Positions 1 through 64,000 of a DNA stretch of 64,000 nt are shown piece by piece. How positions within the stretch are numbered: position 1 is the stretch's first letter; each line of letters opens with the position of its first letter. The notes below the pieces were generated by a model. The model did no database searches. It had not been told where the DNA came from and worked only from the letters and a program-made list of their open reading frames with translations. The stretch lies in assembly GCA_035508155.1 (NCBI GenBank), contig DATJNM010000019.1:10488-74487 (forward strand). The letters are read 5' to 3'. This stretch comes from Candidatus Sulfopaludibacter sp. (lineage in GTDB: Bacteria > Verrucomicrobiota > Verrucomicrobiia > Limisphaerales > UBA11358). The translations under genes were made by a program, and so were the position numbers.

Positions 1-380
1 ACGAGTCGCGCCCGGCCAACCGCCTGGAGCAACTCGGCCAGCCGTCCTTCATCCACGCGGCCTTCACGAAAAACCCAGCTGGTGACAATGACGTGGGATG
101 CGCCGGCATCAAGCCAGCCCCGGGCGTTTTGCGCGTTGACGCCGCCGCCAACTTGCAGGCCGCCGGGGTATGCGGCCAGCGCCGCCCGCGCCTCCGGCTC
201 ATTCCCCGGACCGAGCATGACGACGTGGCCGCCGGCCAAGCCGTCGCGCCGGTAGAGTTCAGCAAACCACACGGCGGATTTTTCCGAGACAAAATTCGTC
301 TGCAAGCCGGAACCGCCGAGGGTGCCACCGACGATTTGCTTAACCTTGCCTTCGTGCAGGTCAATGCAGGGTCGAAACAT
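1..380 (-). CDS. hisA: HIS6-type HisA (ProFAR isomerase), N-terminal part; the 3' end runs off the window
   Basis: The minus-strand translation from the ATG (complement of 378-380) reads [61 protein letters not shown]... [18 protein letters not shown] is the N-terminal signature of the eukaryote-like HisA family. It is absent from the ORF track because there is no stop inside the window. Confidence 0.75.
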
Positions 381-907
381 GCTGTTAACCTAAAATCGCC
401 GCGCACCGGTTCCAAGCGCCAATTTGCCGAATCAGAATTTCCGGGCAGCGGGGGAACCGGCTCTGTTGTTGCCGGCGACGCATAAGTGTCTGAGACTGTT
501 TCAGGAATCTAAAAACTCTTCCCTTGCTGATCAGATGTTGTCCGGCTGCGGCAGCCTGAATGGCTTTTGGCGCAGATTTTCTGCAAAACCCAAAAACCTG
601 AAAGGCGCGATGACAGTGGGCATCGCGGGAGGCATTTAACAGTGCGGCGGTGTGGCTTTGTCGGGTGGAAACACGGTCGAAACGAAGTGTAACCAGACCA
701 GGATTTCACGCGTCGAGATTCCTGAATAAAACGTTGAGATAAAATCCAATGCGTTCCAACCGATTGCTTCCAGTCCTGCGCGGCATTGGATTTGACACCC
801 CGCCCGATGTGGGCAAGTCTGATGACGTCGTTTTGATGAAGATACCACCAATGGGGCAGTCAGATTCCACGCAAGGCGGGTTTGCACGCGTGCCGCATGA
901 AAGCAGG

Positions 908-3769
908 ATGATATTATCTCTGATTTTCTTTCTATCCATCGGCGATCCACTGCTCGGCGCGAACCCTTATGGCCTCGATTCGCGCCCGGCCATCGGCGCT
1001 TTTTTGAATGGGGCCATGCCGGAAACCGCGCCCGGCATTTCGGGCGACTGGTCGGCGGTGGTGGCGTTTCCGAATTTGCTTTTCACCAACGCCGTCGGCC
1101 TCACGTCGGTGCCCGGTACGAAGGAATTGTGCGTCTGGGAACGCGAAGGCAGGGTTTGGACGTTTAAAAATGATCCGGGCGCAACCCGAAAGAAACTCGT
1201 GCTCGATGTCCACAATCAATGCCAGGGTTGGGATGATTCCGGATTGCTGGGGGTGGCATTTCATCCGGGCTTTGCCACGAACCATTTTATCTTCGTCTAT
1301 TATACGTGGTGTCCGCCCGGCAAGGTGGCCGGCAGTCCGACGGTTCGTCCGCCGCCCATGGGCAATTACCACGACCGGCTCGAACGCTACACGCTCGATG
1401 CCCATGGCGTGGCGATTCCCGGTTCCCGGACCGTTTTGATTGATTTGGCCGACCAGACCATCTGGCACCACGGCGGCGGCATGTTTTTTCACCCGACGAA
1501 CGGATTTCTTTATCTGACCATCGGCGATAATTCCGTCGGCGACAATGACCAGGTCATCAACAAAAGCCTCTTCGGCGGGGTGCTGCGGCTGGATGTGGAT
1601 TGCCGCGGCGGCACCCTCAGCCATCCGATCCCGCGCCAGCCGCTCAACGGTCACACGGCGAATTATTTCATTCCCAACGACAATCCCTTCGTCGGTCGAT
1701 CCAACGTGCTGGAGGAATTTTTCTGCATCGGCCTGCGCAGCCCGCACCGCATGACCTACGACCCGGCCACCGGCCGGATTTTCATCGGTGACGTCGGCGA
1801 AAGCGCGCGCGAGGAAGTGGATATTATTGAGCCGGGCGAGTCCGGCCTGAATTTCCAGTGGCCCTACTGCGAAGGCAAGCTCGGCAAGATGCCGGCGTCT
1901 TACCTCGGCATCAGCCGCGGGCCGGTATTGGATTACCCGCACAGTGACGGACGCGCGGTCATCGGCGGTTATGTTTACCGCGGCCAAAAATTCGCCGCCG
2001 ATCTCGGGGGCAAGTACATCTTCGGCGACAATGTGATGCGGATCATCTGGACCATGGACGAGACGACGACGCCGGTGGCCAAACACCTGCTCTGCACGAT
2101 TCCCAAGGGTTCCGGCCCAAATTCCGGCTCCGATTACACCGGGCTTTCGTCGTTCGGCACCGATGCGAACGGCGAAATTTACATGTGCCAGATGAGCAGC
2201 ATCGGGGGGCGCATTTACACCCTGGCTCGCGGTGGACCGCCGCCGCCGACCCATCCCTTCCCCAGATTGCTCTCGCAGACCGGCGCGTTCCGCGACCTGC
2301 GCACGATGCAGCCGGCCAACGGCCTCATCCCCTACTCCGTCAACACGCCGTTGTGGTCGGATGGCGCGGTCAAAATGCGCTGGATGGCGTTGCCCACCGG
2401 CACGACCATACATTTTGCGGCAGATGGCGATTGGCAATTCCCCGCCGGAACAGTCTTCATCAAAACGTTTCAACTGCCCGTGGACGATACGAACCCGCAA
2501 ATCTTGCGCCGGCTCGAAACGCGCCTGCTCGTGCGGGATACCAACGGCACGGTTTACGGCGCGAGTTATAAATGGCGCGCCGACCATGGCGACGCGGATT
2601 TGGTCACCGCGGGTATCACCGAGCCGATTGAAATCAAAACCGCGACCGGTATTCGCACGCAAAACTGGTTTTATCCCGGGCGCCAGGACTGCCTGACTTG
2701 CCACACGGTCGCCTCCGGCGGTGTGCTGGGGGTAAAAACCCGCCAGCTCAATGGCGATTATCAGTATCCCACCGGCGTTAGCGACAACCAGCTCCGGGCC
2801 TGGAACCACGTTGGCCTGTTCGATGCCAAACTCGACGAAAGCGAGATCCCCCGTTTTACCAGACTGGTCGCCGTCACCGACACCGCCGCGCCGCTCGAAT
2901 CCCGCGCCCGTTCTTACCTGGACGCCAACTGCGCGCAATGCCATCGGCCCGGCGGGGTCGAGGCGTTCTTTGATACCCGATTCGATACGCCGCTCGAGAA
3001 ACAGGACCTTATTAATGGTCCGGTCGCCAATCCCCTCGGCATTTCCGGCGCGAAAATCATTGTGCCCGATAACGTGTCCAAATCCGTCCTGCTTCATCGC
3101 GTCAGTATTGCCGGCGAGGGACAAATGCCCCCGCTGGCCCGCAATGTGACCGATACCAATGCCGTCGCCGTTCTCGCGGCCTGGATCAATTCCCTGTCGC
3201 GGATCGCGCCGTCGTTGCCGCCGGGCTGGAAGCACGCCGACATCGGAGCTGTCGGCGTGGCCGGCGACGCCGGTTATGCCGACGGACGTTTTAATCTGGT
3301 CGCCTCGGGCACGGATATTTGGAGCACTGCCGACGGCTGTCACTTCGCCGGGGTGCCGCTGACCGGTGACGGACAAATCATCGCGCACATCATTTCGATG
3401 CAATACACCGACCCGTGGGCGAAGGCGGGCGTCATGTTCCGGGAAAATTTCTCCGCCGGCGCGAAGGATGCCATGATGATTGTGACCGCCGGCGGCAGCT
3501 CGGTTTACCAACGGCGCGTGAAGACCGACGGACCCACCTGGAATACCGACGGACCAGCCGTCAATGTGTCCTGCTGGGTGCGCCTGGTCCGCGCCGGCGA
3601 CAAATTCACCGGTTACGTTTCGCCGGACGGCCAGGATTGGCACTGGGTGGATAGCATTGCGGTGCCGATGGGCAAAAGCGCTTACATCGGACTCGTTCTC
3701 ACCGCGCACAACAACAAGGAATTAAACTCCACGCTCTTCGACCACGTCACGATCACGCCCTCGCCCTAA
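908..3769 (+). CDS. Secreted three-module protein: glucose/sorbosone-dehydrogenase-like beta-propeller, a region with two CxxCH haem-c motifs, and a C-terminal concanavalin/LamG-like (DUF1349-type) domain
   Basis: ORF 749-3769. The likely start is ATG 908, which gives a hydrophobic leader (MILSLIFFLSIG). Propeller motifs are GLLGVAFHPGF, HHGGGMFFHP and RSPHRMTYDP..IGDVGE. The haem motifs are DCLTCH and NCAQCHRPGG...GQMPPLA. The C-terminal module reads WKHADIG..DIWSTADGCHF..WAKAGVMFRE. Confidence 0.7.
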   Translation: MILSLIFFLSIGDPLLGANPYGLDSRPAIGAFLNGAMPETAPGISGDWSAVVAFPNLLFTNAVGLTSVPGTKELCVWEREGRVWTFKNDPGATRKKLVLDVHNQCQGWDDSGLLGVAFHPGFATNHFIFVYYTWCPPGKVAGSPTVRPPPMGNYHDRLERYTLDAHGVAIPGSRTVLIDLADQTIWHHGGGMFFHPTNGFLYLTIGDNSVGDNDQVINKSLFGGVLRLDVDCRGGTLSHPIPRQPLNGHTANYFIPNDNPFVGRSNVLEEFFCIGLRSPHRMTYDPATGRIFIGDVGESAREEVDIIEPGESGLNFQWPYCEGKLGKMPASYLGISRGPVLDYPHSDGRAVIGGYVYRGQKFAADLGGKYIFGDNVMRIIWTMDETTTPVAKHLLCTIPKGSGPNSGSDYTGLSSFGTDANGEIYMCQMSSIGGRIYTLARGGPPPPTHPFPRLLSQTGAFRDLRTMQPANGLIPYSVNTPLWSDGAVKMRWMALPTGTTIHFAADGDWQFPAGTVFIKTFQLPVDDTNPQILRRLETRLLVRDTNGTVYGASYKWRADHGDADLVTAGITEPIEIKTATGIRTQNWFYPGRQDCLTCHTVASGGVLGVKTRQLNGDYQYPTGVSDNQLRAWNHVGLFDAKLDESEIPRFTRLVAVTDTAAPLESRARSYLDANCAQCHRPGGVEAFFDTRFDTPLEKQDLINGPVANPLGISGAKIIVPDNVSKSVLLHRVSIAGEGQMPPLARNVTDTNAVAVLAAWINSLSRIAPSLPPGWKHADIGAVGVAGDAGYADGRFNLVASGTDIWSTADGCHFAGVPLTGDGQIIAHIISMQYTDPWAKAGVMFRENFSAGAKDAMMIVTAGGSSVYQRRVKTDGPTWNTDGPAVNVSCWVRLVRAGDKFTGYVSPDGQDWHWVDSIAVPMGKSAYIGLVLTAHNNKELNSTLFDHVTITPSP

Positions 3770-3775
3770 AGCAGC

Positions 3776-3801
3776 AGCGGACGTCAGTCCGCTCAATTTT
3801 T
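3776..3801 (+). terminator. Rho-independent terminator after the 908-3769 gene
   Basis: Stem agcggac (3776-3782) pairs with gtccgct (3787-3793), with loop gtca, followed by ttttt at 3797-3801. Confidence 0.7.
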
Positions 3802-3975
3802 GGATGGAGCCGACTCACGTCGGCCGTTACCCACCCAGGCCTGCCCAATTCCAGCTTCATCCGTGGTTGATAATCCCCTTCCCGTCTCGACAATGGCGAA
3901 ATTTTTCCTAGATTGTTGGAATGTCGTTTGACTGGCATGGTCGAAAATCCGCCAATCGTAGATCGTAAATCATAA

Positions 3976-4755
3976 ATGAATGAGCCGTTGGTCATCGCCG
4001 GCAGAAGTTTCCGGTCGCGCCTGATCCTGGGCACGGGAAAATTTTCGTCGCCGGACGCCATGCGCGACGCCCTCGACGCCAGCGGCGCGGAATTGGTCAC
4101 CGTCGCCCTGCGCCGCGCCGATCTGTCCGGGAAGCACGATCCGTTCGCGAATATTCTGGAATTCATTGACCCGAAGAAATATCTCCTGCTGCCCAATACC
4201 AGCGGCGCGATGAACGCGGAAGAAGCCGTCCGGCTCGCGCGCCTGGCCGCCGCCGCCGGCTTGCCGAAATGGGTCAAACTCGAAATCCATCCCGACCCGC
4301 GCTATCTGCTCCCGGATCCGGTGGAAACATTCCGGGCCGCCGAAATGCTGGTGAAGGAAGGATTCACCGTACTGCCTTACATCAACGCCGATCCGGTGCT
4401 GGCCAAGCGGTTGCAGGACGCCGGTTGCGCGACGGTGATGCCGCTCGGCTCGCCCATCGGTTCAAATCGCGGCATCCAGACGCGCGACCAAATTCGCATC
4501 ATCATCGAGCAGGCCACAGTGCCCGTGGTCGTGGATGCCGGTCTCGGCGCGCCCAGCCACGCCGCCGAGGCGATGGAGATGGGCGCCGACGCCGTGCTCG
4601 TCAACACCGCCATTGCCGTTTCGAGCGATCCGAACCGCATCGCGGTTGCCTTCAAAACCGCGGTCGAAGCCGGACGCACCGCCTATGAAACCGGGCTGGC
4701 CGCGCAACAGGAGGCCGCCAGCGCCACCAGCCCGCTAACAGCATTTCTGGATTAG
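3976..4755 (+). CDS. thiG: Thiazole synthase ThiG
   Basis: 259 aa. The N-terminus [19 protein letters not shown], then VTVALRR, LLPNTSG and the overall length are typical of ThiG. Confidence 0.95.
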
Positions 4756-4992
4756 GCAAATAGTCCTCAGCCCGGAATCGGGGGAATTTTACAGGACAGA
4801 CCAACGGAATTTTAGGCACTGGCCGGCTTTCCCGGGAAAAAAATGTTGTGACCGGGCCGCCAGCAAGTTAAACGTCGTCGCCCCCGCCGTATCAGCTTCC
4901 ACTCCCGACTGTTTTTCCCCGCGCGTCTGGTTCTCGGGAATATTTGCGCCGGAGCACCATGGCATTAGAGTTGCTATTCGTCGCAAACGGAA

Positions 4993-5775
4993 ATGAACAG
5001 TCGTTCAATTGCAATTACCGTCGCCGTTCTCGTCGTATCCACCGTGGCTGGATTCGCACAGGATTGGACCAAGGGCTCGCAAGGTTCAACGGTTTGGACG
5101 ATGCCCGGCTCGCAGGCCCAGACCCAGAACCCGCAGACGCAGCCTGGGGAATCGCAGTTTTATCTGACACGAAACCTGTATAGCAGGGTCAACGTCGGTC
5201 TTCTGTATCAGCAGGACGCCACCTTGGATCAAACAATCTCATCGAGCGTCCCGCCCCCCATAACCACCAGCGGGACGGCGACGTTTAATCTGGGTCTCCG
5301 GGCCGATGCGGCCCTGGGTTATAACTTCAACCGCAGATGGGCGGTGGAATTCGATACCGGCCTGCTTTGGAACTCCATGGACAAGGTGGGCACCAATTCG
5401 CTGAGTTCCCTTGGCCAAAGCGCCGACATCTATACGGTGCCTTTCCTGGTGGACGTGACTTACCAGATACCGATCAAGGGTCCATGGTCTGCCTACGTGG
5501 GAGCGGGCGCCGGCGGAGCGGCCACCTTCCTCTCTTACAATACGAGTGGAACCACTTTGAGTGACACCGCCTTCACCTTTGCCTATCAGGCGCAACTGGG
5601 CGTGAACTACGCTTTGACCAAAAATGCTTCCTTCAACCTCGACTACGAGTTTCTGGGCATGACGGACCCGAACTGGCAGGCCAGCGCCAATGTTGGTGGC
5701 CCGACCAACTTTCAATTCAAGGAAAAAGGCTTTTACAGCCACACCATCGCCATCAGCTTTACCTGGAGGTTCTAA
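4993..5775 (+). CDS. Outer-membrane beta-barrel protein (OmpW/OmpA-like small porin fold)
   Basis: Signal peptide MNSRSIAITVAVLVVSTVAGFAQ, alternating amphipathic beta-strand pattern, and the terminal aromatic motif FTWRF. Confidence 0.65.
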   Translation: MNSRSIAITVAVLVVSTVAGFAQDWTKGSQGSTVWTMPGSQAQTQNPQTQPGESQFYLTRNLYSRVNVGLLYQQDATLDQTISSSVPPPITTSGTATFNLGLRADAALGYNFNRRWAVEFDTGLLWNSMDKVGTNSLSSLGQSADIYTVPFLVDVTYQIPIKGPWSAYVGAGAGGAATFLSYNTSGTTLSDTAFTFAYQAQLGVNYALTKNASFNLDYEFLGMTDPNWQASANVGGPTNFQFKEKGFYSHTIAISFTWRF

Positions 5776-5800
5776 CCCCGCTCAAAATCAGATCGTGGCT

Positions 5801-5836
5801 CCGCGCCCCGATTCGTAACGGGGGCGCGGAATTGTT
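5801..5836 (+). terminator. Terminator-like hairpin after the OMP gene
   Basis: A 10-bp GC stem ccgcgccccg (5801-5810) pairs with cggggcgcgg (5820-5829) around an 8-nt loop. The following T tract (aattgtt) is weak. Confidence 0.5.
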
Positions 5837-5998
5837 CAAGCGGTTCAATAATTTCCGCAGCCGCCGAGGTAACGAGGCGGAACTTAAGCCAGAAGATCCG
5901 TCGGCTCACGGCGGCGTCGGCAGTTTTCCGGGAACCGCTCCCGCCGGCCACCGGACCTCAATTCTTTGTTTCCTTCGCCGGCCAATACGGGTTAAAAG

Positions 5999-7018
5999 AT
6001 GGTCGTGAATTACACCACCTTGCCCGTTGGGCGCGTCCGGAAACTGCTGGCCACCGCGCGCCAGGCCCGCGTGCTGGTCGTCGGCGACGTCATGCTGGAC
6101 CAGTTCATCTGGGGCGGCGTGTCGCGCATTTCACCCGAAGCGCCGGTGCCCGTGGTGGAATTCGTCCGCGAAAGCTTTATGCCGGGCGGCGCGGCCAACG
6201 TGGCGCGCAACCTGGCCGCGTTGAATGTCTTCACGGAAGTGTTCGGCATGATTGGACGCGATGAAAACGGCCGGCGTTTGAAGGACCTGCTCTGCGGACA
6301 AAACATCCATTGCGGCGGCCTGCTGGCCGACGGCGCGCGGCCGACCAGTGTCAAAACCCGCATCGTCGCACACCAGCAACAGGTCGTCCGCATTGACCGC
6401 GAAACCCGCGACGGTCTGGACGCGCGCCTGACCGGGCGTTTGCTGGCGGAAATCAAATCAAAACTCCCGAAGGCCGACGCCGTGATTGTCGGCGATTACG
6501 GCAAAGGCGTCATCACGCAGCCGTTGCTCAATGAACTTAAATCGCTTTGCCGCGCGCGCGGCGTCTGGTTGAGTTTTGATCCCAAACCGGTTCATCATTT
6601 GAACCTGGCCGGCCTTTCGCTCATCACACCCAACCGCAAGGAAGCGTTTGAACTGGCGAATCTGCCGGATGAAACACGCAAGGCAAATCCGATTGCTGAC
6701 ACCAATCTCATGCTGGTCGCCGAGCGCCTGCTCAATGCACTGCGGCCGGCCGTACTGCTGATTACCCTCGGCGAACTCGGCATGTTGCTCTGTCAACGCA
6801 ACCAGAAGCCGGTCCACATTCCAACCGTGGCACAGGAAGTGTTTGACGTTTCCGGCGCGGGCGACACGGTCATCGCCACGTTTACGCTGGGGATTGCCGC
6901 CGGCGCGTCGCCGCTGGAAGCGGCCGCCTTGTCGAATCACGCGGCCGGCATTGTCGTCGGCAAGGTCGGCACCGCCACCACCACACCGGAGGAGTTGCTG
7001 AATAGTTTTAACCGCTGA
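5999..7018 (+). CDS. rfaE1: D-glycero-beta-D-manno-heptose-7-phosphate kinase (RfaE domain I, PfkB family)
   Basis: 339 aa. VLVVGDVMLDQFIWGGVSRISPEAPVPVV is the HldE/RfaE kinase-domain signature. The PfkB C-terminal motif DVSGAGDTVIA is present. Confidence 0.8.
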   Translation: MVVNYTTLPVGRVRKLLATARQARVLVVGDVMLDQFIWGGVSRISPEAPVPVVEFVRESFMPGGAANVARNLAALNVFTEVFGMIGRDENGRRLKDLLCGQNIHCGGLLADGARPTSVKTRIVAHQQQVVRIDRETRDGLDARLTGRLLAEIKSKLPKADAVIVGDYGKGVITQPLLNELKSLCRARGVWLSFDPKPVHHLNLAGLSLITPNRKEAFELANLPDETRKANPIADTNLMLVAERLLNALRPAVLLITLGELGMLLCQRNQKPVHIPTVAQEVFDVSGAGDTVIATFTLGIAAGASPLEAAALSNHAAGIVVGKVGTATTTPEELLNSFNR

Positions 7019-7056
7019 TAAACGGATGAAGTGGACCGAATCGAAGAAATAATTTA

Positions 7057-7118
7057 CCCCTCGCCCCGCCCCTGTCCCCGCCCAGCGGGGAGAGGGTGAC
7101 CGGAGGTCGGGTGAGGGC
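7057..7118. repeat. GC-rich low-complexity element with a central hairpin
   Basis: cccctcgccccgcccctgtccccgcccagcggggagagggtgaccggaggtcgggtgagggc. The central hairpin is tccccgc (7075-7081), a 3-nt loop, then gcgggga (7085-7091). It lies in the rfaE1-panB spacer. Confidence 0.4.
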
Positions 7119-7157
7119 ATTTTTGCCCATGAAAATTCTTTGCCTCATGGCAACACA

Positions 7158-7928
7158 ATGAGCCAAACCAAAATCACCGTCGAAACCATCTGCGCGATGA
7201 AAAGCCGCGGCGAAAAAATCGCGGCGCTGACGGCTTACGATTTTCCGATGGCGAAATTGCTCGATGAAGCCGGCGTCCCCATCATTTTCGTCGGTGATTC
7301 TCTGGGCATGGTTGTGCTCGGTTATCCTGACACGACGCAGGTGACCATGGCCGACATGGAGCATCATGTCCGTGCCGCTGCGCGGGCGAAGCCGGATGCC
7401 TTGCTGGGCGCGGATTTGCCGTTTAGAAGCTACGAGACGGTGGAAGATGCCCTTAAAAATGCCAAACGCCTTGCTGCCGCCGGCGCGGAATTTGTGAAAG
7501 CCGAAGGGGGACGCGGCATCCTGGACCAGGTTCGCGCCATGATGTCCGCGGGGATTCCATTTTGCGGACATCTGGGCATGTTGCCGCAACACGTGATCGA
7601 AGAAGGCGGTTATCATGTCAAAGGCAAAATAGAAACGGAACAACAGGCTTTGGTGGAGGACGCGCAGGCGCTGGCCAACGCGGGTGCGTTCGCCATTGTT
7701 TTGGAACTGGTAACGCCACCGGTGGCACAGGAATTGACCAAAGCCCTGCCGATTCCAACCATCGGCATCGGCAGCGGCCCTGACTGCGATGGCCAGATTC
7801 TGGTGACGCCGGATTTGATTGGCATGTTTCCGTGGTTCACGCCGCGTTTCGTCAAACCCCGGGTCAATTGTGCAGCGGAAATCAAGGCCGCCGTGGCCGC
7901 CTGGAAAAATTCCCTCATCAAATCTTAA
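7158..7928 (+). CDS. panB: 3-methyl-2-oxobutanoate hydroxymethyltransferase PanB
   Basis: The ORF runs from 7140 (TTG). The in-frame ATG at 7158 gives MSQTKITVETICAMKSRGEKIAALTAYDFPMAKLLDEAGVPIIFVGDSLGMVVLGY, which is canonical PanB. Confidence 0.93.
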   Translation: MSQTKITVETICAMKSRGEKIAALTAYDFPMAKLLDEAGVPIIFVGDSLGMVVLGYPDTTQVTMADMEHHVRAAARAKPDALLGADLPFRSYETVEDALKNAKRLAAAGAEFVKAEGGRGILDQVRAMMSAGIPFCGHLGMLPQHVIEEGGYHVKGKIETEQQALVEDAQALANAGAFAIVLELVTPPVAQELTKALPIPTIGIGSGPDCDGQILVTPDLIGMFPWFTPRFVKPRVNCAAEIKAAVAAWKNSLIKS

Positions 7929-7973
7929 AACTTTTCATTGGCCCAAGTGTTGCTTTAGACAGGCTGAAATCGC

Positions 7974-9158
7974 ATGGAATTGGAATCATTGATTGAATCG
8001 GCGGCGGCCAACGGCGCCAGCGACCTGCACTTGGAAGCCGGAATGCCGGCGGCATTGCGCGTGCGCGGCGCCTTGCGGGTGGCCGGCGAACCGATCGCGC
8101 CGAAGGCGTTGCTGGACATGGCGCGGACGCTTATCGGCGAAAGCCAGTGGCCGGCTTTTCTGGAGCGGCGCTCGTATGACCTGTCCAAAACCGTTCGCGG
8201 CGTCCGCTGCCGGATTAATGTGCTGCAATCCTCGCGGGGCGTTGGCCTGGCCATCCGCCTGCTGACCGCCTTTCAGGCCACCGTGGAGAAACTCAATTTG
8301 CTGCCGGACCTGAAAAGACTGGTCAAAAACACCCACGGCCTGATTCTGATTTGCGGCCCCACCGGCAGCGGCAAATCCTCGACCCTGGCCGCCTTGATCC
8401 AGGAAATCAATCTCACTGATACCCGGCATATCGTCACGGTGGAAAGTCCCATCGAATACACCTTCCGCCCGCGCCGCGCCTACATCCGCCAACGCGAAGT
8501 GGGGCGCGACACGCCGAGTTTCGAGCAGGCCCTGCTGGACGCCTTGCGTGAGGACCCGGATGTATTAATGGTTGGTGAAATGCGCGACCCGGAAACCATG
8601 CGTTTGACTTTGAGCGCGTCGGAGACCGGCCATCTTGTCCTGGCCACGGTCCATTCCTCGACCTGCGCCGAGGCGATCCAGCGCGTGGCTTCGGCGTTCC
8701 CGGCCGAAATTCAAAGCGCTGTCTGCTCGCAACTGGCCGATTGCCTCGTCGCGGTCATTTCGCAACGGCTCCGGTTCCGGCAGGACTTGAACATTCTGGT
8801 CCCCGAATGCGAAATTTTGATGGCGACGCACGCTGTGAAAAACTTCATCCGCACCCGGGAATTTTTCAAAGTCATCACGGCCATCGAAACCGGCGCCGAC
8901 CACGGCATGTGGACCTTCCAGCGTTACGCCAAATGGCTGGAGACGCGGGGCAATTTCTTCATTCCCGGCCAGAACGCGGAACCGCCGGACAGCGAACCGG
9001 CCGAATCGCTCCCAGCCGCCGCTCCACTGCCGCCCATGACCAGCAGCTCGCCAAAAGTGGTGGAAAAGAAAGCCAAGCACCATGTGACCCAAGAAAGCGG
9101 CCGGATTGAAATCGAACCGGTCGAAGGCGAATTCGGCAAAATCCTCAAGAAGCCGTAG
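7974..9158 (+). CDS. pilT: PilT-family type IV pilus retraction ATPase with a roughly 60-aa low-complexity C-terminal tail
   Basis: Walker A GPTGSGKSSTLAALI, the Asp box/Walker B DPDVLMVGEMRD, and the His box GHLVLATVHS. The tail is rich in P/E/S/A. Confidence 0.8.
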   Translation: MELESLIESAAANGASDLHLEAGMPAALRVRGALRVAGEPIAPKALLDMARTLIGESQWPAFLERRSYDLSKTVRGVRCRINVLQSSRGVGLAIRLLTAFQATVEKLNLLPDLKRLVKNTHGLILICGPTGSGKSSTLAALIQEINLTDTRHIVTVESPIEYTFRPRRAYIRQREVGRDTPSFEQALLDALREDPDVLMVGEMRDPETMRLTLSASETGHLVLATVHSSTCAEAIQRVASAFPAEIQSAVCSQLADCLVAVISQRLRFRQDLNILVPECEILMATHAVKNFIRTREFFKVITAIETGADHGMWTFQRYAKWLETRGNFFIPGQNAEPPDSEPAESLPAAAPLPPMTSSSPKVVEKKAKHHVTQESGRIEIEPVEGEFGKILKKP

Positions 9159-9230
9159 CAAGGCAGGCTGTTGCAGCCCGGCGGGATCACCCTATTTGCG
9201 TTAAGTACATACTCCCGTTTTTCTTTTAGC

Positions 9231-9249
9231 TTGGACAGCGTTTGTCCAA
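9231..9249. promoter_or_regulatory. Perfect 7-bp inverted repeat TTGGACA-N5-TGTCCAA, about 40 nt upstream of small ORF 9289
   Basis: ttggaca (9231-9237), spacer gcgtt, tgtccaa (9243-9249). The geometry is operator-like. Confidence 0.35.
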
Positions 9250-9288
9250 CCCCACCCGTTATGATGCCGCAAAAATGAAAGGTTAAAT

Positions 9289-9492
9289 ATGAACAACGAA
9301 CAACTCGAACTCGGCATCCATGGTGGCAAAGTCCTCTTAAATCCCGCAACGCAGAACCGGCGCACCCGCGCCGACTGGTGGTTCACCCAGATGCGAAACA
9401 TCGTAAGCCGCGCCATGGATTGGGATTCTGCCGGCAGGCCGCGCCCGGAACAAATCTGGATTCCGGGCGCCCACCGCGAAGTGAAAGTCTGA
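9289..9492 (+). CDS. Small basic hypothetical protein (67 aa) with the motif RRTRADWWFTQMRNIV
   Basis: ATG start, and the only ORF in a 350-nt gap between pilT and the convergent esterase gene. It carries an Arg-rich/aromatic motif. I cannot assign a family. Confidence 0.4.
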   Translation: MNNEQLELGIHGGKVLLNPATQNRRTRADWWFTQMRNIVSRAMDWDSAGRPRPEQIWIPGAHREVKV

Positions 9493-9505
9493 CACTTTGG
9501 CAGGT

Positions 9506-9577
9506 GAAATCGGAGGGACGAGTTACGCGAGTCCCTGAATTATCCGGGACTCACAGAGCTCGTCCCTCCGAAATTTC
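9506..9577 (+). repeat. REP-like nested-hairpin element, copy R1
   Basis: gaaatcggagggacgag...ctcgtccctccgaaatttc forms the outer stem and gagtccc/gggactc the inner stem. It is homologous to the copies at 40018-40086 (opposite orientation) and 44524-44596. Confidence 0.8.
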
Positions 9578-10193
9578 ATTCTCCGTACCCGGCGCGCACA
9601 AAATCACGGATCTGCGCGGTTTCCTCCTCGATCATCGTGTGGACTTTGTCGAATTCGCGCCATTCCACCTTGATGCCGGCGGCTTTGAGCAGAGGAATTT
9701 GCGGGCGTACCTGGACAATGGGCACCAGCGGGTCGCCGACGCCATGTGTCATCAACAACCGTTGTTGTCCCGCCGCCGTTGGAAGTTCCTGCAACAATTT
9801 CTCCGGCTCATTGATCCAGCCGCTGACGCCGACTATTCCGGCAAACCGGTACGGATAGCGCAATCCAACGTCAATGGCCATCAAACTGCCCTGCGAAAAG
9901 CCGCCCAAAGTGATTTGTTCCACCGGAAATCCGCGGGCGGGCAAATAATCGAGCAGTTCAAAAAGCAGTTTCCGGCTGTGCTCCACGCCGGGCCGGATGT
10001 CGTTCAAATCAAACCAGGCGTAGCCGCCAAAGTAATCGTAAGGGGCGTTGACCAGCAGATAATTCAACCACGGCAGGTTCATGGCCTCCGGCAACCACCG
10101 GTAGCCTGCAATACTGTCGCCCAGACCGTGCAGCATCACCATCAGCCGCGGGGAATTTTTCTCCCGGGCCGGGATCAATTCGCCATGAAGCAT
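9576..10193 (-). CDS. Phospholipase/carboxylesterase-family alpha/beta hydrolase
   Basis: 205 aa. It has LMVMLHGLGDS, the nucleophile elbow GFSQGS, and C-terminal THG..D..VP. Confidence 0.8.
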   Translation of the reverse strand: MLHGELIPAREKNSPRLMVMLHGLGDSIAGYRWLPEAMNLPWLNYLLVNAPYDYFGGYAWFDLNDIRPGVEHSRKLLFELLDYLPARGFPVEQITLGGFSQGSLMAIDVGLRYPYRFAGIVGVSGWINEPEKLLQELPTAAGQQRLLMTHGVGDPLVPIVQVRPQIPLLKAAGIKVEWREFDKVHTMIEEETAQIRDFVRAGYGE

Positions 10194-10196
10194 GAA

Positions 10197-10670
10197 CTAT
10201 TTTCCCGAAGCGGCGACGGTTTTCAAGCGTTTAGCCTCCTGGTCGAGCCATTGGATCAGTTGCTGCCGCTGGTCTGCCGTGAGCCAGGACGCCGGATGGA
10301 TGGCCTGGTATTTGGCCGGCGGCATCTCATCATAGCCCAATTCTTCACTGGCGTTTTCCAGCCGCTTGGCGGCGCGTTCCGGGTCGTCCACCGGCCAATC
10401 GGAAAGATTCAAATGCCGGCGCCCGCCCTGCACGTCGCTGGCAATCAGCCACGACACCGGCGCGATGTGGCTGTACCACGGCCACTTTGTCTCATAGGAA
10501 TGGCAATCGTAACACGCGCCGCGAAACATCGTGGCGAGCGGTGGCGGCGGGTTTTCCGCGGCCAGGAAATCATGAACCACGGGCGGGTTCGTGCGCGCCG
10601 GATTGGTGAATTGCAGCGCGATCAGGCACACGATCAACGCGCACAAAATCCATGTCCATCTCTTCTTCAT
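10197..10670 (-). CDS. Haem-binding-domain protein (Haem_bd/PF14376-like)
   Basis: N-terminal TM anchor, then CYDCHSYETKWPWYSHIAPVSWLIASDV..GRRHLNLSDW, which is typical of this family. The stop lies 4 nt from the esterase start, so an operon is likely. Confidence 0.75.
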   Translation of the reverse strand: MKKRWTWILCALIVCLIALQFTNPARTNPPVVHDFLAAENPPPPLATMFRGACYDCHSYETKWPWYSHIAPVSWLIASDVQGGRRHLNLSDWPVDDPERAAKRLENASEELGYDEMPPAKYQAIHPASWLTADQRQQLIQWLDQEAKRLKTVAASGK

Positions 10671-10808
10671 CCCATATTATCGGACGCACCAACCATGGGG
10701 AATGTTCCCGCACAAAGCAAACCTGAAGCGGGCGCAAGGCATTCCCGGCTTGTACGGTGTCGGCCTCAAGTTTAGGTTTCATCCGGTTCAACCGGCATTA
10801 CCCAACCC

Positions 10809-11408
10809 ATGAGACATTTTATACCCAGACTGATTCAAATTCTGAGTTTCCTGGCCATCCTTGACCTGGCGACAGCCCGGCCGACCCGCACCGAAGTGAC
10901 CAACGCCACCACACCGGCCGGGGACGTCAAATCGAACAGCGACCAGGTGCCGGACGTGTATGCGCTCACCGGCCAGTTCGATCGCGTTGTGGTGCTGCGC
11001 TTCAAATATCAGACCGACCTGCTGGCCGGTTTGGAGCGCATGGTGAAGGATTGCAAAATCCGCAACGCCGTCATCCTGTCCGGCATCGGCTCAGTGAAGA
11101 GCTATCATTACCACACCGTGAGCAACGGCGCCTTCCCGTCCAAAAACATCTTTGTGAGGAATCCCGACGGCCCGGCCGACATTGCCGGCATGAACGGCTA
11201 CGTGATTGACGGCCGCTTCCACGCCCACATCAGCTTCGCTGATCCGGACAAGGCGTTCGGCGGACATCTCGAGCCCGGAACGACCGTGTTCACTTTTGCC
11301 GTCGTGACCGTCGGCGTGTTCAAGGACGGCATGGATCTCAACCGGGTGGACGACCAGAGTTACCGGTGGCAGGTCTTGATGACTCACTCGCGAGCGGCCG
11401 CGGTTTAA
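10809..11408 (+). CDS. PPC/DUF296-domain protein with a signal peptide
   Basis: Leader MRHFIPRLIQILSFLAILDLATA. The core VVVLRF..DLLAGLERMVKD.KIRNAVILSGIGSV..GRFHAHISFADPD.AFGGHLEPG resembles PF03479. Confidence 0.65.
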   Translation: MRHFIPRLIQILSFLAILDLATARPTRTEVTNATTPAGDVKSNSDQVPDVYALTGQFDRVVVLRFKYQTDLLAGLERMVKDCKIRNAVILSGIGSVKSYHYHTVSNGAFPSKNIFVRNPDGPADIAGMNGYVIDGRFHAHISFADPDKAFGGHLEPGTTVFTFAVVTVGVFKDGMDLNRVDDQSYRWQVLMTHSRAAAV

Positions 11409-11410
11409 TT

Positions 11411-12271
11411 TCATCCCCAATACTTCCCGGCGTTCATTGCGCTTGACAAAAATCTTTGCCCTCTTCGAACCGGAACCCATCGGCCGCGCGACCATTTCCC
11501 GAGCCGGTAAACCGCGGCAAACGCAAAATCCGGCGCCGCCCCACCCCGCCCGCCGATCAATTCCGCGCCGCGCCTCACATTGTCAATCAGCCAGGCCGGC
11601 AACCGCGCGTGGTAAGGGTTGCGCCGCACCTCGCCGGCGTGACACGCCAGCGCCGCGACCAGATCACCGACCGTCGCGGTGCTCAATTCAATCAGTAAAT
11701 TAGGTTCCATCATTTGTCCCCAAAATTCCGTCTCAACGATGTGGGCCCGGAAACCGGCGGGCAAAGTCCTGAGCGCGTCCCGGACCAGAAAGTGCGTGCC
11801 GACATGCACAGGATGGCCGTCGCGCTCATGCGGAACAAAAATCACGCGCGGCCGCTGTTCCCTCAGAATATCGGCAATGGTTTTGACCGCCTGCTTCCAA
11901 TGCGCCCGGTTTTGGTCCCGTGATTTTAGTGTGATATGTTCCAATCCCTGTCCCCCCGGAACCATCAAATCGAAGCCCAGCGCCGCGCAGGCGCCGCGGA
12001 GTTCACGAAGCCGCGCCGGCCGCCGTTCCTGCCTGCTGCCGAGCGTGACCGCGACGTTGATGACGTGCCAGTTCGATTCCCGCAACAGTCGCAGCGCCAG
12101 CCCGCCCACAATGCATTCATCGTCCGGGTGCGGCGAAAAAATCAAAGCCCTGGGCGCGGCCTCCGACGTCCCGGGCCGCCGGTGGATTTTTTGCGACCGG
12201 CCCAGCGGCAGCCTTTCCCCGCGGCGCAGCAGCTGCGCCTGGTCGTAAACGAATTTTTGAAAAGGGTTCAC
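11411..12271 (-). CDS. PIG-L/LmbE-family deacetylase
   Basis: The LIFSPHPDDECIVGG motif (PIG-L zinc site) and a downstream HPVH. Confidence 0.8.
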   Translation of the reverse strand: MNPFQKFVYDQAQLLRRGERLPLGRSQKIHRRPGTSEAAPRALIFSPHPDDECIVGGLALRLLRESNWHVINVAVTLGSRQERRPARLRELRGACAALGFDLMVPGGQGLEHITLKSRDQNRAHWKQAVKTIADILREQRPRVIFVPHERDGHPVHVGTHFLVRDALRTLPAGFRAHIVETEFWGQMMEPNLLIELSTATVGDLVAALACHAGEVRRNPYHARLPAWLIDNVRRGAELIGGRGGAAPDFAFAAVYRLGKWSRGRWVPVRRGQRFLSSAMNAGKYWG

Positions 12272-12429
12272 AAACTCAACCGGGCATGATTAAACACGAC
12301 CGAAACCCGGATGAACAGAAAAGTTTCCCCGCTCCGACTGCGCCGCGGCACCCCCTCCCTGCAGCGCGAGCAGCGGGATGGGCAAGGGCACAAATGCATG
12401 TTCACCCCCGAATTTCGTCCCCAGGCAGG

Positions 12430-14763
12430 CTATCGTTGCCTCGGCGGCGTGCCGCCAAATAACAACCGCAAACTGTTCATCACCACCACGACGGTGCTGC
12501 CTTCGTGACCGACCACGCCGATGGGCAGCGGAATCTTTCCCAGCATGGCAAACGACACCAACACCACCACCGTGCCGAGCGAAATGAACAGATTCTGCCG
12601 GATGACCCGCCGCGCCCGCTGGCTCAGGCGAAACGCGGCCAGGAAATTTTCCAGCCGGTCGTTCATCAGCACCACGTCCGCCTGTTCGAGCGCGGCGTCG
12701 GCGCCCCGCGCGCCCATCGCCACGCCGATATGCGCCGCCGCCAGACTCGGCGCGTCGTTCACGCCGTCGCCAATCATGGCCACCCGGTGATGGTCTCCAC
12801 TTAACGCGCGAACCGCCTCGACCTTCTGTTCCGGCTTCAATTCCGCGCGGACGTCGTCGAGCTTGAGTTGTTCGCGCAAATGTTCCGCCGCCGCCTTGCG
12901 ATCGCCGGTCAAAACCACCGTGCGCAAACCTTCCTCCCGCAATTCCTGAACCACGGTGGCGGATTGCGGGCGGATGTCATCGCGCAAAATAACGCGGCCC
13001 AGCAAATCGTTTTCTTCAATCCAAACCTCGGAGAACCCGGCGTCGGTCGCCGGCACTTGCGCCATCGCGCGCCGGTGATGTCCTTCGGCAATCCAATCGC
13101 GCCCACCGAGCGAACAGACGGCGCCGTTCCGGCTGGCACGCAATCCCTGCCCCGTCACCGACTCAAAATGATCGAACCCGACCGGCTCCAGTCTCTGCTG
13201 CTTTCCGTAACGCGTGATGGCGCGGGCCAGGGGATGCGTGGAAAGCCGTTCCAATGAGAAGGCCAGTCGCGCGATTTCCGATTCGCGTCCCGGGGGGAAA
13301 CTTTCAATTTTTTCAACGCGCAACTCGCCGGTGGTGAGCGTCCCGGTCTTGTCGAGCGCCACGATGCCCGTCTCGCCCAATTTCTCCACCGCCGCCCCGC
13401 CCCGGAACAGGATGCCGTGCCGCGCCCCCCATGCGATGGCCGCGAGCACCGCGGACGGGATCGAAAGCACCAGGGCGCAGGGCGAGGAAACAACCAGCAG
13501 CGTCATCGCGCGATAAAATGCGCTGTGCGATTCAACGGCCGATTCAAATGGTGCGAGCCGAAAACCAAGCCACCAGACGAAAAACATCGCGAAGGAAAGC
13601 CCGATGACCCCATACGTATAGACGGTGCTGAATTTGTCGGTGAACTGCTGGGCGGGCGCCTTTTGCTGCTGGGCCTCTTTGATGAGCGTAATGATTTTCT
13701 GCAATGCGCTCTCCGAGACCGGACGCGTGACGATGACTTCCACCGCTCCCCACAAGTTGAGAGTGCCTGCCAGCGCGGTGTCACCAACGGCCTTTTTAAC
13801 CGGCGTGGCTTCGCCGGTCAGGTTCGATTCATCCGCGGCGGTGTTGCCGCGGGCGATTTCGGCGTCCACCGGGAATTGCGCGCCGGGTTTGATCAGCAAG
13901 CGCATGCCCCGCTGGAGCAGCTCGACCTTGACTTCGCGTTCCCTGCCCTGGGCGTCAATCACCGTGGCGACTTTGGGCGCGTCGCAAAAGAGCGAGCGGA
14001 TTTCCTTTTGCGTGCGGCCCAGCGCATAATGCTCCAGGGCGCCGGACAGCGAGAAAAGGAACAGCAACGTCGCGCCTTCCGCCCAGGCGCCGATGAAAGC
14101 GGCGCCCACGGCCACGGCGAGCATCAGGAAATGCACGTCGATCGTGCGCTGCCGCAACCGTTCCCAGACTTCTTCCGCCGGGTAAAAACCGCCGGCCAGA
14201 TAGGCGGCGATGAAACTGAGAACTGAAAGCGTGGGATGGCCAAACCGGCCGAGGAAAAAGCCGGTCAACCCGAAAACACCGCACAAGATCGCGGCGGCCA
14301 ACTGGGTTTTCCATTCGTCAATCTCCCCGACGTGTTCGAGGAACTCGACGTCCCGCGGCACAACTTTTGGAAACGGCATGTCCCGCCAGCGCCAGAAGGT
14401 CGGCGCCGTCGGGCACGTGACGCGGGCAATGGTCGTCGTGGAACCATCGTTTTGAATTGTAATTCGTTTGCGCTCGTCCTCGGACAACGGCGTGTCGCAC
14501 GAAAAGCAGTCACCCTCGCCGCTCAACAAGGAACAGCTGTGGCCGGCATCGGTGGCCTGGGCGGATTGCAATTGGGTGGTGATGCGGTCCGTCAGCCGGG
14601 CCACGTCGGCGCGGCCCAGCGTGGCCACGGAAATTTTCCGCTGCGCGCGGTCAATCGTCACCGCTTCCAGCGTCGGCTCCTCGGCCAGCGTCTCCACCAC
14701 CGAGCGCGCGAGGCAGGCGTTGGCCCCGGTCGGCCCGGCGCGATGGGCGGAAGGCGAATTCAT
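12430..14763 (-). CDS. Heavy-metal P1B-type ATPase, P1B-4-like (SPC/HEGST signatures)
   Basis: DKTGTLT, GDGVNDAP and TGE. The TM motifs are SSPCALVLS (SPC rather than CPC) and GHEGSTVVVVMNSLRL. The N-terminal roughly 150 aa lack GMxCxxC but contain CSLLSGEGDCFSCD. Confidence 0.85.
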   Translation of the reverse strand: MNSPSAHRAGPTGANACLARSVVETLAEEPTLEAVTIDRAQRKISVATLGRADVARLTDRITTQLQSAQATDAGHSCSLLSGEGDCFSCDTPLSEDERKRITIQNDGSTTTIARVTCPTAPTFWRWRDMPFPKVVPRDVEFLEHVGEIDEWKTQLAAAILCGVFGLTGFFLGRFGHPTLSVLSFIAAYLAGGFYPAEEVWERLRQRTIDVHFLMLAVAVGAAFIGAWAEGATLLFLFSLSGALEHYALGRTQKEIRSLFCDAPKVATVIDAQGREREVKVELLQRGMRLLIKPGAQFPVDAEIARGNTAADESNLTGEATPVKKAVGDTALAGTLNLWGAVEVIVTRPVSESALQKIITLIKEAQQQKAPAQQFTDKFSTVYTYGVIGLSFAMFFVWWLGFRLAPFESAVESHSAFYRAMTLLVVSSPCALVLSIPSAVLAAIAWGARHGILFRGGAAVEKLGETGIVALDKTGTLTTGELRVEKIESFPPGRESEIARLAFSLERLSTHPLARAITRYGKQQRLEPVGFDHFESVTGQGLRASRNGAVCSLGGRDWIAEGHHRRAMAQVPATDAGFSEVWIEENDLLGRVILRDDIRPQSATVVQELREEGLRTVVLTGDRKAAAEHLREQLKLDDVRAELKPEQKVEAVRALSGDHHRVAMIGDGVNDAPSLAAAHIGVAMGARGADAALEQADVVLMNDRLENFLAAFRLSQRARRVIRQNLFISLGTVVVLVSFAMLGKIPLPIGVVGHEGSTVVVVMNSLRLLFGGTPPRQR

Positions 14764-14904
14764 TCAATCCAGCCTTAGCATAATTCCGCACCCGATGCGA
14801 TGCAATCGGAAGCCAGAAAATTTCAATTTGGACTGTTCAATCCGCCATTTCTCTGGCAGTTTGTGCGGACATCAACTGCCTAAAGCAACGCATTGAAACA
14901 AATA

Positions 14905-16719
14905 ATGAGCAACGCACACGACAAACCGCCGACGATCAATCAACCTATTCTCAACTGGGTCCGGCAAATGGCCGACCTCTGTCAGCCCGAGCGCATTCAT
15001 TGGTGCGACGGGTCGGCGGCAGAAGACCGGATGTTGTGCGACCTGATGGTCAAAGGCGGCACGTTTACGAAACTCAACGAAAAGAAGCGCCCCGGCTCGT
15101 ATCTGGCCCGCTCGCACCCCAGCGATGTGGCGCGTGTGGAAGACCGGACTTTCATCTGTTCACGGACGAAGGAAGAAGCCGGGCCGACGAACCATTGGGC
15201 CGATCCGGCGGAGATGAAGCAGAAGCTCCTCGGCCTGTTCAAGGGTTGCATGAAAGGGAGGACGATGTATGTGATCCCGTTCGCGATGGGACCGCTCGAT
15301 TCGCCCATCTGCAAAATCGGCATTGAAATTTCCGATTCACCTTACGTGGTCGTCAACATGCGCATCATGACGCGAATGGGCCAGGCCGTGCTGGACAAGC
15401 TGGGTGCGAAAGGCACGTTCATTCCCTGCCTGCACTCGGTCGGCGCGCCGCTGGCGCCCGGTCAAAAGGATGTTTCCTGGCCCTGCGAAGGTGACCCGAA
15501 AAACAAATATATTGTCCACTTCCCCGAAGAGCCTTCGATCTGGTCATACGGTTCCGGTTACGGCGGCAACGCGTTGCTCGGCAAGAAATGCCTCGCGCTG
15601 CGCATCGCCTCCACCGTCGCGAAGAAGGAAGGCTGGATGGCGGAACACATGCTCATCCTTTGCCTGACTTCGCCCCAAAAGAAAAAATATTACATTGCCG
15701 CGGCGTTCCCGAGTGCGTGCGGAAAGACGAATCTGGCCATGATGCAGCCGACGGTGCCGGGCTGGAAAGTCACGACGTTGGGCGATGACATTGCATGGAT
15801 TCGCGTCGGGAAGGACGGGCGGCTTTACGCGGTGAACCCCGAGACAGGCTTTTTCGGCGTGGCACCCGGCACTTCCGAGAAATCCAATCCCAACGCGCTG
15901 GCGACCTGCGCCCGGAACACCATTTTTACGAACGTCGTGCTGACACCCGACAACGACGTCTGGTGGGAGGACATGGGCGTGCCCGCGCCGGCCAAGGGCG
16001 TGGACTGGCTGGGCAACGAATGGACGCCCGACAACGGCAAGAAAGGCGCGCATCCCAATTCACGTTTCACCGCGCCTGCGGCGCAATGCCCGGTCATTGA
16101 TCCCGACTGGCAGAATCCCGCCGGTGTCCCGCTTTCGGCGATTTTATTTGGCGGACGCCGGCCTCACACCATTCCGCTGGTGAACGAGGCATTTGATTGG
16201 GAGCACGGCGTGTTCATGGGCTCAGCCTGCGGTTCGGAGACGACCGCCGCCGCGCTCGGCCAGGCCGGCGTGCTGCGCCGCGACCCGTTTGCCATGCTGC
16301 CCTTCTGTGGCTATAACATGGGCGATTATTTCGCGCACTGGCTGTCTTTTGCACAACGCACCGACCGCGCCAAATTGCCGAAGGTTTATTTTGTGAACTG
16401 GTTCCGCAAGGACGCGAACGGCCGGTGGCTCTGGCCCGGCTATGGCGAAAACAGTCGCGTGCTCAAGTGGATTTGCGAGCGGGTTGAAGGCACCGGCAAG
16501 GCGCAAAAGACGCCCATCGGAAATTTGCCGACGACAGATGCGCTCGACGTTTCCGGATTGAACCTGCCTCCCCACGATATCGAGCAACTGCTCACGGTGG
16601 ACGTGGCCGGCTGGAAGAAAGAGGTTGAGGACGTGGCTGTGGATTATGAGAAGTTCGACGGTAAAGTTCCCAAGGCCCTCTACGACCAGCTTGCAGGTTT
16701 GCGAAAACGCCTCGCTTGA
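14905..16719 (+). CDS. pckG: Phosphoenolpyruvate carboxykinase (GTP)
   Basis: The ORF runs from TTG 14893, with the first in-frame ATG at 14905. [13 protein letters not shown] (kinase-1a), WIGDDIAW-like GDDIAWIRV, and a roughly 600-aa length fit GTP-PEPCK. Confidence 0.93.
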
Positions 16720-16751
16720 CACGGCGCTGTCCGTTTTTCCCACAGATCCGA

Positions 16752-16786
16752 CGTCAACTGATTCGCGGCCACGCGAATAGTTGACG
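16752..16786 (+). terminator. Long hairpin downstream of pckG
   Basis: cgtcaactgattcgcg (16752-16767) pairs with cgcgaatagttgacg (16772-16786), giving 15 bp with a 1-nt bulge. A T-rich stretch (tctctattttgtt) follows about 10 nt later. Confidence 0.5.
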
Positions 16787-17273
16787 CTGTCCGGTCTCTC
16801 TATTTTGTTGCGGCCCCCAACGGCGGCACGGGGCCGGAGAGGATTTCCCCGTCCCAATCCTGCGGGCGACGGGAAACAAAAAGTGCAAAGCCCCGCGACC
16901 ACCCCCTTTAGCCGGAAAATCCGCATTTATTAAGTCTGGCTTCGTCCAAGTCGGAGCGAAAAATGCTATACCCACTGCCATGAGCCATGCCAGGACCATC
17001 CTGAAATTTGACGATGATATCAGCCACAGACAGCTCCTTTTGTCGTCCGGTCACTCACATACAAATATTGGTCGCAGCCTGACAACACCTGGTCATTACT
17101 TCGGACTCGAAGTACTGCCGGCCGGATTGATTTCCGTGCCACGTCCCCAAAGCCATGAATTTGGCCGTTCGGAAGCTGTGTGGGCGACCATCGCCGCCGA
17201 ACCGCCGCGTGTGGCCGATTCCAAGGCGCCCTCGAAAACATTCCCGCTCTAATTTTCGAAACAGTTCCCGCGC

Positions 17274-20345
<3,072 letters not shown>

Positions 20346-20369
20346 CTTGCCGGCAAGCAGACGGCCGAT

Positions 20370-20912
20370 TCAATGGACTCGGCCGTTCCGATGTCCATTT
20401 CTGCGTCCGAGCCGCTTGGGATGCTCGTCCAGATTTCGCGAAAGATACACGTGCCGGGTTTCCCGACCGAAGCCCGTCTGGCGCAGGAATGCCAGCGCGT
20501 CGGCATTGTCCTCGTCGGTATCCACCAGCATGATGCGCGCTTCGCGATCAATGAAGAGTTGCGTTAATTGGTTCAGCAATCGCCGGGCGATGCCATGCCG
20601 CTTGTAACGCGGCGACACCCCGAGCCATTCCAACCAGCCATACCGCCAGGCGCTGCGAGGTTTATCCATCATGCAGCCCAGTGCAAACCCGACGATTTTT
20701 TCGTCATCTTCGGCCACCAGGCAGGTTTCTTCGTCCGAACGAAACAATTCCAGGATCTCGTATTCGTCCCAACTGCGATACAGAGTCGGCAGGTCTTCAG
20801 CCGTGAAAAGCCTTTGTCCAAGTCGAAAAACTGGAGGCAGGTCCTTTAACTGCATCTGCCTCAATACAATATTGCCATTTGGGGCCTTGTTCAGCCCCCG
20901 ATTACGTTTCAT
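20370..20912 (-). CDS. GNAT-family N-acetyltransferase
   Basis: 180 aa. The acetyl-CoA-binding stretch is LGVSPRYKRHGIARRLL. Confidence 0.75.
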   Translation of the reverse strand: MKRNRGLNKAPNGNIVLRQMQLKDLPPVFRLGQRLFTAEDLPTLYRSWDEYEILELFRSDEETCLVAEDDEKIVGFALGCMMDKPRSAWRYGWLEWLGVSPRYKRHGIARRLLNQLTQLFIDREARIMLVDTDEDNADALAFLRQTGFGRETRHVYLSRNLDEHPKRLGRRNGHRNGRVH

Positions 20913-21093
20913 ACCGGCTGAATTCTATGGGGAGAGATGATTCGGCAACAGGCAAAAAGAAAAATGTTTTTATAAGTTGTTAATAATCAATTTAATAACG
21001 CACTGGTGATAGCAGAATGCCGATTTTTGGCAAAATCGGTCAAAGGCAGCCGCACAAGGGTTGAAAGAGGCTGGAAACAGCGTGTTTTGGTCG

Positions 21094-23907
21094 TCATTGC
21101 AATATCGTTTTAACCATCCGCAGTGCCTCGTCCAGTTTACTGGCATCCTTGCCGCCACCGCGCGCGTTATCCGGCTTGCCGCCGCCCTTGCCTCCGACGA
21201 TCGGCGCGATTTGCTGAATGATTTTGCCGGCCTGGATCTTCCAGATGAAATCAGGGGTGACGGCCGCCACGAGCGCCACACTTGCCGCTTGCGAACCGCC
21301 GCCGAGAACAATGACCCCCTTGAAACGCTCCTTCAAGGAGTCAGCGACGGCCTGAAGAAAATCGCCATCCACCGCGCCGAGGTTGTGGATAATGACCGGT
21401 ATTTCGTTGACGTGGTGAATCTCTTCCAGCAAGCGGCTGGCGGCATTGGAAGCTTCGCGTTGTTGCGCCGATTTGAGTTGCTTTTCAATCATTTTCTGGT
21501 GCTCGAGCAGCGCTTCGATTTTCTTTTCCAGCTCGTGCACCGGTGAATTGACCTTGTCCGAGAGCGCCTGGATCAGCGTGACTTCGTCCGTCGTCCGGCG
21601 ATAAGCTTCCAGCCCGGCCACCGCTTCAATGCGCCGCACCCCGGCGGCAATCGCGCCCTCACCGATGAGGCGGAACAAACCAATCTCGCCCGTGGCCCGC
21701 GTATGTGTGCCGCCGCACAGTTCCATCGAATAGCCGTCCAGTTTTCCAGGCCGCCCGCCGATTTGCACCACGCGGACAACGTCACCGTATTTGTCACCGA
21801 AGAATTGCATCACGTCCTTGCGCGATTTTACGTCGGCGTACGGAACTTCCGCCCACGACACGCGGGTATTTTCCAGGATGCGTTCATTCACGAGTTTTTC
21901 GATGTCGGCCATCTGCTGCGGCGTGAGCGGTCCGCTGTTGAAATCAAAGGTGAGCTTGTCCGGCCCGACAAACGAGCCTTTCTGCGACGCGTCACGGTTC
22001 ACGATCTCGTGCAATGCCCAGTGGAGCAAATGCGTGACGGTGTGGTGGCGTTCGATGGCATTCCGACGGTGCTTGTCCACCGTGAGCGTCACGCGGGAAC
22101 CGGCCGCCGGGAGGTCATCCCCTTCGACAAAGTGCAGCCACGTGCTGCCGGATTTCTGTGTGTTCGTGATTCGCAGCCGCGCTGGGGAAAGCGCGGGAGT
22201 CCGCGAATTGACACTCGCGGCCACGATTAATTCGCCGGTGTCGCCCACCTGGCCGCCCATTTCGGCATAGCAAGCGCTGGCGTTGAGAACGACGGCGGTC
22301 TTGTTCTTGAGCGACACCACCTCCAACACTTTGGCTTCCACCGCCAGCTGGTCGTAGCCGACGAACCTAGTGGGCGTGGTGGTTTCCATTTGTGAAAGCG
22401 AAATGACTTCTTTCTTCTGCGCCGCCCGGGCGCGGGCGCGCTGCTCCTCCATCAATTTTTCAAAGACTTGCCGGTCCACCGTCATGCCGCGTTCACGGGC
22501 CATCAATTCGGTCAGGTCCAGCGGGAATCCGTAGGTATCGTAGAGTTTGAAGGCGAAGTCGCCCGGAATCACCTTGCTCCCGAAATCGGTAATCTCGGCA
22601 ATCGGACCGTCCTTGGGCACCGGGAACTGGACCACGTTGGTGGAAACCCGCCGGGCCTCTTCGGCAAAGAGCTCGATGCCCCGGTCCAGCGTCCTGTTGA
22701 ACATTTCCTCCTCCACGCGGATGACTTCCTGAACATGCTTTTTCCGGGCGCGGATTTCGGGAAAGACCTCGCCCATCGTGTCGGCGAGCACGGCCACGAG
22801 TTTGTGGAAGAACGGCCCCTGGAAATCGAGCGAACGGCCGTAGCGCACGGCGCGACGCAGGATACGGCGCAGGACATAGCCGCGCCCCTCGTTGCCGGGC
22901 TGAATACCGTCGGCAATCGCAAAACCAAGCGCGCGGATATGGTCGGCGATGACGCGGAAGGCAATGTCACTCTTCTGTTGAGGGCTGAGCGTTGAGAGGT
23001 CAACCGGCGGGAGGGTGTTGCCGTATTTTTTCCCGCTCAATTTCTCCAGCGCGTCAAAAATCGGACGGAAGATGTCGGTTTCGTAATTCGAGATTTTTGC
23101 ATTGGCAAAATCCTGGAAATTCTTCGTGCCCTGGATGAGGGAGGTGACGCGTTCGAATCCCATGCCGGTGTCCACGTGCCGGGCCGGCAACGGGCTGAAC
23201 GTGCCATCCGGGTTGGCGTTGAACTGGATAAAAACGAGGTTCCAGATTTCCATGCAACGGGAGTCGCCTCGGTTCACCAGACTGCCGTTGGTGTTGCCGC
23301 CGGGCGTGAGGTCCACGTGGAGTTCGGAGCAGGGACCGCACGGACCGGTATCGCCCATCATCCAGAAATTATCCTGCCTGCCGCCATAGACAATGTGGAC
23401 GGCCGGATCGAGCCCGAGCGCGCGGAATTTTTCAGCCCAGCAATTCCAGGCCTCCTCGTCGCGTTCCGCGGGGTCGCCTTGGGACTTGTCGGGATTATAA
23501 ATGGTCGCGTAAAGGCGTTCCGGCGGAAATTTCCAGACTTCGGCGACCAATTCCCACGCCCAATCAATGGCCTCCTTTTTGAAGTAATCGCCGAAACTCC
23601 AGTTGCCGAGCATCTCGAAGAATGTGTGGTGATAGGTGTCGAAGCCGACATCCTCAAGGTCATTATGTTTGCCGCCAGCCCGGATGCATTTCTGGGTGTC
23701 GGCAGCCCGGCCCGGTTTATACGGGCACCGGGTCTGTCCCAGGAAAATGGGCACAAACTGGTTCATGCCGGCGTTCGTGAACAGGAGGTTCGGCGAATCG
23801 GGCAACAGACTCGAAGACGGCACAATCACGTGCTGCTTCGACTTGAAGAAGTCGAGAAAGTCCTGCCGGATCTGGCGGCTTGGTCGAATTGGAACGGATG
23901 TCGTCAT
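21094..23907 (-). CDS. alaS: Alanine--tRNA ligase
   Basis: The ORF extends to 24081, but the conserved AlaRS N-terminus starts at ATG 23907 (MTTSVPIRPSRQIRQDFLDFFKSKQHVIVPSSSLLP..LLFTNAGMNQF). The editing-domain motifs HTVTHLL and CGGTH and a C-terminal DHHA1-like domain are present. Confidence 0.96.
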   Translation of the reverse strand: MTTSVPIRPSRQIRQDFLDFFKSKQHVIVPSSSLLPDSPNLLFTNAGMNQFVPIFLGQTRCPYKPGRAADTQKCIRAGGKHNDLEDVGFDTYHHTFFEMLGNWSFGDYFKKEAIDWAWELVAEVWKFPPERLYATIYNPDKSQGDPAERDEEAWNCWAEKFRALGLDPAVHIVYGGRQDNFWMMGDTGPCGPCSELHVDLTPGGNTNGSLVNRGDSRCMEIWNLVFIQFNANPDGTFSPLPARHVDTGMGFERVTSLIQGTKNFQDFANAKISNYETDIFRPIFDALEKLSGKKYGNTLPPVDLSTLSPQQKSDIAFRVIADHIRALGFAIADGIQPGNEGRGYVLRRILRRAVRYGRSLDFQGPFFHKLVAVLADTMGEVFPEIRARKKHVQEVIRVEEEMFNRTLDRGIELFAEEARRVSTNVVQFPVPKDGPIAEITDFGSKVIPGDFAFKLYDTYGFPLDLTELMARERGMTVDRQVFEKLMEEQRARARAAQKKEVISLSQMETTTPTRFVGYDQLAVEAKVLEVVSLKNKTAVVLNASACYAEMGGQVGDTGELIVAASVNSRTPALSPARLRITNTQKSGSTWLHFVEGDDLPAAGSRVTLTVDKHRRNAIERHHTVTHLLHWALHEIVNRDASQKGSFVGPDKLTFDFNSGPLTPQQMADIEKLVNERILENTRVSWAEVPYADVKSRKDVMQFFGDKYGDVVRVVQIGGRPGKLDGYSMELCGGTHTRATGEIGLFRLIGEGAIAAGVRRIEAVAGLEAYRRTTDEVTLIQALSDKVNSPVHELEKKIEALLEHQKMIEKQLKSAQQREASNAASRLLEEIHHVNEIPVIIHNLGAVDGDFLQAVADSLKERFKGVIVLGGGSQAASVALVAAVTPDFIWKIQAGKIIQQIAPIVGGKGGGKPDNARGGGKDASKLDEALRMVKTILQ

Positions 23908-24105
23908 TGGAAATAAACAAAGCCATAAATTATGCCAATGACCGTGACAAGGCGAGTTGGAAGTTGGTCCGGAATTTTTATCAGGCACACCCATGAAACG
24001 GGCGAACCCGATCCCCGGGAAAAGGCAAAAATTGATTTCACAACAGCAAAATAGGTTTAACAGCTTCTTGAAGGGATGCATTAGAGTTCAAAAATCCGGT
24101 TTCGG

Positions 24106-27100
24106 ATGAAAAATAACTTTAGCAGCGTGGCTTTGCGCACCAGCTTGATTTACGCGGCAATCGGCGGTGCCTGGATACTGTTTTCCGGCCGGGTGTTGTT
24201 TGCCTTGGTTTCCAACCCGGAAGTCCGTGTCGAATTGGAAATCTACAAGGGTTGGGCGTTTGTGGCCGTTACCGCGTTCCTGCTCTATGTCACGCTCCGC
24301 GGCCAGTTACACCGCCTGGACAAGGAAGCCGCCGGGCGCAAAAAAATGGAGGATGAATTACGCTGGAAAACGGCATTCCTGGAAGCCCAGGTGAATTCGA
24401 CTCTGGACGGCATATTGGTAGTGGACCAGCAGGGAAATAAAATCCTGCAAAACCAGCGGATGATCGAGCAGTGGAAAATTCCCAGGGAGATTGTCGAAAA
24501 CAAGGATGACGACGCACAAATTCAATATGTCAGGGACCGGACCAAAAACCCGGAACAATTCGTAGCAAGAGTCACTTACCTCTACTCGCATCCCGACGAA
24601 ATCAGCCAGGACGAGGTTGCGTTGAAAGACGGAACCGTTCTGGACCGATACTCCTCCCCGGTTATCGGCCAGGATGGAACGCATTATGGAAGAATCTGGA
24701 TCTTTCGTGATATTTCCGAACGCAAACAGGCAGAGGAGAAGCTGCGCCAGAGCGAGGCGAAGTTCCGTTCGTATATTGAAAATGCGCCGTTGGCCATATT
24801 TGTCGCCAACGGGGACGGCCACCTTGTGGATTGCAACGGCGCCGCGCTCAAAATGCTGGGTTATGACGCAACGGATTTGCAGAAACTACGCACCGTGGAC
24901 CTCCATCCCGAAGAGGACCGCGAGCTGATCCTCCAGGCCCATGCCACTCTGGTCAAGCAAAAGCAAGTCCGGGACGAATTACGCTTCAAAACTAAAAATG
25001 GAGACCTGATTTGGGGTTTGTTGCACGCCGTGGTCGTTGAAGGCGGTTTGACCATGGGCTTCTGCCTGGACATCACCGAACGCAAGCGGATGGAAGAAAC
25101 CCTGGTTCGCGAACGCCAACTGCTGCGCATGTTGATCGATCTGCTGCCCGAAACGTTTTACGTCAAGGATTTGGACAGCCGTTTCCTGATTGCCAACACG
25201 GCGCTCGCCAAACACTTCGGCAAAGAGAAACCTTCCGAAATCGTCGGCCGGTCGGATGCGGACTTTTTCCCCGCCGAGGCGGCCGCCGACTACCGGGCGG
25301 CGGAACTAAAAGTCCTGGGGGGAGAATCGCTCATTGACCATGAGGGGAACGGCGTCAGCCCCACCGGCCGGACGTGTACGCATTTGACGACCAAAGTGCC
25401 TTTCCGGGACAGCCAGGGACGGATTCAGGGCCTGGTGGGAATCGGGCGGGACATCACCGAACGCAAGCGAACTGAATTGGCGCTCCGCAACAGCGAGCAA
25501 CGTTTCCGCCAGATGGCCCAAACCATTGGCGAAGTGTTCTGGCTGTCACCGCCGGATTATCAGACCATTCTTTATATCAGCCCGGCATTTGAACGGGTCT
25601 GGGGAAGGTCCTGTGATGAGTTGTATGCGCATCCGTCGCTCTGGCTGGAAGCCGTTCATGTGGAAGACACCCCGGGGGTGTTGCGCGCCCTGGAAGAACT
25701 CGCCCAGGGCAAACCTTATAACATTGAATTCCGCATTACGCGCCCCGACGGCACCATTCGCTGGATCAACGACCGGGGCTACCCACAGTTGGATTCCAAC
25801 AACCGAGTCGTTCTCACTTCCGGTGTTGCCACTGACATCACCGAACGCAAGCAGACCGAGGAATCACATATGCGGCTGGTCACCGCGGTGGAGCAGGCCG
25901 CCGAGGCCGTTGTCATCACCGGCACCGACGGAAAAATCCTCTACATCAATCCCGCTTTTGAGGCCGTCACCGGCTATTCACGGCAGGAAATCCTCGGCCA
26001 GAACCCGCGCATTTTAAAGAGCGGCAAACATGACCGGGCCTTTTACCAAAGGATGTGGGCCGTGCTTTCCAATGGCGAAGTATGGTCGGGCCGTCTGATC
26101 AACAAAAAGAAAGACGGCACCCTCTTCGAGGAAGAGGCCACCATCTCACCGGTCCGGGATTCAAACGGTCGGATCACCAATTTCGTTGCCGTCAAACGCG
26201 ATGTGACCCGCGAAATTGCGTTGGAAAACCAATTCCGCCAATCCCAAAAAATGGAGGCCTTCGGACAACTCGCGGGCGGCGTGGCGCATGACTTCAACAA
26301 TCTGCTCACGGTCATTCAAGGCAACGCCTCCCTGCTGTTAAATCCCCAACTCAAACCGGAAGACAGACCGGGTTGCTCGCGCCAAATTGTCCAGGCCGCC
26401 GAGCGCGCCGCCACCCTGACCCGCCAGTTGCTCATGTTCAGCCGCAAACACGCCTTGCAGGTCGTCACTCTGGATCTTAACGAGGTCGTCGGAAACATGA
26501 CGAAGATGCTGCAACGCATTCTGGGTGAAGACATCGTGTTGTGCGCCAAATACGACTCAAAACTCACGGCCATTTCCGCTGATGCAGGCATGATCGAGCA
26601 GGTCCTCCTCAATCTGGCGGTGAACTCGCGTGACGCGATGCCTAGAGGCGGCCAGTTGTTGATCTCCACCTCCCTGGAAGATGTCGATGCCGACAGCCTG
26701 CAAATGCCGGCGGATGTATCCCCGGGCCGATATGTCTGCCTGAGAGTCACCGATACCGGATGCGGCATCCGGCCGGAGGTTCTTCCCCACATTTTTGAGC
26801 CATTTTTCACCACCAAGGAAGTCGGCAAAGGAACGGGGCTCGGACTTGCCTCCGTTTACGGCATCGTGCAACAACATCGCGGCTGGGTTGCCGTGACCAG
26901 CGAACTGGGTCGGGGAACCACGTTTTCCGTTTATCTGCCCGCGGCGAAGGACACTCCCGTCAAATCCGAGGCGGCCACCGCCCCGAAACTGCCCCGCGGG
27001 AGTGAGACCATTCTGGTGGCAGAGGACGAACTGGCGGTCCGATCACTCGTCGGCAACTTCCTCCGCCGCTGTGGCTACACCGTCCTGATGGCGGAATCCG

Positions 27101-27417
27101 GCGTAGCTGCACTGGAGACGTGGCGGAAACAACGCGATAAAATTCAACTGCTGTTGACGGACATGATCATGCCCGACGGCATGACCGGTTACGATCTGGC
27201 GAAGCAATTGCGGGGCGAGCGACCGCAATTGAAGGTGATTTACACAAGCGGTTACAGTGCCGATGTTGTGGCCAAGGATCCTGCATTCATTCGTGACGGC
27301 AACTTCTTGCAGAAGCCGTATCATCCACACCAACTCGCCCGCATCGTCCGGGACTGCCTGGACCAGGAACCGGACGCCGGGTCGGCAACCAGCGGCAATA
27401 AGCCGCCGGGCGGCTGA
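24106..27417 (+). CDS. Multi-PAS hybrid sensor histidine kinase/response regulator
   Basis: 1103 aa. It has two N-terminal TM helices and at least 5 PAS/PAC units (recurrent DITERK linkers), the H-box GVAHDFNNLLT, HATPase ([14 protein letters not shown]), and REC (ILVAEDE..DMIMPDGMTG). Confidence 0.85.
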   Translation: MKNNFSSVALRTSLIYAAIGGAWILFSGRVLFALVSNPEVRVELEIYKGWAFVAVTAFLLYVTLRGQLHRLDKEAAGRKKMEDELRWKTAFLEAQVNSTLDGILVVDQQGNKILQNQRMIEQWKIPREIVENKDDDAQIQYVRDRTKNPEQFVARVTYLYSHPDEISQDEVALKDGTVLDRYSSPVIGQDGTHYGRIWIFRDISERKQAEEKLRQSEAKFRSYIENAPLAIFVANGDGHLVDCNGAALKMLGYDATDLQKLRTVDLHPEEDRELILQAHATLVKQKQVRDELRFKTKNGDLIWGLLHAVVVEGGLTMGFCLDITERKRMEETLVRERQLLRMLIDLLPETFYVKDLDSRFLIANTALAKHFGKEKPSEIVGRSDADFFPAEAAADYRAAELKVLGGESLIDHEGNGVSPTGRTCTHLTTKVPFRDSQGRIQGLVGIGRDITERKRTELALRNSEQRFRQMAQTIGEVFWLSPPDYQTILYISPAFERVWGRSCDELYAHPSLWLEAVHVEDTPGVLRALEELAQGKPYNIEFRITRPDGTIRWINDRGYPQLDSNNRVVLTSGVATDITERKQTEESHMRLVTAVEQAAEAVVITGTDGKILYINPAFEAVTGYSRQEILGQNPRILKSGKHDRAFYQRMWAVLSNGEVWSGRLINKKKDGTLFEEEATISPVRDSNGRITNFVAVKRDVTREIALENQFRQSQKMEAFGQLAGGVAHDFNNLLTVIQGNASLLLNPQLKPEDRPGCSRQIVQAAERAATLTRQLLMFSRKHALQVVTLDLNEVVGNMTKMLQRILGEDIVLCAKYDSKLTAISADAGMIEQVLLNLAVNSRDAMPRGGQLLISTSLEDVDADSLQMPADVSPGRYVCLRVTDTGCGIRPEVLPHIFEPFFTTKEVGKGTGLGLASVYGIVQQHRGWVAVTSELGRGTTFSVYLPAAKDTPVKSEAATAPKLPRGSETILVAEDELAVRSLVGNFLRRCGYTVLMAESGVAALETWRKQRDKIQLLLTDMIMPDGMTGYDLAKQLRGERPQLKVIYTSGYSADVVAKDPAFIRDGNFLQKPYHPHQLARIVRDCLDQEPDAGSATSGNKPPGG

Positions 27418-28728
27418 TCACCCGGCGGGCGGATTGCGGACTCTGGGCGGCGGCCGGAAGAAAAGCGCGAGTGCCGCCGCCGAAACCAGGGCAACCGTCA
27501 ACGGCACGAGAAACAGATGATGGAAATCGGTCAGGCCGTTCCGCAGGAATGTCTCCTGCGCCAGCTTCGGGCAGAGGCTGTTGGCCACCAGCACGCCGAT
27601 GCCCAGAATCATGACGTTGAACAACCCCTGCGCGCTGGCGCGCACGTCCTTGGGAAAATATTCCTCCGCAAAAATGTAAACGGCCGCGAAGAAAAAGGCG
27701 TAACAGATGCCGTGGAGAATCTGCACCAGAATGATCAGCGCCGGGTTCTGGGGAAAGAATGCCCAGACGGCAAAGCGGACCGGATAGGCCAATATGCCGA
27801 GAATCATCGTCGCGCGGTAGCCGAGGCGTCTCAAGGTTGCGCCCAGGATGAACATCGTGAGCAGTTCGGCAACCTGGCCGACGCTCATGACCGGCATAAT
27901 CCAATTGCCCGGAATGCCGACGCCGCCCGCTTCCCGGCTGGCGCCGAGAAACGAACCCGCCCAGTTGAAATAACAATTGTGCACCACGGCGTCGAGAAAA
28001 GTCACCACCCACAGCACCAGCACAAAAGGGTGCCGCAGCAGTTTCATCGCCTCGGCCCAGGCCAGTTTTTCCGCGCCGCCTTCGCCCGCTTTCCCTGGCG
28101 GCGTGTGCGGCAACGTCAGACTGAAAGCCGCCAATAGCAGCGAGGCAGCGCCGGCGACAACGTAAGTCCATTGGGTTGCGTTTTGTAATGCCGGCCCGGT
28201 CAACCCATTGGACAGCGCGGTGCCGATCCAATCGGCGATGCCATGTGGATGGGAGGCGCGCACCTTGTCCCAGTCCACCAGAATAAAGGTGAACGGCCAG
28301 GCGGCGAGGATCCAACCGAGCGTGCCGCCCATGCGGACGAAACCGAACTCCCGGGCGTCCTTCAGGTGCGCGAACGCAATCTGGTTCGCAATCGAAAGGG
28401 TCGGCACATAAAGCAGGCAATAGATCAGCATCAGGCCGAAGAACGGCCAATAGGTCTTCGTCGCCGCCAGGCCGAGCAGCGCCAGTCCGCCGACGAGATG
28501 GCTGAACGCCATGAATTTTTCCGCCGCGAAATTCCGGTCGGCGAACTGATTGCCGAAGAACATGCCGATGATGGCGGCGACCGGAAAAGCGTTTAGAATC
28601 GAGGATTGCTGGAACGGCGTAAAATTCAGGCCGGGCAGATAGCTGAAAATGAGCGGCAACCACGCGCCCCAGATGAAAAATTCCAGAACCATCATGCCAA
28701 AGAGCCGGATACGGAGCGAGTGGTTCAT
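27418..28728 (-). CDS. MFS transporter, nucleoside:H+ symporter-like
   Basis: The ORF extends to 28857. The likely start is ATG 28728 (MNHSLRIRLFGMMVLEFFIWGAWLPLIFSYL). It has about 12 hydrophobic segments, and the N-terminus resembles the NupG/XapB-type family. Confidence 0.7.
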   Translation of the reverse strand: MNHSLRIRLFGMMVLEFFIWGAWLPLIFSYLPGLNFTPFQQSSILNAFPVAAIIGMFFGNQFADRNFAAEKFMAFSHLVGGLALLGLAATKTYWPFFGLMLIYCLLYVPTLSIANQIAFAHLKDAREFGFVRMGGTLGWILAAWPFTFILVDWDKVRASHPHGIADWIGTALSNGLTGPALQNATQWTYVVAGAASLLLAAFSLTLPHTPPGKAGEGGAEKLAWAEAMKLLRHPFVLVLWVVTFLDAVVHNCYFNWAGSFLGASREAGGVGIPGNWIMPVMSVGQVAELLTMFILGATLRRLGYRATMILGILAYPVRFAVWAFFPQNPALIILVQILHGICYAFFFAAVYIFAEEYFPKDVRASAQGLFNVMILGIGVLVANSLCPKLAQETFLRNGLTDFHHLFLVPLTVALVSAAALALFFRPPPRVRNPPAG

Positions 28729-29047
28729 GAGCGGGCACGAGTTTGCAAGTGGTTTCCTCAGGCGCAACAAAAAATTTACAGGAATTTTTCTTGAGAAAAT
28801 CCCGGAGCCGGGCGATATTGGAGCCGTCAGAAAAAAGAATTGCTCTTTGATCGACAACCTGAATTTACCCTGCCCTGTTCGTGATTAGGCAACTAATCCT
28901 TGAACCGTAATAATACGATCCCGGGACCCAGGCCGGGGCTGTGGCCGACACGCCTTTGTTGGAAGTCGAAAGCAGTCCAGCCCGTCCCACATGTTGCAAA
29001 ACATGTTCAAAGGAACAGTTACCCACGGCAATGGCGGGGTTTTTTAT

Positions 29048-29082
29048 ATTTGCGATTTCGGATTTGCGATTTGCGATTTTTT
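29048..29082. repeat. Tandem heptanucleotide repeat (ATTTGCG)-like, 5 units
   Basis: atttgcg atttcgg atttgcg atttgcg atttttt, located 70 nt upstream of the rarA ATG. Confidence 0.9.
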
Positions 29083-29152
29083 GCCCCCACCTCCGTCCTC
29101 GGGCTCGTCGTCGGCAATTGCAGTTGTTTTTCAAACGGATTATTGTTTCTTC

Positions 29153-30532
29153 ATGCCGCGTGATGATTTGTTTTCCACCCCGCTTGAAAATCGGCCGGAA
29201 GAGACGTCCGGGCGAGCCGCTGAAAAATTCTCCCGCAACCAGCCGCTGGCCGCGCGCCTGCGGCCGCGCAGCCTCGATGAGTTCGCCGGCCAGACGCATA
29301 TCCTGGCACCCGGCCAGTTGCTCCGCCGGGCCATCGAGGCCGATCGCCTCCAATCGCTGATCTTCTTCGGCCCACCCGGCACCGGCAAGACGTCGCTCGC
29401 CCAAATCATCGCCCGCCAGACCAAAAGCAAGTTCGAACGGCTCAGTGGTGTGGAATCCAACGTCGCCGACATGCGCCGGGTGCTGGCCGCGGCCGCCAAC
29501 CGTCTCGAAAATACGGGCCGACCGACGATATTGTTCATTGACGAAATCCACCGCTTCAACAAGGCCCAGCAGGACGTGCTGCTGCCGGACGTGGAAAGCG
29601 GCGTGGTGCGGCTCATTGGCGCCACCACGCATAATCCGTTCTTCTTTGTCAACTCACCGCTCGTTTCGCGCTCGCAAATTTTTGAACTGCGCCCGTTGCG
29701 CGAAGAAGAATTGTTCGCCTTGTTGCAACGGGCGCTGGCCGACCCGGAACGCGGGCTCGGTTACCTGAACATTCAAGCCGACGAAAACGCCCTGCGTCAC
29801 CTGGCCAAAATCGCCGATGGCGACGCGCGCAAGGCGCTGAACGCGCTGGAGATTGCCGCGCTCACCACCGCGCCGGACCAACAAGGCAGGGTTCACCTTG
29901 ACCTCGCCGCCGCCGAGCAAAGCATCCAGAAAAAGGCCATCGTGTACGACGACGAAGACGCGCATTACGACACCATTTCCGCCTTCATCAAGGCGATGCG
30001 CGGCAGCGACCCGGACGCGGCGCTCTACTGGTTGGCCAAGATGATTCACGCCGGCGAGGACCCCCGGTTTATCGCCCGGCGGATTGTAATATGCGCGGCG
30101 GAAGACGTGGGCCTGGCGGATCCCATGGCATTGGTGCTCGCCAACGCGGCACTGTCGGCGTCGGAATTTGTCGGCTGGCCCGAGGCGCGCATTCCCCTGG
30201 CCGAAGCGACGGTTTACATCGCCACCGCCAACAAGAGCAACAGCGCGTATCTGGCCATTGATGCCGCACTGGAGGACGTCAAATCAGGCCGCACGCTGCC
30301 GGTCCCGGAGCACTTGCGGGACACGCATTACAAAGGCGCGGAACGGCTCGGCCACGGCAAGGGTTACGAATACGCCCACGACCATCCGGGCCATTTCGTG
30401 GCACAGGATTATCTCGGGACGGACAAGATTTATTATGAGCCGACCGAGCAGGGCGTGGAAAAGAAAATCAAGGAACGGGTGGAGAAATGGCGGGCGGCGC
30501 TGGCTGCCGCGCGAAAACAAGGCGAAAAATGA
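29153..30532 (+). CDS. rarA: Replication-associated recombination protein A (RarA/MgsA AAA+ ATPase)
   Basis: The ORF starts at 28991, but the conserved start is ATG 29153 (MPRDDLFSTPLE...PLAARLRPRSLDEFAGQTHILAPG). Walker A is GPPGTGKTSLAQIIA and Walker B is ILFIDEIHRFNKAQQD. The C-terminal region reads LYWLAKMIHAGEDPRFIARR. Confidence 0.92.
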   Translation: MPRDDLFSTPLENRPEETSGRAAEKFSRNQPLAARLRPRSLDEFAGQTHILAPGQLLRRAIEADRLQSLIFFGPPGTGKTSLAQIIARQTKSKFERLSGVESNVADMRRVLAAAANRLENTGRPTILFIDEIHRFNKAQQDVLLPDVESGVVRLIGATTHNPFFFVNSPLVSRSQIFELRPLREEELFALLQRALADPERGLGYLNIQADENALRHLAKIADGDARKALNALEIAALTTAPDQQGRVHLDLAAAEQSIQKKAIVYDDEDAHYDTISAFIKAMRGSDPDAALYWLAKMIHAGEDPRFIARRIVICAAEDVGLADPMALVLANAALSASEFVGWPEARIPLAEATVYIATANKSNSAYLAIDAALEDVKSGRTLPVPEHLRDTHYKGAERLGHGKGYEYAHDHPGHFVAQDYLGTDKIYYEPTEQGVEKKIKERVEKWRAALAAARKQGEK

Positions 30533-31107
30533 CTGTTGATTTGAACGGGCAAAAAGGCGCGTTACGGAAACAACTCCGCGAAGCGCTGCAGAAGCTGTCC
30601 CCGGCGGTGCGGGCGGCGGAATCCATCGAGCTGTGCGACCGGCTGGAACCCCAATTGCAAAGCGCACGCACGATTCTGTTTTTCGCGCCGCTGCCGGAGG
30701 AACCGGACGTCTGGCCGTTGCTGGAAAAAATGCTGCCGACAAAAAAAATCTGTGCCCTGCCCGCTTTCAACTCCACCGCCCGGACCTATTTGGCGCGACA
30801 GGTTCGGAATTTGACGTCGGACCTCTCCGCCGGAAAATTCGGCATTCGCGAGCCGTCAGCGACTTGCGGGGAAATTCGGCCGGACCAGTTCGATTTGGTC
30901 CTGGTTCCGGCGGTCGCTTTTGATTGGCACGGACACCGGCTGGGACGCGGCGGGGGATTCTACGACCGGTTGCTGGCGAAGGCGCATGGCATCAAATGCG
31001 GCGTGGCGTTTGATGCGCAAATGGTGAAAGCAATACCAGCGGAAACCCATGACGTCCGGATGGATTTCATAGCCACTCCCAGCCGGCTGGTAAAAGTCGC
31101 CGGCTGA
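30529..31107 (+). CDS. 5-formyltetrahydrofolate cyclo-ligase
   Basis: The ATG at 30529 overlaps the rarA stop (ATGA). KGALRKQLREAL near the N-terminus, LVLVPAVAFDWHGHRLGRGGGFYDRLL, and the roughly 190-aa length fit the family. Confidence 0.85.
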   Translation: MTVDLNGQKGALRKQLREALQKLSPAVRAAESIELCDRLEPQLQSARTILFFAPLPEEPDVWPLLEKMLPTKKICALPAFNSTARTYLARQVRNLTSDLSAGKFGIREPSATCGEIRPDQFDLVLVPAVAFDWHGHRLGRGGGFYDRLLAKAHGIKCGVAFDAQMVKAIPAETHDVRMDFIATPSRLVKVAG

Positions 31108-31122
31108 TTTGTACGGTGGTTT

Positions 31123-31290
31123 TTATTGATGCTGCTGATCCAGCATCGGCGAGCCGCTTTCCCAGCTCTGCGGCGCATTCCACGGGCGGACCGAGGCATT
31201 CTCGGGTTCGTTGGTTTGACAACCCGTGATTCCAAAAAGCAGAACGCTCCACAGGAGCAGGAAAAGCCATTTGACGGCCGGACCTTGCAT
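31123..31290 (-). CDS. Small lipoprotein (55 aa)
   Basis: MQGPAVKWLFLLLWSVLLFGITGC contains a lipobox (ITGC). Its start lies 1 nt after the upstream gene's stop, so co-translation with 31292-32059 is likely. Confidence 0.5.
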   Translation of the reverse strand: MQGPAVKWLFLLLWSVLLFGITGCQTNEPENASVRPWNAPQSWESGSPMLDQQHQ

Positions 31291-31291
31291 T

Positions 31292-32059
31292 TCAGGAAGC
31301 CGGATGCGCCGGAGTAACCTCATCGCCTTCAATGACGTCTCCCAGTTGCCAGCCCGGAACGATATTAGCAATGCTGCGGTCCTTTTGAACACTGCGAACG
31401 ATGACCTTGGCCACGAGCTTGCCGTCGCGGCTCACCAGCATTTCACCGTCCGGCAACACACCCTGGTCCCCGCCAATGTTTAGCACCACAAAATCCCACT
31501 TGGGATCCACCGCCACAATCTTCCCCCGCAGATCGGCGCGCAACGTAACGACATAATTGGTTCCGATCAATTCGTTGATCTGCGCGGTCAACCGGCTGAC
31601 GGTGCGTTGCAGAACTCCGTTTTCCTCCTTGACGGCCTCCAGCTCATTCTGGGTGGATTTGAGGTTTTTGCCCAAACCGGCCACCTGGTCGGCAGTAAAG
31701 CCGGTCGCCTGGTAGGCCGCCAGTTTGGCCTGCGCGTCATCCCGTTCCTGGGTGGTCTTGGTCAGTTTGTCCGATAATTCGTCGGCGCGTTTGGTTTGCG
31801 TCTTGGCGTCGGCCACGGCCTTGTCGCGCTGGACTTTGGTGTCCGTCAATTCCTGTGTCGTCTGGGCCAAATCGTTCGTGGCCTGATCCAGTTGCTTGCG
31901 CGTGCTGGCCAGCTCGGTCCGGGCCTGGTCTCTTTCCGTGTGGAAATCATCCCGCTGGGTGATCAGCGTGCTGATCTTGTCCCGAACCTTAACGATGTTC
32001 AGTGCGCCCGCGAGCAGCCCCGCGACAATCGCCACAATCAAACTGATGCGAATCAACAT
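31292..32059 (-). CDS. Membrane-anchored coiled-coil protein with a C-terminal beta-rich (MreC-like?) domain
   Basis: It has an N-terminal TM (LIRISLIVAIVAGLLAGAL), about 150 aa of heptad-rich Q/K/D/T/A sequence, and then GKIVAVDPKWDFVVLNIGGDQGVLPDGEMLVSRDGKLVAKVIV. Confidence 0.55.
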   Translation of the reverse strand: MLIRISLIVAIVAGLLAGALNIVKVRDKISTLITQRDDFHTERDQARTELASTRKQLDQATNDLAQTTQELTDTKVQRDKAVADAKTQTKRADELSDKLTKTTQERDDAQAKLAAYQATGFTADQVAGLGKNLKSTQNELEAVKEENGVLQRTVSRLTAQINELIGTNYVVTLRADLRGKIVAVDPKWDFVVLNIGGDQGVLPDGEMLVSRDGKLVAKVIVRSVQKDRSIANIVPGWQLGDVIEGDEVTPAHPAS

Positions 32060-32248
32060 GGATGGGTCACTTCAATTTTGGGATAAATTATCCATTTGCG
32101 CCAAAGATGTCAACGCCGGTTTACGTCTTGCCAAACGGGGATTTCGTACCATCTTTTAAGCATGGACCCGGAACCACCACTGTACGGGTTGCACGTTGGA
32201 GCCGGGCCGGTACAGAAGTAAACGCGGACAATCAGCGAATCATCGGCC

Positions 32249-33433
32249 ATGCGATTAAATCACGGTCTGCACCTGGCGTATTGCACCAACATTCATCGCG
32301 GCGAGACCTGGCGCGAGACGTTTGAGTCGCTCCAATCCCACACCCTCGCGGTGCGCGAGCGGGTTTGTCCGCAAAAACCGTTTGCCATCGGCCTGCGCCT
32401 GAGCAACTGGGCGGCGCGCGAACTGAGCGAGTCCGCCACGCTGCTGGCCTTCCAACGCTGGCTCGCGCAAAAGAATTGTTATGTTTTTACGATTAACGGT
32501 TTCCCCTACGGCCAGTTTCACCAGGCCCGGGTGAAGGAGCAGGTTTACCTGCCGGATTGGACTTCCCCCGAGCGGCTCGCTTACACGAACCTGCTGTTCG
32601 ATGTGTTGTCGAAATTATTGCCCGCCGGCGTCGAGGGCAGCGTCAGCACCCTGCCCGGGTCCTTCAAGGGCTTTCGTTTGCACCCCGACGCGCTGAAAAA
32701 CGCCCGGGCCAACCTCTGGCACTGCATTGAGCACATCGCCCATCTGAGCGAAGAAACGGGCCGCAAATTGCATCTCGGCCTGGAACCCGAGCCGCTTTGC
32801 CTGTTGGAAAGCAGCGGCGAAACCATCCAACTGTTCGACCGGTTGCGCAGCGAACATCCGCGCGACCCCCGCCTGGCTGAACATCTCGGCGTCAACTACG
32901 ACACCTGCCACTTCGCGGTGAATTTCGAGGAACCCCAAAATGCCCTGCCGTGCCTTTGCCAGCACGGCATTAAAATCAGTAAAATACACCTGAGTTCCGC
33001 GCTCAAGGCCCGGCCCACGCCGGAAACCTGCGACGCGCTCAAAACGTTTGCGAATGACGTTTACCTGCATCAGGTGGTTGTGCGCGAGCCCGCTGGCAAC
33101 CGGAATATTTATTACGACCTGCCCGATGCGCTGGCCGATCCGGACGCCCGGCGCCGGAGCCCGGCCGGCCTGCTGCCGGAATGGCGTATTCATTTCCACG
33201 TGCCGTTGCACGCCCCCACCGCGCCGCCGTTTGAAACGACCGGCGACCATCTGCTGGCGGTGCTGGATTTGCTGGCGGAAGACCCCAAACTATGCTCGCA
33301 TCTGGAAATGGAAACCTACACCTGGGAGGTGTTGCCGCCGGAGTTGAAAAGCCGGAGCGTCGTCGAACAACTCGCCGCCGAATACGAATGGTTGCTGCCG
33401 CAACTGGCGGAACGCGGACTCGCCAACCGGTAA
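32249..33433 (+). CDS. eboE: EboE-like xylose-isomerase-fold TIM-barrel protein
   Basis: The N-terminus LAYCTNIHRGETW, then FTINGFPYGQFH..VKEQVYLPDW..PERLAYTN, matches my recollection of EboE family sequences. No search was run. Confidence 0.6.
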   Translation: MRLNHGLHLAYCTNIHRGETWRETFESLQSHTLAVRERVCPQKPFAIGLRLSNWAARELSESATLLAFQRWLAQKNCYVFTINGFPYGQFHQARVKEQVYLPDWTSPERLAYTNLLFDVLSKLLPAGVEGSVSTLPGSFKGFRLHPDALKNARANLWHCIEHIAHLSEETGRKLHLGLEPEPLCLLESSGETIQLFDRLRSEHPRDPRLAEHLGVNYDTCHFAVNFEEPQNALPCLCQHGIKISKIHLSSALKARPTPETCDALKTFANDVYLHQVVVREPAGNRNIYYDLPDALADPDARRRSPAGLLPEWRIHFHVPLHAPTAPPFETTGDHLLAVLDLLAEDPKLCSHLEMETYTWEVLPPELKSRSVVEQLAAEYEWLLPQLAERGLANR

Positions 33434-33455
33434 GTTTTGTGGTTTGCTCCGGGCC

Positions 33456-34325
33456 ATGAGCCGGGATTTTCTCCACCGCCTGCGTACGCTGGTGATTTTG
33501 GGGCGGGTGTCGAACCTGCCGACGGTGTGGTCGAACTGCCTGGTCGGCTGGCTGCTCGGTGGCGGAGGAAATTACGCCAATCTCCCCTGGTTATTCTTCG
33601 GCATCACCGCGCTGTACCTCGGCGGCATGTTTTTGAACGACGCATTTGACGCGGACTTCGACCGACAACATCGCCCGGAACGGCCGATCCCTTCCGGCGC
33701 GATTTCGCTGCCGGCGGTCTGGGGCTGGGGACTGGTTTGGCTGGTTCCGGGCACGTTGAGCTTGATTATGATCGGGAAGACGACCGGCGCCCTGGCGCTC
33801 GTGTTGCTGCTGTGCATCGTCCTTTACGACGCCACGCATAAAGTCATCACCGCCTCACCCTGGTTGATGGGCGCATGCCGGTTCTGGGTTTATGTCATCG
33901 CCGCCTCCTGTGCCAGTTGGGGTGTGAACGGCTGGCCGATCTGGTGCGGCGCAGCGCTGGGAATCTACGTCGCCGGCTTGAGCCACGTCGCGCAGTTGGA
34001 AAGCTTGCGCGGAAGGGTTCCTTATTGGCCCCTGATTCTGCTGTCCGCGCCGGTCGTGTTGGCCCTGTTGATGGATGCCGGAGAAAACCGCGTTTCGGGC
34101 CTCTGGCTGTCGCTGGTGCTGGTGCTCTGGAGCGCGCGTTGTGTCCGAACCATTTTTCAGGGAGGCGCCGTGAACGTGGGCCGAATCGTTTCCGGCCTGC
34201 TGGCGGGAATTGTGTTGGTGGACTGGCTGGCCGTTGCGCCGGGTTGTCCGACTGCGTTGAGCGCGGTGTTTTTAATCCTGTTCGGCGCCACGTTGGGACT
34301 GCAACGATTCGTGCCGGCAACGTGA
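33456..34325 (+). CDS. eboC: UbiA-family prenyltransferase (EboC-like)
   Basis: The ORF runs from TTG 33444, with an ATG at 33456. It has about 8 TM segments, and the Asp-rich motif NDAFDADFDRQHRPERPIPSG is typical of UbiA prenyltransferases. It lies immediately after the eboE-like gene. Confidence 0.6.
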   Translation: MSRDFLHRLRTLVILGRVSNLPTVWSNCLVGWLLGGGGNYANLPWLFFGITALYLGGMFLNDAFDADFDRQHRPERPIPSGAISLPAVWGWGLVWLVPGTLSLIMIGKTTGALALVLLLCIVLYDATHKVITASPWLMGACRFWVYVIAASCASWGVNGWPIWCGAALGIYVAGLSHVAQLESLRGRVPYWPLILLSAPVVLALLMDAGENRVSGLWLSLVLVLWSARCVRTIFQGGAVNVGRIVSGLLAGIVLVDWLAVAPGCPTALSAVFLILFGATLGLQRFVPAT

Positions 34326-34331
34326 AAAGCT

Positions 34332-34366
34332 AAGGCCGAAGGCTGAACGCTAAAGGCTTGAGAAAT
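34332..34366 (+). repeat. Upstream heptad-periodic arm of four-helix-bundle cassette A
   Basis: aaggccg aaggctg aacgcta aaggctt gagaaat, then ATG at 34367. It is complementary to 34744-34771. Confidence 0.8.
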
Positions 34367-34745
34367 ATGAACGAACAGGCGAAGGATTTAAAAATACGAA
34401 CAAAGGCGTTTGCGCTTCGGGTCATTCGTATGTACTCCAAACTGCCCGGGAACAACGCGGTCGCACAGGTGCCCGGCCGGCAGGTCTTGCGTTCGGGAAC
34501 GGCGGTCGGTGCAAATTATCGCGAAGCCTCCCGCACCCGCTCCCAAGCCGAGTTCATTTCCAAGACAGGCGACTGTCTCAAAGAAATTGATGAAGCCGAA
34601 TATTGGCTGGAATTGATCGTGGATAGTGGCTGTATTCCAGCCGGCCGAATGGCCGAACTGCTTGATGAAGCACGGGCAACTCATCGCAATATTTGCGACC
34701 ATCGACAAAAGAGCCAAAGGCCAAAATGCCGACTCCAGCATTTAG
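34367..34745 (+). pseudogene. Four-helix-bundle protein (23S rRNA IVS protein/Avd family) with an apparent +1 frameshift at G-run 34674-34676
   Basis: MNEQAKDLKIRTKAFALRVIRMY..QVLRSGTAVGANYREA..SQAEFISK...EIDEAEYWLELI fits the family. After ..LLDEAR the annotated frame reads ATHRNICDHRQ... to 34786. Skipping one G gives QLIAIFATIDKRAKGQNADSSI followed by a stop at 34743-34745, which is the expected family ending, for a total of 125 aa. Confidence 0.7.
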
Positions 34746-34771
34746 CCTTTAGAATTCGGCCTTTGCTTTCC
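34744..34771 (+). repeat. Downstream heptad-periodic arm of cassette A
   Basis: agccttt agaattc ggccttt gctttcc. agccttt pairs with aaaggct (34352-34358) and cggcctt pairs with aaggccg (34332-34338). Confidence 0.75.
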
Positions 34772-34823
34772 ACAAGCTTCGCTTGAACAGCCAATCATCC
34801 TCGGTTATTTTGGTTGTTCGTAT

Positions 34824-36605
34824 ATGAACATAGAAGGCTTGAACAGCTTTCCAGACCAGGTTAGCGGCCTTTCTGCAGCCGGCAAACCCGTTACACCGCA
34901 ACCGGGTTTCCGGGCAGAAAGGGAACTGACGCACAACGAAGAGATTAAGGAAGCGATTCCCACGCTCGCGGGCACCATCGCGTCCACGCTGGCCAACCCG
35001 GGCGCCGACACGTTCTCCGGCGATGACGCCCAATTCCTGAAATTTCACGGTGTTTATCCGCAGGACGACCGCGATCTGCGTTCGGCGGCCGGCCGGAAAT
35101 ACATCATGATGGTCCGCAGCCGCATTCCCGGCGGCGTGATGACCGCCAACCAGTGGCGTGTGTTCGACGAACTGGCGTGGCTTTACGGCAATAATACGCT
35201 GCGCATCACCACCCGCCAGACCATCCAGTTTCACGGCGTCGTCAAGGCGAACCTGCGTCTGGTGGTCAAAAAAATCAACGAGTGCCTGCTCTCCACGCTC
35301 GCGGCTTGCGGCGACGTGAACCGCAACGTGCTCGCGCCGCCCACGCCCGCGTACACCCGGGCGCGTGATGAAGTCTATCGCGATTGCGTGCGGGTGGCGA
35401 ACGCGCTCAAGCCGCAGACCCGCGCCTATTACGCCATCTGGATCGACGGTTTCCAGCTCAAGATTGACGACCCGTTCAACCAGGCGTTCGTTGATCCACT
35501 TTACGGCAAGGCGTATTTGCCGCGAAAATTCAAAACCGCGTTCGTTATCCCGCCGGTGAATGACCTCGACGTTTTCACCAACGACCAGGGCTTCATCGCG
35601 GTGGTGGAAAGCGAAAAACTGTTAGGTTACAACCTCGTCGTCGGCGGCGGCATGGGACGCACGCACGGTAACCAGCAAACTTACCCGCGGCTGGCGAGCG
35701 AACTCGGATTTATCACGCCGGACAAATTGATTGAGGTTGCCAAAGCCGTGCTGACGATTCACCGCGACTACGGCGACCGCACCGACCGCAAGCACGCGCG
35801 CTTCAAATATGTCGTCGAAGAGCGTGGCGTGGATTGGACGCGCGCCGAGGTTGAGAAGCGAGCCGGCATCAAATTTGCGCCGATCCGGCCTTACCGGTTC
35901 ACGACGACGGCCGATTTGCTCGGCTGGCACAAATCCGTGGATGGAAAGAATTTCTTCACGCTGTTCGTCCAAACCGGCCGCGTGAAGAACGAAAAAAAGA
36001 TCGCGCTGCGCGAAATCGCGGAGAAATTTCCGCACCTCGGATTCCACCTGACCACGAATCAGAATGTGATTCTCGCCAACGTGAACGATGCGGACCAAGC
36101 CGGCATCAATTCGATTTTTGCGGCGCACAAAATTCCCGTTGAAAATCAGGCGCGCGTTTTGCACGCGGTCGCGATGGCCTGTCCCGCCCTGCCCACCTGC
36201 GGCCTGGCCCTCGCCGAATCCGAACGGATATTGCCCGGGCTCATTGACCGCATCGAAAAACTCTGCGGCGATCTGGGACTCGGTGACGAGGAGATCATCA
36301 TCCGTTCGACCGGTTGCCCGAACGGTTGCGCCAGGCCGTACCTGGCGGAAATCGGATTCGTCGGCAAAGCGCCGGGACGTTATCAACTTTGGCTCGGCGG
36401 CAATGTTTCCGGCACGCGCCTCAACCGCGTGTGGAAGGAAACCGTCAAAGACCCCGACATCGAGAATGAATTACGGCCGGTGCTCGCCCGCTATGCCAAG
36501 GAACGCAATCCGGGCGAACGTTTCGGCGACTGGTGCGACCGGGAGTTGTGGCCGGAAAAGCCGGCCGCGGTCAACCCGGTGGCCGATCCCATTCCAGCTC
36601 CATGA
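34824..36605 (+). CDS. cysI: Assimilatory sulfite reductase hemoprotein subunit
   Basis: 593 aa and collinear with E. coli CysI. Matches include FLKFHGVYPQDDRD, LRITTRQTIQFHGV, YLPRKFKTAFVIPP, NRTDRKHARFKY and the siroheme/4Fe-4S motif TGCPNGCARPYLAEIGFVGKAPGRY. Confidence 0.92.
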   Translation: MNIEGLNSFPDQVSGLSAAGKPVTPQPGFRAERELTHNEEIKEAIPTLAGTIASTLANPGADTFSGDDAQFLKFHGVYPQDDRDLRSAAGRKYIMMVRSRIPGGVMTANQWRVFDELAWLYGNNTLRITTRQTIQFHGVVKANLRLVVKKINECLLSTLAACGDVNRNVLAPPTPAYTRARDEVYRDCVRVANALKPQTRAYYAIWIDGFQLKIDDPFNQAFVDPLYGKAYLPRKFKTAFVIPPVNDLDVFTNDQGFIAVVESEKLLGYNLVVGGGMGRTHGNQQTYPRLASELGFITPDKLIEVAKAVLTIHRDYGDRTDRKHARFKYVVEERGVDWTRAEVEKRAGIKFAPIRPYRFTTTADLLGWHKSVDGKNFFTLFVQTGRVKNEKKIALREIAEKFPHLGFHLTTNQNVILANVNDADQAGINSIFAAHKIPVENQARVLHAVAMACPALPTCGLALAESERILPGLIDRIEKLCGDLGLGDEEIIIRSTGCPNGCARPYLAEIGFVGKAPGRYQLWLGGNVSGTRLNRVWKETVKDPDIENELRPVLARYAKERNPGERFGDWCDRELWPEKPAAVNPVADPIPAP

Positions 36606-37264
36606 CCGCTGATCAAATCGTCGAAGCCAACGCCGGCTTGCGGAGCAGGCCGCCGTTGGAAATTGTGCGCTGGGCCATTGCCCAGGCCAATGGGCGGGCG
36701 CTGGTTTCGACCAATTTTCGCCCGTACGAAGCGGTGATTTTGCATTTATGCGCGCAGGTGCAACCGGATATTCCGGTGCTGTGGGTGGACCACGGTTACA
36801 ATCGTCCGGCCACTTACAAACACGCCGAGGCATTGAAAAAAATGCTTCGCTTGAACCTGAAAGCCTATCTGCCGAGGATTTCCGCCGCGCATCACGACGC
36901 CATCCACGGCGACCTTCCGTCCACCGATGACGAAGCTGGTTTGAAACGGTTCAGCGCGTTGATGAAGCTGGAGCCGTTCCAGCGCGGCATGAAGGAACTG
37001 GCGCCGGCGGTCTGGATCACCGCATTGCGTAAAGTCCAAAATCCGAACCGCGCCGGCCTTGATATCGTTTCCGAGGACAAGAATTTTGGTGCGCTCAAGG
37101 TCAGCCCGGTTTTTTATTGGACCGACGCGGACATGGAGGATTACCTGAGGCAGCACCATCTGCCCAACGAATGGGACTATTTTGATCCGGCCAAGGCCGA
37201 CGACAAGCGCGAATGCGGTTTGCATGCGACCTGGGGGTCGCAGGCTCTTGGATCTGGGATCTAA
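36602..37264 (+). CDS. cysH: Phosphoadenosine phosphosulfate reductase (Fe-S-less type)
   Basis: The ATG at 36602 overlaps the cysI stop (ATGA). The C-terminal ECGLH is present. The CC and CxxC Fe-S cysteines of APS reductases are absent: FSALMKLEP stands in place of CC..K.EP, and there is no GCxPCT. Confidence 0.88.
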   Translation: MTADQIVEANAGLRSRPPLEIVRWAIAQANGRALVSTNFRPYEAVILHLCAQVQPDIPVLWVDHGYNRPATYKHAEALKKMLRLNLKAYLPRISAAHHDAIHGDLPSTDDEAGLKRFSALMKLEPFQRGMKELAPAVWITALRKVQNPNRAGLDIVSEDKNFGALKVSPVFYWTDADMEDYLRQHHLPNEWDYFDPAKADDKRECGLHATWGSQALGSGI

Positions 37265-37306
37265 GACAACGACATGGACGCGTACCTATCGGTTAAAATT
37301 CATTTG

Positions 37307-37343
37307 GAATCCGTGTTCATCCGTGTTCATCTGTGGTTAAATC
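37307..37343. repeat. Decamer-periodic tract abutting the cysD start
   Basis: gaatccgtgttc atccgtgttc atctgtggtt aaatc, ending 6 nt before GTG 37350. The core ttcatctgtggtt recurs as ttcatccgtggtt at 3857-3869. Confidence 0.8.
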
Positions 37344-37349
37344 TTTGAA

Positions 37350-38252
37350 GTGAACAGTTACCATCTGGACCATTTGCAGTACCTGGAAACCGAAGCGATT
37401 CACATCATGCGCGAAGTCGCGGCGGAATTCGAGCGCCCGGCCCTGCTCTTCTCCGGCGGCAAGGATTCCATTTCCCTGCTGCGCCTGGCCGAAAAGGCAT
37501 TCCGTCCGTCCGACATTCCCATGCCGCTGCTGAACATTGATACCGGACACCACTTCCCCGAATTGAACGAATTCCGCGACCGGCGCGCCAAAGAACTGGG
37601 CGCCAAACTCATCGTCCGCAAGGTTGAAGACGCCATCGCCAAGGGCATCGCGGTGCCGCGACCCGGCGAAATCAGCCGCAATCAGTTGCAAATCCCGACG
37701 CTGCTGGCGGCGGTCGAGGAGTTTCAGTTCGATTGTCTGATTGGCGGCGCGCGGCGCGACGAGGAAAAGGCCCGCGCCAAGGAGCGCTTCTTCAGTTTCC
37801 GCGACAGTTTCGGCCAATGGGACCCGAAAAATCAGCGGCCCGAAATCTGGAATATTTACAACGCGCGCGTCAATCCGGGCGAACACATGCGCGTCTTTCC
37901 GCTTTCGAACTGGACGGAAATGGATGTGTGGGAATACATCAAACGCGAGCAACTGGCCGTGCCGGCGATTTATTTCAGTCACCAGCGAAAATGTGTCCGC
38001 CGCAACGGTCAGTGGCTGCCCGTCTCCGATTTGCTGCCGCCCAAGGGCACGGAACCGGTGAAGGAGCTGGTCGTCCGCGTCCGCACCATCGGCGACATTA
38101 TCAGCACCGGCATGGTCGAGTCGCCGGCGGATTCCGTGGACGACATCATTGCTGAAATCGCCGCCGCCCGCGTCACCGAACGCGGCTCCCGCGCCGATGA
38201 CAAGGCCAGCGAAGCGGCGATGGAGGATCGCAAGAAAGCCGGATACTTTTAA
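37350..38252 (+). CDS. cysD: Sulfate adenylyltransferase subunit 2
   Basis: GTG start. LDHLQYLETEAIHIMREVAAEF..PALLFSGGKDS (PP-loop) and the 300-aa length fit CysD. Confidence 0.93.
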   Translation: MNSYHLDHLQYLETEAIHIMREVAAEFERPALLFSGGKDSISLLRLAEKAFRPSDIPMPLLNIDTGHHFPELNEFRDRRAKELGAKLIVRKVEDAIAKGIAVPRPGEISRNQLQIPTLLAAVEEFQFDCLIGGARRDEEKARAKERFFSFRDSFGQWDPKNQRPEIWNIYNARVNPGEHMRVFPLSNWTEMDVWEYIKREQLAVPAIYFSHQRKCVRRNGQWLPVSDLLPPKGTEPVKELVVRVRTIGDIISTGMVESPADSVDDIIAEIAAARVTERGSRADDKASEAAMEDRKKAGYF

Positions 38253-38254
38253 TC

Positions 38255-38282
38255 GGAGATGGGAGTTCGGAGATGGGAGATC
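38255..38282 (+). repeat. Upstream heptad-periodic arm of four-helix-bundle cassette B
   Basis: ggagatg ggagttc ggagatg ggagatc, starting 3 nt after the cysD stop and ending 6 nt before ATG 38289. It is complementary to 38664-38691. Confidence 0.85.
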
Positions 38283-38288
38283 GAAAAT

Positions 38289-38657
38289 ATGGCTACGCCA
38301 CGGTCATTTGAAGATTTGGAAGCTTGGGAGGCCGCTCGTGAGTTGACCAACAAAGCTTATCAGCTCTCGCGTCGCGAGCCGTTGTCTCACGACTTCGGAT
38401 TATGTGACCAGCTTCGCCGCGCCGCGCTTTCGGTGATGAACAACAGCGCCGAAGGTTGGGAAAGCCTTCATCTCGCCGAGAAAAAGCAATTTTACAATTG
38501 GGCGCGACGCTCTTGTGGCGAAGGCCGCTCCATGAGTTACGTTTTGCCCGACAATAAATTCATCACAAGTGAAGAACAACAGACTTTGTTAAAATTTTGT
38601 ATGCGCTCCGGCAAACTCGTCAGTGGTCTGATCCGTTCGCTGGACAACCGCAATTAA
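38289..38657 (+). CDS. Four-helix-bundle protein (23S rRNA IVS protein/Avd family)
   Basis: MATPRSFEDLEAWEAARELTNKAYQLS....DQLRRAALSVMNNSAEG...KKQFYNWARRSCGE... The 122-aa length and helix pattern fit the TIGR02436/PF05635-type family. Confidence 0.8.
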   Translation: MATPRSFEDLEAWEAARELTNKAYQLSRREPLSHDFGLCDQLRRAALSVMNNSAEGWESLHLAEKKQFYNWARRSCGEGRSMSYVLPDNKFITSEEQQTLLKFCMRSGKLVSGLIRSLDNRN

Positions 38658-38663
38658 ACCCGA

Positions 38664-38691
38664 ACTCCCATCTGCCATCTCCCATCTCACA
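38664..38691 (+). repeat. Downstream heptad-periodic arm of cassette B
   Basis: actccca tctgcca tctccca tctcaca. Its reverse complement aligns with the upstream arm at about 24/30 positions. It ends 5 nt before the cysN ATG at 38697. Confidence 0.85.
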
Positions 38692-38696
38692 AATAA

Positions 38697-40016
38697 ATGT
38701 CCCATACTCAACATCCTGTCGAAATTCTGCGCCTGAACACTTGTGGTTCGGTGGACGACGGCAAATCCACGCTCATCGGCCGCCTGCTCTACGATTCCAA
38801 AAACCTGATGGAGGACCAGTTGGAAGCGCTGGAACGCTCCGCCGACATCACCGGCGGCGGCCAGATTAATCTGGCCAATCTCACCGACGGTCTCCGCGCC
38901 GAACGCGAGCAAGGCATCACGATTGACGTTGCTTACCGGTACTTCGCCACGCCCAAGCGCAAGTTCATCGTCGCCGACACCCCCGGCCACGTCCAATACA
39001 CGCGCAACATGGTCACCGGCGCCTCCACGGCGAACCTTTCCATCGTGCTGGTGGACGCACGCCAGGGCGTCACCGAACAAACCCGCCGCCATACCTATCT
39101 GGCGGCATTGCTGGGCATTCCCCACCTCGTCATCGCCATCAACAAAATGGATCTGGTGGACTGGAGCGAAGAACGTTTTTTGGAGATTCGCGACGAGATC
39201 GAGGATTTCATCCCGAAACTCGACGTGTTCCGCGATGTCAAATTCATTCCGCTCAGCGCACTCAACGGCGACAACGTCGTCATGCCGTCAACCCAAATGC
39301 CGTGGCACGAAGGCCCGGCGTTGCTGGGCCATCTGGAGACGGTGCACATCGCCAGCGACTGGAACCTCAATGCGTTCCGGTTCCCGGTGCAATGGGTCAA
39401 TCGCCCGAACAATCCCCGTGACCCGAAGTTGCACGATTTTCGGGGCTTGAGCGGACAAATCGCCGGCGGCATCGCCCGCAAAGGTCAGACGGTTATTGTG
39501 CTGCCCACCGGTTTAAAGACGACCATCAGGGATATCTGGACCTACGACGGGGTGCTGGCCGAGGCCTTCTGTCCGCAATCCGCCACGCTTTGCCTGGCCG
39601 ATGACATTGACGTGAGCCGCGGCGACATGATTGTGGGCCTGGAAAATCTTCCCGGTTGCGGCTCGGATCTGCACGCGCGCATTTGCTGGATGCACCAACG
39701 ACCGCTGCAATCCGGCCGGAAATTTTACCTCAAGCATACCACCCAGACTGCGCAGGCCGTCGTCACCGGCCTGGAAAGCCGCATCAACATGGCCACATTC
39801 GAACCGGAACCGGAACCGCCGGCGTTGGCCATCAACGACATCGGCGTGATTCGCCTGAAAACTTCCAAACCGATCGTGTTTGATGGTTACAGCACAAACC
39901 GGCTGACCGGTTCATTCATTTTGATCGAGCATGGCACGAACGCAACCATCGCCGCCGGCATGCTGTCCCCGCCCACCGAAGCCGTGAAACCGGAGTATAC
40001 CGACTTCGCCATTTAA
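38697..40016 (+). CDS. cysN: Sulfate adenylyltransferase subunit 1 (GTPase), without a fused APS-kinase domain
   Basis: G1 motif CGSVDDGKSTLIGRLL, then DTPGH and NKMD. At 439 aa it is too short for a CysNC fusion. Confidence 0.93.
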   Translation: MSHTQHPVEILRLNTCGSVDDGKSTLIGRLLYDSKNLMEDQLEALERSADITGGGQINLANLTDGLRAEREQGITIDVAYRYFATPKRKFIVADTPGHVQYTRNMVTGASTANLSIVLVDARQGVTEQTRRHTYLAALLGIPHLVIAINKMDLVDWSEERFLEIRDEIEDFIPKLDVFRDVKFIPLSALNGDNVVMPSTQMPWHEGPALLGHLETVHIASDWNLNAFRFPVQWVNRPNNPRDPKLHDFRGLSGQIAGGIARKGQTVIVLPTGLKTTIRDIWTYDGVLAEAFCPQSATLCLADDIDVSRGDMIVGLENLPGCGSDLHARICWMHQRPLQSGRKFYLKHTTQTAQAVVTGLESRINMATFEPEPEPPALAINDIGVIRLKTSKPIVFDGYSTNRLTGSFILIEHGTNATIAAGMLSPPTEAVKPEYTDFAI

Positions 40017-40017
40017 T

Positions 40018-40086
40018 CCTGAGGGGGGACGATTTCTGCGGTCACAGGATTTCAGGCACTCGTGCAACTCGTCCCTCCGAATTTGT
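40018..40086 (-). repeat. REP-like nested-hairpin element, copy R2 (inverted relative to R1)
   Basis: ...gaggggggacgatttctgcggtcacaggatttcaggcactcgtgcaactcgtccctccgaattt aligns with the reverse complement of R1 at roughly 75-80% identity. Confidence 0.7.
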
Positions 40087-40142
40087 GTTTGAAGCGAAAG
40101 AGTTGACGGCGCGCGCCTTTCGGCAGATGCTTCCGCGCTGGA

Positions 40143-43100
40143 ATGATGAAGGCAGACTTTGGGAGTTCGCTTTTGCCCCGCCGACGCAAACTGGTTTATT
40201 GGGTTCTCGGCCTTCTGCTGTTCTATACCATTCTCGGCTTCCTCATCCTGCCGCCGATCGTCCGGGCCATTGCCGTCAAACAATTATCCCGGCAGCTTGA
40301 CCGGCAAGTTTCAATTGAAAAAATAAAAATCAACCCGTTCGTGCTCTCCACCTCCGTCCGTGGCCTGCTCATCAAGGACAGGGACGGCCAGCCGTTCATC
40401 TCATGGGACGAAGTCTATGTGAACTTCCAGCTTTCATCGTTCTTCGGCCACCCGTGGGTCTTCAGGGAAATCAGCGTGACCAAACCTTACGCGCGCGTGC
40501 AGGTGAACAAGGATTACACGCTGAATTTCTCGGATCTGGTCGCCAAACTCTCGACGAATGCGCCCGCCGCCGCGCCCGCCACGCCAGCCAAGCCGCTCGC
40601 GCTGCGCGTTGGCCGGCTCCAAATCACCGGCGCTGCCGCCTCGCTCGCCGACTTCACCACGCGCGAGCCGTTCCGGCGGACCATCGGCCCGCTTAACGTG
40701 ACGTTGGAGAATTTCCGCACCGACCCGGACAATAAAAATCCCTATTCGTTCGCCGGCACCACCGACGCGGGCGAACGATTCGCCTGGAACGGATTTTTTT
40801 ACCTGGACCCGCTCCGTTCCCAGGGCGAGTTGACCCTCGACGACCTCACGCTCAACAAATACGCACCGCTCTACCAGGACTTCGTGCGCTTTGAAATCCG
40901 CAGCGGCGTGATCGGGGTGAAGTCGGATTACCGTTTCGAGCTCAGCGCCAGCAACCGGGTTGCCGCCGTCACCAACACCGACTTCTCCCTGCGCAATTTC
41001 AGACTCGGCAGCCCCGGCGATACCAACAACATCGTTGAACTGGCGCACTTTGCCGTGACCGGGGCGAGCGTGGACCTGGAAGCGCGACAGGCCGAAGTGG
41101 ATTCAGTTTCCGCCGAGGGCGCCAGACTGTTTGTGCGGCGCAACAAAGACGCCACGATCAACGCCCTGGAAGCCGCCAGGCCGGTTGCGAACGAGACGAA
41201 CCCGCCCGGCGGCATTTTGCTGCTGCTGCGCTCGGTCACGAATGCCGTGGCGATGCTCCTCAACAGCACAAACCAGTGGAACGCGGCCGTCCACGACGTG
41301 AATTTCACCAACTGCGGATTGCACCTCGAAGACCTTGTGAATTCGCGCCCGGCCCGGCTGGATTTGGACGACGTCACGCTCACCGCCAGGAATATTTCCA
41401 ACCGGCCGCATACCAATCTGACTGCCGAACTGTCCCTGCGCTGGAACACCAATGGCATCATCAACACGGAAATCGCCGCGTCCCTTTCCCCGCCGACCGC
41501 CGACATCCAGCTGTCACTCTCCAATCTCGATTTCGGCACGCTGGACCCCTATCTCGAACCCAAACTGAACCTGTTCATCCTCGGCAGCCGGCTCGGACTC
41601 GACGGCGACGTCCGTCTGCGCACGCCGGAAAACGAATTGCCGCAGGTCACGTTCACGGGCAATGCGCGGCTCGACGACTTTCGCACCGTGGACGGCGTCA
41701 TGGCGCAGGATTTGTTGAAGTGGGATTCGCTGCGGTTCAATGACATTGAGGCGAACCTGAATCCCCCAACCGTCGCCATCAAGGAAATCGCCCTCGACAA
41801 CGCCTGCGCGCGGGTTGTGATCGAAACCAATCACACGATTAACCTGCTGACGGCGTTGAACCCGGCCGAAACCAATGCGCCGGCCGCGAGCGTGGCAAAC
41901 GCCGCTAATTCTCAAACGGCCCGCGAGGACGCTCACCCCACCGTTACCCCGGCAAATACGGCCGCCGCGCTGCCGAAAATCTCCGTCGGCAACATCGTGA
42001 TTTCCAACGCCACCCTCAGTTACACGGACCGCTCGCTCACGCCCAATGTGCATCTGGCGGTGCTCCAGGCGGGCGGAACGATCGCGGGCATTTCCTCCGA
42101 GGAACTCCAACACGCCGACGTGAACCTGCACGCGGCCGTGGATGGCGTCGGACCGGTGGACATCACCGGCGAAATCAATCCGTTCAGCGGCACGGAAACC
42201 AACCATCTGGTGGTATCGGTGAAGGATGTGGATTTGACGCCGACCAGTCCCTACGCCGCCAAATTTGCCGGTTACCGCATCGCCATGGGCAAGCTGAATC
42301 TGGACCTCGTGTACAATCTGGTCGGGCAGAAATTACAGTCGAAAAATGTCATCACACTGGACCAGTTCACCTTTGGCGAACGGGTGGACAGTCCCGACGC
42401 GACGCATCTGCCCGTGCGGCTGGCGGTGGCCATCCTCAAGGACCGCGACGGAAAGATCGTTTTGGACGTGCCGGTGGAAGGCAGCCTGGACGATCCGAAA
42501 TTCCAGATCGGCAAGGTGGTTACCCGCGCCGTTGTCAATATCCTGACGAAAGTCGCCACGTCACCGTTCTCGTTGATTGGCGCGGCGTTCGGCGGCGGAG
42601 GCGAGGAATTGGGCTACCAGGACTTTGCTCCGGGCAGCGCACAGTTGACAACCGCCGACAAACAAAAACTTGATACCCTGGTCAAAGCCCTTTATGCCCG
42701 GCCCGGGTTGAACCTGGAAATTTCGGGCAGTGTCGACCCGATTGCCGACCGTGATGGATTGCAACGCGTCTTTCTCGAAAAACAGCTGCACACAAGGAAA
42801 TGGCTGTCGCTTCGCAAATCCCAGCAAGCCGCCCTGACACCGGAACAGATCACTCTGACGCCGGCGGAACGAGCGGATTTGGTGAAGAAGCTCTACAACG
42901 AAGCATGGACCAAAGGCCAAATCACGCCGGCCCTGCTCGCGGCAAATACGAATCTCACGGCGGCGGTGGCCCAGATCAACGCCCGGACACCGCGGATCCA
43001 AAAAGACGCGACGTTTCTGGTGAAAGGCCTGCCGGCTCCGGCGCCACCGACTTCCGGTGCGGGAACGGTCGCGCCTTCACAAATAAAACTTCCGCCGATC

Positions 43101-43304
43101 GCCGACCCGATGGAGATAGTGTTGGTGGCATCCATTCCCGTCACCGACAACGATTTCGAGTCGCTGGCATCCGAACGCGCCAAGGCCGTGCACGCCTACA
43201 TTCTGGCCGCGAACAAGGTGGAGGCAAAGCGGCTGTTCCTGACGGAAAACCAGACCGGTGGCGTGCGCAGCGACGGCAGCCGGGTTTATTTGGAGTTCCG
43301 CTAA
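40143..43304 (+). CDS. DUF748-domain (AsmA-like) large envelope protein
   Basis: 1053 aa. An N-terminal TM is followed by ILGFLILPPIVRAIAVKQLSRQLDRQVSIEKIKINPFVLSTSVRGLLIKDRDG, as in DUF748 proteins. The rest is a long beta-rich repetitive body. Confidence 0.7.
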   Translation: MMKADFGSSLLPRRRKLVYWVLGLLLFYTILGFLILPPIVRAIAVKQLSRQLDRQVSIEKIKINPFVLSTSVRGLLIKDRDGQPFISWDEVYVNFQLSSFFGHPWVFREISVTKPYARVQVNKDYTLNFSDLVAKLSTNAPAAAPATPAKPLALRVGRLQITGAAASLADFTTREPFRRTIGPLNVTLENFRTDPDNKNPYSFAGTTDAGERFAWNGFFYLDPLRSQGELTLDDLTLNKYAPLYQDFVRFEIRSGVIGVKSDYRFELSASNRVAAVTNTDFSLRNFRLGSPGDTNNIVELAHFAVTGASVDLEARQAEVDSVSAEGARLFVRRNKDATINALEAARPVANETNPPGGILLLLRSVTNAVAMLLNSTNQWNAAVHDVNFTNCGLHLEDLVNSRPARLDLDDVTLTARNISNRPHTNLTAELSLRWNTNGIINTEIAASLSPPTADIQLSLSNLDFGTLDPYLEPKLNLFILGSRLGLDGDVRLRTPENELPQVTFTGNARLDDFRTVDGVMAQDLLKWDSLRFNDIEANLNPPTVAIKEIALDNACARVVIETNHTINLLTALNPAETNAPAASVANAANSQTAREDAHPTVTPANTAAALPKISVGNIVISNATLSYTDRSLTPNVHLAVLQAGGTIAGISSEELQHADVNLHAAVDGVGPVDITGEINPFSGTETNHLVVSVKDVDLTPTSPYAAKFAGYRIAMGKLNLDLVYNLVGQKLQSKNVITLDQFTFGERVDSPDATHLPVRLAVAILKDRDGKIVLDVPVEGSLDDPKFQIGKVVTRAVVNILTKVATSPFSLIGAAFGGGGEELGYQDFAPGSAQLTTADKQKLDTLVKALYARPGLNLEISGSVDPIADRDGLQRVFLEKQLHTRKWLSLRKSQQAALTPEQITLTPAERADLVKKLYNEAWTKGQITPALLAANTNLTAAVAQINARTPRIQKDATFLVKGLPAPAPPTSGAGTVAPSQIKLPPIADPMEIVLVASIPVTDNDFESLASERAKAVHAYILAANKVEAKRLFLTENQTGGVRSDGSRVYLEFR

Positions 43305-43404
43305 ATTGCATCCGTAACACAGCCACGAAAGCGTTCCGGCCCGCACTACAGCCTGACTCCGACCCTCTTGCAATCACTTCAATACCCTGGCCGCCAGCAG
43401 GTGT

Positions 43405-44520
43405 TCACATGGCAAAGATGGCAAGGATGATTTGTTTCCCACAAAAAATCCAGATCGCCGCCGCCAGGGCGATGTACGGTCCATACGGCATTCGCGATGA
43501 CCACTCACGGCGTCGCAGTGCGATCAGCGCCACGCCCACCACGGCGCCGATCATGGAGCTGACCATCAACGAAAACAAAACGCCCTGCCAGCCGATGAAC
43601 GCGCCGATGGCGCCCATGAATTTCACGTCGCCCAGGCCCATCGCTTCGCGCGGCAATACAATTTCCGCGCTGACGGCCTCCAGAAACGGCACGTCGTCAG
43701 GGTTCAGCCGTTCCCCGCCGATTTCCAGCCAGCCGGAGCGCAGCGCCAGCCGCACCCGCACGTCTTGGTAACCGCGATCCACCAGTTCCACCGTCCGCGC
43801 GTGCAGCGCAATCACGTCCGACTGGCGGTAAAACAGTTCATCGTAGGGAATCTCGCGATCGGGCAGGTGCACGGACGTCTCGGTGAAAATAATCCGTGTG
43901 TCCGCGGGCAATTTCACCCGCTGCCGCCCAAACAATAATTTTCCCAGCCGCAAAATCGCATAGATAATGCCGGCGCCGGCGCCGAGGCCGAGCGCGCTTT
44001 GCCACAGTCCGGCAATCAGGGCGCGAACCTCGTGTAACGCCGGAAACACACCTGAGGCGATCAGGCCAACGGCCATCCCGCCGTACGTGATTTCGTCGGG
44101 AATGATGAAATGTTCAAAGTCAATGAACGTGGCCGCAATTAGTCCGGCCAGGAAAATGGTGTAAATCATGGCGATGACCGCGGAGATTTTTCCAAAAGCC
44201 AGCCAGCAACCCAAAAAGGTTACGCCGGTAAGCAGTTCCACGATGAAATAGCGCGGTGAAATCGGCGCGCCGCAATTCTTGCACCGGCCGCGCAGCACCA
44301 GCCACGTCACCAACGGAACGTTCAGATACCACGGGATGGAGTACTGGCAATGCGGACAATGCGACGGCGGCGTAACGATGCTCATCCCCCGCGGCAGCCG
44401 GTGGATGCACACGTTCAAAAAGCTGCCGACGGTGCAACCGAAGACAAAGAAGACCAGCGACCAGAAATGGAAAGGGACCAACTCCCAGTTGTGCGCGTCG
44501 AAGATCGGTTCAATGCCCAT
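43405..44520 (-). CDS. pilD: Prepilin peptidase (A24 family) with an enlarged loop between the catalytic Asp motifs
   Basis: The Zn-finger-like motif is CPHCQYSIPWYLNVPLVTWLVLRGRCKNCGAPI. The catalytic motifs are FIIPDE and GLGDVKF. The ORF start at 44544 lies inside repeat R3, so ATG 44520 (MGIEPIF..) is preferred. Confidence 0.85.
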   Translation of the reverse strand: MGIEPIFDAHNWELVPFHFWSLVFFVFGCTVGSFLNVCIHRLPRGMSIVTPPSHCPHCQYSIPWYLNVPLVTWLVLRGRCKNCGAPISPRYFIVELLTGVTFLGCWLAFGKISAVIAMIYTIFLAGLIAATFIDFEHFIIPDEITYGGMAVGLIASGVFPALHEVRALIAGLWQSALGLGAGAGIIYAILRLGKLLFGRQRVKLPADTRIIFTETSVHLPDREIPYDELFYRQSDVIALHARTVELVDRGYQDVRVRLALRSGWLEIGGERLNPDDVPFLEAVSAEIVLPREAMGLGDVKFMGAIGAFIGWQGVLFSLMVSSMIGAVVGVALIALRRREWSSRMPYGPYIALAAAIWIFCGKQIILAIFAM

Positions 44521-44523
44521 AAT

Positions 44524-44596
44524 CAATTCGGAGGGACGAGCCATGCGAGTCCCAATTTTTCAGGGACACGTGTAACCCGTCCCGCCGACAAATTTC
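44524..44596 (+). repeat. REP-like nested-hairpin element, copy R3
   Basis: caattcggagggacgagccatgcgagtcccaatttttcagggacacgtgtaacccgtcccgccgacaaatttc. It exactly fills the aroE-pilD spacer. Confidence 0.75.
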
Positions 44597-44597
44597 G

Positions 44598-45503
44598 TCA
44601 GCCATGGATGTTTTCTTCCAGCGCGCGGCGCATGACGTCGAGCGGCGCGTGTTTGCCCGTCCAGATTTCAAACGCCTTCGCGCCTTGATGCAACAGCATT
44701 CCCAGCCCGTTGGCGGTCCGGCACCCGGCCTTCCGGGCGGCCTGGAGCAACGCTGTCTCCGCCGGCCGATAAATCATGTCATAAACCGCCCGCGCCCGGT
44801 TCAGGGAAAAATGCCTTTTGTCGAGCGGCAACCGGTCGTCCGGCTGCAAGCCGAGCGACGTGGCGTTGAGCAGCAAATCCACGTTGGCTGCGGGATAGCC
44901 CGGCGTGACGCGCACGGACGGAAATTGTTTTTTGATTTCAGCGGCCACGGCTTTGGCCTTGCTTTGGGTGCGGTTGACGAGAAAAAGCTCCGCGACCTTC
45001 TCCGCCGCAAGTCTTAACGCCGCCGTCCGTCCCGCCCCGCCCGCGCCGAGCAATAGCACCTTTGCCCCGCGCAATTCGAGTTTCAAATCCCCGCGCAACG
45101 CGGCCACAATGGCGCCGGCGTCCGTATTGAAGCCGACCGCGCGGATTCGGGCCCGGCCATCCACGCCGGCGGGTTCAAAGCGGATGGTGTTGACCGCGCC
45201 CCATTTCCTGGCCGATTTGTCGAGCGCATCCACCAGATCAAGCGCGACCAGCTTATGCGGCACGGTGAGGTTGAGTCCGGCAAAGCCCATCGCCCGGGCG
45301 CCCTCAATCGCGGCGCGCAAATGGTCGGGATGAACTTCGCAGGCGAGGTAGCGCCAGTTGAGGCCGAGCGCGGCAAAGGCGGCGTTGTGCATGGCTGGCG
45401 ACGCCGAATGGCGGATCGGAAAGCCAAACACCGCGCAACAGCGCGTGGCGGCATTGATGGCAGGTTGGCCCGGTTGAAACACGCGGGATTTATATGCGGC
45501 CAC
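44598..45503 (-). CDS. aroE: Shikimate dehydrogenase
   Basis: FGFPIRHSASPAMHNAAFAALGLNWRY, LNLTVPHK, and the NADP Gly-rich motif LLGAGGAGR. Confidence 0.9.
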   Translation of the reverse strand: MAAYKSRVFQPGQPAINAATRCCAVFGFPIRHSASPAMHNAAFAALGLNWRYLACEVHPDHLRAAIEGARAMGFAGLNLTVPHKLVALDLVDALDKSARKWGAVNTIRFEPAGVDGRARIRAVGFNTDAGAIVAALRGDLKLELRGAKVLLLGAGGAGRTAALRLAAEKVAELFLVNRTQSKAKAVAAEIKKQFPSVRVTPGYPAANVDLLLNATSLGLQPDDRLPLDKRHFSLNRARAVYDMIYRPAETALLQAARKAGCRTANGLGMLLHQGAKAFEIWTGKHAPLDVMRRALEENIHG

Positions 45504-45720
45504 GCCCTGACTTCAAAGCCCAAAGTCCGCGAACCCTCCATCCCATCCGGCAAAAGACGGCCCGCCCCGTTTCCCACCCCTCCCGTCTTCAAGTGTCCCG
45601 AAGACAAAGCCATCATCTCCCCTAACTAAGGGATTCCCCTATATCACTAAGATTTGCCCGCGCTTCCAATCAGGCTGAACACCAATTGTCGGAATTCCCG
45701 CCTTCACTTAATTTGTCGTC

Positions 45721-46779
45721 ATGCAAACAACATTTGTTAGGCAGGATTCGGCCGAACAGTCGCTGTCCTCAAAATCCCAGGAACATGGTTCCGCCGCGGT
45801 TCAACCGCCTCCGCGGGATAGCGGTGGGGTGGCAGCCAGGAGCATCGCCAACGCCAAAAGGGACGGCGCGCTTGCCCTGCCTAATGGCAACGGCAATGGC
45901 AATGCCAACCGCGCCCTGGTCGAGGCGCTCATCACTTCCAAGGTCTATCAGGAATATGAACGGGCGTTTAACGACATGACCGGCCTGCCCATCGCGCTGC
46001 AACCCATTGAGACCTGGCAGTTGCCGTATCACGGCAAGCGGAACGAGAATCCGTTTTGCGCATTGATGTCGCAGAAAAGCCGCGCGTGCGCGGCGTGTTT
46101 GCAGGTGCGCGAACGCCTTTGTGAAAAGGCCACGACGGAACCGCAATCGCTTTCCTGCCACTCGGGGCTGTGCGAAACCGCCATCCCGGTGCGTCTGAGC
46201 GACCGGCTGATTGGTTATCTCCAGACCGGCCAGTTGTTCCGGAAGAAACCGAACCAGGCGCAATTTGGAAAAGTAGCCAAACAAGTGGAGGAATGGGGCC
46301 TGGAAGTGGACCGTGACGCCTTGAAGAAAGCCTATTTTGCCGGCAAAGTGGTGTCCACCCGGGAACACGAATCCGTAGTCAAATTGCTCGGCATTTTTGC
46401 GCAGCACCTGGCCATGATCAGCAACCAGGTCTTTATCCAGCAGGAAAATTCCGAATCTCCCGTCATCAAGCGGGCCAAGGAATATATTTGCGAGCATCAG
46501 GCGGAAAAGCTTTCGCTCAGCCACGTGGCCAAGGCGGTCAATATGAGCGCCTTCTACTTCTGCAAGATGTTCAAACGGGTCACCGGCATCAATTTCACCG
46601 ATTATCTTTCGCGGGTGCGCATCGAAAAGGCGAAGAACCTGTTGCTCAACCCCAACCTGCGCGTGAGTGAAATCGCCTTCGAGGTCGGGTTCCAGTCGCT
46701 GACGCACTTCAATCGCGTGTTCAAGAAGCTGCTCGGCCAGTCCCCCACCGAGTACCGGGCGCAGTTGCTGAGTCGCTGA
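45721..46779 (+). CDS. AraC-family transcriptional regulator with a PocR-type sensory domain
   Basis: The Cys-rich PocR-like core is FCALMSQKSRACAACLQ...CHSGLCETAIPV. The C-terminal HTH_AraC is LSLSHVAKAVNMSAFYFCKMFK...FQSLTHFNRVFKK..G.SPTEYR. Confidence 0.8.
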   Translation: MQTTFVRQDSAEQSLSSKSQEHGSAAVQPPPRDSGGVAARSIANAKRDGALALPNGNGNGNANRALVEALITSKVYQEYERAFNDMTGLPIALQPIETWQLPYHGKRNENPFCALMSQKSRACAACLQVRERLCEKATTEPQSLSCHSGLCETAIPVRLSDRLIGYLQTGQLFRKKPNQAQFGKVAKQVEEWGLEVDRDALKKAYFAGKVVSTREHESVVKLLGIFAQHLAMISNQVFIQQENSESPVIKRAKEYICEHQAEKLSLSHVAKAVNMSAFYFCKMFKRVTGINFTDYLSRVRIEKAKNLLLNPNLRVSEIAFEVGFQSLTHFNRVFKKLLGQSPTEYRAQLLSR

Positions 46780-46796
46780 TAAAGCGGCCCTCAACG

Positions 46797-48440
46797 GTGA
46801 CACGTGATGTGACCCAAAAAGCCACAACGCCCGGTTCTCGTCACCGGACACCCGCCACACGTCACGCGTTTGAGATTGGCATCGGCGCGGATTTTCCCGA
46901 TAGTTTCTTCACCCTTGCGATGAAGGACTACCGGAGAATGTCCCGGGCCGAATTGCTGGCTTGGATCAAGCAACTTCGCACCCGGCACGCCGCGCGCACA
47001 CGCACGCACCGCCGACAGGCCGCGTCCGCCTTGCGGGACAGCGCCGAACGGCTGCGTGCCATCCTGGAAACGGCGGTGGAGGGCATCGTTACGATAGACG
47101 AGCGCGGCATCGTCGAGTCCTTCAACCTCGCGGCGGAAAGGATTTTTGGCTACCAGGCGAACGAAGTCATCGGCAGGAACGTCAGCCTGCTCATGCCTGC
47201 GCCGCATCGCGAGCAACATGACACCTACCTCGGCAACTACCGGCGCACCGGTCACGCCAAGATCATCGGCATCGGCCGGGAAGTCGTTGGCCGCCGGAAA
47301 AACGGGACGGTGTTTCCCATGGACCTTTCGGTGAGCGAAGTACAACTGGCCGACCGGCGGTTGTTCACCGGTTTCATCCGCGATATTTCCGAGCGCAAAG
47401 AGGCGGAAAAGACCCTGCGGCACTACGCCGCCCTGGTGGAATCTTCGGAGGACGCCATCGTCGGCAAAACGCTGGATGGCTTTGTCACCAGTTGGAACAA
47501 GGGCGCCGAAGGCGTTTTCGGCTACACCCGCAAGGAAATGCTGGGCAAGCCCATTTCGCTCCTGATTCCGCCCAACCGTAAAAACGAGGAGCCGGAGATC
47601 CTGGAAAGGATCAAGCGCGGTGAATCCGTGGAACACTACGAAACCAAACGGCGGCGCAAGAACGGCCGGATCATTGATATTTCAGTGACGATTTCACCCA
47701 TCCGGGACGCGGAAGGAAAAATCATCGGCGCGTCCAAGGTGGCGCGCGACATCACCGAACGCAAACGACTGGAGAGGGAAATTCTGGAAATCAGCGAACG
47801 CGAACAGCGCCGGATCGGCCAGGATTTGCACGACGGCCTGTGCCAGCACCTGGCCGGCATTGAACTGATGAGTCAGGTGCTGGAACAGAAACTGGCCCGG
47901 CGCTCGAAAGCCACGGCGGCCAAGGCCGCCGACATCGCCCGAAACGTGCGCGACGCCATCAGCCATACGCGACTGCTGGCACGCGGCCTTTCGCCCGTAA
48001 CCCTTGAATCGGAGGGGCTGATGTCCGCGCTGCACGAACTGGCCTTGAACACGCAGAAAATCTTTGGGGTCGCCTGCCGATTTGAGTGCGACCCGCCGGT
48101 GTTGGTGTCGGACTTCCCTGCCGCCACCCATCTCTTCCGCCTGGCGCAGGAAGCCGTGTCTAATGCCATCAAGCACGGCAAGGCGAAACGCATTTTGATT
48201 CGATTAAAAGAGGAGCGCGGACGCATGCTGCTGCGCATCATTGACAACGGTGCGGGTTTTCCGGCACAACTTACCAGGTCAAAAGGCATGGGTTTGCGCA
48301 TTATGCAATCCCGGGCCGGGATGATTGGCGGTACGCTGGCGCTTGAACGCAACGCCGCCGGCGGCACCAGCGTGACGGTGGCCGCGCCAAACCCGGCCGG
48401 CCGGCGAAAAACAAATCGGCCTCGTGGTCGCAAAAAGTAA
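46797..48440 (+). CDS. PAS-domain sensor histidine kinase (HisKA_3/NarX-type)
   Basis: It has two PAS units and the HisKA_3 H-box RIGQDLHDGLCQHL, followed by HATPase_c. The start is uncertain: the alternative ATG at 46920 gives MKDYRRMSRAELL. Confidence 0.8.
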   Translation: MTRDVTQKATTPGSRHRTPATRHAFEIGIGADFPDSFFTLAMKDYRRMSRAELLAWIKQLRTRHAARTRTHRRQAASALRDSAERLRAILETAVEGIVTIDERGIVESFNLAAERIFGYQANEVIGRNVSLLMPAPHREQHDTYLGNYRRTGHAKIIGIGREVVGRRKNGTVFPMDLSVSEVQLADRRLFTGFIRDISERKEAEKTLRHYAALVESSEDAIVGKTLDGFVTSWNKGAEGVFGYTRKEMLGKPISLLIPPNRKNEEPEILERIKRGESVEHYETKRRRKNGRIIDISVTISPIRDAEGKIIGASKVARDITERKRLEREILEISEREQRRIGQDLHDGLCQHLAGIELMSQVLEQKLARRSKATAAKAADIARNVRDAISHTRLLARGLSPVTLESEGLMSALHELALNTQKIFGVACRFECDPPVLVSDFPAATHLFRLAQEAVSNAIKHGKAKRILIRLKEERGRMLLRIIDNGAGFPAQLTRSKGMGLRIMQSRAGMIGGTLALERNAAGGTSVTVAAPNPAGRRKTNRPRGRKK

Positions 48441-49101
48441 AATAGCCCGCCAGCGGTTGCTCATCGTGGACGACCATCCGATGATGCGCACCGGGCTGGC
48501 GCAATTGATTGACAACGAGCCGGACCTGAAAGTCGGCGCCGAGGCCGACAACGCCCGGCAGGCCATGGACATTGCCGTGAGCCAGCCGCTCGATTTGATC
48601 CTGCTCGACATTTCCCTGCCCGACAAAAACGGCCTGGAACTGATCAAGGACATCCGGGCGCTCAAGCCAGGGCTGCCGATTCTCGTGGTTTCCATGCACG
48701 ACGAATCGCTTTACGCCGAACGTGTCCTTCGGGCCGGCGGGCGCGGGTATATCATGAAACAGGAAGGCGGCAAAATGCTGCTCCACGCCATCCGCCAGGT
48801 GCTGAGCGGACAGATCTATGTGAGCGAAAAAATGGCCGCCGGCATTTTGGAATCCTTTTCCGGGCGTCACGCCGAGGCGGCGGTTTCCTCGGTCCAGCAG
48901 CTCTCCGACCGCGAATTTGAAGTGTTTCAATTGATTGGCCAGGGCGAAGGCAGCCGGGAGATTGCCGCTCATCTGCATTTGAGCGTAAAGACCGTTGAAG
49001 TCCACCGCCTGAACATCAAGAAGAAATTAAAATTGAAAACCGCGACCGATCTGGTGCGTCACGCCGTCCGCTGGCTGGAGACAGAAAAATCCGGCGCCTG
49101 A
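48424..49101 (+). CDS. NarL/LuxR-family response regulator
   Basis: REC is LLIVDDHPMMR...LILLDISLPDKNG. The C-terminal HTH_LuxR is LSDREFEVFQLIGQGEGSREIAAHLHLSVKTVEVHR. The GTG start overlaps the kinase stop. Confidence 0.88.
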   Translation: MVAKSKIARQRLLIVDDHPMMRTGLAQLIDNEPDLKVGAEADNARQAMDIAVSQPLDLILLDISLPDKNGLELIKDIRALKPGLPILVVSMHDESLYAERVLRAGGRGYIMKQEGGKMLLHAIRQVLSGQIYVSEKMAAGILESFSGRHAEAAVSSVQQLSDREFEVFQLIGQGEGSREIAAHLHLSVKTVEVHRLNIKKKLKLKTATDLVRHAVRWLETEKSGA

Positions 49102-49105
49102 CTGA

Positions 49106-49181
49106 CTGTAGCGGCGGCCTGTGACCGCCGCATATTCCGGCGTGAATAAAAAAATGCGGCGTTCATAGAACGCCGCTACAG
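49106..49181. terminator. Bidirectional terminator structure between convergent genes
   Basis: Hairpin 1 is gcggcgg-cctgtga-ccgccgc (49111-49131). Hairpin 2 is gcggcgtt-cata-gaacgccgc (49156-49176), preceded by an A8 run that forms a T-run on the minus strand. Both are enclosed by an 11-bp outer stem, ctgtagcggcg paired with cgccgctacag. Confidence 0.7.
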
Positions 49182-49195
49182 AGGAAACTGCCGCT

Positions 49196-49780
49196 TCACT
49201 CGCCGACACCGGCGTATTCCTCGTCCACGTGCAGGTCCGCGCCCATGAACACATAATCATGCGGCACGGTGTTCATGTCGAGAATATGGCGGGGCAAATT
49301 AAGCAACTGACTGAACCCAATGTCTTCCAGCGCGCGGATGGCCACTTTCCGTTCACCGTTGAATTCCGCCTCCAGCCGGCGCAGACCCAGTGAGCGGGCG
49401 ATTTCCACCAGCTCGGCCACCAGCATCTTGGCCACGTCGCGCCCGCGATATTGCGGATGAGTCAGAACCGTCACCAGGCCGATGTGCCGTTTCCACCCGC
49501 CGAGTCGCTGATGCAGCGTCGCCTCGCCGATGATCTTTTCCCCGTGCAACATGAGCAACGGCAGGTTGCGCTCGAAATCGGCCTCCCGGCACCATTCCTG
49601 GAACAGCGCGCGGTCGGACACCGGCTGCTTGACGAACAGCCTTTCCTCTTCCGGCACCGCCAGAAAGAATTTGTGCAACCGCGCGGCGTCCCGCCTGCCC
49701 AGCGGGCGCACGACGCATTCGGTGCCGTCACGCAATGTCACCTCGAGGGGAAACTTTTCCAACGCATAATCCAGAATCAT
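49196..49780 (-). CDS. GNAT-family acetyltransferase (Pat-type GNAT-domain-like, stand-alone)
   Basis: The ORF extends to 49900. The likely start is ATG 49780 (MILDYALEKFPLEVTLRDGTECVVRPLGRRDAARLHKFF..). The acetyl-CoA site is THPQYRGRDVAKMLV. Confidence 0.75.
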   Translation of the reverse strand: MILDYALEKFPLEVTLRDGTECVVRPLGRRDAARLHKFFLAVPEEERLFVKQPVSDRALFQEWCREADFERNLPLLMLHGEKIIGEATLHQRLGGWKRHIGLVTVLTHPQYRGRDVAKMLVAELVEIARSLGLRRLEAEFNGERKVAIRALEDIGFSQLLNLPRHILDMNTVPHDYVFMGADLHVDEEYAGVGE

Positions 49781-49998
49781 AGAGTGCCTTTCGTTGTCTG
49801 CACCCACCGTAGCACGGAATGAGATAAACTGAAACAAAAAAATTGTTACAAAAGCACATGTTATTGTACTATCCACTGGGGGGCACGGGTGTCTCTGCAC
49901 GCAAAATCAGGTAAACAGAAATCCCGGCTTGGCCCGCTCCGGATATTTTGTAGGCTGAAAGTGTTCTTGAAACACGGGCAGTCCGATTCCGCAAAAAC

Positions 49999-50025
49999 GG
50001 TAAAGTCTTTACCAAGGTTTGGTAA
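49999..50025. promoter_or_regulatory. Overlapping palindromes GGTAAAG-TC-TTTACC and TTACCAA-GGT-TTGGTAA upstream of the ACS operon
   Basis: ggtaaagtctttaccaaggtttggtaa lies 44-70 nt upstream of ATG 50069. It offers three GGTAA/TTACC half-sites. Confidence 0.35.
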
Positions 50026-50068
50026 GTAACGCGCCTAAAAACAGCGAAGTTATTATCGCGCGAACTTT

Positions 50069-52195
50069 ATGCTTGAGACACTGTTATATCCGAAGGCCGT
50101 GGCCGTGATCGGTGCGTCCCGCAGTCCGGAAAAAGTCGGGCACGCCGTCCTGGCCAATCTCGTCAACGGCGGCTTCAAAGGTACCATCGTCCCCATCAAT
50201 CCCGGCACCGATGAAATCCTCGGCCTCAAATGTTACAAGTCGCTGGCCGACTATAAAAACCCGATTGACCTCGGTATCGTGGTGGTGGGGGGCAAATACG
50301 TCAAAGGCGCGCTGCAAAGCTGCCTGGACGCCGGCGCCAAATCGGTGATTGTCATCACCGCCGGTTTCAAGGAAGTCAGCGCCGAGGGCGCCAGGGCCGA
50401 ACAGGAACTGGTGGCCCTGTGCCGGGCGCAGGGCGCCCGCATGGTCGGGCCGAATTGCCTGGGCGTTCTGAACACTGACCTCCACATGAACGCGACGTTC
50501 GCGCCGTCGGTGCCGCCGCCGGGAAAAATTTCCGTCATCTCCCAGTCCGGCGCGCTGTGCGTGGCCATCCTGGACTGGGCCGCCAACCAAAAGCTCGGCT
50601 TGGGCAAGGTCATCAGTTTTGGCAACAAGGCAGACCTCAACGAGGCCGATTTCATCCAGGCGCTCGCGGAAGACAAGGCCACCAATGTCATCGCCGGTTA
50701 CCTGGAAAGCATCAAGGAAGGCGACAAATTTCTGCGGGTGGCGGAACAGGCGGCCGCCATCAAACCGGTGGTCATCCTGAAAGTCGGTATCACACAGGCC
50801 GGCGCCAAGGCGGCTTCGTCGCATACCGGCAGCCTGGCCGGCGCCGACATCGCCTACGGCGCGGCTTTCAAGCGCGCGGGGGTCATTCGCGCGGAAAATT
50901 TTGAGGCGCTGTTCGATTATGCCGCCGCCTTTGCCATGCAGCCTCTGCCCAACGGTGAACGCGTGGCCATCATCACCAACGCCGGCGGTCCGGGCATCAT
51001 GGCGGCCGATGCCGCCGAAGGATTGGGTTTGAAAATGGTTTCGCCGAGCAAGGAAAGTGACGCGAAACTCCGGACTTTCCTGCCCGCGTCGGCGGCGTTT
51101 GGCAATCCGGTGGACGTGATTGGCGACGCCGAGCCGGACCGTTACGCAAAGGCGTTCGAGGTCATGCAGGATGATGAAAGGACCGACGCAATTGTGGTGG
51201 TCGTCACGCCGCAAAACATGACGCGCCCGCTCGAACTGGCGGAAAAGCTCGGCGAGACGTCCCGCCGCTGCGGGAGCAAGAAGCCGGTGCTGGCCGTGTT
51301 CATGGGCGGCACGGAAGTGGCCGCCGCGAAGGAAAAGTTGATGGCCGTAGGCATCCCGAATTATCCATCGCCCGACCGCGCCATCACTGCGTTGCGGGCG
51401 ATGTGCGATTACGCAGCGTGGCGGCGCCGGCCGGCCCGCATCGTGACCCGGTTCCCGGTCAACCGCCGCCGCGTGGATCGTGTCATTCACATGCAGATGC
51501 GCAGCGGCGAGGCCCAGATCGGCGAGGTGGAGGCCAAGGAAATTCTGCGCGCCTACGATTTCAATGTGTTGGGCGGCCAGATTGCCCGGACATCGGATGA
51601 AGCGGTGGAAATCAGCGAGCGACTGAGTTATCCCGTCGTGCTGAAAATTTCATCGCCGGACATCATTCACAAATCCGATTTCGGCGGCGTGCGCATCAAC
51701 CTGGCCAACGCCGAACAGGTGCGTGACGCGTTCGACCTGATGATGTTGCGCATTCAGAAACGCGCCCCCAACGCGCATCTGCGAGGCGCTTACGTGGAAA
51801 AGATGGGCCAGCGCGGGCGCGAAGTGATTCTGGGCATGACCCGCGATCCGCAGTTCGGACCAATGTTGATGTTCGGCCTGGGCGGCATTTTTGTCGAGGT
51901 GATGAAGGACGTGACCTTTCATCTGGCGCCCATCACGGCGGAGGAAGCAATGCAGATGTTGAAAGGCACGCGCTCTTACGCCCTGCTGCAAGGCGCGCGC
52001 GGCCAAGCGCCCGTTGATTTGGACGCCATTGCCGGCGCGTTGCAACGCATCAGCCAGTTGGCCACGGACTATCCGGAAATCAAGGAACTGGACATCAACC
52101 CCTTTATCGTCGGTCCGGTCGGCATGCCGGCGTACGTGGCGGATGCGCGCATGACCCTGGCGGGTCTGGTCGTCATCGAGAGGAACCATGAGTAA
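50069..52195 (+). CDS. ADP-forming acetyl-CoA synthetase-family protein (CoA-binding, ligase-CoA and ATP-grasp domains)
   Basis: 708 aa. LYPKAVAVIGASRSPEKVG (CoA binding), the phosphohistidine loop ASSHTGSLAG (intact), and a C-terminal ATP-grasp (ISSPDIIHKSDFGGV). Confidence 0.85.
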   Translation: MLETLLYPKAVAVIGASRSPEKVGHAVLANLVNGGFKGTIVPINPGTDEILGLKCYKSLADYKNPIDLGIVVVGGKYVKGALQSCLDAGAKSVIVITAGFKEVSAEGARAEQELVALCRAQGARMVGPNCLGVLNTDLHMNATFAPSVPPPGKISVISQSGALCVAILDWAANQKLGLGKVISFGNKADLNEADFIQALAEDKATNVIAGYLESIKEGDKFLRVAEQAAAIKPVVILKVGITQAGAKAASSHTGSLAGADIAYGAAFKRAGVIRAENFEALFDYAAAFAMQPLPNGERVAIITNAGGPGIMAADAAEGLGLKMVSPSKESDAKLRTFLPASAAFGNPVDVIGDAEPDRYAKAFEVMQDDERTDAIVVVVTPQNMTRPLELAEKLGETSRRCGSKKPVLAVFMGGTEVAAAKEKLMAVGIPNYPSPDRAITALRAMCDYAAWRRRPARIVTRFPVNRRRVDRVIHMQMRSGEAQIGEVEAKEILRAYDFNVLGGQIARTSDEAVEISERLSYPVVLKISSPDIIHKSDFGGVRINLANAEQVRDAFDLMMLRIQKRAPNAHLRGAYVEKMGQRGREVILGMTRDPQFGPMLMFGLGGIFVEVMKDVTFHLAPITAEEAMQMLKGTRSYALLQGARGQAPVDLDAIAGALQRISQLATDYPEIKELDINPFIVGPVGMPAYVADARMTLAGLVVIERNHE

Positions 52196-54062
52196 ACCCA
52201 TTTCATACGATCCCAAATGGCAGGAAACCTACCGGCCGCAAATCCTGAACGCGGCGGACGCGGTCAAAAAAATCCGGCCCGGCCAGCGCATCTTCATCGG
52301 CACCGGCGTGGGTGAACCGCTGCAACTGGTCAGCGCCCTGACCAAACGCGCCACCGAATTGCCGGACACCGAGATTGTGCATCTGCTCACGTTCGGCGCG
52401 GCGCCCTACGCCCATCGGGAGCTGGCGCAGTATTTCCGCGTCAACAGCTTCTTCATCGCCGAGAACGTCCGCGACATCATCCAGGAAGGTCTGGGTGATT
52501 ATACGCCAATTCATTTGTCCGATATTCCGCGCCTCTTCGATTCGGGCCAGTTGCCGCTCGACGTGGCCTTGATTCAGGTGACACCGCCGGACAAGGATGG
52601 GATTTGCAGTCTGGGCGTCTCGGTGGACATCGTCAAAAGCGCCGCCGCCAACGCATCGCTGGTCATCGCCCAGGTCAACCCCCGGATGCCGCGCACGCTG
52701 GGCGATTCGTTCATTCACGCCTACGACATTGACGTGCTGGTGCCGGGCGAGGAAGCCATTCTGGAGGTCAAACCGCCCGAAGTCACCGACACAACCAGGC
52801 AGATTGCCGAGAACCTGTCCGCCTTGATTGAAGACGGCTCCACCCTCGAAATCGGCCTCGGACGGATTCCGCAGGCCCTGGTCAGTTTCCTCAAGGATAA
52901 AAAGGACCTCGGCATCCACACCGAAATGATTTCCGACGACGTGATTGAACTGATTGAAGCGGGCGTCATCACCGGCGCGCGCAAAACCGTGGACCGGGGC
53001 AAGATCGTGACCAGTTTCTGCCTGGGCACGCAGAAGCTCTATGATTTGGTGGACAACAACCCCATGTTCGCCTTCCACCCGACGGAATACGTGAACAGCC
53101 CCTTCATCATCCATCAACAGCACAAGATGGTGGCCATCAACACCGCGCTGGAGGTGGACCTCACCGGCCAGGTCTGCGCCGATTCGCTGGGCGCGAAATT
53201 TTTCTCCGGCGTCGGCGGCCAGGTGGACTTCAACCGCGGCGCGGCGAAAGCCCCCGGTGGCAAGGCGATCATCGCCCTGCCCTCGACCGCCCAGGGCGGC
53301 AGCGTTTCACGCATCGTCGTGCAGCTCAGTCCTGGCGCAGGCGTCGTCACCACCCGGGCGGGTGTATTTTACGTTGTCACCGAATACGGCGTGGCCTATC
53401 TGCACGGCAAGAGCGTGCAGGAACGCGCACTGGCGCTCATCAGCGTCGCGCACCCGAAATTCCGCGCCGACCTGCTTCGCGAGGCGATTGAAGCCAAATA
53501 TCTCTCCGCCACCATGTCGGACAAGGAAGGCAAAATCCTGGTTGGACCAAAAGAACTGCGCACCACGTACCTGCTCAACGACGGCACGCTGCTCAATTTC
53601 CGCCCGATCCATCCGACCGACGAGCCGCGGATGCGCGACCTGTTTTACAAATTGTCCGAGGCGACGATTTATTATCGTTTCATGAGCCATCAGAAACGGG
53701 TGTCGCGGCATCAGATTCAGGATTTCGTTTACATTGACCACCGCAACGACGTGACCATCGTCGGCACGCTGCCCGATGCCTCCGGAGAGGAAATCCTCGC
53801 CGTCGGCAGTTATTATCTCGACCAGAAGACGAACCTGGCGGAAGTGGCGTTTGTGGTGGGTGACAAATGGCAGAATCACGGCATCGGCACCTTCCTCCTG
53901 AAGCACCTGATGCGCATTGCCCGGCGCAACGGCATCCGCGGGTTCACCGCCGAGGTGCTCACGGACAACAAGTCCATGCAGGCCGTCGTCAACAAATCCA
54001 ATTGCAAGGTCAGCAGCAAGCTCAGCGGCAACGTGTACAGCTACGAGATGGATTTTGAGTAG
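52188..54062 (+). CDS. Acetyl-CoA hydrolase/transferase domain fused to a C-terminal Pat-type GNAT domain
   Basis: 624 aa. The N-terminal roughly 430 aa resemble 4-hydroxybutyrate/acetyl-CoA transferases (GQRIFIGTGVGEP.., GIHTEMISD, GGQVDF). The C-terminal roughly 170 aa read LNDGTLLNFRPIHPTDEPRMRDLFYKLS..TIYYRF...WQNHGIGTFLL. The start overlaps the upstream stop by 8 nt. Confidence 0.8.
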   Translation: MSKPISYDPKWQETYRPQILNAADAVKKIRPGQRIFIGTGVGEPLQLVSALTKRATELPDTEIVHLLTFGAAPYAHRELAQYFRVNSFFIAENVRDIIQEGLGDYTPIHLSDIPRLFDSGQLPLDVALIQVTPPDKDGICSLGVSVDIVKSAAANASLVIAQVNPRMPRTLGDSFIHAYDIDVLVPGEEAILEVKPPEVTDTTRQIAENLSALIEDGSTLEIGLGRIPQALVSFLKDKKDLGIHTEMISDDVIELIEAGVITGARKTVDRGKIVTSFCLGTQKLYDLVDNNPMFAFHPTEYVNSPFIIHQQHKMVAINTALEVDLTGQVCADSLGAKFFSGVGGQVDFNRGAAKAPGGKAIIALPSTAQGGSVSRIVVQLSPGAGVVTTRAGVFYVVTEYGVAYLHGKSVQERALALISVAHPKFRADLLREAIEAKYLSATMSDKEGKILVGPKELRTTYLLNDGTLLNFRPIHPTDEPRMRDLFYKLSEATIYYRFMSHQKRVSRHQIQDFVYIDHRNDVTIVGTLPDASGEEILAVGSYYLDQKTNLAEVAFVVGDKWQNHGIGTFLLKHLMRIARRNGIRGFTAEVLTDNKSMQAVVNKSNCKVSSKLSGNVYSYEMDFE

Positions 54063-54079
54063 GTTTCCTTTTTGCCCGG

Positions 54080-54105
54080 ATTTGCGCTGGCAGTTTAGCG
54101 CAAAT
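54080..54105 (+). terminator. Hairpin after the CoA-transferase::GNAT gene
   Basis: atttgcgct (54080-54088), an 8-nt loop, then agcgcaaat (54097-54105). There is no clear T-run. Confidence 0.4.
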
Positions 54106-54161
54106 GCCGGATGCAAAAAGGCTGGGCGCGCTTGAATGGATGCAAAGACGGTAAGGCTTTA

Positions 54162-54659
54162 ACACGAATTGCGCGAATGAGCACGAATTGAAGTCACGAA
54201 GTGGCTGGCGACAATAGCCCACGGCTTCAGCCGTGGGTCAACCGTCCAAAATAATATCAAGCCCCGGAGGGGCGGCAGAATGTTCCATCACCCAATCCTT
54301 GAAGTCTCCGCCCTCTCAATTCCTTAATTTCTTCCGCCAGCTTTTCCGCCTGTTGCTGCAACTCCACGCTTTCCTGTTCCAGCAATTTGCTCCGCTCCGC
54401 TGCCAGTTCCTCCAGCACACCGGGTCGTTGCTCGACGATGCCGCACAGCTCGTATTCCGCGCTTTCCTTCAATTGCTCCAGCGATTCGATGACGGCGATG
54501 ACTTACAGTTGCAACGATTCATGGATGCAACCCCGTTGGGGTTGGAAATGTTTGTTGGCACGCCACCCGGCGTAGCCCGATTGCATCGGTCAACGCCGGG
54601 CTGATTTCCGTAGCGCCTTCAGCGCATTTTAAATTCGCGCCCATTCGCGAAATTCGTGT
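54162..54659. repeat. 498-bp segment bounded by 28-bp imperfect inverted repeats (MITE-like or degraded cassette)
   Basis: The left repeat is acacgaattgcgcgaatgagcacgaatt (54162-54189). The reverse complement of the right repeat (54632-54659) is acacgaatttcgcgaatgggcgcgaatt, matching at 25/28 positions. The interior holds short hairpins and only a 71-codon TTG-start ORF on the minus strand. Confidence 0.6.
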
Positions 54660-55307
54660 CAATCTCTGCGTCTCCGCGTCCCTGCGTTGGAATTTCCGCC
54701 GTGCAAGGATTCCTTCCTGGCCAAAACCAAAGGCGCGCCGCGAGATAGGTTCAACAGAAGCCAACGAAGGGAACGAAGAAAAGATTCCTTGCTGTGTTTG
54801 CTCCGTTTTCTTCTGTAGAGGTTTTGCCTTTGAATCCGCCGGAGCGAAAATCACCCCCGGTTCATTTCATAAATCACCGGCCTAATCCACCCAAAAAAAA
54901 TCAAACAATTAGCAAAAATGGTTGAGCAATATCATTTTGCTGAGTTTAACTTATTTATGCGAACTCGGACAACGTGTGTCGCAGGCAGCGTCGGCATGGA
55001 CAGAGTGGACCGGTTCTGTGAAGCAGGACCGGGTCGCCACGAAAACTGGCGCTGGTGCAGGTGAATCCTGCCCGACGAACGTTCCGTAAGTTTGCCGGCG
55101 GAGATGTGCCCCCGCCGGGCGAAATGGCATCACAACTGGTCGCCGGAAGACATTCCTGACAGGGGAAAAGTCCAGCGCCGGACAGGATGAGATGACCGTA
55201 ATGCGCGAACAATTACTGGCTCGGCAGGCCACGGAGCGTTTCAGGCGCTCTTGGGGAAGTCCCCATGTTTTGGTCCGGCCGGGCGTTCGCATCCCCCTCC
55301 TCCGCTC

Positions 55308-56521
55308 ATGAACCATCGCAAGCTCGCCTTCCTTTACCCGCCTGAAGTCGAAAGGCTGAGTTACCCGCCCGATTGTCCGTTCAAAACCCAGCGCGTCAAG
55401 CTGACGCGCGAACGATTGAAATCCTTCGGTCTGCTCGGCAGTGAAGACCGCTTTGAAGTTGCGCCGCCACCGGCCTCTCCGGACCAGTTGCAATGGTTTC
55501 ACTCGGCCCGTTACCTGGAGGAACTTCAGCGGGCGGCGAATGGAGACTTGACGGTGCAGGGCTGGAACATGGGTCTTGGCGGACCGGACACTCCGGTGTT
55601 CACGGACATGTTCGACTGCGGGGCCTGGGCCTGCGGTGCCGGATTGGCGGCCGCCGATTTGCTGTTGCAACGCAAAGCCGACGTCGCGTTCAATTTGCTG
55701 GGCGGTTTTCATCATGCCATGGCCGAGCGCGCGGCGGGGTTTTGCTTTCTTAACGACGTGGTGCTCGCCTGCGTGAAACTCGCCGGGGCCGGTCGCCGGG
55801 TTTTGTACCTGGACGTGGACGCGCATCACGGCGACGGCGTGCAATCGGCGTTTTATCGGCGCGACGACGTGTTGACCATTTCCCTTCATGAAACCGGACG
55901 GACGCTTTTCCCCTGGGGTGGTTTTGAAGATGAAATCGGCGAGGGCCTGGGCCTGGGATTCAACGTCAATGTCCCCCTGCCACCGGAAGCCTACGATGAA
56001 GCCTTCTTGAAGGCATTCGACCGCGTGGTGCTGCCGCTGATGGAGGCTTATTCCCCCGACGTCATCGTTCTGGAGCTGGGCATGGACACGCTGGCGGGCG
56101 ATCCGCTGACGCATCTGCGCATGACCAACAATATCGTGGTGGAACTCCTTGCACCCCTGCTGCAACGCGGCTGTCCGCTGCTCGTGGCCGGCGGCGGCGG
56201 CTATCACGTCGAGAACACCGTCCGCGGCTGGGCGCTGGCCTGGCGGACGTGCTGCGGCGAGGACGGGGAAGATTCCGGGATGGGCATGGGGGGCGTCATG
56301 CTGGCCAACACGGAATGGGCGGGCGGTTTGCGGGATCGGACGCTGGCGGTAACGGCGGAACAACGGCGGGCGGTTGAACCGGAATTGCAGGCCACCCTTC
56401 AGAACATAACCCATCACATCTTCCAATTTCACGGGATTTGCGCCGGTCCAAGGCGATCGGCCACGGTGCCCGGATGGTCCCTCCCTACCGACAACCACAC
56501 CAAACCCAACAGGAGTGCATT

Positions 56522-56525
<4 letters not shown>
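55308..56525 (+). CDS. acuC: Histone-deacetylase-family protein deacetylase (AcuC-like)
   Basis: The ORF runs from 55251, and ATG 55308 gives [17 protein letters not shown] motifs are GGFHHA, the Zn ligands in [13 protein letters not shown], and GGGGY. Confidence 0.8.
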
Positions 56526-58519
<1,994 letters not shown>

Positions 58520-58578
58520 GGTCGGAGGCGCGTTGCCGGGGCCTTCCGCCCCGGCAGCCGCCCACGGCAAAAAAAAAT

Positions 58579-59913
58579 ATGCGATTAAGCGAACACCGGG
58601 TCTTTTTGCAATTTGTCGGGCTGGCCGTTCTGGCCGGTTCCGTGTCGGCGGCCGACACCAATCTCACCTGGAAAGCCGACGTCACGTTGAAGGAGACCTA
58701 TGATAACAACGTTTACATCACGGACATCGCGCCCCTGCCGGCCAATGTCACCGCGGCGGCCGCTGCCGGGCTGCACGCCGTGTCCCTTCTGAAATCGTCC
58801 TTTGTCACCACCATCCTTCCGCGCTTCGGATTGAACTACCAGCCCGGCGAGGCGTTCAACGTGTCGGCGTTTTACGCGCCGGAGATTGCACTCTACACCT
58901 CGGCGGAAGACGAGGATTATGCGGCGCACCGCGTCACGCTTAATTTCACCGGCAAAATCAAGGACGCCACCTGGGAATTGCTCAACAGCCCGACGTTTAT
59001 CGAGGGCAGCACGGTGGGCCCGACGTTTGCCCGGCCCGACGATTGCCCGGCCATCGGCGGCATTCCGCTGCGCGATCGGCGCGAGCAGTTTGTTTTCCGC
59101 AACACATTCCGCGTGACACTGCCGTTCGGCAAATGGTTCATCCGCCCGGTGGCCGCGAGTTACTACCACGATTTCCTGACCGACCAGCGGTTGAATGTGA
59201 ACCCGGCCTATACCTACGAAAATTACCTGGATCGGCAGGACGTGAATGGCGGTGTGGACGTCGGCTATAACGTCGGTCACTCCACCTTTGTCGTGCTCGG
59301 CTATCGCTACGGCCGGGAGGACCAGTTCGTCGGGCCGAACGCGGCCAATACCGCGTTCACGGACAGTCCCTACGACAGTTCCTATCACCGTATCCTGCTG
59401 GGCGTGGAAGGCAGTCCGACCCCGTGGCTGAAGCTGGCTGCGCTGGGCGGCCCGGAAATCCGCGATTGGGCGGACGGCACACCGGCGGGCTTCGACCGCA
59501 ACCGCCAGCTTTACTGGGTGGACGCCACCGCGAGCGTGTTGCCGGACAAAAACGACACGGTGACGTTGCTGTTCCGGCGTTACGAACAGCCGGCGTTTTC
59601 CAGCCAGAGCGTTTACGAAGACATCACGTACAGCGCGACCTGGAAACACAAGTTCAACGATCATTGGACGGCCGGTGCCGGGTTCCAGCTTTACATCGGC
59701 GACTGGCAGGAGCCGGTAAACCGCGACGACTGGATTTACACGCCCAGCGCCGGCTTGACCTACATCTACAACCAACACCTGAACGCCGAACTGGCCTGGT
59801 CCTATGATTTGGTGGACAACAAAACGCCGACGACCGCGACGGGCGCAACCTACGCGGATGGCCGTGAGTTTTCGCGCAACCTCGTGTCGCTGGCGGTGAA
59901 GTACACGTTCTGA
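58579..59913 (+). CDS. Outer-membrane beta-barrel protein (putative porin, BBP2-like)
   Basis: Signal peptide ...LAVLAGSVSAAD, the early ETYDNNVY motif, alternating strand pattern, and a terminal VKYTF. Confidence 0.65.
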   Translation: MRLSEHRVFLQFVGLAVLAGSVSAADTNLTWKADVTLKETYDNNVYITDIAPLPANVTAAAAAGLHAVSLLKSSFVTTILPRFGLNYQPGEAFNVSAFYAPEIALYTSAEDEDYAAHRVTLNFTGKIKDATWELLNSPTFIEGSTVGPTFARPDDCPAIGGIPLRDRREQFVFRNTFRVTLPFGKWFIRPVAASYYHDFLTDQRLNVNPAYTYENYLDRQDVNGGVDVGYNVGHSTFVVLGYRYGREDQFVGPNAANTAFTDSPYDSSYHRILLGVEGSPTPWLKLAALGGPEIRDWADGTPAGFDRNRQLYWVDATASVLPDKNDTVTLLFRRYEQPAFSSQSVYEDITYSATWKHKFNDHWTAGAGFQLYIGDWQEPVNRDDWIYTPSAGLTYIYNQHLNAELAWSYDLVDNKTPTTATGATYADGREFSRNLVSLAVKYTF

Positions 59914-59962
59914 ACGGAGAACGAAGGTAAGGCCTGAACTGGCCGCTCTCGCCAGTGGCCGA

Positions 59963-60304
59963 TTGTTTCTGGCCGAATTGGACCGGTGGGCTCGTGCCCG
60001 AGTGGACTTTGCTTTTGAGAGCACCTTGAGCGGGCTCGTTTATCTCAATCGCCTCAAACGCTGGAAGTCTTCCGGTTATCACATCGAAATCAGTTACCTG
60101 CGTCTGTCGTCGCCCCAACTCGGGATCCGTCGCATTGCCGCCCGCGTCAAGCAGGGCGGGCACCACGTGCCTCGCGCTGACGTGCTCCGCCGGTTCAATC
60201 GCGGCTGGCTGAATTTTCAGCGGTATTATTGCTCACTTGCGGACGCGTGGGCGGTGTACGATAATTCGGGCAAGCAACCGGTGCTGCTCGAACAGGGTCC
60301 ATGA
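59963..60304 (+). pseudogene. Zeta-toxin/COG4185-type ATPase, 5'-truncated (P-loop region missing)
   Basis: FAFESTLSG...SGYHIEISYLRLSSPQLGIRRIAARVKQGGHHVPRADVLRRFNRGWLNF...LADAWAVYDNSG matches the C-terminal two-thirds of the family. There is no Walker A. The reading frame is open back to 59900 without a start and abuts the OMP gene. Confidence 0.6.
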
Positions 60305-60453
60305 AAACAAAAACGAAACGTCCCTCGCCTTTTGCCGCGGCAGTCGGCCGTGCGCTGGTGCGCTCGGCGCGCGTGGCCCGACAGACTGCCCGCGCCCACG
60401 GCACCCCCATTTACGTGTGGCGCAACGGAAAAGTCGTCGCCGAAAAACCGTGA
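60301..60453 (+). CDS. 50-aa basic protein coupled to the zeta-toxin remnant (possible cognate partner)
   Basis: The ATG at 60301 overlaps the upstream stop (ATGA). The protein is MKTKTKRPSPFAAAVGRALVRSARVARQTARAHGTPIYVWRNGKVVAEKP. It is too short for the ORF track. Confidence 0.45.
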   Translation: MKTKTKRPSPFAAAVGRALVRSARVARQTARAHGTPIYVWRNGKVVAEKP

Positions 60454-60506
60454 TAATCGGTCCGACGTGACAGGCGGCAGGTGACATGATCAAGACTGCG
60501 TGGCGA

Positions 60507-60587
60507 AGCTTTACACGGCCATCTCCCAACTCCGAGCTCCCATTTTCGCTCCACGAAAATCCTGTAGCCGACATTCTACTGACGACC
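60507..60587 (+). repeat. Heptad-core repeat element H1
   Basis: agctttacacggcc + catctcc caactcc gagctcc cattttc gctccac + gaaaatcctgtagccgacattctactgacgacc. It is homologous at both ends to 63724-63860. Confidence 0.75.
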
Positions 60588-60607
60588 ATGAGACCCGCCG
60601 CCTGCCT

Positions 60608-63586
60608 TCAAGGTGTGGCGGAACGATATAATCTAACCGGGTAAAGGCCGGCGTTTGAGTCGGTGAACTGCCACGCACCACTGGCCGGAGCAAGGTTGGT
60701 GGCGATGGGTCGCCAGACGGCCGGCGGCGTGAGGTTGGTAACGGCCAACACCCGGTTGGTGGTGTTGGGCGTGGTCAGGAGATTAAATGTAAAACTGCCG
60801 TCCGGATTGCGGTGCGGTTTGGAAATCATGTCCCGGACGTTGGCCTGGGCAACATAGGCCGAAGCATTGGTGCCGGCCGCGGTAAGGACCCCTCCCGCGT
60901 AAAGCCGACCAGCCTGATCGGCGGCCAGCGAGAGCACCGTCCCATTCACTCCGGAGCCCAAGGCCGACCAGGCGGTTCCATCCCATTTGGCGATATAATT
61001 AACCAGGGCACCACCCGCCATGGTGAACGCGCCGCCCGCGTAGAGATTACCCGCCGGATCCAGGGCCAGCGAATAGACGTAATCATTCATTCCGGAACCC
61101 ATGGCGGTCCATGAGGTTCCATCCCATTCGGCGATGTTGGTGGCAGCGGTGGCGCCGGCCATGGTGAAGTTGCCACCGGTATAGAGGCGATTCGAGGCGT
61201 CCACCGCCAACGTGAAGACATAAGGGGAACTGCCTCCCATTCCCGGGCCAAGCGCAGACCACGTAGTTCCATTCCACTCAGCGATGTTGCTTGCCGTCAC
61301 TCCACCAGCCGTGGTGAAGGAGCCACCGGCATAAAGATTGCCGGCGTGATCAAAGGCCAGGGTCTGAACGAGCCCGCCGTTGCCGCTGACTCCCGTGCTC
61401 AGGGCCGACCACGTGCTCCCGTTCCATTCCGCAATGCTATTGACGGTGACACCGCCCGCTGTGGCAAAGTAGCCTCCGGCATATAGATTTCCCGCATGGT
61501 CTGTGACCAGCCCATAGACCTGGCCGTCAATTCCTGGGCCAAGGGCCGACCACGTGCTCCCGTTCCATTCGGCAATGTTGTTGGCCATGATGCTCCCGGC
61601 ATTGGTGAACGTGCCGCCCGCATAAAGATTCCCGGCGCCATCGGTCGTCAACGTTTCAACCGTGCCGCTGGCGGGACCGATTCCCGTGCCCAAAGCCGAC
61701 CATGAACTTCCATTCCATTCGACGATATTGTTGGCCGGAGTACTGCCTACCCCGGTAAAATCCCCTCCGACGTAGAGGTTGCCTCCCGCATCCACGGTTA
61801 CCGTGTACACCAGTGTTACGTAGATGGAAGTGGAGTTGATACCCGAGCCAAAGGTTGACCAGGTGCTGCCGTTCCATCGGGCGAGGTCATGGGCCGGAAG
61901 GCCGCCCGCGGTGTTGAATGCCCCGCCGGCGTAAACATTGCCACCCCCATCCAGGGCGATGGAATAAACATAGCCGGCGGCATTAGTATTGATGCCCGGG
62001 CCCAATCCGGACCAGGTGCTCCCGTTCCAAACCGCGATGTGGTAGGCGGACCCGCCACCGGCCGTAGTGAAGAAGCCGCCGGCGTAAAGTTTCCCCGTGC
62101 CGTCCCAGGCCAGTCCCAGAACCGTGCTGTTTACCCCCGTGCCCAGGGGTGACCAGGTGCTTCCATTCCAGACCGCCACTCGGGCGGCCGGGCTGCCGTT
62201 GGCCATGGTGAAACTGCCTCCGGCATAAACGTTGCCGGAGGTATCTGTCACAAGCTCAGAAACCGTAGAGTTCATTCCCAACCCGAGCGCCGACCAACTG
62301 CTTCCGTTCCATTCGGCGATGTTGGTGGCAGCAATGCCGCCGGCCTTGGTGAAAGTTCCGCCCACATAAAGATTGCCTGTTCCATCCAGGGCCATGGCCA
62401 AAATCGTGCCGTTAATACCCGCACCCATGGCGGACCAGGAACTCCCGTTCCAGCGCACAACGTTGGTCGCATTCACGCTCTTGTTGGTGAAAACACCTCC
62501 GGCATACACATTGCCCGAACTGTCCGCCGCCACCGCAAGCACTTGACCGTTGATTCCCGGTCCCAGCACGGACCAACTCGTTCCGTTCCATTTGGCAATG
62601 TTGGTGATGGCCAGGACGGCATTCGTGAACAGGCCGCCGGCATAGAGATTGCCCAAGCCATCGAGCGCCAGACCTCTCACGGTGCCTCCCAATCCCGATC
62701 CCAACGGGACCCACGTGCTTCCGTTCCATTCCGCAATCCCGGCGGCCGCCGCCGTGCCGACGGCTCTGAATTCACCGCCGATATACACCGTTCCCGCATT
62801 CTTGTCTTCAACCATGGTATAAACGATCCCGTCGGCTCCCGGATACGAACCCAGGCTGACCCAATTGGCATCGCTGAACGTTGGGTCAATGCGCACCGGA
62901 TAGCTGGCGCCCGCATCGTCCACCTGCACGGCCAATCGGCTGGCGGAAACCACCTCCAGCTTCGCGGCCAGTTCCTTGCCGGTCGCGTCCACCGCTCGCA
63001 GGCGGCTGTAAGCCAATACACGGTGTGACTCTTCCAGGACGATCGTCGCACCGTAATCAGCCAGCTCCGCGCGCGCGCCGGATAACTCCAAATCCAGACG
63101 CAAATCACCTTGGCCCGGTGGACGGTGCCCAATGACGTAATCCTGCCGCAGGCCGTCCGTGCTTACCGAATATTCCTCCGTCAGCCCGGGTCGTTCCCAA
63201 CGCACCACGGAATCCATCACCTGTACCTGCCCCGTGGAGCACAGTGACATTTCATTCCGCTCACCGGACCTTCCCAAATTGGTGGCGGCCAGACGAAAAC
63301 GTTCGCCGTGCGAGTTGGCGGTGGTGGAGGCAAGCCAGAGCCCCCCGGCGGTGGCATGGCCGTCCATCCTTTGAAAGGCGCAATGCAACCGCGCGCCGTC
63401 AGCGGTGGCCGAAATACTCAGGGCATCACCATGAGATTGTGCGCCGGCAGCCTTGCCGATGGCATCCCACGGAATGGACGGGTGGGCGGGGACAGCGTCA
63501 GTTGAAGAACTTCCCAGCACGATTGCGGAAAGGACTGCGTTGGGGAATAACAGCATCGCGAGAGTGCAAACCATCTCAGTTCTCAT
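60608..63586 (-). CDS. Secreted protein with a roughly 240-aa N-terminal module, about 14 tandem ~48-aa WNG[ST]xW propeller-type repeats and a C-terminal beta-sandwich
   Basis: Signal peptide MRTEMVCTLAMLLFPNAVLSA. There are 13 clear repeats of the form IAEWNGS(T)WSALG.G.....V.AL..D..GNLYAGG.FT.AGG plus one degenerate first unit (DANWVSLG). Confidence 0.8.
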   Translation of the reverse strand: MRTEMVCTLAMLLFPNAVLSAIVLGSSSTDAVPAHPSIPWDAIGKAAGAQSHGDALSISATADGARLHCAFQRMDGHATAGGLWLASTTANSHGERFRLAATNLGRSGERNEMSLCSTGQVQVMDSVVRWERPGLTEEYSVSTDGLRQDYVIGHRPPGQGDLRLDLELSGARAELADYGATIVLEESHRVLAYSRLRAVDATGKELAAKLEVVSASRLAVQVDDAGASYPVRIDPTFSDANWVSLGSYPGADGIVYTMVEDKNAGTVYIGGEFRAVGTAAAAGIAEWNGSTWVPLGSGLGGTVRGLALDGLGNLYAGGLFTNAVLAITNIAKWNGTSWSVLGPGINGQVLAVAADSSGNVYAGGVFTNKSVNATNVVRWNGSSWSAMGAGINGTILAMALDGTGNLYVGGTFTKAGGIAATNIAEWNGSSWSALGLGMNSTVSELVTDTSGNVYAGGSFTMANGSPAARVAVWNGSTWSPLGTGVNSTVLGLAWDGTGKLYAGGFFTTAGGGSAYHIAVWNGSTWSGLGPGINTNAAGYVYSIALDGGGNVYAGGAFNTAGGLPAHDLARWNGSTWSTFGSGINSTSIYVTLVYTVTVDAGGNLYVGGDFTGVGSTPANNIVEWNGSSWSALGTGIGPASGTVETLTTDGAGNLYAGGTFTNAGSIMANNIAEWNGSTWSALGPGIDGQVYGLVTDHAGNLYAGGYFATAGGVTVNSIAEWNGSTWSALSTGVSGNGGLVQTLAFDHAGNLYAGGSFTTAGGVTASNIAEWNGTTWSALGPGMGGSSPYVFTLAVDASNRLYTGGNFTMAGATAATNIAEWDGTSWTAMGSGMNDYVYSLALDPAGNLYAGGAFTMAGGALVNYIAKWDGTAWSALGSGVNGTVLSLAADQAGRLYAGGVLTAAGTNASAYVAQANVRDMISKPHRNPDGSFTFNLLTTPNTTNRVLAVTNLTPPAVWRPIATNLAPASGAWQFTDSNAGLYPVRLYRSATP

Positions 63587-63723
63587 ACGGGTATATTGAG
63601 CTTTCAGCCGGTTGGTTGAATCACATGATATTCAAAACCGGTTTCCACGTCAATCAGATCTTAACGGAGAAGGCTGGCATTCGTTTCCCTCCGACTTATT
63701 CTCCTCAAACCGTCGCAGAACGC

Positions 63724-63860
63724 AGCTTTACCCAGCCCTGTCTTCAATCTCCCATCTCGCATCTCCGAACTCTGTCCTCCGACCTCTGATTTCCGCCATC
63801 TTCAATCTTCGATCTTCCATCTTCGCTCCGCAAAAATGTAGCCGATAGTCCCCCGACGCC
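63724..63860 (+). repeat. Heptad-core repeat element H2 (expanded, 13 heptads)
   Basis: The left end is agctttacccagcc. The core 63741-63831 holds 13 consecutive 7-nt units (tcttcaa tctccca tctcgca tctccga actctgt cctccga cctctga tttccgc catcttc aatcttc gatcttc catcttc gctccgc). The right end is aaaaatgtagccgatagtcccccgacgcc. Confidence 0.8.
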
Positions 63861-63898
63861 GGGCTTGCCAGCCGATTGGATTTTATTAACCTGCCGTT

Positions 63899-64000
63899 AT
63901 GCCCGAATTGAGCCGTTTCTACGGAATCATCGTTCGCATGTTTTATGGTGACCATCCACCGCCGCACTTTCACGCGGTTTATCAGGGCGAAGAAATCAAG
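63899..64000 (+). CDS. DUF4160-family small protein, N-terminal part (runs off the window)
   Basis: MPELSRFYGIIVRMFYGDHPPPHFHAVYQGEEIK. SRFYGI.I.M...DH.PPHFH is the DUF4160 signature. Confidence 0.75.
   Translation, partial: MPELSRFYGIIVRMFYGDHPPPHFHAVYQGEEIK

Follow-up and report, generated by a model that had tools for sequence, protein, structure and literature searches.

The spacer between an eboC-like gene and cysI holds an insertion, cassette A, which we read as a selfish gene cassette of the intervening-sequence (IVS) type, with an ORF of the PF05635 family in the loop of a hairpin armed with heptamers; the probability of this reading is put at roughly 0.55. The spacer belongs to a 64-kb stretch of DNA, the whole of which was analysed and is called the window here. 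The heptamer inverted-repeat architecture is common to the PF05635 family in many phyla, with heptamer units that are specific to lineages. The locus of cassette A is made up of the following features:

33444 to 34325, plus strand: upstream neighbour, an eboC-like UbiA prenyltransferase gene (Pfam PF01040) with the stop codon TGA at 34323-34325.
34322 to 34362, plus strand: upstream inverted-repeat arm (inverted-repeat search and duplex statistics).
34326 to 34768, plus strand: cassette A at its full extent (upstream arm, ORF and downstream arm), delimited by empty-site comparison and by the filled orthologous sites of L003, L144 and L151.
34367 to 34745, plus strand: frameshifted PF05635/TIGR02436 four-helix-bundle (S23p/Avd-like) ORF, from profile matches after frame correction and a match to PDB 2RLD.
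34733 to 34773, plus strand: downstream inverted-repeat arm, which overlaps the last codons and the stop of the ORF (inverted-repeat search and duplex statistics).
34769 to 34823, plus strand: native cysI 5' leader, TCCACAAGC...TTCGTATATG, outside cassette A and conserved in the cassette-free L147/L148 as well as in L003, L144 and L151.
34824 to 36605, plus strand: downstream neighbour, a cysI-like sulfite reductase gene (PF01077 and PF03460).

Cassette A is a discrete insert that runs from the eboC stop codon to the native 55-nt cysI leader. When the orthologous eboC/cysI junctions were compared, as the preliminary description had proposed, it was found that the sites of L003, L144 and L151 are filled and that the spacer of L147/L148 has the conserved cysI leader without the cassette. 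The cysD/cysN junction of L141, which is the site of cassette B in the window, is likewise empty (6 nt). Hence, both cassettes are insertions. The preliminary description had let cassette A extend from stop codon to start codon of its neighbours; it does begin after the eboC stop, but it ends at 34768 and leaves the native leader in place. Homologues of the eboC-like gene are named UbiA family prenyltransferase and come from Verrucomicrobiota. L003, which is the nearest genome record, carries the label Ca. Limnocylindrales, a doubtful one given that the sources of eboC and cassette B homologues are mostly Verrucomicrobiota, with one Ca. Acidoferrales. A search of Rfam over 28-41 kb gave a 6S RNA as the sole match at gathering level and no rRNA, and the cassettes matched no RNA family.

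After frame correction, the ORF of cassette A matches PF05635 with 53.7 bits (cutoff 33.8) and TIGR02436 with 73.5 bits (cutoff 24), and the PDB relative of its protein is 2RLD (2e-19). The ORF starts at the ATG at 34367 and reaches, by a +1 frame correction, the stop codon TAG at 34743-34745, which is the corrected stop from which the downstream arm had been described, rightly, as starting. The frameshift is caused by a 1-nt insertion, which adds a G to the run at 34674-34676, so that the window copy does not offer an intact ORF of about 115-130 aa; the orthologue in L003 has one G fewer in the matching run and its ORF is intact. In a second assembly of the same sample, the gene was likewise not called. 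The motif R-x3-S-x3-N-x2-E (GxxRxxxSxxxNxxE) is conserved in the family (PMC3936711); it reads RSGTSVGANYRE in L003, L144 and L151 and RSGTAVGANYRE in the window, with S changed to A. Judging from its sequence, the ORF is probably a pseudogene, and copy A as a whole looks decayed, with a broken ORF, a lost motif residue, arms of only 80% complementarity and a marginal stem.

Each arm of cassette A consists of 4-5 tandem heptads of the unit AAGGCYN or its complement. The upstream heptads AAGGCCG, AAGGCTG, AACGCTA and AAGGCTT (with GAGAAAT) occupy 34332-34366 and end at the ATG, and the downstream heptads AGCCTTT, AGAATTC, GGCCTTT and GCTTTCC occupy 34744-34771, exactly where they had been placed before. 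The complementarity proposed for the arms was borne out as well, but the extra heptad that had been bulged out of the pairing is unneeded, as 34322-34362 aligns with 34733-34773 over 41 nt without a gap and with 80% complementarity. No other inverted repeat of the window (within 900 nt) is as long as this arm pair.

It had been recognised from the start that two low-complexity tracts rich in heptads might be complementary by chance, as a by-product without biological meaning. The duplex of the arms reaches -48.2 kcal/mol, compared with -30 +/- 4 for dinucleotide shuffles, none of which was as good in 1000 trials. The inverted alignment scores 42 vs 15 for a complement-only control in which composition and 7-nt periodicity were kept, and scrambling the bases inside each heptad gave no equal in 2000 trials. 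These three controls refute the chance reading, to which we attach next to no credence; the rank of the arm pair among the inverted repeats of the window and the recurrence of the pattern around homologues in many phyla likewise speak against it. The one result in its favour is that pairing was not significantly worse when whole heptads were permuted within the arms, with scores at least as good in 139/2000 trials for A (7%) and 220/2000 for B (11%). It follows that the complementarity is that of an array of units with an array of their complement, and does not reside in unit order; a conserved specific order of heptad variants was accordingly dropped.

RNA folding had been suggested as a check on the arms, and the MFE and centroid folds of both cassettes are indeed closed through them. 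The predicted stem of cassette B has a probability of 0.95. That of copy A is context-dependent: its arms pair with a probability of 0.78 when the element is folded by itself, of 0.25 within 750 nt and of 0.04 within 1.4 kb. The low ensemble values with long flanks count against the IVS-type reading. Among the arm mismatches there is no excess of G.U over A.C (25 G.U vs 34 A.C), hence no signal of RNA-specific (sense-strand) selection, which counts against that reading too.

Further heptad elements were found in the window, as follows:

37309 to 37335, plus strand: 2.7 copies of ATCCGTGTTC in the cysH/cysD spacer, to be compared with the arms that relatives have at this slot, around a GxxExxY (PF13366) cassette or in an ORF-less hairpin.
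38253 to 38696, plus strand: cassette B, between cysD and cysN, from profiles, the inverted repeat and the empty cysD/cysN junction in L141.
54159 to 54662, no strand assigned: third segment bracketed by inverted repeats, with arms at 54159-54192 and 54629-54662.
60521 to 60545: shorter solo array of the cassette B unit, from a repeat scan.
63747 to 63825, minus strand: solo heptad arrays of the cassette B unit (GGAGATS, GAAGATS on the minus strand), upstream of a 992-aa beta-propeller gene.

The arms of cassette B (38256-38283 and 38661-38688) are 28 nt long, 86% complementary and built of 4.6 copies of GGAGATS and its complement. Its ORF (38289-38657) is an intact PF05635 gene of 122 aa, which scores 87.3 bits against PF05635 and 80.7 bits against TIGR02436, has 2GSC as its PDB relative (3e-8) and carries the family motif as RRAALSVMNNSAE. 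The preliminary description had A and B as two members of one family, alike in arm architecture and in 7-nt periodicity and different in arm sequence, and this is confirmed in that both are PF05635 cassettes, each bracketed by inverted arrays that count 4-5 heptads, and the units of A and B are unrelated; yet their proteins show no mutual BLASTP similarity. No further PF05635 or GxxExxY genes were found in the 64-kb window by tblastn. The array at 37309-37335 is a relic of the arm type seen at the cysH/cysD slot of relatives. In the third segment, arms of 34 nt with 85% complementarity and CACGAATTG-like units enclose an interior (54193-54628) that matched no family in Pfam or NCBIfam, and the arms of A, B and this segment are mutually unrelated in sequence. 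The two solo loci of the cassette B unit comprise 14 matches vs 2.3 expected. Unpaired heptamer arrays also stand directly upstream of ordinary genes, at thiG (3954-3977) and in the mgsA region (29048-29079), which indicates that heptamer arrays are not confined to forming stems and counts against the IVS-type reading.

Comparison of the four orthologous cassette A loci showed that all of them keep arm complementarity, with inverted-repeat scores of 29-40 vs 11-15 in controls, and that heptad number and register vary in L003, L144 and L151. The fear that no like structure would exist in related genomes was thus unfounded. Covariation between the arms was less clear: for A the cognate pairing is the best of 24 permutations (p = 0.04, n = 4), which is marginal, and no cognate-specific covariation was found among cassette B orthologues (p = 0.52). 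The latter result and the heptad permutations are further observations against the IVS-type reading. An ancestor of a Verrucomicrobiota clade may have acquired cassette A at a point after the eboC stop codon and before the cysI leader; the cassette would since have been inherited vertically and would now be decaying in the window genome. Orthologues of B keep their unit at 70% identity, and the paralogues B and C, at 65-72% identity, have unrelated units (GGAGATS vs GTCTGGS). At the cysH/cysD slot, contigs of 98.5-99.5% identity differ, one holding a GxxExxY ORF between arms and the other an 80-nt arm-arm hairpin. In this L107/L108 difference, where L108 is the ORF-less version, the last codons of cysH are replaced too, and hence it looks like allelic replacement and not like clean transposition.

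Across the family, arrays of period 7/14 were found in 59% of the flanks of cassettes and in 5.6% of those of control genes (Fisher 2.7e-20), and an inverted score of at least 30 in 75% of cassettes (about 75% in the 52 relatives) vs 2% of matched controls. The number of heptads per arm has a median of 4.3 and falls most often in the 4-5 bin. In 49/57 cassettes the purine-rich array is the upstream one, an asymmetry that a pure stem does not predict. All eight genes examined in plasmid records of cultured bacteria have the inverted heptamer architecture, and the plasmid pNFSY06 of Nostoc flagelliforme has it in 5/5 cassettes with five different units. On this plasmid, half of the non-adjacent arrays (17/34) have the unit of a resident cassette. 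In the cassette loci, arrays of the cognate unit away from the cassette amount to 1.04 per 10 kb vs 0 for non-cognate units. An intact cassette with perfect arms, NPUN_RS35560, is found on pNPUN02 of Nostoc punctiforme PCC 73102, where (CAATTCG)4.7 precedes the ORF and (AATTGCG)4.8 follows it. ORF-less arm pairs of 120-225 nt with identical units occur on one Nostoc plasmid, a cassette of the AAGGCTR type was found in unrelated gene contexts, and GxxExxY (PF13366) cassettes and ORF-less pairs have the same architecture without a PF05635 protein. It had been argued earlier that structure or a shared insertion mechanism, rather than sequence, accounts for the shared arm architecture, and this is supported by the recurrence with lineage-specific units, the plan of the Coxiella IVS and the empty junctions.

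According to the reading that we prefer, two inverted arrays, each of about 4-5 tandem heptamers, would form the arms of a long hairpin, and the ORF would occupy its loop. Cassette A would be co-transcribed with eboC and cysIHDN, in favour of which it was counted that a promoter and terminator scan found no promoter-like or terminator-like site inside cassettes A and B. Pairing of the arms may then give a stem of about 30-40 bp, which would seal off the cassette and, by analogy with rRNA IVSs, could act as an RNase III-type processing or insulation signal. With such a stem, the flanking genes would tolerate the insertion, and the ribosome-binding region of the cassette itself would be occluded. 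The arrays would expand and contract by heptamer slippage, through which the two arms may stay complementary at the level of the unit.

The heptamer arrays may instead be cognate binding sites, in RNA or DNA, of the homopentameric four-helix-bundle ring that the cassette encodes, an explanation that we regard as unlikely, at odds well below those of the IVS-type reading. Such binding would resemble that of the TRAP ring to spaced triplets. Through the arrays on either side of it the gene would regulate itself, and solo arrays of the same unit at other genes would make up a small regulon or represent non-autonomous copies that are mobilised in trans. The typical arm has 4-5 units (median 4.3), the PDB relatives 2GSC and 2RLD have five chains per entry each, and S23p is described as a homopentamer (PMC4990558). 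The unit tracks the cassette lineage and not the host, as shown by A and B in one genome and by the five units on one Nostoc plasmid; the arrays with resident units on pNFSY06, the excess of B-unit arrays in the window and the confinement of other arrays in the same loci to cognate units point the same way, and the upstream position of the purine-rich arm implies a strand-specific arrangement. However, the paralogues B and C have unrelated units and the B orthologues keep theirs, so that the correlation of protein and unit is explained by simple co-inheritance. Furthermore, the GxxExxY cassettes and ORF-less pairs share the architecture without a four-helix-bundle protein, and copy A retains its arms despite its broken ORF.

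Still less probable, in our estimation, is that the arms act in DNA, where a mobile element would use them as terminal inverted repeats or cruciforms in order to insert into spacers or hairpin loops or to recombine, with the RNA stem as a by-product and the ORF-less arm pairs as MITE-like derivatives. This would agree with the lack of a G.U bias among arm mismatches, the unrelated gene contexts of the AAGGCTR-type cassette, the polymorphic cysH/cysD slot, the ORF-less pairs on one plasmid and insertion points that fall exactly between a stop codon and the leader or start of the next gene. Against it, target-site duplication is absent from both empty-site comparisons (A and B), the cassettes encode no transposase or integrase, and the arms differ between cassettes of one genome, which makes a single trans-acting transposase unlikely. 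The replaced cysH codons of L107/L108 and the strand asymmetry relative to the ORF, unexpected for symmetric DNA ends, also speak against it.

Genes annotated as "four helix bundle protein" are among the commonest unexplained small genes of Cyanobacteria, Bacteroidota, Verrucomicrobiota and others, and their odd presence in cas, restriction-modification and metabolic operons has been remarked on. Several phyla have an excess of heptameric tandem repeats, to which, to our knowledge, no function has been assigned. What is added here is that PF05635 genes are systematically bracketed by inverted heptamer arrays, with the plan of the S23p rRNA IVSs, and that empty sites and ORF-less derivatives exist, so that separate curiosities become one testable class of elements. 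As a speculation that we would not bet on, the four-helix-bundle genes and the intergenic heptameric tandem repeats could be two halves of one system, in which a pentamer reads its own heptamer. If this is true, each gene moves within a hairpin that has arrays of the gene's own heptamer for arms, and the pentameric protein recognises 4-5 tandem copies of the unit, as ring proteins do with spaced repeats. Arrays of that unit without a gene, whether solo or as ORF-less inverted pairs, would then be targets in trans, for translational control or the mobilisation of non-autonomous copies, and the tandem heptanucleotides of cyanobacteria, GGGAATC of Xanthomonas and TAACTGA of Beggiatoaceae would belong to this system. 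The 23S rRNA IVSs would be the first-noticed special case of widespread 'loop-ORF' cassettes, which also carry GxxExxY (PF13366) genes. Insertion into operon spacers may also explain why the four-helix-bundle family has been listed as CRISPR-associated.

Among known systems, integron gene cassettes resemble these elements in their promoterless single ORF and in an attC that is conserved in structure rather than sequence. In integrons, however, both arms of attC lie together 3' of the ORF, whereas here they flank it; as no intI, attI or cassette array, and no integrase among the neighbours, was found, this identity was rejected. MITEs and REP-type hairpins are likewise short inverted-repeat elements of intergenic spacers, and the ORF-less versions (L108 and the Nostoc plasmid pairs) are similar to them. 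The cassette arms differ from these in being tandem-repeat arrays that vary between copies in one genome, without target-site duplication and with no associated transposase identified. A TIR transposon or MITE was therefore rejected, given filled-versus-empty comparisons without duplication and the unrelated arms of A, B and the third segment.

The bAvd protein of diversity-generating retroelements (PDB 4DWL) is pentameric, PF05635-like and of the same four-helix-bundle fold family, and it binds nucleic acid as a partner in a process templated by RNA (PMC10053308). A diversity-generating retroelement was rejected here, as there is no adjacent reverse transcriptase (the neighbours being UbiA, sulfite reductase, PAPS reductases and the CysN GTPase); repeat scans of both cassette regions revealed no long direct repeat of the template/variable type.

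Intergenic heptamers have been reported as GGGAATC in Xanthomonas and GGGGAYT in Nostoc (PMC4692102), as TAACTGA in Beggiatoaceae (PMC4679880) and at recF/recO of Nostoc (bioRxiv 2022.06.06.494920); the tandem heptanucleotides of Calothrix are cited in PMC4692102. These are also 7-nt intergenic units in few copies, often ending at a start codon, often in convergent inverted pairs and differing in copy number between relatives. The arrays of the window are unlike them in that they bracket four-helix-bundle genes. The reports draw no connection to such genes, the gene terms being absent from the two of these papers whose text was searched. Apart from the Coxiella IVS, no published link between heptamer arrays and four-helix-bundle genes was found in a literature search that covered only a minor part of the subscription journals.

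The closest counterpart is the S23p IVS of 23S rRNA, known from Coxiella burnetii and Leptospira (PMC4990558). It is located in helix 9, 25 or 45 of 23S rRNA, while the window cassettes are flanked by protein-coding genes and lie in the mRNA spacers eboC/cysI and cysD/cysN, and excision by RNase III, which has been shown for the S23p IVS, would apply to them by inference. In C. burnetii, the IVS has a 28-bp stem of terminal inverted repeats in which the RNase III cuts were mapped, and 3-4 tandem GACAGAT heptamers, their number varying between strains, precede the S23p ATG (PMC4990558); the units of the window are AAGGCYN or GGAGATS. The window cassettes share with it a PF05635 ORF of about 120 aa that is often decaying, a sporadic distribution that suggests horizontal spread, terminal inverted repeats of about 28 bp that enclose the ORF (41 nt in A, 28 nt in B) and tandem heptamers of variable copy number right before the ATG (4-5 heptads, differing in L003, L144 and L151). 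Cassette A is identical in plan to the S23p-bearing intervening sequence of 23S rRNA.

Cassette A consists of a four-helix-bundle gene flanked by inverted arrays ("arms") of 7-nt tandem units (heptads), in the spacer between an eboC-like and a cysI-like gene; its counterpart, cassette B, occupies the cysD/cysN spacer (38253-38696).

34323-34325, stop codon (TGA) of the eboC-like UbiA prenyltransferase gene, upstream neighbour of cassette A
34824, start codon (ATG) of the cysI-like sulfite reductase gene, downstream neighbour of cassette A

The ORF of cassette A opens with the ATG at 34367 and its codons 1-103 encode a clear PF05635 protein. Past "ELLDEAR", the C-terminus typical of the family (QLIAIFATIDKRAKG...) is read in the +1 frame as far as a TAG at 34743-34745, which bears out the corrected stop of the preliminary description. 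The frame-corrected protein matches PF05635 with 53.7 bits (cutoff 33.8), TIGR02436 "four helix bundle protein" with 73.5 bits (cutoff 24) and PDB 2RLD at 2e-19. At the orthologous locus L003 (DATNHM010000027.1; 87% DNA identity), the gene is intact (118 aa) and lacks one G of the G-run 34674-34676; hence, it was concluded that the window copy is frameshifted. The conserved R-x3-S-x3-N-x2-E motif also carries an S to A change, the S being kept in orthologues. The gene is likewise uncalled in a second assembly, which derives from the same sample and hence is no independent evidence. The window copy is an old, decaying insertion. The closest genome record is L003, whose identity of 87% spans the locus; it bears the label Candidatus Limnocylindrales (Chloroflexota). 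The named homologues of eboC and cassette B come mostly from Verrucomicrobiota, one of the eboC matches being labelled Ca. Acidoferrales, and the window encodes outer-membrane-type proteins; L003 has probably been binned or labelled wrongly.

Alignment of orthologous eboC/cysI junctions, as suggested earlier, revealed an empty site in a Verrucomicrobiia relative (L147/L148; eboC 78% identical), where the spacer is 110 nt long, with neither ORF nor heptads. Its final 55 nt (TCCACAAGC...TTCGTTTATG) correspond to window 34769-34823, a cysI leader stretch that recurs in L003 and in two further relatives' loci, L144 and L151. Since this leader is shared with the cassette-free site, the element comprises 34326-34768, and the stop-to-start extent originally assigned to it has to be shortened by the native leader (34769-34823). 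At the four orthologous filled sites, the ORF is frameshifted (window), intact (L003), stopped 7 codons early (L144) or read through the downstream arm (L151). Complementary arms are retained at all four (inverted-repeat scores 29-40 vs. 11-15 in controls), and heptad number and register vary; cassette A is inherited vertically, with turnover of its arms. The proposed covariation between arms was marginal for A (cognate pairs gave the best total of 24 permutations, p = 0.04, n = 4) and absent for B (p = 0.52), whose orthologues have no cognate-specific covariation because the GGAGATS unit is common to all. Cassette B was found between cysD and cysN in every inspected Verrucomicrobiota contig (70-98% protein identity), always with this unit. 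In the relative's locus L141, the cysD/cysN junction is empty (TGA-TTTGCC-ATG) and cysH/cysD holds a 72%-identical paralogue of cassette B with another unit (GTCTGGS / CCCAGAC). No target-site duplication was found in either empty-site comparison (eboC/cysI in L147/L148; cysD/cysN in L141). A phage-integrase-family gene just 3' of cysN adjoins the cassette-rich cys operon in several relatives (L117:4121-4792, L141:7346-8767); the window has none at this position.

The heptads described for cassette A are present where they had been placed, and the arms form an ungapped inverted repeat of 41 nt (34322-34362 vs. 34733-34773; 80% complementary), which makes the extra bulged heptad unnecessary. 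Among inverted repeats within 900 nt across the 64-kb window, the arms of A are the longest and those of B rank fourth.

Pairing of the arms of cassettes A and B
Arm duplex energy (kcal/mol): A, -48.2; B, -42.4
Dinucleotide-shuffle energy, mean +/- sd (kcal/mol): A, -30 +/- 4; B, about -21 +/- 3.4
Dinucleotide shuffles pairing at least as well as observed: A, 0/1000; B, 0/1000
Within-heptad scrambles as good: A, 0/2000; B, 0/2000
Heptad-block permutations as good: A, 139/2000; B, 220/2000

Arm complementarity not exceeding that of two low-complexity heptad tracts of this composition had been named earlier as grounds for refutation. The complement-only control addresses this point directly, because it preserves both composition and 7-nt periodicity, and it scored 15 against an inverted alignment score of 42 for A (B, 12 against 37). 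The arm observation in cassette A is real and far beyond chance. Permutation of whole heptads inside each arm was not significantly worse in A or B, so the complementarity is that of a unit array with a complement array, without a conserved order of heptad variants. Arms paired across the two cassettes bind weakly (-12 and -26 kcal/mol).

The architecture recurs throughout the family, in agreement with the earlier reading of a second cassette built on the same heptad inverted-repeat plan as B. Genome and metagenome contigs yielded 58 non-identical complete cassettes related to A (34-88% identity), labelled Verrucomicrobiota, Terriglobia, Blastocatellia, Binatia, Kiritimatiellia, Pirellulales and Chloroflexota. 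A period-7/14 tandem array is present in 59% of cassette flanks vs. 5.6% of the flanks of other genes at the same loci (Fisher 2.7e-20). For the 52 cassettes with long enough flanks, the median inverted score of upstream vs. downstream flank was 37, compared with 16 in matched controls (Wilcoxon 4e-10), and 75% vs. 2% scored at least 30. Cognate arms pair better than non-cognate ones across cassettes (p = 1.9e-8). The arms have a median of 4.3 units (mode, 4-5 bin), with the purine-rich version upstream in the ORF sense in 49/57 cassettes (p = 2e-9); 19 of 34 cassettes run in the same direction as both neighbours, across gaps of about 60 nt. The unit tracks cassette lineage, being AAGGCTR at 70% or more identity to A, then AGAATGA, GGATGAA, ATCAGAA and AATTTCG, and an 8-nt unit (CCAAGTTG) in Kiritimatiellia; cassettes of the AAGGCTR type are found next to unrelated sets of genes.

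On plasmids of cultured bacteria, a tblastn search of PLSDB matched 29 records, and all eight genes inspected (from Nostoc punctiforme, Anabaena, Planktothrix, Gloeocapsa, Pseudanabaena, Chlorohelix, Bernardetia and Treponema) have inverted heptamer arrays on both sides, most cleanly in pNPUN02, where (CAATTCG)4.7 and (AATTGCG)4.8 flank the ORF. These cassettes lie inside operons (helicase-x-methylase, csx2-x-cas1, drmD-x-MmeI), which may explain the listing of the family as CRISPR-associated (PMC3936711, PMC10910872). The 239-kb pNFSY06, a complete Nostoc flagelliforme plasmid, has five annotated four-helix-bundle genes, and every one of them lies between arrays of 3.4-4.9 copies with a unit of its own. 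Of the 45 heptamer arrays on it, 11 fall within 150 nt of these genes vs. 0.64 expected (p = 3e-11). Half of the remaining arrays (17/34) use the unit of a cassette from this set of five, and the majority of these 17 make ORF-less inverted pairs of 120-225 nt. One ORF-less pair, (AATTCAA)n ... (ATTTTGA)n at L163:14502-14694 (NZ_CP024791.1 114502-114694), lies within an annotated AlkB CDS (114172-114843); either this CDS was miscalled or a gene is interrupted by a mini-element.

Arms of this type also enclose other cargo. In L107 and L144, the cysH/cysD slot contains a GxxExxY protein gene (PF13366/TIGR04256) between (CACGGATTN)3 and its complement. ORF-less derivatives exist as well, the same slot in L108, the sister contig of L107, containing only an 80-nt arm-arm hairpin (-43 kcal/mol). 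These two Lake Tanganyika-type contigs (L107:1047-1520 vs. L108:1436-1520) have flanks 98.5-99.5% identical and differ also in the final cysH codons. In the window, the cysH/cysD spacer has 2.7 copies of ATCCGTGTTC (37309-37335), which resemble the downstream arm of the L107/L144 cassette and are a relic of that arm type. The 3' end of the window cysH (TCTTGGA TCTGGGA TCTAAGA) is like the upstream arm of the cysH/cysD four-helix-bundle cassette of L117, L127 and L141. This slot (37245-37349) seems to have been occupied once and later vacated. Further repeats were observed in the window as follows.

3954-3977, solo array AATCGTA GATCGTA AATCATA, ending at the thiG ATG (3976)
9510-9571, strong local hairpin (29-nt arms, 4-nt loop)
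28864-29044, + strand, 6S RNA gene (Rfam RF00013, 71 bits)
29048-29079, solo array (ATTTGCG)x4.6 directly after the 6S RNA gene, upstream of an mgsA/rarA-like gene and a 5-formyl-THF cyclo-ligase gene
49106-49181, strong local hairpin (31-nt arms, 14-nt loop) containing CTGTAGCGGCG
54159-54662, third segment bracketed by an inverted repeat (34 nt, 85% complementary, CACGAATTG-like units similar to ATCCGTGTTC-type arms), enclosing 436 nt
60508-60585 and 63733-63860, direct-repeat copies of an about 80-nt module
60608-63586, minus strand, 992-aa beta-propeller gene between the two modules

The thiG array is forward and stops at a start codon, a position described for the TAACTGA repeats in Beggiatoaceae, and on a Planktothrix plasmid (L159) its AATCGTA unit flanks a gene of the four-helix-bundle family. 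Searches of Pfam and NCBIfam gave nothing for the interior of 54159-54662, which contains two small GC hairpins and a minus-strand, 71-aa coiled-coil-like ORF. In each module, TTCGCTCCRCRAAAA..TGTAGCCGA comes after heptads of the cassette-B type (ATCTCCC, ATCTTCN, as read on the + strand), and the 63.7-kb copy has an additional heptad tract; the CTGTAGCGGCG of the 49-kb hairpin is reminiscent of TGTAGCCGA at 60.5 and 63.8 kb.

We give a probability of roughly 55% to the reading that the cassette is transcribed together with the surrounding operon and that its arms would then pair into a 30-40 bp stem, which would act as a signal for RNase III-type processing or for insulation, as in the intervening sequences (IVSs) of rRNA, with slippage remodelling the heptamer arrays. 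Co-transcription is suggested because a scan found no promoter-like or terminator-like sites within the cassettes. The MFE and centroid folds of A and B both close via the arms. The predicted probability of arm pairing in A is 0.78 for the element alone, 0.25 in about 700-750 nt and 0.04 in 1.4 kb, and in B it is 0.95 at both of the latter lengths; the predicted stem of copy A is marginal, which fits a decaying copy. Among arm mismatches in a family sample of cassettes, G.U was not in excess over A.C (25 vs. 34), and thus there is no signature of selection on the sense RNA specifically.

In the main rival explanation, which is rather unlikely, the encoded pentamer would bind the heptamer arrays of its own cassette, with solo arrays as its targets in trans. 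In its favour are the 4-5-unit mode of the arms, their lineage-specific units, the strand asymmetry and the solo arrays with a cassette's own unit; against it, the paralogues B and C have unrelated units at 65-72% identity, and the same architecture surrounds other cargo. A role of the arms in DNA-level mobility appears improbable. Stem processing, protein recognition and DNA mobility are not mutually exclusive.

The closest known system is the 23S rRNA IVS of Coxiella burnetii, a 428-nt element with an ORF for the S23p protein (PF05635), in which the terminal inverted repeats pair as a 28-bp stem with RNase III cuts mapped inside it (PMC4990558). Its ATG is preceded by three GACAGAT heptamers in tandem and a degenerate fourth, their number being strain-variable, and the ORF is decaying (PMC4990558). 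Cassettes A and B follow the same plan of terminal inverted repeats, tandem heptamers and an S23p-family ORF, but the Coxiella element sits inside a 23S rRNA helix and they do not; hence, the window element is classed as an IVS-type cassette outside rRNA rather than an IVS. An integron cassette and a TIR transposon were rejected for it, as was the accessory protein Avd of diversity-generating retroelements, there being neither a reverse transcriptase nor a template/variable repeat pair. Over-represented heptameric repeats, with no function assigned in the reports, are known from Xanthomonas (70 convergent pairs in Xcc) and Nostoc (PMC4692102) and from Beggiatoaceae (PMC4679880); these two papers make no mention of four-helix-bundle or S23 genes. 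In the literature accessible to search, no description was found, beyond the single Coxiella case, of a pattern joining four-helix-bundle genes, rRNA IVSs and bacterial heptamer repeats, and this pattern is open to direct test.

Follow-up and report, generated by a model that had tools for sequence, protein, structure and literature searches.

A four-helix-bundle gene enclosed by pairing heptad arrays between cysD and cysN resembles the intervening sequences of 23S rRNA

Results

A small gene of the S23p family separates cysD from cysN

The window, by which we mean the whole 64-kb stretch of DNA that was analysed, carries on its forward strand the genes for the small and large subunits of sulfate adenylyltransferase, cysD (37350-38252; NF003587, E 5e-130; PF01507) and cysN (38697-40016; TIGR02034, E 6e-161). 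Between them lies a gap of 444 nt (38253-38696), which the initial annotation had described as filled by a 122-aa four-helix-bundle (4HB) ORF; coordinates and family matches bear this out. The ORF is intact, occupies 38289-38657 on the same strand and belongs to the 23S rRNA intervening sequence (IVS) protein or S23p family, with profile HMM matches to PF05635 (E 9.8e-25; 87.3 bits, cut-off 33.8) and TIGR02436 (E 8e-23; 80.7 bits, cut-off 24) and a phmmer match to PDB entry 2GSC (E 3e-8). An AlphaFold (AF2) monomer model of the 122-aa protein shows four long helices packed as a bundle (pLDDT 80.4), which Foldseek aligns with 2GSC (XCC0516) at a TM-score of 0.81 and with 2RLD (BT_0352) at 0.75; the score against Avd (4DWL), 0.64, lies below those of these two S23p proteins.

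Within 3 kb, the ORF is surrounded by cysI, cysH, cysD, cysN and a DUF748 gene; none of them encodes a reverse transcriptase. Across 39 orthologues, omega is 0.08, and by this measure the gene is under strong purifying selection, which in turn means that its protein must be translated. A sequence scan of cysI-cysN found no promoter-like sites, and terminator-like sites there were no commoner than in shuffled sequence. Rfam models at E <= 1 gave no rRNA or other relevant RNA family in 34000-41000, no long direct repeat was found near the ORF and a tblastn search with it across the 64-kb window returned only the self-match. The cysN leader reads ...ATCTCACAAATAA-ATG, without a Shine-Dalgarno motif.

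Heptad arrays on both sides of the gene are predicted to form a long-range stem

The ORF is bracketed by two arrays in which TRF detects a period of 7. The upstream (5') arm (38255-38283, forward strand), recognized by repeat inspection, pairing and TRF, is made of the heptads GGAGATG, GGAGTTC, GGAGATG and GGAGATC(G); the downstream (3') arm (38661-38691, forward strand), identified by its complementarity to the 5' arm, TRF and folding, consists of CGA followed by ACTCCCA, TCTGCCA, TCTCCCA and TCTCACA. The upstream heptads (38255-38282) begin 2 nt past the cysD TAA and not 3 nt after it, as initially annotated; the downstream heptads (38664-38691) do end, as described, 5 nt ahead of the cysN ATG. 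The best ungapped pairing joins 38256-38283 with 38661-38688, so that the first paired base of the stem lies 3 nt from the cysD stop. Here 24 of 28 nt are complementary (86%); the number of matches in the initial annotation was thus correct, but the aligned length is 28 nt rather than about 30.

The proposal that the arms would loop out the whole ORF was examined by folding 38240-38710 against 100 dinucleotide shuffles. The minimum free energy (MFE) was -164.2 kcal/mol compared with -137.8 +/- 5.8 kcal/mol for the shuffled sequences (z = -4.5), none of the 100 matched the native value, and the MFE and centroid structures alike contain the long-range stem between the arms. Nine copies of the motif GGAGATGGGAG with at most one mismatch are found in the window, where 0.9 would be expected. 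The stem between the two arms is real and non-random.

A gene of the IVS family bracketed by pairing heptads within cysDN argues that a type of element familiar from rRNA also lives in ordinary operons. We think it probable that the insert is an IVS-type stem-loop cassette residing in mRNA instead of rRNA: a promoterless small S23p/IVS-protein gene combined with two inverted arrays of about four heptads each. In what would be a polycistronic cys transcript, the arms would pair as a stem of ~28 bp, loop out the ORF and bring together in space the stop of cysD (3 nt off) and the start of cysN (5-8 nt off), and it may be this stem that makes insertion into an essential two-subunit operon tolerable. 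Most likely, to judge from rRNA IVSs, the stem would serve as a double-strand RNase III site from which the loop is excised. Instead of this or in addition to it, a ribosome that terminates at cysD could melt the lower stem and thereby expose the start of cysN. Permanent sequestration or excision of the start region of the 4HB gene would hinder its needed translation, a point that counts against this scheme.

A second cassette and orphan arrays in the window

An unbiased inverted-repeat scan of the window uncovered a second cassette, which tblastn had missed. Its 5' arm (34322-34362), composed of CTNAAGG-type heptads, starts from the stop codon of an upstream UbiA-like gene; its ORF (34367-34744) matches PF05635 (E 9e-14) and TIGR02436 (E 2e-18); and its 3' arm (34733-34773), recognized from the scan, the fold and relatives, lies upstream of cysI (34824-36605), all three features being on the forward strand. 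The arms are complementary at 33 of 41 nt, and the stem is seen in the MFE and centroid folds (z -2.3). The ORF is probably frameshifted near 34676, judging from the intact orthologue in L012. The arms of the two 4HB cassettes are unrelated and their ORFs too divergent to be linked by tblastn; multiple near-identical cassette copies were not found within the 64-kb window.

Other repeats in the window resemble parts of such cassettes. The spacer between cysH and cysD contains 2.7 copies of ATCCGTGTTC (37309-37335, forward strand), and because this array resembles the 3' arm of a GxxExxY (PDDEXK_3) cassette that fills the same slot in relatives, it is probably a remnant of such an arm. A CACGAAT-type inverted repeat (54162-54659, unstranded), whose arms at 54162-54189 and 54632-54659 are complementary at 25 of 28 nt, encloses no convincing ORF and is possibly a decayed GxxExxY-type cassette. 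Solo heptad arrays without an ORF occur at 3954, 29048, 60520 and 63747, none with a partner arm within 1 kb.

Other gene copies have complementary arrays of their own

The initial annotation had anticipated that other members of the family would have self-complementary, 7-nt-periodic flanks of copy-specific sequence, and this is what we observe. With RNAduplex applied to 60 nt on each side of a gene and compared with shuffles, the flanks of the cysD|cysN 4HB genes (hb) gave a median of -41.6 versus -27.9 (z -3.5, n=39), those of hb2 -48.9 versus -34.6 (z -3.1, n=44) and those of the GxxExxY genes -36.3 versus -19.7 (z -4.3, n=10), whereas the control genes cysD (z -0.4, n=53) and cysH (z +0.5, n=50) lacked flank complementarity. 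The values of omega were 0.10 for hb2 and 0.06 for GxxExxY, with 0.11 for cysD as a comparison. Heptads differ from copy to copy (GGAGATN, GGGTCTG, GGGTAAT, CTNAAGG), each time with the matching complement downstream; an arm pairs more strongly with its cognate partner than with other arms of its family (permutation p <= 4e-4), and arm pairs across families are weak. The repeat period follows the ORF family, being 9 nt for GxxExxY and 7 nt in all 4HB cassettes with a detectable period.

The GxxExxY family is represented in relatives by an ORF between cysH and cysD (L002:1654-2025; PF13366, E 2.5e-36; TIGR04256, E 1.7e-40). It is a member of the PD-(D/E)XK nuclease superfamily, and a CAC[GA]GA core recurs in its arms in different phyla. 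Eight 4HB genes were sampled from plasmids of Chloroflexota, Cyanobacteriota, Bacteroidota and Spirochaetota, and every one lies within heptad arrays, inverted in five cases and direct in three. Where the heptads are direct no stem can form, so the arrays may have a role independent of a stem. The heptads flanking cyanobacterial plasmid 4HB genes include CAATTCG, AATCGTA, CCCCAAT and TTTTAGA, and a 40-kb stretch of a Nostoc plasmid has no strong period-7 arrays other than the pair on either side of its 4HB gene. Genes for 4HB or GxxExxY proteins with similar arms are also found in restriction/defence and CRISPR loci and at fabD-fabG, on plasmids belonging to other phyla.

That the arrangement is a chance resemblance, a generic intergenic simple repeat or the remnant of a DGR with its Avd protein is hardly credible. 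The solo arrays in the window and the shared Avd fold could be cited in its favour, but the shuffle and control-gene statistics exclude chance, no reverse transcriptase lies within 3 kb and the model is closer to 2GSC and 2RLD than to Avd. We rejected chance on the basis of the shuffles (z = -4.5), the ninefold presence of the motif against 0.9 copies expected and the control genes, and a DGR remnant on finding neither a reverse transcriptase nor a template/variable repeat pair adjoining the ORF. An integron cassette was likewise rejected, as tandem heptads stand on both sides of the ORF and the operon contains no integrase.

Gain, loss and decay of cassettes in relatives

Among 61 distinct cysD|cysN spacers of related Verrucomicrobiota, 44 are filled by the 4HB ORF with its arms; the loci were retrieved via the 4HB protein, so that this count is biased towards filled sites. 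Cassette ORFs run in the same orientation as the cys genes in 129 of 129 matches, and the 5' arm is kept as (G[GA]AG[AT]TN)n in every orthologous locus. The initial annotation had listed the footprint of a mobile cassette among the possible roles of the geometry and had looked to empty junctions in relatives; empty, replaced and decayed sites all exist, in support of that option. The genome nearest to that of the window, its sister in the CysD+CysN tree (L088), has a clean, empty junction, TAA-ttct-ATG. In other relatives the spacer contains ORF-less hairpins or unrelated inserts and ORFs. The slot upstream of cysI occurs across relatives as empty, full, ORF-less hairpin and solo arm, with the same arms throughout. 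ORF-less hairpins were seen in L010, L092, L077 and L081. These comparisons establish that the cassette entered the cysD-cysN spacer in an ancestor of this Verrucomicrobiota clade and was thereafter inherited mostly vertically, that it was now and then lost cleanly or replaced, and that copies in the slot before cysI, along with other occupants of the cysD|cysN spacer, decayed to ORF-less hairpins or solo arms.

Long vertical retention in a cys operon, together with an omega of 0.08, would also be expected of a domesticated host gene for sulfate assimilation or its regulation, with the repeats as its regulatory sites. We consider this very improbable, since the gene is absent from the closest relative, the same slot is filled by unrelated ORFs in other relatives, the neighbouring slot alternates between 4HB and GxxExxY and the same families with the same kind of arm appear in restriction/defence, CRISPR and fabD-fabG contexts. 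A cys-specific regulator was rejected on the same grounds, namely occurrence of these families and arms in unrelated operons and lack of the gene in L088.

The positions of the arms relative to the cys genes invite a further reading, in which long-range translational coupling without cleavage is the main contribution of the stem. The initiation region of cysN would be sequestered until a ribosome stopping at cysD unwinds the lower stem, or ribosomes would re-initiate across the stem base; either would restore the 1:1 coupling of CysD to CysN at the ancestral 4-nt junction. Consistent with this, the cysD TAA and the cysN ATG are 4 nt apart in the empty site, the median distances in filled sites are short (3 nt between the cysD stop and the stem, 7 nt between the stem and the cysN ATG) and the cysN leader in filled sites has no Shine-Dalgarno motif, only ...CTCC[TG]AAAAA-ATG. 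The inference is purely geometric, however, and the same arm architecture is found away from coupled genes, upstream of cysI after a UbiA-like gene and in 23S rRNA. We regard coupling as the main function of the stem as a real but minor possibility beside an IVS-type cassette processed by RNase III.

Strand asymmetry of the arms

Mismatches between paired arms are distributed unequally on the sense strand, with A:C to G:U ratios of 37:10 in hb and 59:19 in hb2, or 30:9 and 49:19 after dereplication. With A:C in excess over G:U there, folding would be more favourable for the complementary strand in 34 of 39 hb and 36 of 44 hb2 copies. This excess is opposite to the prediction from selection on a sense-RNA helix and, as far as the mismatches can tell, does not favour such selection; the A:C mismatches would weaken the sense stem, which speaks against translational coupling as well. 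The asymmetry in hb2 is partly explained by the overlap of its 5' arm with the codons and stop codon of cysH. This explanation does not apply to the A:C excess in the cysD|cysN copies. The consensus that RNAalifold derived from 18 orthologous arm pairs was weak (-10.5 kcal/mol), and compensatory changes were present in 2 of the 18 pairs among close orthologues; column-wise covariation is small and uninformative because the arms are too conserved and ambiguous in register.

The asymmetry fits an explanation in which the arms act at the level of DNA and the RNA stem is incidental. As hairpin or cruciform termini, or as arrays bound by proteins, they would be part of a small element that is mobile or maintains itself, and would serve insertion, clean excision or binding of the encoded protein. 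Templated repair or slippage across a hairpin, instead of selection on mRNA, would preserve their complementarity. In its arms the cysD|cysN cassette does have the terminal inverted repeats of a MITE or classical transposon. Clean loss in L088 took both arms along, and in L010 and L092 both arms outlasted deletion of the ORF. The direct arrays in three of eight cross-phylum cases and the dependence of repeat period on ORF family point the same way, as do the core of the GxxExxY arms, which hints at protein recognition, and the nuclease superfamily to which GxxExxY belongs. Paired arrays without an ORF in Geobacter have been read by Aklujkar et al. 2009 as binding sites for IHF/HU or global regulators, that is, as DNA-binding sites (PMC2700814). 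Against this explanation, the cassette is not accompanied by a transposase, integrase or reverse transcriptase, and no target-site duplication was detected at the arm ends of cysD|cysN or by comparison with the empty site of L088. Differences in heptads from copy to copy argue against a single trans-acting recogniser, all cassettes are co-oriented with the host operon and have arms that abut stop and start codons, as expected from a constraint on RNA, and the arms of true IVSs are known to work as RNA stems (PMC4990558). On this evidence, we rate an action of the arms at the DNA level as rather unlikely, and favour the mRNA-borne IVS-type cassette.

Discussion

Where rRNA intervening sequences and their conserved ORF come from, and what purpose they serve, has to our knowledge stood as an open question since the early 1990s. 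In Bacteroidota, Cyanobacteriota, Verrucomicrobiota and other groups, proteins of the 4HB and GxxExxY families count among the commonest small proteins annotated as 'hypothetical'. A wider proposal, which we put forward tentatively as possible but on the whole doubtful, is that 4HB and GxxExxY genes with their own 7- or 9-nt arms constitute an unrecognised, phylum-spanning class of elements that colonise hairpin-tolerant sites in any abundant transcript, with the 23S IVSs as a special case that happened to be noticed earliest. The stem would spare the host any phenotype from such cassettes, either because RNase III excises them or because the flanking cistrons are re-joined, the protein would recognise its own array (for example, with one heptad per subunit of a pentamer), and the Geobacter sites as well as part of the STRRs would be decayed, MITE-like remains.

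Should this kind of stem-loop unit indeed reside in ordinary operons, IVSs could be studied as a general type of cassette in which empty, full, ORF-less and solo-arm states form a natural series, and RNase III may process many polycistronic mRNAs at such places. Annotators could recognise insertions instead of inferring a functional tie to the host operon, and orphan intergenic heptamer arrays would gain a candidate origin. A 440-nt insert that separates the two subunit genes of a single enzyme, and that one sister genome has while another lacks it, offers a clean experimental handle. The initial annotation held the geometry to be undescribed in an mRNA operon, and we likewise found no prior description of mRNA-borne 4HB or GxxExxY stem cassettes in the literature covered, outside which most subscription journals lie.

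Known 23S IVSs with an S23p ORF occur in Leptospira, Coxiella burnetii, Xanthomonas and Brucella, at helix 25 or helix 45. The parallel to them, already drawn in the initial annotation, is close: in the Coxiella IVS, the S23p ORF stands behind three to four tandem heptamers (GACAGAT) of variable copy number, is co-oriented with the host transcript, and is decaying and probably untranslated, and the IVS is cut out by RNase III within the stem (PMC4990558). The cysD|cysN cassette likewise encodes a PF05635 protein, with 2GSC as its top structural match, has tandem heptamers adjoining the ORF and is enclosed by a stem of complementary flanks. It differs in its host, which is the spacer of a protein-coding operon and not helix 25 or 45, and in its ORF, which is intact with an omega of 0.08 whereas that of Coxiella decays. 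RNase III excision has been demonstrated for the 23S IVS and is inferred for the cysD|cysN cassette.

REP/BIME sequences, REPtrons (REP with RAYT) and MITEs are intergenic palindromes within operons with possible effects on mRNA stability and differential expression. As with these, ORF-less cassettes stand beside gene-bearing copies with the same flanking repeats; unlike REPtrons, the cassette lacks an HUH transposase, and unlike REP palindromes, its arms are copy-variable tandem 7- or 9-nt repeats and show no target-site duplication. The heptanucleotide STRRs of cyanobacteria, reportedly described by Mazel et al. in 1990 as dispersed intergenic repeats of unknown function, are similarly tandem intergenic heptamers, and exactly such arrays flank the sampled cyanobacterial plasmid 4HB genes. 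We found no description of a pairing arrangement of STRRs around 4HB genes in the literature covered.

Structured RNA is a ligand of Avd, and the template of the DGR lies between complementary segments (bioRxiv 10.1101/2023.10.23.563531). The 4HB protein, known here from a monomer model, belongs to the same pentameric four-helix-bundle fold family as Avd; unlike DGR Avd, it has no reverse transcriptase, template repeat or variable repeat nearby. In Geobacter metallireducens, paired sites of three to five tandem hepta-, octa- or nona-nucleotides are present in many copies per genome and lie on opposite strands between operon genes, for example proB|proA and moaA|mosC (PMC2700814). They resemble the ORF-less hairpins of L010, L092, L077 and L081 but, unlike the cassettes, are spaced ~100 nt apart, contain no ORF and were not tied in that study to 4HB or GxxExxY genes. 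These ORF-less paired heptanucleotide sites of Geobacter represent, in the literature covered, the nearest published geometry to that of the cassettes (PMC2700814).

The cysD-cysN insert and its complementary heptad arms

In the window, cysD (37350-38252; NF003587, E 5e-130) and cysN (38697-40016; TIGR02034, E 6e-161) are spaced by 444 nt, and this interval contains a single ORF of 122 aa (38289-38657). As the initial annotation had proposed, the ORF filling the gap encodes a four-helix-bundle (4HB) protein: it is a member of the PF05635/TIGR02436 family (E 9.8e-25 for PF05635; E 8e-23 for TIGR02436, 'four helix bundle protein') and matches the solved S23p-family protein XCC0516 (2GSC) in sequence (E 3e-8). 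Its AlphaFold model is a four-helix bundle (pLDDT 80) that scores TM 0.81 against 2GSC, 0.75 against 2RLD and 0.64 against Avd, a DGR protein. The upstream arm (units GGAGATG, GGAGTTC, GGAGATG and GGAGATC) starts 2 nt past the cysD stop, not 3 nt as first annotated; the downstream arm (CGA, then ACTCCCA, TCTGCCA, TCTCCCA and TCTCACA) runs from 3 nt past the ORF stop to 5 nt before the cysN ATG, where its end had been placed. The 24 complementary positions claimed for the two arms are present, but over 28 nt rather than 30. The RNA of 38240-38710 folds at -164.2 kcal/mol, where shuffled sequences give -137.8 +/- 5.8 (z -4.5), and MFE and centroid structures alike contain the long-range stem; the region folds more stably than shuffled sequence, as the earlier proposal required.

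Conservation in related cys operons

The ORF has ca. 330 close homologues, and the named ones all belong to Verrucomicrobiota MAGs. By looking up exact proteins and scanning species-representative genomes and metagenomes, we assembled 94 loci (here L plus a number), with the gene order cysI-cysH-[slot]-cysD-[slot]-cysN. Among 61 distinct cysD-cysN spacers, in which filled sites are over-represented because retrieval went through the 4HB protein, 44 carry a 4HB ORF, 10 hold other inserts, 6 are short and ORF-less, and 1 is empty. All 129 cassette-ORF hits lie in the orientation of the cys genes. The arms of all orthologous cysD-cysN copies follow (G[GA]AG[AT]TN)n upstream and its complement downstream, and the stem lies a median of 3 nt past the cysD stop and 7 nt short of the cysN ATG; no Shine-Dalgarno motif was found in the cysN leader (...CTCC[TG]AAAAA-ATG). 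Strong purifying selection acts on the ORF (omega 0.08 across 39 intact orthologues, vs 0.11 for cysD), and the insert is an old, conserved resident of the cys operon. Upstream of cysI, the motif AAGCyGCGCTTGAACA (ca. 34776-34792 in the window) is kept in every relative, with or without a cassette, and likely marks the cys promoter or operator region.

Other cassettes and the pairing of their flanks

Many relatives carry a 4HB paralogue (58-68% identical) in the cysH-cysD slot, with arms of very different heptads, GGGTCTG/GGCGTCT upstream and CCCCAGA/CGCCAGA downstream, or GGGTAAT in one subclade. In still other relatives this slot holds a GxxExxY/PDDEXK_3 ORF (PF13366, E 2.5e-36; TIGR04256, E 1.7e-40) between inverted arms of 9-nt period and CACGGATT type (L002, 1620-2056; L008, 8617-9056; L012, 8620-9056). 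Each ORF family thus has its own repeat period, 7 nt for 4HB and 9 nt for GxxExxY. When we searched without bias for inverted repeats spaced 200-900 nt apart, these cassettes came up again, and so did a second one in the window. It lies between a UbiA-like gene and cysI and has 41-nt arms (34322-34362 and 34733-34773; 33 positions complementary, heptad CTNAAGG) that enclose a PF05635 ORF (E 9e-14); compared with its intact orthologue in L012, this ORF has a frameshift near 34676.

We compared the duplex energy between the 60-nt flanks of each gene with that of shuffles. Cassette flanks pair far better than shuffles, with medians of -41.6 against -27.9 for the cysD-cysN 4HB genes (n=39, z -3.5), -48.9 against -34.6 for the cysH-cysD 4HB genes (n=44, z -3.1) and -36.3 against -19.7 for GxxExxY (n=10, z -4.3), whereas the operon's own genes do not (cysD, n=53, -22.6 against -20.5, z -0.4; cysH, n=50, -25.6 against -27.1, z +0.5). 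Within a family, cognate arms pair better than non-cognate ones (permutation p <= 4e-4); pairing across families is weak. The self-complementary, 7-nt-periodic and copy-specific flanks expected around other family members are thus found in the cysH-cysD paralogue and the CTNAAGG cassette.

Turnover, decay and probable footprints

At L088, the cysD-cysN junction reads TAA-ttct-ATG and lacks the cassette. Since a CysD+CysN tree places L088 as sister to the window genome inside 4HB-bearing lineages, the cassette has been lost there cleanly, together with its two arms. Other loci carry ORF-less hairpins built of other units in the same slot (L069, CACGAAT; L077, GTTGAAN; L081), while L080, L093, L061, L060, L073, L059, L058 and L090 have either a Pseudomonas-REP-like palindrome (GTAGGAGCCTGCTTGCAGGCGAC) or unrelated, arm-less ORFs of 79-283 aa; the spacer is a hot spot for insertions in general. 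Upstream of cysI, the slot is empty in L088, L093 and others, and holds a full cassette in the window and L012, the same CTGAAGG arms round a loop of only 30-40 nt in L010 and L092, a solo 3' arm in L009 and a different hairpin (GTGACNN) in L008. Such empty, refilled and decayed sites support the early suggestion of a mobile-cassette footprint. In the window's 85-nt cysH-cysD spacer, ATCCGTGTTC x2.7 (37309-37335) is similar to the 3' arm that ends the GxxExxY cassette in this slot of L002, L008 and L012 and, judged by this likeness, was probably left behind by a cassette since lost.

The last cysH codons of the window (...LGSGI*, 37235-37264) are GGNTCTN heptad-like, the same unit as in the cysH-cysD 4HB arms of relatives; because the 5' arm there overlaps the cysH stop, arm sequence may have entered the CysH C-terminus. 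Elsewhere in the window, an inverted repeat of CACGAAT type (54162-54189 and 54632-54659; 28 nt, 25 complementary) resembles GxxExxY-cassette arms; the 440 nt that it encloses contain two small hairpins and, on the minus strand, a coiled-coil-like frame of 71 aa, but no recognisable ORF. Solo pyrimidine-rich heptad arrays at 63747-63825 and 60520-60560 (ATCTCCC, ATCTTCA) have no partner arm within 1 kb and are both followed by the motif GCTCCnCgAAAAt..TGTAGCCGA. Two further solo arrays, AATCGTA x3.4 directly 5' of a ThiG-like ORF start (3954-3977) and ATTTGCG x4.6 between divergent genes (29048-29079), may be remnants of lost cassettes.

Cassettes on plasmids of other phyla

All eight plasmid 4HB genes sampled from Chloroflexota, Cyanobacteriota, Bacteroidota and Spirochaetota lie within heptad arrays of differing sequence, five inverted and three direct. 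On a Nostoc plasmid, one of the inverted cases, CAATTCG x4.7 and its complement (duplex -67 kcal/mol, z -7) flank the gene, and the surrounding 40 kb has no other strong array of period 7. Around the plasmid GxxExxY genes of Bacteroides, Bernardetia and Treponema (L103, L106, L109) the inverted arms are built on a CAC[GA]GA core, which is repeated in tandem in Bacteroides and Bernardetia and occurs as one unit in Treponema; the 9-nt period and this core are common to the GxxExxY arms of these genera and of Verrucomicrobiota. Plasmid cassette ORFs are co-directional with housekeeping or defence neighbours (fabD/fabG, helicase/methylase, beside cas1). Among L095, L096, L097, L101 and L107, 4HB genes occur within defence loci (helicase-4HB-N6 methylase; DUF1156-4HB-HEPN; beside cas1/cas2), and a GxxExxY gene lies between fabD and fabG.

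Pairing in RNA or action at the DNA level

On the sense strand, arm mismatches are A:C rather than G:U by 37:10 in cysD-cysN and 59:19 in cysH-cysD 4HB copies (30:9 and 49:19 after dereplication). Because of this bias, the complementary strand would fold 5-7 kcal/mol better in ca. 85% of copies. Overlap of the 5' arm with the last cysH codons and stop (TCTAGG) accounts in part for the excess in the cysH-cysD copies, but not for that in the cysD-cysN copies. Across 4HB cassette arms (window 38255-38691, L002-L094), A:C is about three times as frequent as G:U. Column-wise arm covariation is weak among close orthologues. The mismatch excess keeps alive the alternative that the arrays act at the DNA level or in protein binding, as do the family-specific repeat period and the direct arrays of some plasmids, where direct heptads flank the 4HB gene and a stem therefore cannot form (L097, Pseudanabaena; L099, Bernardetia; L102, Treponema).

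Proposed working of the cassette

The unit consists of an ORF and inverted tandem-repeat arms, fitted tightly between stop and start codons and co-oriented with the operon. Its arms keep their complementarity while their sequence varies between copies, the protein is conserved, and the unit can decay to a hairpin or go cleanly. On the RNA-pairing reading, the arms would pair in the cys mRNA, and the stem would loop out the ORF and re-join cysD and cysN. By analogy with intervening sequences (IVSs), the stem is probably a substrate of RNase III. Instead of this, or together with it, ribosomes that stop at the end of cysD could melt the lower stem and expose the cysN start, which would bring back the coupling to which the 4-nt ancestral junction points. 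A scan of the cys operon found no promoter-like sites, and terminator-like sites were not above shuffled sequence.

Comparison with known systems

The 23S IVS of Coxiella burnetii carries an S23p ORF after three or four tandem GACAGAT heptamers, whose copy number varies among strains, and is cut out by RNase III where the repeats begin (PMC4990558); the parallel drawn in the initial annotation holds, for protein family and tandem heptamers alike. The cys element shares with 23S IVSs three descriptive features, the S23p ORF, the enclosing stem and the heptamers, but lacks the 23S rRNA location that defines them. It would thus work like an IVS, with processing taken from the analogy, without being one. 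Membership criteria also reject its assignment as a DGR, an integron cassette or a classical MITE. Our literature search, of incomplete coverage such that an earlier description is possible, returned no account of such cassettes in mRNA operons. In Geobacter metallireducens, dozens of paired tandem 7-9-nt sites lie ca. 100 nt apart between operon genes and have been interpreted as regulator-binding sites (PMC2700814); these resemble the ORF-less hairpins of the cys loci described here.
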